Shown: positions 1 through 6,834 of the stretch, piece after piece | Position numbering within the stretch: the stretch's first letter is position 1 | How the letters are laid out: each line of letters starts with the position of its first letter | UHGV virus genome: UHGV-1443059 | Direction: 5' to 3' (one strand) | DNA length: 6,834 bases | Origin: a virus | Program-made: the position numbers and the translations under genes | Notes under the pieces: model-generated | What the model was told of the DNA's origin: nothing | Databases searched by the model: none | Seen by the model: the letters and a program-made list of their open reading frames with translations, nothing else

Positions 1-650
1 ACTATGATCGGCATCGCTCAGTCCGGTTGGTGATTTTGGTTGGTTTGGCGATTGATCAGATCGCACAATCCGGGCTGAGTTCCCTTTCAGTGATCTACTA
101 TTCCGCGCAGCTATTTAGTGGTTCCAGTCTTTCTAAAGGTGATATTCAGTCTGCGATCGAAGGTGCTTCACCCAAAATAGCCAGCGATATTCATGATAAA
201 TTAACGGAGAAAGACACTTCATCAGATGATAAAAAAAATGCCGATGAACAAACCAGGAATAATATAAATCGTCTTGACGATTCCATTAACAATCTTACGC
301 GGGGGGCTGGCCGTTTTGCTGACCCTTCAGGTGGTGATTCTCGTTATGGAAAGGGCGACTCTGAATTAGATGGCGCTTCTACTTTAGCTGATTCTGAATT
401 GGGAATTGAAAAGGATTCTCACGGTGCTTTATGGGAAGCATTTTTAAATAAAGGTGCTATGCTGCCTAATTTACCCAATGGTAACGGCTGCTCTGATTTT
501 ATTATTTTTCCCGGAGAGGTTTATCAGATTGATATTGGTTGCGATAAATTACTGACTATTAAAGATGTTCTTTCATGGGTTTTTTATTGCCTTACGTTCT
601 GGTATGTCTTTACTTCTTTAACTTCATTGCTTCGCAAAGGGGGTGAGTGA
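1..650 (+). CDS. gIII: Gene III minor coat/adsorption protein pIII, C-terminal part only (5' end lies outside the window; reading frame starts at nt 3; stop TGA 648-650)
   Basis: Frame 3 is open from the window edge, so the TTG at 27 in the ORF track is not the real start. The C-terminal ~170 aa align in pattern with the M13 pIII CT domain: paired Cys (GCSDF...IDIGCDK vs M13 ECRPF...SIDCDK) and a C-terminal hydrophobic anchor ending in basic residues (VFYCLTFWYVFTSLTSLLRKGGE vs FAFLLYVATFMYVFSTFANILRNKES). Position directly upstream of gene VI matches Ff gene order. Confidence 0.85.
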   Translation, partial: YDRHRSVRLVILVGLAIDQIAQSGLSSLSVIYYSAQLFSGSSLSKGDIQSAIEGASPKIASDIHDKLTEKDTSSDDKKNADEQTRNNINRLDDSINNLTRGAGRFADPSGGDSRYGKGDSELDGASTLADSELGIEKDSHGALWEAFLNKGAMLPNLPNGNGCSDFIIFPGEVYQIDIGCDKLLTIKDVLSWVFYCLTFWYVFTSLTSLLRKGGE

Positions 651-991
651 TGCCTTTATTATTAGGTATTCCTGCATTGTTGCGTTTTCTTATTGGTCTT
701 GTTCCTTTGTTTATTGGCTATGTGGCGAGTTTTTTAGCTCGACTTGCTACCAGAACAGGATTAATCGCCTTTGCATTGGTCGCATTAATTACAACAACTG
801 TTACGCTTTTAATGCAGTACCTTGCTGAGGTCATGTACAACGGTTTACCTGCTGATTTCTCCCATTTAATGGCGTCTGTACTGCCTGACCATTTTCAGGC
901 GTGTGTTAACGTTATTATGGTTACTCGTATCAGTGTTTTTGTTTTCGATTTAAAACAAAAATTTCTTGATTATGCAAACAGGGTGATTTAA
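650..991 (+). CDS. gVI: Gene VI minor coat protein pVI (113 aa)
   Basis: N-terminus MPLLLGIPALLRFL matches M13 pVI MPVLLGIPLLLRFL; C-terminal FVFDLKQK matches M13 FIFDVKQK; size matches (M13 112 aa). ATG 650 overlaps the gene III stop (TGATG); G-rich SD aaggggg just upstream. ATG 650 preferred over the GTG at 647 from the ORF track. Confidence 0.85.
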   Translation: MPLLLGIPALLRFLIGLVPLFIGYVASFLARLATRTGLIAFALVALITTTVTLLMQYLAEVMYNGLPADFSHLMASVLPDHFQACVNVIMVTRISVFVFDLKQKFLDYANRVI

Positions 992-2086
992 ATGGCGGTT
1001 TATGTAGTAACAGGCAAATTAGGCTCAGGCAAGACACTTGTTAGTGTTTCCAGAATACAGGAAAGACTTGCTAAGGGTTGTCCTGTTGCCACTAATCTTG
1101 ATCTTAAATTGCATAATATGCCTATGGTTGGGCGTTATGCGAAAAAAACGCGCGTTATTCGCATTCCTGACAAGCCTTCATTAAATGATTTACTTGCTAT
1201 TGGTATTGGGAATACATCTTACGATGAATCCCGTAATGGCCTCCTTGTACTTGATGAATGTGGTACTTGGTTTAATTCCCGCTCATGGGGTGATAAAGAC
1301 AGACAACCTGTTATTGACTGGTTTTTACATGCCAGAAAATTAGGCTGGGATATTATATTTTTGATTCAGGATATTTCGATAATGGATAAGCAAGCTCGTC
1401 TGGCGCTTGCTGAGCATGTTGTTTATTGTCGCCGTTCAGATAAATTAAACATTCCTTTTGTTGGCTCCATTATGAATTTGGTTTCAGGAGCGAGATTTTC
1501 TTTACCAAAGGTACACTTTGGCATTGTCAAATATGGTGATAATGTTAATTCAATCACTGTTGATAAATGGATATATACAGGAAAATCTCTTTATTCTGCT
1601 TACAATACCAAACAAGCGTTCACAGATAATTATCCTCATGGCGCATTTTCGCTTTTGCCACCATTTATCACGCACGGTCAATTTTCTGTTCACAGAGGAT
1701 TTAATTATTATATGCGCCTCACTAAAATTTATTTTCGCAAATCGAACCGTCTTATATTAATGCTTTCTTTTTTGGCGCTGGGGCTTGCGTTTGGTTTCTG
1801 GCTCCAGTCTGGAAAGAATGTTGATGAAATCTCAGCTATTAAATCTGCTTATGCTGAACAGGCGAGGGCGGTAACGCCTGATTCGTCCAGTGACTTACCC
1901 CGACTTTCTATTAATTCTTTTTCACAACTTGGCTTTGACGTTTCCGTTACGTTTGTTGATGCAAAAGGTATGAAATATCAGTATTTTGATTTGATTAAAG
2001 ATGGTTATTCCGTTGATATTAAAGATGCCTGTCGTGTTGTTATTAGAAAAGGCCGTTATTTACAGACTGTTACCTGTCAGGAGTAA
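992..2086 (+). CDS. gI: Gene I assembly ATPase pI (Zot-like), 364 aa
   Basis: N-terminus MAVYVVTGKLGSGKTLVSV is near-identical to M13 pI MAVYFVTGKLGSGKTLVSV; Walker A GKLGSGKT and Walker B LLVLDECG present; long blocks such as QPVIDWFLHARKLGWDIIFL are conserved with M13. Starts immediately after the gene VI TAA (989-991). Confidence 0.93.
   Translation: MAVYVVTGKLGSGKTLVSVSRIQERLAKGCPVATNLDLKLHNMPMVGRYAKKTRVIRIPDKPSLNDLLAIGIGNTSYDESRNGLLVLDECGTWFNSRSWGDKDRQPVIDWFLHARKLGWDIIFLIQDISIMDKQARLALAEHVVYCRRSDKLNIPFVGSIMNLVSGARFSLPKVHFGIVKYGDNVNSITVDKWIYTGKSLYSAYNTKQAFTDNYPHGAFSLLPPFITHGQFSVHRGFNYYMRLTKIYFRKSNRLILMLSFLALGLAFGFWLQSGKNVDEISAIKSAYAEQARAVTPDSSSDLPRLSINSFSQLGFDVSVTFVDAKGMKYQYFDLIKDGYSVDIKDACRVVIRKGRYLQTVTCQE
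1712..2086 (+). CDS. gXI: Gene XI (pXI), in-frame internal initiation within gene I giving the C-terminal 124 aa
   Basis: Internal ATG at codon 241 of gene I (MRLTKIYFRK) corresponds to M13 pXI start Met241 (MKLTKIYLKK), immediately before the predicted membrane-spanning segment LILMLSFLALGLAFGFWL. Called by homology of position; expression not demonstrable from sequence. Confidence 0.5.
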   Translation: MRLTKIYFRKSNRLILMLSFLALGLAFGFWLQSGKNVDEISAIKSAYAEQARAVTPDSSSDLPRLSINSFSQLGFDVSVTFVDAKGMKYQYFDLIKDGYSVDIKDACRVVIRKGRYLQTVTCQE

Positions 2087-2093
2087 TATTATT

Positions 2094-3359
2094 ATGCGCT
2101 CTGTTATTGTTGCTTTTTTATTTGCCTATTCATTCTGCGTTTCTGCTGAAACTGTTAATTTAAATAATTCATCTGTTCGCTCATTTGTTCAGTGGTATTC
2201 TTCAAAAACTGGCAAGCCTGTTATTGTTAATCCTGATATTAAAGGAAACGTAACCGTATTTAATGCTGATGTTAATCCAACAAATATTGATGATTTCTTT
2301 AAGTCTGTTCTGAATGCTAACGGTTTTGTCATGCTTTCTGGCAATCCTGCGGTAGTCTCTTTGCCGTCTAAATTACCTTCACAGATGGTTTCGGATTCCG
2401 ATGATTCTGATAACCAGTCTTATGATACTTTTCCTTCTGAGCCATCTTACCAGCCAGTACCTGTGGCGCTTACGGTCAGAAATTTTAAGCTGACAAAAGT
2501 TAGATCGTCCGATGTTCAGCAACTGATTAAAATTTATCTTGATTCTAATGGTGGTGGTAATGTCGTGGATTATCCAGGCAATAACTCGCTGATTGTTTCT
2601 GCGCCTGACGAGCTGCTGCCGGTTCTGTCCGATTTTATCAATTCTGTGGATGTTGCCCGCGATCAGGTTCTCATTCAGTCGCTGATGTTTGAAACCAGCT
2701 TGTCTGATGGCGTTGATTTATCGTTTGCGGCAGGTTCTGCATCCGGTCATAAGGTTGCGGGGGGCTTTAATACTTCTGCACTGGGTAGCGCTCTTTCTAC
2801 GGCGGGCGGTTCTTTTGGTATTTTTGATGGTAACGTGTTGGCGCTGTCTCTGCGTGCTGTCCAGAGTAATTCACGCTCTAAGGTGATTTCAACGCCGCGT
2901 ATTCTTACTCAGTCTGGTCAGACTGGTTACATTTCCGTAGGTAAGAATGTGCCGTTTATCACCGGAAAGGTAACGGGCGAATCTGCCGGGGTAAATAATC
3001 CGTTTCAGACTATCGAGCGTCATGATGTTGGCGTTTCTCTCAAGGTAACGCCTGTTGTCATGGGTAACGGGCAACTAGTTCTGACTATCGACACTCGCGC
3101 TGATTCAATCAGCAATGATGATCAGGCATCCGATATTATTACTAATCAGCGCCAGATTCAGACGACAGTCCAGATTAAGGATGGTCAGACGTTGTTATTG
3201 GGGGGGCTTATCGATTCATCGTTCAGCAATGCCGAGCGTTCAGTTCCAGTTATAAGTAAAATTCCTCTTATAGGCTGGATTTTCAGTAGCAAGGCAGACA
3301 GCAATGAACAGCGTATTATGTATATTTTGCTTACAGCACATATCATTCGTCCACTTTGA
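2094..3359 (+). CDS. gIV: Gene IV outer-membrane secretin pIV (421 aa precursor with signal peptide)
   Basis: Start ATG 2094 preceded by AGGAG (2079-2083); the ORF-track start at 2001 is an upstream in-frame extension overlapping gene I. Signal-peptide-like N-terminus MRSVIVAFLFAYSFCVSA|ET. Extensive similarity to M13 pIV, e.g. VTGESAGVNNPFQTIER, DGQTLLLGGL, SKIPLIGWIFSS versus M13 VTGESANVNNPFQTIER, DGQTLLLGGL, SKIPLIGLLFSS. Confidence 0.93.
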   Translation: MRSVIVAFLFAYSFCVSAETVNLNNSSVRSFVQWYSSKTGKPVIVNPDIKGNVTVFNADVNPTNIDDFFKSVLNANGFVMLSGNPAVVSLPSKLPSQMVSDSDDSDNQSYDTFPSEPSYQPVPVALTVRNFKLTKVRSSDVQQLIKIYLDSNGGGNVVDYPGNNSLIVSAPDELLPVLSDFINSVDVARDQVLIQSLMFETSLSDGVDLSFAAGSASGHKVAGGFNTSALGSALSTAGGSFGIFDGNVLALSLRAVQSNSRSKVISTPRILTQSGQTGYISVGKNVPFITGKVTGESAGVNNPFQTIERHDVGVSLKVTPVVMGNGQLVLTIDTRADSISNDDQASDIITNQRQIQTTVQIKDGQTLLLGGLIDSSFSNAERSVPVISKIPLIGWIFSSKADSNEQRIMYILLTAHIIRPL

Positions 3360-3403
3360 TGGATAGCGGGTAGGTGCGTAAGCCCTGCTCGCTATCCATC
3401 AAA
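3355..3403. repeat. Extended inverted repeat/hairpin overlapping the gene IV stop codon (14-bp perfect arms tttgatggatagcg / cgctatccatcaaa, with further inner pairing and a GTAA-containing loop)
   Basis: Arms 3355-3368 and 3390-3403 are exact reverse complements; inner pairs 3370-3374 with 3384-3388. No U-run follows, so not a canonical intrinsic terminator. By analogy with the Ff intergenic region this is where the packaging-signal hairpin sits. Confidence 0.6.
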
Positions 3404-3428
3404 TGGACATTATTGATTGGGGTAACTA

Positions 3429-3737
3429 ATGGATTCTTATGGGATTTTATCTGCTCTGGCAGAACGAACGATTACAGCGGAAGAAGCAAAAACAATGACA
3501 CTTGCAGCCAGAAGTTCTTCGGCTCAGGTAAATGAAGCATCACTTGCTCTGTTACTGATTGATAATACTCTGGATGCGATCAAAGCAGCTGCCAGTGAAG
3601 GGAAAGGATACACTTTACTTCCTTCTTATGAGATTTCTGTAAAAGCCATTGATTTAGCAGAAGAATTTTTAAGGAAACAATGCGGCTATGTTATTGATAA
3701 CCAGAATGGCGTAAGGACGGTCTATTGGTTTATATGA
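3429..3737 (+). CDS. Hypothetical protein, 102 aa (no recognisable motif; predicted soluble, helical N-terminal half)
   Basis: Intact ORF with ATG at 3429 preceded by GGGGT (3419-3423, 5-nt spacer); ends TGA 3735-3737 followed directly by TAA and a strong hairpin. Not homologous to any Ff protein I recognise. Confidence 0.5.
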   Translation: MDSYGILSALAERTITAEEAKTMTLAARSSSAQVNEASLALLLIDNTLDAIKAAASEGKGYTLLPSYEISVKAIDLAEEFLRKQCGYVIDNQNGVRTVYWFI

Positions 3738-3740
3738 TAA

Positions 3741-3810
3741 CCCCTGACAATGACAAAACTTGCTTTTGTTAGTGTCAGGGGTTGGCCAAGCCGAACAATT
3801 CTGTTTTTTT
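3741..3810 (+). terminator. Strong stem-loop (9 bp + 8 bp stem, 5-nt loop, 3741-3781) followed 22 nt later by a T7 run (3804-3810); candidate transcript end for the 102-aa ORF or a structured phage cis element
   Basis: cccctgaca at 3741-3749 pairs with tgtcagggg at 3773-3781; tgacaaaa at 3751-3758 pairs with ttttgtta at 3764-3771. The U-run is not immediately adjacent, so a terminator assignment is tentative. Confidence 0.35.
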
Positions 3811-3854
3811 AGCGTTATTGCTGATTCGGCGCGGCAGCATTACGAGGAGATAAA

Positions 3855-4088
3855 ATGCAATTTTTCACATCCAGCGATACTGTAATGTTATGTGCGAAGA
3901 CCTGCGATCGCTGTGGTCGCCATGCGAAGACGGTGGTAGATGACATTGAGTTCAATGAGTTTCTGTCTGTTAATCACTTAGCTGGATACGGTTCAATTTT
4001 TGGTGACAGTAATCGCTTAAAACTGGATTTATGCCAACATTGCCTGAAAGACGTCCTGGGCCAGTGGATTACGGTCTGTGACCAATGA
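3855..4088 (+). CDS. Small zinc-ribbon protein, 77 aa, with two CxxC pairs (C17-x2-C20 ... C60-x2-C63)
   Basis: Strong RBS GAGGAG (3844-3849) with 5-nt spacer to ATG 3855. Four Cys arranged as CDRC...CQHC, typical of a Zn-ribbon/treble-clef fold. Sits between the upstream hairpin/T-run and the dif site. Confidence 0.6.
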   Translation: MQFFTSSDTVMLCAKTCDRCGRHAKTVVDDIEFNEFLSVNHLAGYGSIFGDSNRLKLDLCQHCLKDVLGQWITVCDQ

Positions 4089-4126
4089 CGGCACCGGTAA
4101 CGCCAGTTCCCGCCATCCTTACCATT

Positions 4127-4154
4127 GGTGCGCATAATGTATATTATGTTAAAT
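4127..4154. other. dif: dif site (XerC/XerD chromosome-dimer resolution site): GGTGCGCATAA-TGTATA-TTATGTTAAAT, 28/28 identical to the E. coli chromosomal dif consensus
   Basis: Exact match read directly from the sequence to the well-known E. coli dif 28-mer (XerC arm, 6-bp central region, XerD arm). XerC arm faces the phage genes, XerD arm faces the recombinase genes. Confidence 0.9.
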
Positions 4155-4245
4155 TTAGTCCGTCGGTCATTTAGTTCATAACCGGCCACAGGATACGATT
4201 AATCATACACTTACCTACCCCTCTATCTTCTTCTTGCAGGACGTT

Positions 4246-5700
4246 ATGTTTGTCGGTTACTTTGTTCATATCCACACCATTGATAAGGTTAAGTGCCGCG
4301 TGTTCATACTTACACAACTCAATATCAACCAACGGCAGCGTTTATGGGCACTGATGGATACTCACACGCGCCAGCCGCTTTTATATCCGTTAATATATCT
4401 TATCGACCATCTTGCTTTGCGTTCATCAGCCACGCAATCCGCTTCACTTCAAGCGCTCAAGTTTTTCTATGAATTCTGGCACCAGAAACATGGTGTGACT
4501 TTTTGCTTCAGTTTCTATTCCTCGAACCACAATCCATTGATTGCCATTGATGAACTTACAGCCTTTTTTCATTATCTGGAAAATACGCATTTATATGTAC
4601 CAGCGTTAACCATAAGGTCTACTACGCAGACCACGCCTCAACGTTGTACAAATATCAGGCATGTACATTCGGTTATTCGTTTTATCAGATATTTGATTAA
4701 CACGTATATCTCGCCGAGATATATAGATGGCACGCCTAAAGAGCTTACACGACTTGCCACGCAGTTAACGGGACGTTTATCGATACATAAGGCAGAATTC
4801 CGTACTCTTACCCATTCTCGTCAGATGAACAATGGCACGACCCATAAACGCTTTCGAAGTCTGACTGCTGAGATGGTCATGGCTTTTTACCAAATCATTA
4901 CACCCGGTTCAATTTCAAAGAAAAACCCACTCAATCCCTTCCCCGCTGGTGAAATCCAGCTACGTAATTTTCTGATTTGCAGATTGCTTTTAAATTACGG
5001 ATTGCGTGTCAGTGAATTACTGCTTTTGGAGTGTCATTCGATCAAACCAAATCTCCGAGGGGATCAGTTCAGCCTGATTGTGACCACAGTAGATGACGAC
5101 GTTTCGGATCAACGAAAAAGATTGCCTTCATTAAAAAATGTTTATGCAAACCGGGTGCTGGCATTAGATAAACTGGACTTTCATTTTCTAAATATATATA
5201 TCCATAAAATCCGCCCTCAAGCCTCCCATAGTTTTCTGTTCACTTCCACCCAAAGACTACATCCGCCACTGTCATACCATGCAGTCTATGATATCTTTAC
5301 CCGTATTGATGACATTATGAGTGTGCAGTATCCTGAATATAAAAAAGATGAATATTATGATGCCATTGAAAGCATCTCGCCTCATATAACGCGGCATACT
5401 TGGGCTTATTTAACACTTCAACGTATTTATCGTGATAAACTTCAAAAAATTAAGGCCAACTCACACTTGGCAGCCATAGACTTTTCTATCGTTGGATTGA
5501 TGGATGAAGCCAAGGATGAATTACGGCTACTTGGCGGTTGGAGTCACAATAGCCATATGCCTGATCTTTACGCTAAAAGATTTCTATCTCAGCAGGCTAA
5601 TACGGCCAATCTTCAGCGAATTGTGATTGATAACGAAGCCCTGAAATCAACCTTTTCCCATGTATGCGATGAATGGAGTGCATATGAGTCGAATCAATAA
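4246..5700 (+). CDS. Tyrosine recombinase (phage-integrase family) with ~250-aa N-terminal extension; start codon uncertain (ATG 4246 chosen; TTG 4234 and ATG 4354 are alternatives)
   Basis: Catalytic-domain motifs are present in order: GLRVSEL (box I Arg, nt 5005-5007), HITRH (HxxR-H), LLGGWSH, and DLYAK (catalytic Tyr, nt 5569-5571); compare XerD GLRVSEL, HVLRH, LLGHSDL...IYTH. Confidence 0.88.
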   Translation: MFVGYFVHIHTIDKVKCRVFILTQLNINQRQRLWALMDTHTRQPLLYPLIYLIDHLALRSSATQSASLQALKFFYEFWHQKHGVTFCFSFYSSNHNPLIAIDELTAFFHYLENTHLYVPALTIRSTTQTTPQRCTNIRHVHSVIRFIRYLINTYISPRYIDGTPKELTRLATQLTGRLSIHKAEFRTLTHSRQMNNGTTHKRFRSLTAEMVMAFYQIITPGSISKKNPLNPFPAGEIQLRNFLICRLLLNYGLRVSELLLLECHSIKPNLRGDQFSLIVTTVDDDVSDQRKRLPSLKNVYANRVLALDKLDFHFLNIYIHKIRPQASHSFLFTSTQRLHPPLSYHAVYDIFTRIDDIMSVQYPEYKKDEYYDAIESISPHITRHTWAYLTLQRIYRDKLQKIKANSHLAAIDFSIVGLMDEAKDELRLLGGWSHNSHMPDLYAKRFLSQQANTANLQRIVIDNEALKSTFSHVCDEWSAYESNQ

Positions 5701-6834
5701 ACAGTTAAATGCGTCGAACAGCAACATTTACACACCTGTATTTGTTGAGAGTATTTTAAAGGTTAATATACCAGTTAGTATTTATCTTAAATCGGCAGAT
5801 CATTTTGATGACAAATATATCAGCTCAACAAGTGACAGTTGGGTATTCGATTATTCAGGAAGCCGCTGCTATGCCCACTTTCGTCAGGATAAAATCAGCA
5901 ACCAATTAATCAAATATATTTGCTTCCATTATGCATCTGCCAAGTGTCCAGCTCAGGTTCCTGGGGTACTCCATGCGTGGTCTTTGGCAACTGATCATTG
6001 CATAAGCAAATCTGCTTTCACTTTTACGGTGTTGAAAGATTACCTCGAAACTCAGGAAATTAAACCTCAATATTTCTACTTTATCATTTTCGGCCTAAAA
6101 ATCCTCTGTACCGAAGCATTCCCTGGTTTTACCCTCGAAGATTATGAAGACCTCGAATTCATCCCTCGCCCGCACTCCCATGACTGGGGAATCTATCAGG
6201 AAATTGATCATGTTCTGGATCCCCTCGAAAAAAACATGATCAGTAAAGGCTTGTTTGAAATGGCTGTGGCGATTCGGTATGGCGAAAACTACAGTCTGAA
6301 CACCATGCGAGATGCAGTAATTCTGGGACTGACGTATGTCACCGGTGCCCGACCGGTACAACTGGCCAAGCTGGCGGTAAAAGATTTACGTATTGATACC
6401 CGAAACTCCGAAACCGGATTAATACGATATAGCTTACTCCTTCCTTACGCCAAACAGCGGCACGTAACGACTGAACGTCTGTTTTTGGCGATTCCAGCTG
6501 AAATCGGCGCGTTGATTAGGCACTATATCGAGCGAGCGCAACTAAAACCTGATGGCAAGCTATTTGAATTTAGTAACTCTGCACCGTTTAATGTGTCCAG
6601 AGCGATTAACAAGGCCTTCCTCTGTTTCAGTCCGCCAGATTATCAGGCAGCCGTAAAGCGTGGCGAAGCGGCTTTGCCAACCATTACCCCGACCGACTTG
6701 CGCCACAACGTGGGGCATTCACTGGCTATGCAAGGGGTCAGCGCCGAGGAAATTGCGCATATTCTGGGACATAGCTCCCTTACTGTTGCCAAGTATTACA
6801 TTCTGGCGACGCCTGCACTGGCACTGATTCGAGC
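5684..6834 (+). CDS. Second tyrosine recombinase (phage-integrase family), 3' end outside the window; at least 383 aa
   Basis: Frame 2 is open from ATG 5684 to the window end (translated by hand, no stops). Motifs: TGARPVQLAKL (box I Arg), PYAKQRH (Lys), TDLRH (box II Arg-His), ILGHSSLTVAKYY (His plus catalytic Tyr). Start overlaps the upstream recombinase gene by 17 nt (stop TAA 5698-5700). Confidence 0.85.
   Translation, partial: MSRINKQLNASNSNIYTPVFVESILKVNIPVSIYLKSADHFDDKYISSTSDSWVFDYSGSRCYAHFRQDKISNQLIKYICFHYASAKCPAQVPGVLHAWSLATDHCISKSAFTFTVLKDYLETQEIKPQYFYFIIFGLKILCTEAFPGFTLEDYEDLEFIPRPHSHDWGIYQEIDHVLDPLEKNMISKGLFEMAVAIRYGENYSLNTMRDAVILGLTYVTGARPVQLAKLAVKDLRIDTRNSETGLIRYSLLLPYAKQRHVTTERLFLAIPAEIGALIRHYIERAQLKPDGKLFEFSNSAPFNVSRAINKAFLCFSPPDYQAAVKRGEAALPTITPTDLRHNVGHSLAMQGVSAEEIAHILGHSSLTVAKYYILATPALALIR

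Follow-up and report, generated by a model that had tools for sequence, protein, structure and literature searches.

The right end of the prophage

The window, which is the whole 6,834-nucleotide stretch of DNA analysed, is the right end of a CUS-1/YpfΦ-type filamentous prophage integrated at dif. The features given below with coordinates all lie on the + strand. The upstream inovirus morphogenesis genes, encoding pIII, pVI, pI/Zot and the pIV secretin, were present (Pfam: Zot 6.2e-41, DUF5455 6.7e-09), and the complete inovirus gene order was found in strains UM146 and 1368KP. UM146 is an O18:K1-type E. coli with the same prophage and is 99.7% identical to the window region. Gene IV (2094-3359), the last morphogenesis gene, encodes a secretin of 421 aa with matches to the Pfam families Secretin (6.6e-43), GspD N0 and Secretin_N. 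Its coordinates follow the PGAP annotation in UM146 and 1368KP. The attachment site dif (attR, 4128-4155) is a 28-nt XerC/XerD site within which the phage ends, and is the exact E. coli dif GGTGCGCATAATGTATATTATGTTAAAT. At attL and at the tandem junction the site is the hybrid GGTGCGCATAATGTACGACTCGTTATG, unlike the intact dif at the right end. In the loci L001 and L002 the hybrid site GGTGCGCATAATGTACGACTCG was found at attL and at the junction, indicating integration at dif. Beside the attachment site is a conserved phage arm (4098-4127) that is found in the same position, at 88-96% identity, in three related loci (L055, L067 and L078). Of 5426 complete E. coli genomes, 49, UM146 included, have the 767-base interval between gene IV and dif at an identity of 99% or more, often in tandem copies. 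Variable cargo is also present at the opposite end of the prophage and is defence-like, being a protein with a DpnII/MboI-type nuclease domain in strain 1368KP.

A preliminary description of this DNA had placed two intact ORFs between gene IV and dif, each with its own ribosome-binding site, and both observations were confirmed. ORF A (3429-3737) starts with ATG and encodes an acidic protein of 102 aa (pI 4.7). A Shine-Dalgarno-like GGGGT (3419-3423) was read from the sequence 5 nt ahead of the start codon. ORF B (3855-4088) also starts with ATG and encodes an acidic protein of 77 aa (pI 5.4). Its Shine-Dalgarno sequence, AGGAG (3845-3849), is likewise 5 nt ahead of the ATG, and is kept as GAGG in the related loci L003 and L005. 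Both ORFs are annotated by PGAP in RefSeq genomes, and the exact protein of each was found on at least 1000 contigs. ORF A was assigned to phrog_4115 (2e-68) and ORF B to phrog_5435 (4.5e-46).

As judged by position, ORF A and ORF B are the putative homologues of YPO2280a and YPO2281 of YpfΦ (Gonzalez 2002, Derbise 2007). The pair itself would thus be already published and not new. The equivalence is based on position, gene order and the published 99% identity of CUS-1 and YpfΦ. There is no essential difference between the two pairs, which on these grounds would be the same genes, small, adjacent to attR/dif and downstream of secretion genes. YPO2280a, YPO2281 and their CUS-1 homologues have been described as attR-adjacent, in a ctxAB-like place and with no predictable function (PMC4266046). 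The preliminary description agreed with this literature in giving the two ORFs a ctxAB-like position, no Ff counterpart and no predictable function.

Both ORFs were shown to be genuine protein-coding genes under purifying selection. ORF A had a dN/dS ratio of 0.14-0.16 and ORF B one of 0.11. Coding conservation in relatives had been set beforehand as a test of the preliminary description, and it was found for both genes. The dS of ORF A was 1.6-1.8 compared to 0.37-0.38 in the flanking genes gI and gIV, and this high value indicates module exchange.

The proteins encoded by ORF A and ORF B

The acidic protein encoded by ORF A is lineage-restricted. Its family is narrow, occurring in Enterobacteriaceae only, and a second word-index search with the ORF A alignment returned zero further relatives. 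The AF2 model had a pLDDT of 72 and gave no informative fold match. For ORF A and ORF B alike, nothing scored above the curated cut-offs in Pfam or NCBIfam, with sub-threshold noise only, and the sole match in a PADLOC scan was a weak one to Cas8b (E 0.023). No N-terminal hydrophobic signal peptide was visible when the two sequences were read directly, and ORF A would be a cytoplasmic protein. Of the profile searches and structure prediction proposed earlier as checks, the profile searches identified a family for ORF B, and neither gave an informative relative or fold for ORF A.

Recurrent pII::ORF A fusions appeared to be present in the ORF A 90% cluster and were rejected, as these were plain pII fragments joined via one chimera. 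A real deletion derivative, pII(1-42)::ORF A(35-102), was found in Citrobacter (L058) and had formed at the CGGCTC...ATGAAGCA microhomology. In another (L120) an N-terminal piece of pII (~84 residues) is joined to the C-terminal ~21 residues of ORF B. Both derivatives are decayed prophages and are uninformative on the cis elements.

ORF B belongs to a large uncurated family of acidic four-cysteine zinc ribbons. A profile search returned 1238 representatives at E<=1e-3 from many phyla. The family core is CxxC ... GYGS[IV]FGDG ... CxxC followed by a C-terminal helix, and ORF B conforms to it. In an alignment of 61 sequences C20, C60 and C63 were invariant and C17 was present in at least 90%. The conserved residues are mostly Asp, Glu and Gly. 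The median pI of the family is 4.97 and 90% of its members are net negative. Four members carry a tandem duplicated domain. The AF2 model of ORF B was poor (pLDDT 64) and gave no informative fold match. A PDB sequence search with the 61-sequence profile returned chance C2H2 zinc-finger matches only (E >=0.015), and tblastn of ORF B against isolated phage genomes returned zero matches.

The domain is N-terminal in 38 of the 43 family proteins of at least 130 aa. PF09722 was found in eight of 51 longer relatives, TacA1 in one and DUF4926 in two. From these sequence matches the domain appears often to form the N-terminus of type II antitoxin-like proteins, ahead of a PF09722 (Xre/MbcA/ParS) or TacA (PF08681) tail. 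ORF B differs from these proteins in consisting of this domain only; it lacks a toxin-binding tail and has no adjacent toxin gene. The canonical PF09722 and TacA antitoxins have an HTH or RHH N-terminus, unlike the zinc-ribbon relatives. The N-terminal slot of an antitoxin normally holds a DNA-binding domain, an expectation that conflicts with the acidity of the ORF B family. The neighbours of 50 genomic ORF B homologues were heterogeneous and noisy, without a constant partner. At one locus (L028) a GNAT gene lies 19 bp downstream of the homologue.

Hairpins between gene IV and dif

The strongest hairpin of the interval, I1 (3349-3408), lies over the gIV stop codon and was absent from the preliminary description. 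Its core arms (3355-3374 and 3384-3403) are 20 nt long and 90% complementary, with a folding energy of -24.5 kcal/mol and a z-score of -9.2. I1 has two to three compensatory pairs, with two pairs kept in this way among variants that carry ORF A. It is specific to the morphogenesis module, and where gIV is of the other type its place is taken by a different, GC-rich hairpin. A search of Rfam with I1 returned chance miRNA-precursor matches only.

A twin hairpin lies between the two ORFs. Its first half, I2 (3739-3783), has a 20-bp stem with arms at 3739-3758 and 3764-3783. Its second half, H2 (3785-3835), has a GC-rich stem with a ~30-nt T-rich loop. The folding z-score of the region 3735-3856 was -5.3. 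Compensatory changes were found in 7 of 20 pairs of I2 and in 3 of 10 pairs of H2. In the twin hairpin as a whole both sides had changed in 10 of 30 pairs, and the observed score was reached by none of 500 shuffles. Pairing was kept in 92.9% of cells compared to 32-49% in slid controls. The G.T wobbles of I2 are invariant, which indicates the + strand, and the - strand fold had fewer pairs. Together with a hairpin at attP, I1 and I2/H2 are the strongest hairpins in the whole phage unit. I2 always accompanies pII at 86-100% identity, even where gIV is merely 26-28% identical. In the Phytobacter phage (L003) identity is 83% over the I2-to-dif block and 28% in gIV. Compensatory substitutions thus maintain the twin hairpin, which is + strand-specific and travels with the pII replication gene.

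The preliminary description had taken a strong hairpin plus T-run between the two ORFs as a sign of independent transcription. The hairpin was confirmed, with 20-nt arms and the z-score given above. The T-run (3803-3810) lies ~20 nt beyond the I2 stem and inside the H2 loop and is therefore not a canonical intrinsic terminator. The terminator scan gave 0 terminator-like sites and the promoter scan gave no promoter-like site upstream of either ORF, so that independent transcription was not supported. As no separate promoter or terminator is visible, the ORFs are probably read through from the phage operon. Both would be non-essential 'moron' genes.

From their position, strand bias and co-occurrence the hairpins may act in cis as single-strand elements. 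The origin region of the pII module would be I2/H2, and I1 would be the packaging signal or the gIV 3' stem of the morphogenesis module. The hairpins could instead act in mRNA, in stability or attenuation. The co-occurrence of I2 and pII could reflect one mosaic block instead of a functional pairing. The two belong to a continuous stretch of the circular map that includes attP and the regulatory genes.

In the Ff phages (f1/M13/fd) the intergenic region (IG) between gIV and gII contains the packaging hairpin, followed by the minus and plus origins. The interval studied here has the same circular order of gIV, hairpins and gII, and has strong + strand stems that are maintained in evolution. It differs in that the sequences are unrelated and accessory ORFs split the elements, with attP, cargo and regulator genes intervening further along. 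The Ff nick consensus is absent; no match to GTTCTTTAATAGTGGACT was found within 3 mismatches in the whole prophage. The region had been described earlier as a replacement of the Ff intergenic region. With a covarying element between the ORFs and a hairpin at the gIV stop, the IG appears expanded and not replaced, because the structured elements sit in an Ff-like gIV-to-gII order.

Variable slots and the interpretation of the interval

The two ORFs occupy variable positions, ORF A in slot 1 and ORF B in slot 2. In the CUS-1/YpfΦ lineage proper they are always found together and are 100% conserved. Salmonella relatives carry an allele of ORF A and no ORF B, and an ORF A' of 60-61% identity is present without ORF B in L055-57, L067 and L126. 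The reverse, ORF B without ORF A, applies to the Phytobacter and Klebsiella relatives and to L078; the loci in this state are L003, L005 and L077-79. Neither ORF was present in L122-123, L128-130, L132 and L135-143. The slots were read in eight of these loci, and a basic ORF of 82 aa occupies slot 1. Slot 2 holds an ORF of 58-145 aa in L122, L129, L132 and L139. ORF A and ORF B were thus shown to be gained and lost independently of each other and of the core genes. The two-gene cassette of the preliminary description does not hold, and the new finding is that of two independently swappable accessory genes flanking a twin hairpin. The identification of the spacer as a conserved twin hairpin and the putative placement of ORF B in an antitoxin-linked zinc-ribbon family, both derived from sequence comparison, are also new.

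In this inovirus of CUS-1/YpfΦ type, the region 3349-4155 probably corresponds to the Ff intergenic region and has been expanded by two accessory slots. The features are ordered as the gIV stop with I1, slot 1 with ORF A, I2 with H2, slot 2 with ORF B, and the attP arm with dif. ORF B most likely works through protein-protein contacts, serving as a decoy or as a module for dimerisation or regulation. It would do so in toxin-antitoxin or defence-type interplay, rather than as a secreted virulence factor. Its family is associated with mobile elements and the domain would be the N-terminal partner of antitoxin toxin-binding tails.

Other explanations were weighed against this one. ORF A and ORF B could function as one unit beside attR, whether as a toxin-antitoxin pair or as an operon for lysogenic conversion like ctxAB. 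They are adjacent and co-directional in the place that ctxAB has in CTXΦ, their pairing is constant in the CUS-1/YpfΦ lineage proper, fusions to antitoxin tails occur among the ORF B relatives, and toxin-antitoxin modules are frequent in inoviruses (PMC6813254). However, either gene is found without the other in related phages, and a 117-bp spacer with conserved structured elements lies between them. ORF A has no toxin-family match in Pfam, NCBIfam or PADLOC, both proteins are acidic and neither has a visible N-terminal signal peptide. A single unit is improbable, and the toxin-antitoxin pair raised in the preliminary description is disfavoured, as is a secreted toxin in the manner of ctxAB. 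It is extremely improbable that the interval is essentially a non-coding origin and packaging region with the ORFs as incidental open frames. The three strong covarying hairpins and the Ff IG position would fit such a region, but the hairpins lie outside the ORFs. The selection analysis refutes this explanation for the ORFs, with dN/dS of 0.11-0.16 at saturated synonymous sites. Both frames are also intact in hundreds of contigs, each has a good Shine-Dalgarno sequence, and the ORF B family is represented across many phyla.

Two further explanations concern function and both are unlikely. ORF B could be a zinc-ribbon DNA-binding regulator of phage or host transcription, or a helper of Xer recombination at attP. 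The MbcA/ParS/Xre and TacA antitoxins have a DNA-binding domain (HTH or RHH) at their N-terminus, the position taken by the ORF B domain, and the tandem duplicated versions suggest a dimer. ORF B is also 40 nt away from dif and passes between unrelated phages together with the I2-to-dif block. Against this, the family is acidic with conserved Asp, Glu and Gly, and ORF B has no Pfam match to an Xer accessory or DNA-binding family. Salmonella and L132-type relatives are at dif without ORF B, and in L005 and L078 ORF B is 0.4 to 3.5 kb from the site. To a similarly low degree of probability, the ORFs could be anti-defence or superinfection-exclusion factors, small acidic inhibitors protecting the phage or the lysogen. 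Both proteins are small and acidic and are encoded in hot-swappable slots, defence-like cargo occupies the other prophage end in 1368KP, and inovirus accessory genes with such roles are known. YpfΦ confers partial superinfection protection, but the literature credits this, by analogy, to an RstR-like repressor (PMC4266046). Acidity is a weak criterion, PADLOC gave no accepted match and no fold match to a known inhibitor was obtained.

The preferred reading of an expanded intergenic region can be extended, tentatively, to a joint one which is possible but less than probable. It combines a split set of cis elements, two hot-swap slots and ORF B as founder of an antitoxin-module family. I1 would be the packaging signal and travel with the morphogenesis module, and I2+H2 would be the origin and travel with pII. 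Small accessory genes would be exchanged among otherwise unrelated dif-integrating inoviruses, possibly by hybrid replication that, as in CTXΦ, spans heterologous prophages in tandem. The acidic zinc-ribbon domains typified by ORF B would form a new and very large family, serving as the N-terminal module of modular antitoxins. The solo phage copies of the domain would be protein-binding modulators or decoys.

CUS-1 and YpfΦ modestly raise the host fitness of invasive E. coli K1 and pandemic Y. pestis, and the ORFs at the prophage end have been named as an open question in a published review (PMC4266046). The present results call for separate study of ORF A and ORF B instead of their treatment as an operon. 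For ORF B, a family of >1200 clusters linked to antitoxin architectures offers an approach. The conserved hairpins are concrete candidates for the unmapped origin and packaging signal of this phage family, and would be useful for vector building or prophage curing.

Several known systems were compared. A XafT-type Xer activation factor, which is encoded beside an attP without a XerD arm, does not fit, as Pfam showed no DUF3653/HTH domain in ORF A or ORF B and relatives integrate at dif without ORF B. A type II toxin-antitoxin pair is disfavoured because linkage is not constant and the ORFs have no accepted match to a toxin or antitoxin family. A ctxAB-like secreted toxin fits in position and is disfavoured, with no visible signal peptide and no toxin-family match. 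ORF A and ORF B differ from ctxAB in being non-homologous, small and acidic, without visible signal peptides and not in an operon, and in having a conserved structured element between them. They resemble ctxAB as accessory genes of a dif-integrating inovirus, with the morphogenesis genes on one side and the Xer attachment site on the other. PfiAT of Pf4 and KKP, accessory toxin-antitoxin and regulatory modules of other inoviruses, differ from ORF A and ORF B, which have no recognisable toxin, kinase or repressor domain. They are likewise variable, horizontally exchanged modules of small genes at prophage ends (Roux et al. 2019).

Position and family of the prophage end

The secretin gene (gIV) ends at 3359 and is followed by ORF A (102 aa, 3429-3737), ORF B (77 aa, 3855-4088) and an exact 28-nt E. 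coli dif site (4128-4155). The Shine-Dalgarno sequences GGGGT (3419-3423) and AGGAG (3845-3849) lie 5 nt 5' of the ATG of ORF A and ORF B, respectively. Both ORFs were as given in the preliminary description, according to a six-frame ORF list and the sequence itself. The C-terminus of pIII, a DUF5455 pVI-like gene and Zot/pI are located 5' of the secretin gene, and a tyrosine-recombinase island, outside the phage, 3' of dif. A divergent tyrosine recombinase was present directly 3' of dif (4234-5700, on to 6834). It matched phrog_18324 (2e-89) and, under the Pfam cut-off, Phage_integrase (7.7e-05), and was annotated by PGAP as one of two site-specific integrases. Among the 321 E. coli genomes matching window 3300-6834, most had the island but not the phage. 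An IS3 element separates dif from the island in strain 1368KP.

The interval belongs to the CUS-1/YpfΦ family of dif-integrating filamentous prophages. Strain KFu015 was the top match over the full window. The 767-bp interval between gIV and dif was carried at ≥99% identity by 49 of 5426 complete E. coli genomes, mostly in at least two tandem copies, and PGAP labelled both ORFs "hypothetical protein". In UM146 and 1368KP it forms the end of a complete inovirus prophage (pII, pV, pVII, pVIII, pIII, pVI, pI and pIV) with hipA on one side and dif on the other. Homologues of the end-located ORFs of YpfΦ are present in CUS-1, and ctxAB occupies this position in CTXΦ (PMC4266046). ORF A and ORF B are the probable equivalents of the YpfΦ genes, judged by their position and by the published 99% identity of CUS-1 and YpfΦ. 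The ctxAB-like position proposed earlier had therefore already been published (PMC4266046).

In E. coli EC5502 (NZ_CP092647.1, hit H4) the 767-bp region was found at 16 places in one chromosome. Frameshifted variants of ORF A and ORF B (P0008, P0014) came from a contig of 5,005,213 bp, the same size as the EC5502 chromosome. This pattern reflects either a tandem array of very many prophages or an artefact of long-read assembly.

Distribution and families of ORF A and ORF B

On sequence evidence, ORF A and ORF B are real genes. The dN/dS was 0.14-0.16 between ORF A and its Salmonella allele (60-61% amino acid identity) and 0.11 between ORF B and the Phytobacter copy (79% identity). Synonymous sites were saturated in remoter ORF B pairs, with pN of 0.23-0.33. 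Each exact protein was present on at least 1000 Enterobacterales contigs, and both had full-length PHROG matches to families of unknown function. By these three measures the coding frames are conserved. ORF A (pI 4.7) matched only about 10 database clusters, all from Enterobacteriaceae inoviruses, and has a conserved C-terminal two-thirds and a variable N-terminus.

Related loci were surveyed by tblastn with gI, gIV, ORF A, ORF B and pII, and every combination of the two ORFs was found. Both were present together in CUS-1/YpfΦ-type loci. The Salmonella phages (L055-57, L067, L126), with gI and gIV 93-96% identical, encoded the 60% ORF A allele and lacked ORF B, the place of which was taken by an unrelated 300-bp segment. 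Loci from Phytobacter (L003) and Klebsiella (L005, L079) and loci L077/L078, with a gIV identity of only 23-29%, had ORF B (56-79% identity) right after gIV and no ORF A. Neither ORF was found in 14 further viral contigs. The eight of these read in detail had a conserved basic 82-aa ORF (MSVKSRVRDRL...WWW) in the first position, and L122, L129, L132 and L139 had an ORF of 58-145 aa in the second. As each ORF occurs without the other, the two do not form the two-gene cassette first described. The dS between ORF A and the Salmonella allele was 1.6-1.8 compared to 0.37-0.38 for the adjoining gI and gIV, a four- to five-fold difference which indicates that slot content has been exchanged. Identity between the window and L003 (83% at the DNA level) was restricted to 3748-4154, from the I2 hairpin to dif.

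The basic 82-aa ORF (MSVKSRVRDRLP...PFAWWW) was located at 7288-7536 in L143, 10389-10637 in L132, 7231-7479 in L129 and 8731-8979 in L122. Relatives of either morphogenesis type had this very basic ORF in the slot of ORF A. A segment of approximately 300 bp was common to the Salmonella phage L055 (7430-7690, replacing ORF B) and L078 (4110-4400, 3' of ORF B) and may contain a putative minus-strand ORF of 60-82 aa.

Residues 17-20 and 60-63 of ORF B are CxxC motifs, and its GYGSIFGD loop is conserved. When 1.84 billion representatives were searched with a profile, 1238 relatives were obtained at E ≤ 1e-3, of which 611 reached E ≤ 1e-10. They were distributed among the Proteobacteria, Desulfobacterota, Bacteroidota, Chloroflexota, Nitrospirota and further groups. 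Many non-inovirus viral contigs also carried relatives. The family is covered by neither a Pfam or NCBIfam model nor a PDB sequence. Of the 43 proteins with 130 aa or more, 38 had the domain at the N-terminus. Among 51 longer members, eight had a C-terminal Xre/MbcA/ParS toxin-binding domain, two a DUF4926 tail and one a TacA1 tail. Four members had a tandem double domain, a GNAT gene lay 19 bp 3' of one genomic homologue, and the L078 copy had a weak CcdA-like tail (E 0.009, under threshold). The N-terminal slot of antitoxins is usually a DNA-binding domain, and these findings place the ORF B domain in the antitoxin world at this slot. The family is acidic (median pI 4.97, net negative in 90% of members), which favours a role in protein contact or dimerisation rather than DNA binding. 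In the AF2 model (pLDDT 64), a zinc knuckle, a beta-hairpin and a helix form a unit for which PDB gave no neighbour.

Hairpins beside and between the ORFs

The most prominent features of the interval are three hairpins: I1 (3349-3408), which overlaps the gIV stop, and the twin hairpin I2 (3739-3783) and H2 (3785-3835) between the ORFs. I1, I2 and the attP hairpin were the strongest inverted repeats of the whole 8.7-kb phage unit. In an alignment of I2 and H2 from six distinct phages 92.9% of cells were paired, compared to 32-49% with slid partners. Both sides had changed in 10 of 30 pairs, and the observed covariation score was reached by none of 500 shuffles. One pair varied as T-A, G.A or G-C even among near-identical CUS-1 copies. 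At two wobble positions G.T was present in every sequence or in half of them, and fewer pairs formed in the fold of the minus strand; structure therefore matters on the plus strand. The I1 stem was kept through two compensatory pairs in ORF A-bearing variants, and a different GC-rich hairpin was present in its place beside the other gIV type. Independent transcription had been proposed from a hairpin plus T-run; the T-run sits inside the H2 loop, and a consensus scan identified neither an intrinsic terminator in the region nor a promoter 5' of either ORF.

The I2 core was found in 23 loci by a scan of viral contigs. In every one that spans the replication gene, pII was 86-100% identical to that of CUS-1, including where gI and gIV were of the other morphogenesis type (26-28% identity). 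The circular map runs gIV, I1, slot 1, I2/H2, slot 2, attP, left-end cargo, regulators, pII. Apart from insertions, the order is that of Ff (gIV, packaging hairpin, origins and gII). Given this order and the co-occurrence of I2 with pII, I2/H2 would serve the pII module as its origin region, and I1 would belong to the morphogenesis module as a packaging signal or 3' stem. As I2 is contiguous with pII, both may simply share one mosaic block, and the Ff nick sequence was not found in the prophage. The plus strand is the virion strand and also the mRNA sense, and the hairpins may act in mRNA instead.

The evidence best supports a reading in which ORF A and ORF B are independent, non-essential accessory genes that have been inserted between cis elements of the phage equivalent of the Ff intergenic region. 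That region appears to be expanded rather than replaced: the spacers between and beside the ORFs are the candidate structured replication and packaging region, and the ORFs are separate from it. The preliminary description was accurate in observation; its interpretation repeated published knowledge and was mistaken on the cassette and the replacement. The covarying hairpins and the link of the ORF B family to antitoxin architectures are new leads.

Attachment site, left end and tandem prophages

The attP region of 1368KP (L002 12765-12860, a tandem junction, repeated at 4095-4190) contained two XerCD-like sites, ATTGGTGCGCATAATGTACGACTCGTTATG and, inverted, CATAACGTCATTGTGCGAACCAAT, with a GC-rich hairpin of 24-nt arms within. 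This arrangement is the same as the folded single-strand attP of the CTXΦ type, which a review proposes for YpfΦ (PMC4266046). The attL-proximal cargo differed by strain. In 1368KP (L002 4198-5269, minus strand) it encoded a DpnII/MboI-type nuclease-domain protein (6.9e-59) and DUF6953, and in UM146 (L001 1479-2233) an "ECs_2282 family zinc-binding protein" and a hypothetical protein. The left end is a further variable slot, possibly defence-related. Several TGAACTCA-like repeats in the divergent region between a 60-aa gene and pII (L002 6040-6200) and a 13-nt palindrome (L002 5802-5830) may be operators or iterons.

A second inovirus has left a 1.5-kb remnant (L078 4419-5977) between the junction site of the first phage and the true dif. 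The remnant contained a 77-aa ORF with a weak Phage_Coat_B match (E 0.0016, under threshold) and a 334-aa ORF, and its final 25 nt or so before dif matched the CUS-1 right end. Heterologous inoviruses are thus arranged in tandem at dif, an opportunity for block exchange. Two decayed prophages with all structural genes deleted had in-frame fusions. That in Citrobacter youngae (L058 2807-3142) was pII(1-42)::ORF A(35-102), which arose at the microhomology CGGCTC...ATGAAGCA. The fusion in L120 (386-703) joined the first 84 or so residues of pII to approximately the last 21 of ORF B.

Follow-up and report, generated by a model that had tools for sequence, protein, structure and literature searches.

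Antitoxin N-terminal domains usually bind DNA; in MqsA (YgiT), a Cys4 zinc domain at the N-terminus of the antitoxin binds the toxin protein rather than DNA. XRE-type HTH domains are found stand-alone in phages and fused to other domains in antitoxins. Treble-clef DNA binders contact DNA through the knuckle and the helix, and autoregulators normally differ in their DNA-contact residues according to the operator. Among the systems closest to the protein described here are the treble-clef zinc fingers for protein binding or dimerisation (the N-terminal ZBD of ClpX, RING/PHD/FYVE), the Xre/ParS/MbcA antitoxins of RES systems, the phage-encoded Ogr/Delta (P2/P4) and Com (Mu) proteins, and XafT of TLCφ, a small protein of a dif-integrating element that is encoded near the attachment site.

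Inoviruses that integrate at dif have an accessory slot of variable content between the secretion/assembly genes and attR/dif, in which ctxAB is located in CTXφ and novel genes in UPφ. In CUS-1 and YpfΦ, filamentous phages with links to invasive E. coli K1 and third-pandemic Yersinia pestis, the end genes are the only parts of the phage without an assigned role. For the attR-proximal ORFs YPO2280a/YPO2281, which occupy the position of ctxAB in CTXφ, the literature gives no predictable function, and a 2014 review named the function of the CUS-1/YpfΦ terminal genes an open question. Integration of YpfΦ proceeds by the host XerCD on folded attP, and the published work gives the attR-proximal ORFs no function. 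We found no expression or functional data for YPO2281 in the literature.

The window analysed here, a stretch of 6,834 nucleotides from the virus genome UHGV-1443059, contains such a terminal ORF. A sequence-only reading had described it as a small zinc-ribbon protein with strong translation signals next to dif. In this work, one terminal ORF is placed in a family of about 900 clusters that has a predicted fold and a candidate functional loop and is consistently associated with antitoxin-type domains, and the tempting idea that this gene is a Xer helper is removed as unsupported.

Results

The last gene of the prophage is conserved

The host element is a CUS-1/YpfΦ-type filamentous (inovirus) prophage integrated at dif. 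The features of its terminal region are collected in Table 1. Homology to other E. coli genomes stops at the dif sequence, and the phage-phage junction in tandem copies reads GGTGCGCATAATGTACGACTCGTTATGT. By position, the 77-aa ORF matches the attR-proximal ORFs YPO2280a/YPO2281. PGAP calls the same ORF, as a hypothetical protein, and phrog_5435, a group of unknown function, matches the product over its full length with E 4.5e-46, residues 1-77 aligning with the first 77 of the 96 profile positions. The translation signals noted earlier were confirmed, as was the position of the ORF, which is the final gene ahead of an exact E. coli dif. The start codon at 3855 is further supported, because the N-terminal Met is aligned in 140 of the 147 family members. 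Promoter and terminator scans of the + strand upstream of the ORF gave nothing, and no family was present in the Rfam scan.

The gene evolves under purifying selection, as its substitutions show: in comparisons with seven diverged homologues, pN was 0.22-0.34 and pS 0.82-0.90 (saturated). The 77-residue ORF is a genuine conserved gene and optional phage cargo. The 102-aa gene that precedes it is independent cargo with just 10 homologues of its product. The zinc-finger gene is found without the 102-aa gene in L005/L088/L153 and in L084/L090, and a 103-aa homologue is found without the zinc-finger gene in L231/L232. A type II toxin-antitoxin pair made of the two genes was ruled out by this independent occurrence in both directions and by the 117-nt spacer between them, which contains a strong hairpin.

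Table 1. Positions of the features in the terminal region of the prophage (numbering of the 6,834-nt window)
Feature	Position	Strand	Description
102-aa ORF	3429..3737	+	WP_000378924.1; phrog_4115; narrow enterobacterial ORFan
Hairpin	3739..3783		20-nt arms, 5-nt loop, followed by GGGGTTGGCCAAGCC; between the 102-aa gene and the zinc-finger gene
Shine-Dalgarno sequence	3844..3849	+	GAGGAG, read directly from the sequence; ATG 5 nt downstream
77-aa ORF	3855..4088	+	ATG start; six Cys; WP_001159442.1; phrog_5435; final gene of the prophage
First ligand pair	3903..3914	+	C17-D-R-C20, consensus CDRCGR; predicted zinc knuckle between strands 14-16 and 23-25
Near-invariant loop	3984..4007	+	G44-Y-G-S-I-F-G-D51, consensus GYGSxFGDG; between predicted strands 37-42 and 54-59
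Second ligand pair	4026..4043	+	D58-L-C60-Q-H-C63; begins predicted helix 61-71, treble-clef signature
dif (attR)	4127..4154	+	chromosomal type, identical to the E. coli 28-mer GGTGCGCATAATGTATATTATGTTAAAT; 38 nt past the stop codon

The protein is predicted to form a treble-clef-like zinc finger

The two CxxC pairs, C17/C20 and C60/C63 (the latter at nucleotides 4032-4043), are separated by 39 residues. Of the 20 stop-to-stop segments with 60 aa or more in the window, 1 carries a CxxC-x(15-60)-CxxC pattern. The pattern also arises in about 9% of random windows generated by a first-order Markov model, so that the motif alone is weak evidence. The conservation of the cysteines was examined in an alignment of 147 diverse homologues, and the four ligand residues proved near-invariant. 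C17 is retained in 140, D18 in 138 and C20 in all of 144 sequences, and D58, C60, Q61 and C63 in 141, 146, 139 and 145 of 147, respectively. C13 and C75 are variable. All four ligand cysteines are invariant in a 75-sequence domain alignment. An exception at C17 is P0008, a close relative with 71% identity, which carries Ser there.

The AlphaFold (AF2) model of the 77-aa protein had a pLDDT of 93.2. It places C17/C20 in a knuckle between two strands and C60/C63 at the N-terminus of a helix (Table 1). An N-terminal zinc knuckle followed by a central beta-hairpin and by a helix that carries the second ligand pair at its N-terminus makes the predicted fold treble-clef-like. In a classical zinc ribbon both CxxC pairs lie on beta-hairpin knuckles of a three-stranded sheet, and in the model only one pair does. 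The label of zinc ribbon was thus incorrect in the strict sense, and the broader proposal of a small zinc-binding protein fits a genuine Cys4 protein with a confident fold prediction. From the near-invariant cysteines and this prediction, the protein probably binds zinc. No solved or characterised structure was found to resemble the predicted fold; the best match in the PDB sequence-profile search (E 0.014) was C2H2/L37e knuckle noise. Pfam at E ≤ 0.1 gave sub-threshold matches only (zf-FPG_IleRS, 17.3 bits against a cutoff of 21.3, and ribosomal S14), NCBIfam gave nothing above threshold, and the PADLOC anti-phage defence models gave just a noise-level match to Cas8b (E 0.023).

Between the two ligand pairs lies the GYGSxFGDG loop, with an information content of 3.6-4.1 bits per position. 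In the 147 homologues, G44 is found in 143 sequences, Y45 in 118 (and Phe in its place in 21), S47 in 141, F49 in 132, G50 in 141 and D51 in 143. By its conservation, this loop is a candidate functional surface. The protein itself has a pI of 5.4 and a net charge of -3. Across the family, the mean net charge of the domain is -4.0, and 91-96% of the members are negative. Seven conserved acidic positions were counted versus four conserved basic ones, and D18, E32, E35, D51 and D58 are conserved acidic residues. This consistent acidity argues against a plain DNA-binding repressor, and the earlier proposal of a DNA-binding module is weakened by it. Because the loop and the polar residues are invariant across many phyla, a conserved partner fits better than variable operators.

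A large family is associated with antitoxin-type domains

The family searches gave 894 cluster representatives at E ≤ 1e-3, and 897 were obtained in the profile search. This family of about 900 clusters is large and hitherto undescribed, and has no Pfam or NCBIfam model. Locus statistics were drawn from 212 family loci, which were collected with a hand-made degenerate DNA pattern, and conservation and domain statistics from the 147 diverse representatives. Most members are located in tailed phages, in transposon cargo or on chromosomes. The ORF was no longer than 100 aa in 84 of 95 viral cases and exceeded 150 aa in 41 of 117 genomic cases; when the protein is long, the finger is usually N-terminal (46/60). 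The bare domain is almost always found in phages, and in cells it is often fused N-terminally to antitoxin-type domains. The neighbouring genes were grouped by BLAST into 333 clusters, among which there was no universal conserved neighbour.

The only Pfam domains fused to the finger in the 147 representatives were Xre_MbcA_ParS_C (7), DUF4926 (2), SocA_Panacea (1) and dnstrm_HI1420 (1), and the NCBIfam matches of the relatives were to RES/Xre antitoxin models only. P0077 is a representative long finger protein with a C-terminal Xre_MbcA_ParS_C domain. The AF2 model of a natural fusion of the finger to Xre_MbcA_ParS_C had an intermediate pTM of 0.57 and no disordered linker. A split version also exists, in which the gene for a 78-aa finger shares 4 nt with that for a 69-aa protein consisting of Xre_MbcA_ParS_C only (P0165 locus). 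In three loci, finger genes are overlapped by genes for HigA-like HTH proteins, in HigB-HigA order. The genes downstream of the Panacea and DUF4926 fusions are tightly coupled to them, and in Roseateles-group genomes the gene for a long finger protein is followed, after a 2-nt gap, by that for a SNase-family nuclease. No toxin gene is adjacent to the fusion protein P0184, and a RES-domain toxin gene is absent beside P0184, beside the split pair and in the window.

HMM and jackhmmer searches of the loci for Xre_MbcA_ParS_C, HigA-like proteins and integrases gave minority associations only; of the 212 loci, 5 have Xre_MbcA_ParS_C as a fusion and 8 have it as a neighbour. Antitoxin-type fusions and neighbours therefore belong to a minority of the family loci, and this counts against the explanation preferred below, as do the great variety of neighbours, the lack of a toxin gene beside P0184, the Ser at position 17 of P0008 and the usual DNA-binding role of antitoxin N-terminal domains.

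Comparison with the described systems

The Xre/ParS/MbcA antitoxins of RES systems are resembled by the relatives with a C-terminal Xre_MbcA_ParS_C domain and by the split two-gene form. However, the finger stands in place of the HTH, the downstream gene in the Roseateles-group genomes is a SNase-family nuclease, and the window protein is a bare finger, from which the Xre_MbcA_ParS_C (DUF2384) domain is absent. Some relatives have an MqsA-like layout, in which an N-terminal zinc domain is accompanied by an XRE/HigA-type HTH, either at the C-terminus or encoded by an overlapping gene. The window protein, by contrast, is the finger alone, with 77 aa and no C-terminal HTH, and its neighbours are the 102-aa ORFan and dif. 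It showed neither a match to the MqsA/YgiT zinc-domain profile nor structural similarity, and no MqsR-type toxin gene is adjacent. In the CUS-1 context, no recognisable toxin or antitoxin gene lies in an operon with the finger gene. The suggestion of an antitoxin-type module thus has indirect support, in that the recognisable domains fused to the finger in relatives are all of antitoxin type; the kinship to MqsA/YgiT has none, and the DNA-binding part of the suggestion is weakened by the acidity of the domain.

With Ogr/Delta and Com, the window protein shares its phage origin, four cysteines and a length within 60-80 aa. It differs from them in its cysteine spacing (x2/x39/x2), in being acidic and not basic, in its predicted fold and family, and in a context without late-promoter or mom-type features. 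No profile of these families matched the window protein (Pfam, E ≤ 0.1) or the 147 relatives (E ≤ 1e-3), and the idea of an Ogr/Delta-like or Com-like regulator had to be abandoned. As for the accessory slot, the finger is dissimilar to the cholera toxin genes, and its family, unlike ctxAB, is also widespread in tailed phages and chromosomes. The resemblance to XafT is limited to size and to location near the attachment site: the window protein has no Pfam match, the gene is dispensable in a sibling phage, and the family as a whole shows no linkage to recombinases.

Discussion

The location beside dif had raised the possibility that the gene helps to control lysogeny or the direction of recombination. 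A factor of this kind, whether for directionality or activation in the manner of XafT or for control of lysogeny, is very improbable. The gene does point at the XerC arm of attP/dif from a distance of 38 nt, it is the final gene before dif in several dif-integrated enterobacterial elements (at 38, 171 and 578 nt), and in two Paraburkholderia genomes a finger gene overlaps a XerC/D-like integrase gene by 4 nt. However, the zinc-finger gene is missing from a sibling Salmonella inovirus in which dif with the same phage-side flank, the hairpin and the 103-aa gene are all retained; because this phage integrates at dif, a recombination role is argued against. Furthermore, a tyrosine recombinase is adjacent in only 2 of the 212 loci, and most members have no E. 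coli-type dif nearby, as judged by a 28-mer search that would miss the dif of other taxa. Published integration of YpfΦ relies on the host machinery described above, and there is no similarity to known Xer accessory families, because the window protein has no Pfam hit. We therefore reject a Xer accessory or directionality factor: the zinc-finger gene is very probably not part of the Xer/dif integration machinery and is not required there. That the ORF is decaying or non-functional and merely persists in a recently spread prophage is scarcely credible. CUS-1-type copies are at least 99% identical in 231 records, so that selection has had little time within this lineage, and P0004, P0007 and P0009 are truncated or frameshifted variants. 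Against this stand the family-wide conservation, the strong synonymous excess, the confident fold, the good SD and start codon, and the retention of the gene in one and the same slot, behind gene IV, among inoviruses with secretins of just 23-29% identity.

Two further explanations concern the activity of the protein. A small zinc-finger transcription factor, which would bind its own promoter, phage promoters or the hairpin, regulate phage or host genes and be autoregulatory in the cellular fusions, is unlikely. It is favoured by a positional analogy, because the finger takes the N-terminal place of the HTH in canonical Xre_MbcA_ParS_C antitoxins, and by an occurrence, stand-alone in phages and fused in antitoxins, like that of XRE-type HTH domains; the conserved basic residues R19, R22, K65 and R73 lie on the knuckle and helix. 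The negative charge of nearly all members speaks against it, as does the nature of the best-conserved residues, which are acidic or glycine and do not vary across phyla. In addition, the sequence upstream of the ORF yielded neither a sigma-70-like promoter nor an operator-like repeat, the protein is unrelated to Ogr/Delta or Com, and a second DNA binder would be redundant in those relatives that already have a bona fide HTH, fused or in an overlapping gene (HigA-like, dnstrm_HI1420). We consider it quite improbable that the finger is a toxin-like effector that acts on a conserved host target and is neutralised by the antitoxin-type domains, being held in check in CUS-1 by the 102-aa protein or by low expression behind the hairpin. 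Such an effector would account for the split operons that pair the finger gene with an Xre_MbcA_ParS_C-only or HigA-like gene, and for the P0184 fusion, which has no other toxin candidate nearby; the fusion model without a disordered linker also speaks for it, and surface residues invariant across phyla would fit a universal cellular target. On the other hand, most phage copies and many chromosomal ones are solitary, without an antitoxin-like neighbour, the identical 77-aa protein is stably kept on at least 1000 enterobacterial contigs, the 102-aa gene is independent, and the product is acidic with a fold of just about 60 residues. A separate effector candidate (e.g. SNase) is encoded downstream of the Panacea, the DUF4926 and the long Roseateles-group finger proteins alike, so that in these loci the finger would be a second toxin.

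Tentatively, and with slightly less than even confidence, we regard the protein as an accessory zinc-finger module that binds protein and stems from the toxin-antitoxin/conflict world; it is not needed for XerCD integration. The ORF would be a working accessory gene of the 'moron' type in an inovirus that integrates at dif. Its small acidic product would most likely coordinate one Zn2+ through C17, C20, C60 and C63 in a treble-clef-like finger, and would display the glycine-rich GYGSxFGDG loop together with the conserved acidic residues. In cellular genomes the domain would typically be the N-terminal module of antitoxin-like proteins in two-gene toxin-antitoxin or defence-type modules, where it may serve for sensing, partner binding or regulation within the multi-domain protein. 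Its action is most likely the binding of a protein (or ligand) and not operator-specific DNA binding. The stand-alone phage copy may bind the same conserved host partner, for example so as to neutralise or modulate a toxin or defence component, or to titrate it. We infer zinc binding, protein binding and a conflict-system function of the phage copy from these comparisons. A more specific proposal takes the finger for the sensing or partner-binding part of diverse toxin-antitoxin or abortive-infection-type modules; the bare domain of phages, the pathogen-associated CUS-1/YpfΦ inoviruses among them, would then act as a decoy and titrate the partner of such a module, be it a trigger, a toxin or a protease adaptor. 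This is distinctly unlikely as it stands; if this decoy or antitoxin-mimic reading were true, the family would be a new and widespread zinc-finger class in the counter-defence repertoire of phages.

The stable hairpin upstream of the gene is part of its context. The hairpin region folds with -48 kcal/mol (z = -5.0), and an equivalent hairpin with the motif that follows it was observed in the divergent inovirus L005 and in L231, which has no zinc-finger gene. It could be a terminator, a packaging signal or an origin-type structure.

The finger gene in the prophage

The 77-aa protein is a real, conserved finger with four cysteines, which belongs to a large undescribed family and is an optional cargo of the accessory slot of dif-integrating inoviruses. 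Its gene (the finger gene) lies in the right end of a filamentous prophage of the CUS-1/YpfΦ type; the window, which covers this end, matches E. coli KFu015 at 99.9%. In most E. coli genomes compared, homology ends at the end of dif, and the UM146 prophage sits at the dif locus, with hipBA on one side and the ydeP-side genes on the other. KFu015 carries the prophage in three tandem copies (loci L237 and L001; KFu015 2386849-2410700). The phage-phage junctions between these copies are GGTGCGCATAATGTACGACTCGTTATGT, which has the XerC arm plus TGTA in common with dif, and this sequence is consistent with exchange on the XerC side. Two attR-adjacent ORFs of YpfΦ, YPO2280a and YPO2281, which are also in CUS-1 and have no predictable function, occupy the position where CTXφ has ctxAB (2014 YpfΦ review). 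The 102-aa and 77-aa ORFs correspond to them by position only, and the one-to-one naming is presumed.

The left-arm cargo varies by strain: KFu015 (L001 4858-5592) has a Doc-family (death-on-curing) toxin gene without an annotated Phd partner, and UM146 (L002 2439-3644) has an 'ECs_2282 family putative zinc-binding protein' and two hypotheticals. When the prophage is in tandem or circular, the Doc and finger genes converge across the attP junction.

Features of the window and their positions
Feature	Position	Remark
Attachment protein	27-650	C-terminal part
DUF5455 protein	647-991	
Zot/pI	992-2086	
Secretin pIV	2094-3359	
dif-core-like 19 nt	3311-3329	secretin gene 3' end
Hairpin	3355-3403	after gene IV
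102-aa ORF	3429-3737	
Hairpin	3739-3783	after 102-aa gene
GAGGAG	3844-3849	5 nt before ATG
77-aa ORF	3855-4088	finger gene
dif	4127-4154	exact E. coli site
Island	4155-6834	on into L001 12756-25001
Site-specific integrase	4300-5700	466 aa
Site-specific integrase	start 5684	516 aa, adjacent
Hypotheticals	after second integrase	788 aa and 144 aa

The finger gene and its family

The sequence-only reading had described an ORF with an ATG start, the GAGGAG before it, two CxxC pairs (C17/C20 and C60/C63) and a neighbouring dif, and all of these were found in place, with 38 nt between the stop codon and dif. Taken alone, the Cys motif is not strong evidence, because some 9% of equally long random windows have CxxC-x(15-60)-CxxC in an ORF segment. 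The case is made by comparative data. A word-seeded search for relatives gave only 14, while an exhaustive HMMER scan gave 894 cluster representatives at E<=1e-3 and the profile search 897. In 147 diverse members, each of the four ligand Cys was retained in 97-100%, and the remaining two Cys of the E. coli protein showed no conservation. Besides Cys, the positions D18, E35, G44, Y/F45, S47, F49, G50, D51, D58, Q61, L68 and G69 were near-invariant, and the family consensus was CDRCGR...EFxEF.SI...GYGSxFGDG..V..DLCQHC.K..LG.WLRV. Against seven diverged homologues, non-synonymous differences were 0.22-0.34 per site and synonymous ones were 0.82-0.90, which is saturated. This pattern, together with the conservation across the family, shows that the ORF is a genuine protein-coding gene under purifying selection.

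No model in Pfam, NCBIfam or PADLOC matches the 77-aa protein, which is a member of phrog_5435, a PHROG without assigned function. A confident AlphaFold2 model was built from a 75-sequence alignment (pLDDT 93.2, pTM 0.72). In it, C17/C20 are on a beta-hairpin knuckle, and there is a short helix; strands 37-42 and 54-59 form a second hairpin, connected by the invariant loop GYGSxFGDG, and the helix at 61-71 has C60/C63 at its beginning. The protein is thus predicted to be a treble-clef-like finger, and not the two-knuckle ribbon that the earlier label of 'zinc ribbon' implied. A PDB sequence-profile search with the family gave knuckle noise only, Foldseek against PDB gave no characterised structure resembling the finger (top match E 0.07), and the top match in BFVD (E 1.4e-3) led to unnamed small phage proteins. 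We infer that the protein binds zinc. The domain is systematically acidic: net charge averages -4.0, is below zero in 91-96% of members, and the E. coli protein has a pI of 5.4. Conserved acidic positions are 18, 29, 32, 35, 51, 58 and 66, and conserved basic ones are 19, 22, 65 and 73.

Family loci were collected with a degenerate DNA pattern of the invariant core, which matched 99 contigs from viruses and at least 120 from genomes. The hosts cover many phyla and are mostly diderm bacteria, with Burkholderiales abundant among the matches listed; Desulfobacterota, Chloroflexota, Bacteroidota, Acidobacteriota, Nitrospirota, Verrucomicrobiota, Thermotogota and Enterobacterales are also present. 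Viral finger ORFs have at most 100 aa in 84/95 cases and more than 150 aa in 2/95; for genomic ones among the matches listed, the corresponding counts are 48/117 and 41/117. Among the matches listed, 46 of the 60 long proteins have the finger at their N-terminus. Thirteen of the viral loci are inoviruses. Besides the CUS-1 type, two inovirus groups with secretins only 23-29% identical have the finger gene directly after gene IV. An E. coli-type dif, where present, lay 3' of the finger gene and was oriented like it, at a distance of 38, 171, 578 or 1850 nt. In tailed phages, the finger gene lies amid typical small accessory genes.

In one group of tailed-phage contigs (L016, L053, L082 and L091), the finger gene is just upstream of a candidate large terminase ORF, judged as such by eye only, with a gap of -8 to +10 nt. 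The slot before the large terminase subunit is usually that of the small terminase. Some proteins (P0043 and P0129) have two finger copies in tandem, and a Methylotenera contig (L178 1266-1656) has two adjacent finger genes; dimers may thus be the active form of the domain. Many betaproteobacterial members (P0019, P0021-P0024, P0027, P0028, P0031, P0047, P0060, P0066, P0073 and P0087) carry a short conserved linear motif directly behind the finger, F(D/K)PxRHGGEFP, either at the protein end or as a link to the C-terminal domain. Members in MAGs labelled Candidatus Nanosynbacter (L215), Oscillospiraceae (L206) and Thermoplasmatales (L205) are probably binning contaminants; in L215 the CUS-1 secretin and the 102-aa protein are the same as in the window, and L206 matches a plasmid-like contig of Enterobacteriaceae.

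Fused domains and neighbouring genes

All recognisable domains fused to the finger are of antitoxin type. Pfam domains among the 147 members were Xre_MbcA_ParS_C (7), DUF4926 (2), SocA_Panacea (1) and dnstrm_HI1420 (1), and NCBIfam matches among finger proteins were to RES/Xre antitoxin models only. Xre_MbcA_ParS_C is C-terminal in P0077, a representative long protein from the family search, and the AlphaFold2 model of a natural finger/Xre_MbcA_ParS_C fusion was confident per domain, with no disordered linker and an intermediate pTM of 0.57. The fusion also occurs split into an operon of two genes, with a 4-nt overlap between the gene for a 78-aa finger and that for a 69-aa protein of Xre_MbcA_ParS_C only. 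This pair is directly 3' of rve/TniB/TniQ transposition genes in two contigs (L228 and L229 1-4443), apparently as cargo of a Tn7/Tn5053-like transposon. At three loci, a finger gene overlaps with one for a HigA-like HTH protein; the genes downstream of the Panacea and DUF4926 fusions are tightly coupled to them (1-nt and 4-nt overlaps); and Roseateles, Mitsuaria and Paucibacter encode an SNase-family protein downstream of a long finger protein, at a gap of 2 nt. The locus of one fusion, P0184, had neither a RES toxin nor a tight neighbour. Antitoxin-type associations are a minority of loci: among the matches listed, Xre_MbcA_ParS_C is fused in 5/212 and neighbouring in 8/212, and the neighbours are highly heterogeneous (333 BLAST clusters).

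Relation to dif and the 102-aa gene

With 10 homologues, the 102-aa protein is an enterobacterial ORFan of narrow distribution. The homologue that is 60% identical is in a Salmonella inovirus (L231) with matching gene order, which has the hairpin as well as, joined to dif, the phage-side flank (CCATCCTTACCGTTGGTGCGCATAA...) of the window. The finger gene is absent from this phage, with just ATGCAGTTGTAA at the expected gene start. Divergent inoviruses have the finger gene without the 102-aa gene. Since each occurs without the other, the two genes are independent cargo, and the dif-integrated Salmonella phage suggests that the finger protein is dispensable for dif integration. A tyrosine recombinase abuts the finger gene in 2/212 loci among the matches listed, both from Paraburkholderia. 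These two results argue against the recombination role that had been proposed from the placement near dif.

The hairpin upstream of the finger gene is very stable (z = -5.0). It is conserved with the motif GGGGTTGGCCRAGC even in the phage without the finger gene, and therefore belongs to the phage backbone.

Interpretation

We tentatively favour a protein-binding accessory module. The finger domain would belong to toxin-antitoxin or conflict modules, in which it would usually form the N-terminal part of the antitoxin-like component. It is placed there by its fusion partners, all of antitoxin type, and by the candidate effectors encoded in tight coupling downstream. It would bind a conserved protein or ligand, for which the antitoxin MqsA, whose zinc domain contacts protein and not DNA, is a precedent. 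A DNA-binding regulator is unlikely, because an acidic domain with a polar/glycine loop invariant across phyla fits operator-specific binding less well than protein or ligand binding, and genuine HTH domains co-occur with the relatives. In phages, the domain almost always occurs bare, as expected if these copies act as a stand-alone modulator or decoy.

That the finger itself is a toxin-like effector seems distinctly improbable. An accessory factor of Xer is very improbable in view of the dif-integrated Salmonella phage that has no finger gene, and a dead ORF is scarcely credible given the family conservation and purifying selection. Functions of other kinds take the remaining probability. The 77-aa protein is best classed with the small zinc-finger accessory or antitoxin-associated proteins of mobile elements. 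The ORF is already recorded as a gene without assigned function. Within the libraries and literature searched, the size and conservation of the family, the predicted fold, the antitoxin-type architecture of the cellular relatives and the evidence against a recombination role are new.

Additional observations

The two strong hairpins of the window have 20-nt arms and could be terminator, packaging-signal or origin-type structures. The second one, after which comes GGGGTTGGCCAAGCC, is conserved in a divergent inovirus (L005 ~6430-6485) and the Salmonella inovirus (L231 ~5315-5365). The 19 nt at the secretin gene end are 84% identical to the dif core (GCGTATTATGTATATTTTG vs GCGCATAATGTATATTATG), probably by chance. 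Other enterobacterial inoviruses have, between dif and the finger gene or hairpin, a non-coding sequence of some 130 nt (AAC.ACCCTGAG ... GTCATCGCAG) that is conserved (L005 6750-6890; L231 5450-5580; L090 ~4150-4300); it is absent from the CUS-1 type, with its short interval between stop codon and dif.

Homology to other E. coli genomes ends exactly at the last base of dif, where the island of this strain begins. The same island integrase abuts dif in an IMG/VR contig (L003, 99.8%), and in Klebsiella grimontii (L146) a 61% homologue adjoins the dif-like site AGTGCGCATAATCATTGTTATGTTAAAT. The 12 kb examined had no further dif-like site. The region may be a dif-adjacent integrating island. In another inovirus locus (L090 4100-5980), the phage is followed by a degenerate dif-like junction, a second small element with a coat-like ORF of 77 aa and another ORF of 334 aa, and the exact dif, which looks like two elements stacked at dif.

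Follow-up and report, generated by a model that had tools for sequence, protein, structure and literature searches.

What is joined at the perfect dif site that closes the filamentous phage module of the viral genome UHGV-1443059? The window analysed here, the whole stretch of 6,834 nucleotides, contains the 28-mer GGTGCGCATAATGTATATTATGTTAAAT as a single copy on the plus strand at positions 4127 to 4154, with no mismatch to the dif site of E. coli, exactly as claimed in a preliminary description made from the letters of the window. The match has the 11-6-11 layout of dif, GGTGCGCATAA-TGTATA-TTATGTTAAAT, and it occurred in none of 200 dinucleotide-preserving shuffles, even when three mismatches were allowed. 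It begins 38 nt past the stop codon of the last ORF of the phage module (3855-4088) and 768 nt past that of the secretin gene IV (2094-3359), in keeping with the distance of about 770 bp given earlier. The identical 28-mer is found in K-12 at the hipBA-proximal terminus locus, and dif follows hipBA, as the sole copy within 14-50 kb, in KFu015, UM146, AR_0085, VE-T9, GF66.2 and K-12, the span being 28-47 kb in UM146 and KFu015. Since the window stops short of both hipA and the left end of the prophage, its chromosomal location and the prophage attL were inferred from KFu015 and other genomes; on this comparison the window's own genome presumably has its dif at the same terminus locus beside hipBA.

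The answer that we favour, with a probability of about 0.85 as a joint figure for the whole explanation (a prophage at dif plus an island at the XerD arm), is that the 28-mer forms the junction common to two different mobile elements, the prophage on its left and the island on its right. The parts of the site can then be assigned as follows.

4127-4137, plus strand: XerC-binding arm of dif; of ambiguous origin, as the phage attP and the chromosomal dif are identical here
4138-4143, plus strand: central region TGTATA of dif; the last two bases (TA) are assigned to the pre-existing dif
4144-4154, plus strand: XerD-binding arm TTATGTTAAAT of dif; doubles as the putative left imperfect direct repeat (attL) of a three-recombinase island

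The prophage to the left of dif

The part of the window preceding dif consists of an insertion sequence end followed by phage genes.

1-117, plus strand: right end of ISEc33 (IS630 family), whose insertion point in phage gene III is the TA of a CTAG
118-650, plus strand: 3' portion of gene III, which encodes the attachment protein pIII (a puvA homologue) and is cut short by the IS; the product agrees fully with the C-terminal ~177 aa of the KFu015/UM146 "attachment protein"
647-991, plus strand: gene VI-like minor coat protein (DUF5455; Pfam PF17537, E = 6.7e-9; annotated as DUF5455 in relatives)
992-2086, plus strand: gene I, Zot-type assembly ATPase (Pfam Zot PF05707, E = 6e-41)
2094-3359, plus strand: gene IV, secretin (Pfam Secretin, E = 6e-43, plus N0 and Secretin_N domains)
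3429-3737, plus strand: function-less ORF of 102 aa; its position matches the YPO2280a-type ORF next to attR
3855-4088, plus strand: function-less ORF of 77 aa with a CxxC...CxxC pattern; its position matches the YPO2281-type ORF

Positions ~116-4154 are 99.4-100% identical to a hipA-proximal prophage of numerous E. coli chromosomes; with few exceptions the match stops at 4154-4157, which is the end of dif. The chromosome of KFu015 covers 98% of the window at 99.8% identity. Both KFu015 and UM146 contain the complete prophage between hipA and dif, with the window segment as its right part, which supports the earlier claim of a filamentous prophage residing at dif by way of the Xer system. The order of genes in these two prophages is gII/X, gV (DNA-binding), gVII, gVIII (major coat), gIII, gVI (DUF5455), gI/Zot, gIV and the two small ORFs, so that genes II, V, VII and VIII, expected to the left, are indeed there. 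The Ff-type intergenic region or gene II that had been expected after gene IV is replaced by the two small ORFs, neither of which had a family match in a Pfam search. Over 190 nt, gene IV itself is ~80% identical at the DNA level to its counterpart in the IKe and PEar phages. No integrase or recombinase gene is present in the annotated UM146 and KFu015 prophages. The phage proteins, including the product of the 102-aa ORF, have exact matches on at least 1,000 contigs from E. coli, Salmonella and Klebsiella, and KFu015 carries three tandem prophage copies (7,974 bp). The module next to the prophage attL is variable between strains, with a death-on-curing family toxin gene in KFu015 and other small ORFs in UM146.

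The first nucleotides of the window (1-~120) match ISEc33 in about 1,300 E. coli genomes with up to 100% identity. At the point of insertion the intact prophages encode a (GGGES)n linker ending ...GGCTCTAGTGGTTCC. A reading of positions 1-115 as a variant gene III was considered and rejected, these positions being the ISEc33 end. Because ISEc33 interrupts gene III, the prophage copy in the window is defective.

The preliminary description had taken the site for a right-hand junction where an XerC-side exchange rebuilds a perfect dif, and had predicted a second, degenerate dif-like junction at the other end. Both proposals are supported by comparison of the prophage ends in KFu015 and related genomes, where attL and both inter-copy junctions read GGTGCGCATAA-TGTACGACTCG-TTATGTTGAAA and attR is a perfect dif. 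Compared with dif, the prophage attL is identical in the XerC arm and the following TGTA and diverges beyond. The phage attP and dif thus have the 15 nt GGTGCGCATAATGTA in common, and because they agree there the phage crossover is placed within these 15 nt; because the agreement covers the XerC arm plus TGTA and ends beyond it, the exchange is placed at the XerC side. Had the sequence 3360-4126 been found beside dif in strains devoid of the phage, it would have spoken against a prophage. In the phage-free strains K-12, AR_0085, VE-T9 and GF66.2, hipA is directly joined to dif and 3360-4126 is missing, and the comparison therefore leaves the prophage standing.

When folded in silico as single-stranded DNA, the inter-copy (attP) region gives a forked hairpin of -30.7 kcal/mol (z = -6.5). 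In this predicted structure the XerC and XerD arms of the dif-like site are paired with those of a second, inverted site around an unpaired spacer, which would correspond to the attP(+) geometry of CTXphi, as also proposed for YpfPhi. By analogy with the work on CTXphi and YpfPhi, from which the enzymology is inferred while the present data are sequence signatures, the phage, being without integrase, would fold two inverted dif-like sites of its single-stranded (+) genome into the forked hairpin. Host XerC would then swap one pair of strands with dif in the common GGTGCGCATAA-TGTA segment and replication would fix the product, so that the prophage would have a hybrid site without function on its left and a rebuilt perfect dif on its right.

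[quoted passage not shown] With CUS-1 of E. coli O18:K1:H7 and YpfPhi of Yersinia pestis it has in common the inovirus gene set with a Zot-type gene I and a secretin, the lack of an integrase, the location at a dif beside hipBA, the regenerated 3' dif, the imperfect inter-copy dif, the tandem copies and the inverted XerC/XerD sites capable of forming a hairpin (PMC4266046). This likeness rests on the published description of gene order, of the two attR-proximal ORFs and of the tandem repeats. YpfPhi, and likewise CUS-1 of E. coli K1, which is 99% identical to it, integrate at dif, rebuild an intact dif at the 3' side, have an imperfect dif between copies and form tandem arrays (PMC4266046; also PMC2731167), and they carry two function-less ORFs next to attR (PMC4266046). 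The copy in the window differs from them in having ISEc33 in gene III and a mobile element, in place of chromosome, as its right neighbour. A dif-integrated phage with a secretion gene had been thought notable in the preliminary description; it is not, CUS-1 and YpfPhi being published examples of such inoviruses (PMC4266046, PMC2731167). The match to their published biology, taken with the phage-free relatives, thus supports the phage interpretation and at the same time makes it one that was already known.

The island to the right of dif

The distal side of dif is not chromosome, and the preliminary description overlooked that another mobile element begins there. K-12, UM146 and the window part ways immediately past the XerD arm, and judged by its sequence the segment 4155-6834 is the left end of a mobile island resembling the GInt and SE (strand-biased circularizing integrative element) families.

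4155-4299, plus strand: left terminal region of the island, with a family-conserved TTCAT at 4175-4179, 20 nt past the XerD arm
4300-5700, plus strand: recombinase A (466 aa), a divergent tyrosine recombinase and GinA/IntA analogue (Pfam Phage_integrase, E = 1e-4)
5684-6834, plus strand: recombinase B, a tyrosine recombinase and GinB analogue (Pfam Phage_integrase, E = 1e-10); the N-terminal 383 of 516 aa, the gene leaving the window

In recombinase A the residues R236, H362-x-x-R365-H366 and Y424 are invariant across 24 homologues, and by inspection recombinase B keeps the candidate catalytic residues R, RH, H and Y. Taking the gene order from related genomes, the 5' operon of the island consists of three tyrosine-recombinase-like genes and a small fourth gene. 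The third product, protein C (788 aa, encoded beyond the window), has the motifs GFRSIE, HIPRHN and QNQHY, and protein D is a small protein of 144 aa with a coiled-coil C-terminus. Recombinases A and B and protein C were compared with their positional counterparts A2, B2 and C2 in a four-gene locus of ECONIH4, giving E values of 6e-11, 6e-11 and 5e-12, and protein D showed no significant similarity to D2, which holds the GinD position in that locus. The SE survey lists the ECONIH4 locus among the orthologues of ginC/ginD. No Xer site was found upstream of this locus. Identities between the island and the compared GInt-type proteins are 21-27%, the comparator being the ECONIH4 locus. Because A, B and C are distant positional homologues of the ECONIH4 proteins, the island is regarded as GInt/SE-like in architecture, distantly so in sequence, and as a separate subfamily.

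Positions 4156-6834 are covered to at least 80% in 118 E. coli genomes and in 20 plasmids from Klebsiella, Salmonella, Citrobacter and E. coli, and all of these matches begin at 4156. Island and phage occur together only in KFu015 among 5,426 genomes. In AR_0085, VE-T9 and GF66.2 the island follows directly after hipA-dif with no phage in between, and in two plasmids the same island follows the Xer-type sites GGTGCGTGTAA-TCATTG and TGTACGCATAA-TCTATC, in both cases with the XerD arm unchanged. The island is also found on plasmids, but a plasmid origin of the window itself is improbable, as the plasmid sites have other XerC arms and spacers than the site in the window.

The target was further analyzed in a scan of one genome per species with an alignment of recombinase A homologues (37-100% identity), which yielded 57 loci. 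A complete Xer site was present upstream of the recombinase A homologue in 41 of the 52 loci with usable upstream DNA; the distance from the end of the site to the gene is 82-271 nt (mostly 124-177), and the XerD arm is in every case the one nearer the gene. Nine or ten of the loci lacking an Xer site are from Acinetobacter and represent one lineage of truncated, decayed relics with a replaced outer junction, and in the remaining exceptions the contigs were too short. The XerD arm TTATGTTAAAT is present in all 41 occupied sites and the spacer TGTATA in 35 of them. The XerC arm tracks the host, being GGTGCGCATAA or AGTGCGCATAA in Enterobacterales and ATTTCG(T/C)ATAA in Acinetobacter, with further variants in Psychrobacter, Moraxella, Shewanella and Rheinheimera. 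The sequence past the XerD arm tracks the lineage of the element, with TTCAT at +20 in 36 of the 41 loci and at +21 in three. Across at least eight genera, all 41 loci thus agree to the nucleotide in where the junction falls. A copy in Y. intermedia near the expected terminus has the same Xer-site arrangement; the homologue belongs to a different strain and lies at a different position from the published SE-YinFD358.

Right ends, crossover and the recombinases probably involved

Nine right junctions from seven elements were analyzed. Eight of them read (A)ACATAAG-TTAAAT and one, in the Enterobacter wuhouensis element, reads CATAAG-TTATGTTAAAT. Most right ends have an (A/G)TGAAC motif ~16 nt inside, which is absent from the wuhouensis element, and the last ~100 nt of the island are AT-rich. 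When the right end was searched against plasmids, megablast gave no match and blastn mode did. Beyond the right end of the window's own island, GF66.2 has the K-12 flank of dif letter for letter and VE-T9 a flank of the UM146 type, and in LR536431 a further island of the family starts there with its left end, so that a tandem array results. A comparison of K-12 (empty) with GF66.2 (occupied) defines a precise insertion of the island at the outer edge of the XerD arm. A relative of the island on IncHI2 plasmids has the attL AGTACATATAA-CAAAGA-TTATGTTAAAT and the attR ...CTCAAC-ATAAGTTAAAT, and its empty site as reconstructed, with a single XerD arm, is found as one uninterrupted match (at least 80% coverage) in 627 plasmids; among the matches listed, the top ones are 100% identical over all 411 nt.

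The island is flanked by the imperfect direct repeats TTATGTTAAAT and ATAAGTTAAAT, which contain a perfect 7-bp repeat GTTAAAT. The right repeat has ATAA in place of TTAT at its inner end in eight of the nine right junctions, and these junctions span at least four different flanks, among them the K-12 flank and the IncHI2 backbone. Since the inner four bases are thus element-derived in several independent contexts, the island crossover is placed in or after GTTAAAT, a position that is bounded and not mapped to the base. It falls outside the spacer cut by XerC and XerD, so that the island's own recombinases most likely carry out the integration. For the same reason, ATAA replacing TTAT at the right junctions, we rejected the idea of an island that brings the XerD arm with it by exchange in the spacer, in the manner of an IMEX or of the SE "motif C". 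The reverse complement of the right end starts with TTATGTTGAG, which resembles an XerD arm; the terminal inverted repeat is weak overall, and TTAAAT is a possible 6-bp spacer. Within 20 kb in four loci, whose right ends are destroyed by IS elements, no inverted copy of the island left end was found.

The flank to the right of dif in strains of the UM146 type is similar to the left ends of several islands of the family (z = 6-12 compared with shuffles), while the K-12 flank has no similarity to family left ends (z about 0). From this similarity, UM146-type strains, and with them many E. coli, would seem to have kept the remains of such an island next to dif, with K-12 representing the empty state.

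Taken together, we would give roughly even odds to the proposal that a widespread subfamily of GInt/SE-type elements with three recombinases uses the XerD arm of dif, or of the multimer-resolution sites of plasmids, as its attachment site and leaves dif functional. From the junctions compared, islands of the subfamily are inserted to the base at the outer boundary of the XerD arm, with an intact dif on the left and the partial arm copy ATAAGTTAAAT on the right, and integration is most likely carried out by their own recombinases. The predicted junction of the island circle is ...CTCAACATAAGTTAAATTTAGTCCGTCGG... and the predicted empty site is dif followed by CATGTCTGAG. Either order of arrival of prophage and island would yield the present arrangement.

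An unlikely rival to this proposal is that host XerD, bound to its arm, serves as a partner or landing pad for the adjacent island recombinase, in the manner of the XerC-like protein of Tn6022, whose partner is the XerD of A. baumannii. It would fit the invariance of the XerD arm in the occupied sites, which differ from one another in XerC arm and spacer and have no conserved right flank in the target, and there is a precedent for an element-encoded recombinase working together with XerD (PMC11014353). On the other hand XerD cuts at the border between spacer and XerD arm while the inferred crossover lies at the outer end of the arm, and the element-borne copy ATAAGTTAAAT is altered at the inner positions of the arm. 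In addition, since this XerD arm is shared by almost all members of these taxa, its invariance cannot separate recognition of the DNA from recognition of a protein bound to it.

That the island is itself an IMEX, where host XerC and XerD integrate a circle with a dif-like attP and the island recombinases serve otherwise, seems to us quite unlikely. The island always abuts an Xer site, and the variation of XerC arm and spacer in plasmids next to a constant XerD arm looks at first sight like spacer exchange; furthermore the right junction of the wuhouensis element, CATAAG followed by a perfect XerD arm, resembles a 6-bp spacer with its arm. However, an IMEX is expected to have an attP with XerC arm, spacer and XerD arm and an exchange within the spacer, and the right junctions of the island do not have this structure, no XerC-like arm being found at any of them. 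The recurrence of ATAA in eight of nine right junctions, while empty sites carry a single TTATGTTAAAT, further places the exchange to the right of those bases. Finally, the known dif-targeting IMEXs are without integrases (PMC12715192), and the island keeps three recombinases with conserved catalytic residues.

It is very improbable that the position of the island reflects a permissive, gene-poor terminus or a homologous exchange of flanks in place of site-specific targeting. The region to the right of dif is indeed highly variable among E. coli strains and rich in IS elements, and according to Carnoy and Roten about one dif site in four has mobility genes in its vicinity (PMC2731167). Against this stand the junction at one and the same nucleotide across genera, the insertion at plasmid Xer sites in unrelated backbones with an empty site matching to the base, and the conserved subterminal motifs at fixed distances. 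The notion that the phage module lies beside dif by chance, or that the window comes from a circular replicative form or a plasmid, could appeal to the single junction seen in the window but is scarcely credible, given that the DNA following dif on the right is of non-phage nature, that the identical arrangement in KFu015 is chromosomal and lies between hipA and the island, and that the prophage attL and inter-copy junctions have the predicted hybrid structure.

Relation to known elements and implications

The island resembles GInt (PMC5385486) in its three tyrosine-recombinase-like genes and small coiled-coil protein, in the cargo following the fourth gene, in the AT-rich 3' end and in the imperfect direct repeats of ~11 nt (10-17 nt in GInt). 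It differs from GInt in its target, which is the XerD arm and not an ABC-transporter or ssb gene, and in its hosts, which are Enterobacterales and Moraxellaceae whereas GInt is mainly found in Pseudomonas (PMC5385486). Features common to the island and SE are a left-end recombination module of four genes, an AT-rich stretch of 6 bp (TTAAAT) as candidate for the crossover, a specific target site, residence on chromosomes as well as conjugative plasmids, and cargo for resistance or defence. Unlike SE (intA-tfp-intB-srap), where Tfp is without them, the second protein of the island keeps its candidate catalytic residues, and the terminal inverted repeats are weak compared with the imperfect ones of 13-19 bp around a 6-bp spacer in SE.

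Like the gonococcal genetic island and other integrase-less IMEXs, the island is large, is located at dif and has a degenerate dif-like repeat at its far end. The gonococcal type relies on XerCD and an attP with both arms, whereas the island has three recombinases and a right repeat without XerC arm or spacer. The nearest mechanistic precedent is the XerC-like recombinase borne by Tn6022 (PMC11014353), which resembles the island in combining an element-encoded tyrosine recombinase with a perfect XerD half-site. The Tn6022 system differs in having a single Xer-like recombinase, which acts on a hybrid dif-like site with a normal 6-bp spacer in resolution or rearrangement; the island has a four-gene integration module outside the arm.

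The reported targets of SE and GInt have no dif-like structure. Neither the island accessions nor the arm sequence occur in those portions of the SE and GInt supplementary lists that were searched, the ginC/ginD list among them, and a literature search combining GInt or SE with Xer, made outside subscription journals, returned nothing relevant. In the survey by Carnoy and Roten about 14% of dif sites had a gene for an integrase or a transposase nearby, and no family was defined (PMC2731167). The family of islands targeting the XerD arm is well supported by comparison, no published description of it was found, and it may be new.

As to the meaning of these results, the dif-integrated prophage as originally claimed adds nothing new, elements of the CUS-1/YpfPhi type being textbook IMEXs. 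If the proposal for the island is true, dif would be targeted, beyond the integrase-less elements that borrow XerCD, also by islands that bring their own recombinases and address its most conserved half without damaging it, and the site would be a predictable hot-spot for defence and resistance cargo in Enterobacterales and Moraxellaceae, on chromosomes and conjugative plasmids alike. It would also account for the differences between strains to the right of dif, where K-12 is empty, strains of the UM146 type carry a relic and others have intact islands or tandem arrays. The subfamily would offer a tractable system for analysis of the target choice of GInt/SE-type modules and of a possible involvement of XerD. 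The islands, which often carry anti-phage defence cargo, would gain a universal safe harbour on chromosomes and plasmids, where they would stack with XerCD-dependent phages such as CUS-1.

Gene III and strain variation of the prophage

Two features were located within the filamentous prophage that lies left of dif:

Window 1-117: end of ISEc33 (IS630-family), inserted at CTAG within phage gene III, directly after the (GGGES)n linker
Window 3742-3782: perfect 9-bp inverted repeat, CCCCTGACA ... TGTCAGGGG, between the two small phage ORFs

Since ISEc33 is positioned inside gene III, the prophage copy in the window is without an intact attachment protein. The inverted repeat is possibly a terminator or an operator.

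When prophage copies of different strains were compared, the module adjoining attL, the hybrid left junction, was found not to be the same. In KFu015 (L001 194-1263) it carries a gene for a death-on-curing family toxin, whereas in UM146 (L002 7723-9199) it has three small ORFs, one of which encodes a putative zinc-binding protein. This difference echoes what has been reported for CUS-1 and YpfPhi, where the attL-side ORFs are variable too. In UM146 the DNA immediately left of attL (L002 7400-7625) contains many ambiguous bases (N) and is still readable as phage right-end sequence, which suggests that an additional prophage copy, either collapsed or partial, is present at this position in the assembly; hipA carries a truncated annotation there.

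The island family at the XerD arm

Right of dif the window enters an island of the GInt/SE-like family, for which coordinates at two other loci are listed as well:

Window 4155-6834: left end of the island, which in full has three recombinase-like genes and a small gene
L006 1989-19506: family island at another locus
L065 1966-13045: family island at another locus

In many genera, the insertion point of this family is the XerD arm's outer edge, both in dif and in plasmid Xer sites. One contig (L009), labelled as Chryseobacterium sp. 18061, contains a dif variant of the E. coli type, GGTGCGCGTAA..., and its recombinase A, the product of the first island gene, is 96% identical to that of the window; the contig is probably an enterobacterial contaminant within a Bacteroidota assembly.

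A complete and compact island of about 7.8 kb is found in Enterobacter wuhouensis (L013 7847-15631). At its right junction, a complete and perfect XerD arm stands after CATAAG in place of TTAAAT; the difference from the other eight right junctions is 5 nt (TTATG).

Anti-phage defence genes are abundant in the island cargo at L006 9961-16294, L004 29026-34957, L068 9830-13067, and L067 9959-19404. They include a CBASS-like set (nucleotidyltransferase, ThiF/E1, JAB, and a SAVED or HNH effector), restriction endonucleases, a retron with PtuAB, and a 2,021-aa ATPase with a DEAD/DEAH helicase, and chromate transporter genes are carried as well.

A probable island relic, a tandem and an array

The UM146-type E. 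coli flank right of dif (L002 16040-16150), compared with L067, L016, and L012, resembles family islands in their left-end sequence (z = 6-12 against shuffles) and has no recombinase genes; it is probably an island relic. The same similarity was looked for in the right flank of dif in K-12, and none was seen. In E. coli LR536431 (L066, about 20225-21900) two family islands form a tandem pair, and the left end of the second, which has an integrase gene of its own, directly follows the first one's right end (…CATAAGTTAAAT). An array in Acinetobacter johnsonii (L024 616-16030) begins with the true dif, followed by an unrelated element of ~7.2 kb, a hybrid Xer-like site (TGTCGCATAAC-GTAATT-TTATGTTAAAT), a family island, and finally a repeat that copies the sequence next after the true dif. 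This order suggests that a family island has here been stacked with another kind of dif-associated element.

What the first reader, a model, noticed from the sequence alone, without database searches (positions are those of the whole stretch)
4246..6834. Tandem, overlapping pair of large tyrosine recombinases immediately beyond dif
Two consecutive + strand ORFs both carry tyrosine-recombinase catalytic motifs (GLRVSEL...HITRH...DLY and GARPVQL...DLRH...LGHSSLTVAKYY), and the second start overlaps the first stop by 17 nt, suggesting co-expression. Both have long N-terminal extensions (about 250 and 220 aa before box I), so they are not XerC/XerD. Tandem tyrosine recombinases are characteristic of Tn554-type transposons (TnpA/TnpB) and recombinase-in-trio elements, not of filamentous phages, which normally rely on host Xer or on single integrases. 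Their position directly on the XerD-arm side of a dif junction is unusual: this could be a second mobile element sitting next to dif, or a recombinase module belonging to the phage element itself. The window ends inside the second gene, so a third recombinase or accessory gene cannot be excluded.
Basis: partly seen in the sequence, partly recalled or inferred. Interest (0 to 1): 0.8.

Follow-up and report, generated by a model that had tools for sequence, protein, structure and literature searches.

The report
Three-integrase island that targets dif
The two overlapping recombinase genes are the start of a known kind of mobile island (a "GInt", which carries three integrase-like genes and a small helper gene). 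This branch of the family always inserts at the outer edge of the XerD-binding half of dif-type sites, on chromosomes and on plasmids, a target I did not find described in the papers I could search.

Summary
An exact E. coli dif sits at window 4127-4154. It is followed by Int1 (4300-5700) and Int2 (5684 to beyond the window end), which overlap by 17 nt. Both keep complete tyrosine-recombinase catalytic residues.

They do not belong to the filamentous prophage on the left (1-4126). They are the first two genes of a conserved four-gene operon: Int1, Int2, a 788-aa third recombinase-fold protein and a 144-aa protein. This operon heads an 18-kb island that is absent from K-12. The architecture is that of GInts (Bardaji 2017). 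Islands at this E. coli hotspot (hipA/ydeT) are already labelled GInt in a 2023 supplementary table.

The target appears to be new. In 34 of 39 loci from Enterobacterales, Acinetobacter, Psychrobacter, Moraxella, Vibrio, Aeromonas, Shewanella and Marinobacter, and in 9 of 9 plasmid copies examined, the element abuts the XerD arm TTATGTTAAAT of a Xer site, always in the same orientation. The XerC arm and the central region vary.

attL and attR share only GTTAAAT. attR carries a conserved ATAAGTTAAAT and the reconstructed attP has no XerC arm, so exchange at XerCD's own cleavage points can be excluded. dif is regenerated after insertion, which fits the tandem islands and the co-resident phages seen at the site.

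Verdict: a new variant of a known kind.

The parts
4127..4154 (+). dif, the chromosomal Xer site: XerC arm 4127-4137, central region 4138-4143, XerD arm 4144-4154. It is both the attachment target and the left junction (attL) of the island. It also marks the right end of the filamentous prophage.
   Evidence: Exact match to the E. coli dif 28-mer. Phage-only genomes match the window up to 4154/4155. Island-only genomes match from 4124-4126 onward.
4148..4154 (+). GTTAAAT, the 7-bp sequence shared by attL and attR, and the inferred strand-exchange region at the outer end of the XerD arm.
   Evidence: K-12 (empty site) compared with AH21. The island L002:20032-38221 is bounded by dif...GTTAAAT on the left and ...ACATAAGTTAAAT on the right, followed by the K-12 flank CATGTCTGAG.
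4155..4299 (+). Non-coding left end of the island. It carries the conserved sub-terminal motif (G/C)TTCA(T/C)(A/G) at 4174-4180 and 4264-4270, with a third copy at 4302-4308 just inside Int1. It also contains an AATCAnACnCTTA-like box around 4200-4215.
   Evidence: The motif lies at +20 and about +110 from the XerD-arm end in nearly all loci: 6.4 per kb against 0.52 per kb background. Per-position conservation at +19 to +25 is 88-97% over 42 distinct junctions.
4300..5700 (+).
   Evidence: Catalytic residues R236, K279, R365, H366, W414, Y424 are at least 95% conserved in 36 homologues. The profile hits XerA. Homologous to the first gene of a Pseudomonas four-gene module, E=5e-14.
5684..6834 (+). 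Int2, the ginB-like tyrosine recombinase: first 383 of 516 codons. The gene runs 400 nt beyond the window end.
   Evidence: R223, K257, R340, H341, H363, Y372 are invariant. Pfam score is 41.9 bits. NCBIfam NF041502 scores 96.7 bits on the full-length protein. The AlphaFold model is confident for residues 13-376. Homologous to the second gene of the Pseudomonas module, HMM E=4e-18.
1..4126 (+). Context only, not part of the element: the 3' part of a filamentous (Zot/secretin) prophage integrated at dif.
   Evidence: Annotated as attachment protein, DUF5455, Zot, secretin and two hypotheticals. It is present as three tandem copies in strain KFu015 and occurs next to dif without the recombinases in many E. 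coli.

Best explanation
The two ORFs are ginA- and ginB-like genes, the first two genes of the four-gene recombination operon of a GInt-type genomic island (a genomic island with three integrases). The full operon is Int1, Int2, a 788-aa third tyrosine-recombinase-fold protein (P3, ginC-like) and a 144-aa helper (P4, ginD-like). The genes overlap or abut, so they are probably co-translated.

The island integrates by site-specific recombination catalysed by its own proteins, not by XerCD. Its attachment site carries ATAAGTTAAAT, which mimics the XerD-binding arm TTATGTTAAAT. Strand exchange falls within the shared GTTAAAT at the outer edge of that arm. The full 28-bp dif is therefore rebuilt at the left junction, and only a XerD-arm-like half-site is left at the right junction.

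Conserved sub-terminal repeats (GTTCATA and its complement) lie about 20-34 bp and about 110 bp from both ends. They probably organise the multi-recombinase complex.

Because the only conserved part of the target is the XerD arm, any Xer site can serve: chromosomal dif or a plasmid multimer-resolution site. This gives an element with no transfer genes a ride on conjugative plasmids. It also leaves dif free for further insertions, either filamentous phages through XerCD or more islands.

Shown here: the anatomy, the boundaries, the synteny, the target association and the conserved residues. Inferred: which proteins cut where, and that the element is currently active.
For: Separate element.
- Phage without recombinases.
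- Recombinases without phage.
- Empty site in K-12 compared with the 18.2-kb insertion in AH21, bounded by GTTAAAT.

Four-gene operon.
- Annotated.
- Syntenic in about 40 loci down to 26-35% identity.
- Gene junctions overlap or lie within 30 nt in nearly all loci.

GInt identity.
- The published definition matches: ginABCD at the 5' border, three integrase-like genes plus a small protein, variable cargo, imperfect direct repeats (PMC5385486).
- Islands at hotspot #20 (hipA/ydeT) are labelled GInt in Hochhauser 2023.
- Gene-by-gene homology to a Pseudomonas plasmid module of the same architecture holds for three of the four genes.

Target.
- A dif-like site lies 83-340 bp upstream of Int1, always in the same orientation, in 33 of 39 loci.
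- One further locus, L040, abuts a Xer-like site with the same XerD arm, giving 34 of 39.
- 9 of 9 plasmid copies abut an exact XerD arm, while the XerC arm and central region differ.
- The XerD arm is 92-100% conserved per position over 42 distinct junctions.
- The exact 11-mer occurs 49 times in 2.24 Mb scanned, where about 0.5 is expected by chance.
- Every E. coli chromosomal copy listed in a 40-row sample spread down the ranking starts 1-3 nt before dif.

Against exchange at XerCD's cleavage points.
- attR is ATAAGTTAAAT in E. coli, E. whittamii and Acinetobacter, not the chromosomal arm.
- attP has no XerC arm.

Tandem islands.
Against: - No experiment here shows excision, a circular form or integration for this clade.
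- Direct sequence comparison with the reference GinA-D proteins of Bardaji et al. could not be run. Membership rests on architecture, on a third party's BLAST-based label, and on homology to an unnamed Pseudomonas module.
- The small protein P4 shows no significant similarity to the Pseudomonas fourth gene.
- Published GinC is said to lack the first catalytic arginine or the whole RHRY set. P3 here keeps R250, K294, H506, R509 and Y541. So either this clade differs or the third protein is not strictly equivalent.
- Only one clean attB/attL/attR triple (E. coli) was obtained. A second attempt on a plasmid found a remnant, not an empty site.
- In five loci, two Vibrio, one Photobacterium and two of the three Psychrobacter exceptions (L017, L023, L025, L044, L045), the sequence abutting the element was not resolved.
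Confidence: 0.82

Rival explanations
1. The recombinase pair is a lysogeny module of the filamentous prophage itself, meaning the phage carries its own integrases.
For: The genes lie immediately next to the prophage and on the same strand. A filamentous prophage and an island of this type also sit together at dif in Acinetobacter johnsonii.
Against: The prophage repeats as a 7.97-kb unit that does not include the recombinases. It occurs at dif in many E. coli with the match ending at window 4154/4155. The recombinases occur at dif with hipA directly on the other side and no phage. A different phage sits next to the same recombinases in strain 90-9280.
Confidence: 0.02
2. It is an IMEX: an element integrated by the host XerCD at dif, with the recombinase genes serving another role or simply carried as cargo.
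For: It lies at dif, like all IMEX elements. The right end keeps a XerD-arm-like sequence with 9 of 11 matches. Tandem arrays form, as they do for IMEX elements.
Against: The reconstructed attP has no XerC arm. XerCD exchange at the borders of the central region would leave the chromosomal XerD arm TTATGTTAAAT at attR, but attR carries ATAAGTTAAAT, conserved from E. coli to Acinetobacter. The left junction keeps the complete chromosomal central region and XerD arm. In other GInts all four gin genes are required for excision and integration (PMC5385486).
Confidence: 0.05
3. It is a member of another multi-recombinase element family: Tn554 proper, a recombinase-in-trio (RIT) element, a strand-biased circularizing element (SE) or a Gamma-Mobile-Trio (GMT) island.
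For: All of these carry tandem tyrosine recombinases at one end. Int2 gives a weak NCBIfam hit to GmtY (17-18 bits). GInts are grouped with Tn554 in one classification.
Against: Tn554 has no third large protein. RIT elements have three ordinary-sized recombinases, no fourth gene and, to my knowledge, no cargo. SEs have the order intA-tfp-intB-srap, with the non-catalytic protein second, whereas here it is third. GMT has GmtY, GmtZ and a small StbA-like GmtX, and the GmtY score is far below the cutoff of 340.
Confidence: 0.06
4. The genes are a conserved host function at the terminus, for example an alternative Xer system, and not a mobile element.
For: The association with dif is constant and the orientation is fixed.
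Against: They are present in about 2% of complete E. coli genomes (118 of 5426 with at least 80% coverage) and absent from K-12. They are followed by variable cargo, bounded by repeats, and found on plasmids of several incompatibility groups.
Confidence: 0.01

Closest known systems
[quoted passage not shown] 2017, PMC5385486), also called Tn6571/Tn6488-type elements
   Same: - A four-gene operon at the 5' border, in the order recombinase, recombinase, large recombinase-fold protein, small protein.
- Tight gene packing.
- Variable cargo of defence, resistance and metabolic genes.
- Short imperfect direct repeats at the ends and a conserved AT-rich right end.
- No transfer genes.
- E. coli islands at hipA/ydeT are already labelled GInt (Hochhauser 2023 supplement).
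   Different: - The target. [quoted passage not shown] None of the GInt papers I read mentions dif or Xer sites as a target.
- The third protein keeps a full R-K-H-R-Y set here, whereas GinC is described as lacking the first arginine or the whole motif.
- Copies are common on plasmids (159 records), whereas a 2024 preprint states that GInts have not been associated with plasmids.
IMEX elements (CTXphi, TLCphi, VGJphi, the gonococcal genetic island, and E. coli/Yersinia filamentous phages such as the one in this window)
   Same: They integrate at dif and regenerate a usable dif. They accumulate in tandem arrays at the terminus. They also use plasmid or chromosomal Xer sites.
   Different: IMEX elements encode no recombinase and use host XerCD, exchanging strands at the borders of the central region. 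This element encodes three recombinase-type proteins, has no XerC arm in attP, and exchanges in the outer 7 bp of the XerD arm.
Tn554 (TnpA, TnpB, TnpC)
   Same: Two tandem tyrosine recombinases, one ordinary and one large, plus a small protein. High target specificity. Short core sequences at the junctions and no terminal inverted repeats of the classical kind.
   Different: Tn554 has no third large recombinase-fold protein and a different target (att554). It is found in Firmicutes and is much smaller.
[quoted passage not shown] 2023, PMC10214605)
   Same: Four core genes, including two catalytic recombinases, a recombinase-fold protein and a small coiled-coil helper. Gammaproteobacterial hosts. 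No transfer genes.
   Different: The gene order differs (tfp is second in SEs). SE and GInt proteins form separate similarity clusters.

Membership tests
GInt (ginABCD islands) | A four-gene operon at the 5' border of the island: two integrases, a third larger integrase-like protein and a small protein, co-transcribed. | tested here: met
   The genes encode 466, 516, 788 and 144 aa, with overlaps of 17, 4 and 1 nt. The same order holds in about 40 loci. Junctions overlap or lie within 30 nt in nearly all. Transcription itself was not tested.
GInt (ginABCD islands) | Sequence homology to reference GinA, GinB, GinC and GinD. | tested here: inconclusive
   The reference proteins could not be fetched. 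Indirect evidence is as follows. Hochhauser 2023 labelled hotspot #20 (hipA/ydeT) islands GInt by BLAST at E<1e-5. Int1, Int2 and P3 are homologous one-to-one to a Pseudomonas aeruginosa plasmid module of the same architecture (E=5e-14, 1e-13 and 6e-10; HMM E down to 2e-25), while P4 is not significant. Int2 and the Pseudomonas second protein both hit NF041502.
GInt (ginABCD islands) | The third protein has a tyrosine-recombinase fold but is degenerate (reported to lack the first Arg or the RHRY set). | tested here: inconclusive
GInt (ginABCD islands) | Variable cargo after the fourth gene, with the island bounded by 10-17 nt imperfect direct repeats. | tested here: met
   Cargo differs between KFu015, AH21, 90-9280, E. 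whittamii and plasmids. The repeat is TATGTTAAAT on the left and TAAGTTAAAT on the right (9 of 10, 7 exact).
GInt (ginABCD islands) | Excision as a circle and re-integration, both dependent on all four genes. | not testable with these tools
   Only an empty site (K-12) and tandem copies are seen.
IMEX (integrative mobile elements exploiting Xer) | An attP with XerC and XerD arms. Integration by host XerCD with exchange at the borders of the central region. No recombinase of its own. | tested here: not met
   attP has no XerC arm. attR carries ATAAGTTAAAT rather than the chromosomal arm. The element encodes three recombinase-type proteins.
Tn554 family in the strict sense (tnpA-tnpB-tnpC) | A three-gene module: two recombinases plus a small TnpC, and no third large protein. 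| tested here: not met
   A conserved 788-aa gene lies between the second recombinase and the small gene.
Recombinase-in-trio (RIT) elements | Three ordinary-sized tyrosine recombinases in a row, no fourth gene and, from my own knowledge, usually no cargo. | tested here: not met
   The proteins are 466, 516 and 788 aa. A fourth gene is conserved, and the cargo spans more than 10 kb.
Strand-biased circularizing elements (SE) | Gene order intA-tfp-intB-srap. | tested here: not met
   The large recombinase-fold protein is third here, not second.
Gamma-Mobile-Trio (GMT) islands | GmtY, GmtZ and GmtX in tandem. | tested here: not met
   The GmtY model scores 16.9-17.9 bits against a cutoff of 340. 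No StbA-like small third gene is present.

The most novel reading that the evidence does not exclude
A whole clade of GInt islands has evolved recombinases that use the XerD-binding arm as their landing pad. This makes every Xer site in Gammaproteobacteria, whether chromosomal dif or a plasmid multimer-resolution site, a safe harbour that is rebuilt after insertion.

If true, three things follow. It explains how these transfer-less islands move between species, by shuttling between chromosome and conjugative plasmid. It explains why an E. coli defence-island hotspot sits at hipA/ydeT. And it explains why dif becomes a two-sided accretion point, with XerCD-dependent phages on one side and self-integrating islands on the other.

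A bolder version is that bound XerD is part of the target or is displaced by the island's proteins, which would link island integration to chromosome dimer resolution.
Probability: 0.5. Interest if true: 0.78.

Novelty: new variant of a known kind. Interest (0 to 1): 0.64.

Why it matters
- dif has been studied for decades as the target of elements that borrow XerCD. An abundant, taxonomically broad family that uses its own three-protein recombinase set to insert at the edge of dif without damaging it would be a second and mechanistically different way of exploiting this site.
- It gives a concrete, testable answer to an open question in the GInt literature: how islands without transfer genes spread. 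Here the same element, with 99.6% identical Int2 protein, sits at E. coli dif and at a Klebsiella plasmid Xer site.
- It explains a known defence-island hotspot in E. coli.
- It defines a compact target, one 11-bp arm conserved across Gammaproteobacteria, that could be of use for site-specific insertion tools.
- It raises the question whether tens of kilobases inserted right next to dif affect FtsK-guided dimer resolution.

Tried and rejected
- Single-sequence searches of Int1 and P3 against PDB sequences found nothing useful. Profiles were needed.
- The C-terminal Cys-motif region of Int2 was modelled with low confidence, so no fold search was run on it.
- I tried to fetch a published E. coli GInt (H10407, hotspot 9) by IMG coordinates. 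This returned an unrelated region because the coordinate systems differ.
- Searching the supplements of Idola 2023 for the RefSeq protein accessions found nothing.
- A second empty-site comparison on the Col(VCM04)/MOBH plasmid backbone failed. The candidate (K. michiganensis p1) holds a 100-nt left-end remnant followed by an ars operon.
- A literature search for phrases such as 'adjacent to dif' was swamped by 'different'. More specific searches found no report of dif-targeting GInts, but the library omits most subscription journals.
- Promoter and terminator scans of the left end gave nothing above chance.
- KOPS polarity in the island was considered but not computed, because there are too few sites per island.
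Full report
**1.

- The window carries the exact E. coli dif 28-mer at 4127-4154.
- Immediately to its right is an ORF open from 4234 to 5700. A second ORF starts at ATG 5684 and is still open at the window end. The 17-nt overlap is real.
- RefSeq starts the first gene at GTG 4300 (466 aa) and gives the second 516 aa.
- Pfam Phage_integrase scores 41.9 bits for Int2, above the gathering score, but only 23 bits for Int1, below it.
- The case for Int1 therefore rests on conservation. In 36 homologues R236, K279, R365, H366, W414 and Y424 are at least 95% conserved. A family profile aligns box I and the HxxRH box to XerA (5hxy, E=1.7e-7).
- Int2 keeps R223, K257, R340, H341, H363 and Y372.

**2. 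Where the window comes from, and what lies beside the genes**

- Window 116-6834 is 99.8% identical to E. coli KFu015, and window 4100-6834 is identical to it.
- Window 1-4126 is the 3' part of a filamentous prophage (attachment protein, DUF5455, Zot, secretin, two small ORFs). It is present as three tandem copies in KFu015.
- The phage and the recombinases are independent elements.
  - Many E. coli carry the phage with the match ending at window 4154/4155, the last base of dif.
  - About 118 of 5426 complete genomes carry the recombinases, and most have no phage.
  - In strain 90-9280 a different filamentous phage sits next to the same genes.

**3. Boundaries of the island**

- K-12 has hipA, dif, yneL', ydeT.
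- Strain AH21 has an 18.2-kb insertion between dif and the K-12 flank. The sequences are:
  - K-12: ...TTATGTTAAAT|CATGTCTGAG
  - AH21 left junction: ...TTATGTTAAAT|TTAGTCCGTC
  - AH21 right junction: ...CACAACATAAGTTAAAT|CATGTCTGAG
- The island is therefore bounded by GTTAAAT (7 exact bases, 9 of 10 with the next three). This is the outer end of the XerD-binding arm, and the full dif survives at the left junction.

**4. A four-gene operon**

- Downstream of Int2 lie a 788-aa 'hypothetical protein' (P3, 4-nt overlap) and a 144-aa protein (P4, 1-nt overlap).
- A scan of one genome per species with an Int2 alignment returned 51 loci.
- tblastn shows Int1-Int2-P3-P4 in that order in essentially all loci with enough sequence, at identities down to 26-35%. 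The hosts are Enterobacterales, Acinetobacter, Psychrobacter, Moraxella, Vibrio, Photobacterium, Aeromonas, Shewanella and Marinobacter.
- Gene junctions overlap or lie within 30 nt in nearly all loci.

**5. What kind of element it is**

- The architecture is that of GInts. These have a ginABCD operon at the 5' border (three putative integrases plus a small protein), cargo of 2.5-70 kb, an AT-rich right end and imperfect direct repeats. They excise as circles, and all four genes are required (Bardaji et al. 2017, PMC5385486).
- The gene order excludes SEs, where the non-catalytic protein is second. The third large gene excludes Tn554 proper. The gene sizes, the fourth gene and the cargo exclude RIT elements. 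GMT models score far below their cutoffs.
- Hochhauser et al. 2023 list hipA/ydeT as defence hotspot #20 (62 of 783 genomes occupied). They label the islands there in strains H3 and S43 'GInt' with CBASS cargo. The E. coli island has therefore already been filed under this family in a supplementary table.
- I could not fetch the reference Gin proteins. However, a Pseudomonas aeruginosa plasmid module with the same architecture (394, 487, 705 and 135 aa) is homologous gene by gene for three genes: Int1 E=5e-14, Int2 HMM E=4e-18, P3 HMM E=2e-25. P4 is not significant.
- Int2 and the Pseudomonas second protein both hit NCBIfam NF041502 below its cutoff.

**6. The third protein**

- P3 has no Pfam domain.
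- Its invariant residues form a complete set: TGFR250SxE, K294, H506-P-R509-H510, G531-R532 and Y541. These align with box I and box II of Tn1549 Int, although that alignment is statistically weak (E about 1).
- Published descriptions say GinC lacks the first arginine or the whole motif. This clade differs, or the point deserves re-examination.
- The Pseudomonas third protein also keeps R...HxxRH...Y in the alignment.
- The P3 family is small: 533 hits at E<=1e-3 and 73 at E<=1e-30 among 1.84 billion cluster representatives.

**7. The target: the main result**

- In 33 of 39 loci with enough upstream DNA, a dif-like 28-mer (0-5 mismatches to E. coli dif) lies 83-340 bp upstream of Int1. It always has the XerD arm nearest the element.
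- Aligning the junctions shows that the element starts at the same base after TTATGTTAAAT in every case.
- Every E. coli chromosomal copy listed in a 40-row sample spread down the ranking begins 1-3 nt before dif.
- The exceptions:
  - In A. johnsonii (L040) a filamentous prophage (Zot, Rep_trans) lies between the true dif and a Xer-like site with the same XerD arm, and that site abuts the island. This brings the count to 34 of 39.
  - In Psychrobacter T6-5 (L033) a P4-type integrase element lies between dif and the island.
  - The locus L049 in Acinetobacter NIPH 2699 (not among the 39) is a second island in tandem behind the L019 island.
  - Five loci were not resolved: L017, L023, L025, L044, L045.
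- Int2 homologues also occur on 159 plasmid records.
- In 9 of 9 plasmid copies examined, an exact TTATGTTAAAT abuts the left end, while the XerC arm and the central region differ. Examples are GGTGCGTGTAA-TCATTG-, AGTACATATAA-CAAAGA- and ATTTCGTATAA-GAAATT-. The plasmids are IncFIB/HI1B, IncFIB/FIC, Col(VCM04)/MOBH, IncHI1A, IncHI2A, IncC and a Vibrio plasmid.
- One of these, on a Citrobacter IncHI1A plasmid, is only 34% identical in Int2.
- Over 42 distinct junctions the XerD arm is 92-100% conserved per position, the XerC arm 45-100% and the central region 71-90%.
- The exact 11-mer occurs 49 times in the 2.24 Mb scanned, against about 0.5 expected by chance.
- The Pseudomonas module has no such arm upstream, so the target is a property of this clade and not of all GInts.
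- Published GInt targets are other genes. None of the GInt papers I read mentions dif, and specific literature searches found nothing.

**8. Element ends and the likely crossover**

- Left ends carry (G/C)TTCA(T/C)(A/G) at +20 and about +110, and sometimes at +131 to +148. The density is 12 times background.
- Right ends were found in E. coli AH21 (two), E. whittamii (an 11.5-kb island) and Acinetobacter NIPH 2699. They read ATGAACT-N14-16-ACATAAGTTAAAT, with the complementary motif at -34 and a palindromic AGTTCATGAAC at -111/-114.
- The reconstructed attP is thus roughly symmetrical around GTTAAAT.
- It has no XerC arm. Its XerD-like arm, ATAAGTTAAAT, differs from dif at two positions, and these positions stay with the element at attR.
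- XerCD exchange at the borders of the central region would instead place the chromosomal arm at attR. Exchange must therefore lie within or at GTTAAAT.
- The chromosomal flank beyond dif is not conserved between species, so recognition must rest on the dif side. This last step is inference.

**9. Consequences seen in genomes**

- Because dif is rebuilt, it can be used again.
- AH21 has a 2.1-kb remnant of a second island behind the first (L002:36063-38221).
- Acinetobacter NIPH 2699 has two islands in tandem, joined by ...ACATAAGTTAAAT|TGAGTACATG....
- In the window, three phage copies lie on the XerC side and the island lies on the XerD side.
- The same island variant is found at E. coli dif and next to a Klebsiella plasmid Xer site, with 99.6% identical Int2 protein and CBASS cargo. 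Two different variants occupy the same plasmid site near parM.
- This suggests chromosome-plasmid shuttling as the route of spread (inference).

**10. What is not shown**

- No excision, circle or integration has been demonstrated for this clade.
- The roles of the individual proteins, any involvement of or competition with XerD, and any effect on dimer resolution are all untested.
- Membership in GInt by direct comparison with the reference proteins remains to be done.

**Verdict**

The element is a GInt, a known kind. The constant targeting of the XerD arm of Xer sites, the catalytic-looking third protein and the frequent plasmid copies make it a new variant of that kind.

Noticed in passing
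window 1-4126; L001:1-20027: A filamentous (Zot/secretin) prophage ends exactly at dif. It is present as three tandem 7.97-kb copies in strain KFu015. The first 115 nt of the window do not match that strain.
   Followed up: partly
L002:36063-38221 (E. coli AH21): A second right-end sequence (ATGAACTGGCTTCACATTCACATAAGTTAAAT) is followed by the left end of a different island variant (AACCTCCATGAG...). This is a 2.1-kb remnant of an older island behind the intact one.
   Followed up: partly
L019 and L049 (Acinetobacter sp. NIPH 2699, same contig); junction at L049:9874-9906: Two complete islands lie in tandem. The right end of the first is joined directly to the left end of the second through ACATAAGTTAAAT.
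   Followed up: partly
L040:1159-8428 (A. johnsonii) and L033:5390-8470 (Psychrobacter sp.): Other elements lie between the true dif and the island. In A. johnsonii it is a 7-kb filamentous prophage (Zot, Rep_trans), bounded by dif and a Xer-like site with a 7-bp spacer. In Psychrobacter it is a P4-type integrase plus an HTH gene.
   Followed up: partly
Int2 residues 429-455 (beyond the window; L001:22869-22949) and P3 residues 660-691: Both proteins, and their Pseudomonas counterparts, carry an invariant four-cysteine motif (G-x-C...C-P...C...C) after the catalytic domain. It may bind zinc. AlphaFold modelled it with low confidence.
   Followed up: partly
L005, L039, L043: Contigs assigned to Chryseobacterium, a Chloroflexota MAG and a Kurthia MAG carry enterobacterial- or Acinetobacter-type copies. 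L005 has an E. coli-like dif and is 96% identical. These are probably contamination or binning errors.
   Followed up: no
L067:3573-3680 (K. michiganensis plasmid p1): About 100 nt of an island left end remain next to the plasmid Xer site and are then replaced by an ars operon. This is a decayed insertion, not an empty site.
   Followed up: yes
L001:26135-27727, L002:26888-28450, L057:17617-19209, L058:16516-18110: Three small genes (HTH, a 186-aa hypothetical, HTH) follow the four-gene operon in E. coli chromosomal and plasmid copies of two variants. They may be a conserved regulatory backbone rather than cargo.
   Followed up: no
window 3855-4088: A 77-aa ORF of the prophage has two CxxC pairs (CDRCGRH...CQHC) and a weak zinc-finger hit. 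Its function is unknown.
   Followed up: no
L002:29312-30262 and L001:38541-39491: A corA-ysgD segment bracketed by IS1 copies lies inside the island cargo, well away from where I would expect corA to lie on the E. coli chromosome. It was probably brought in by IS1-mediated capture.
   Followed up: no
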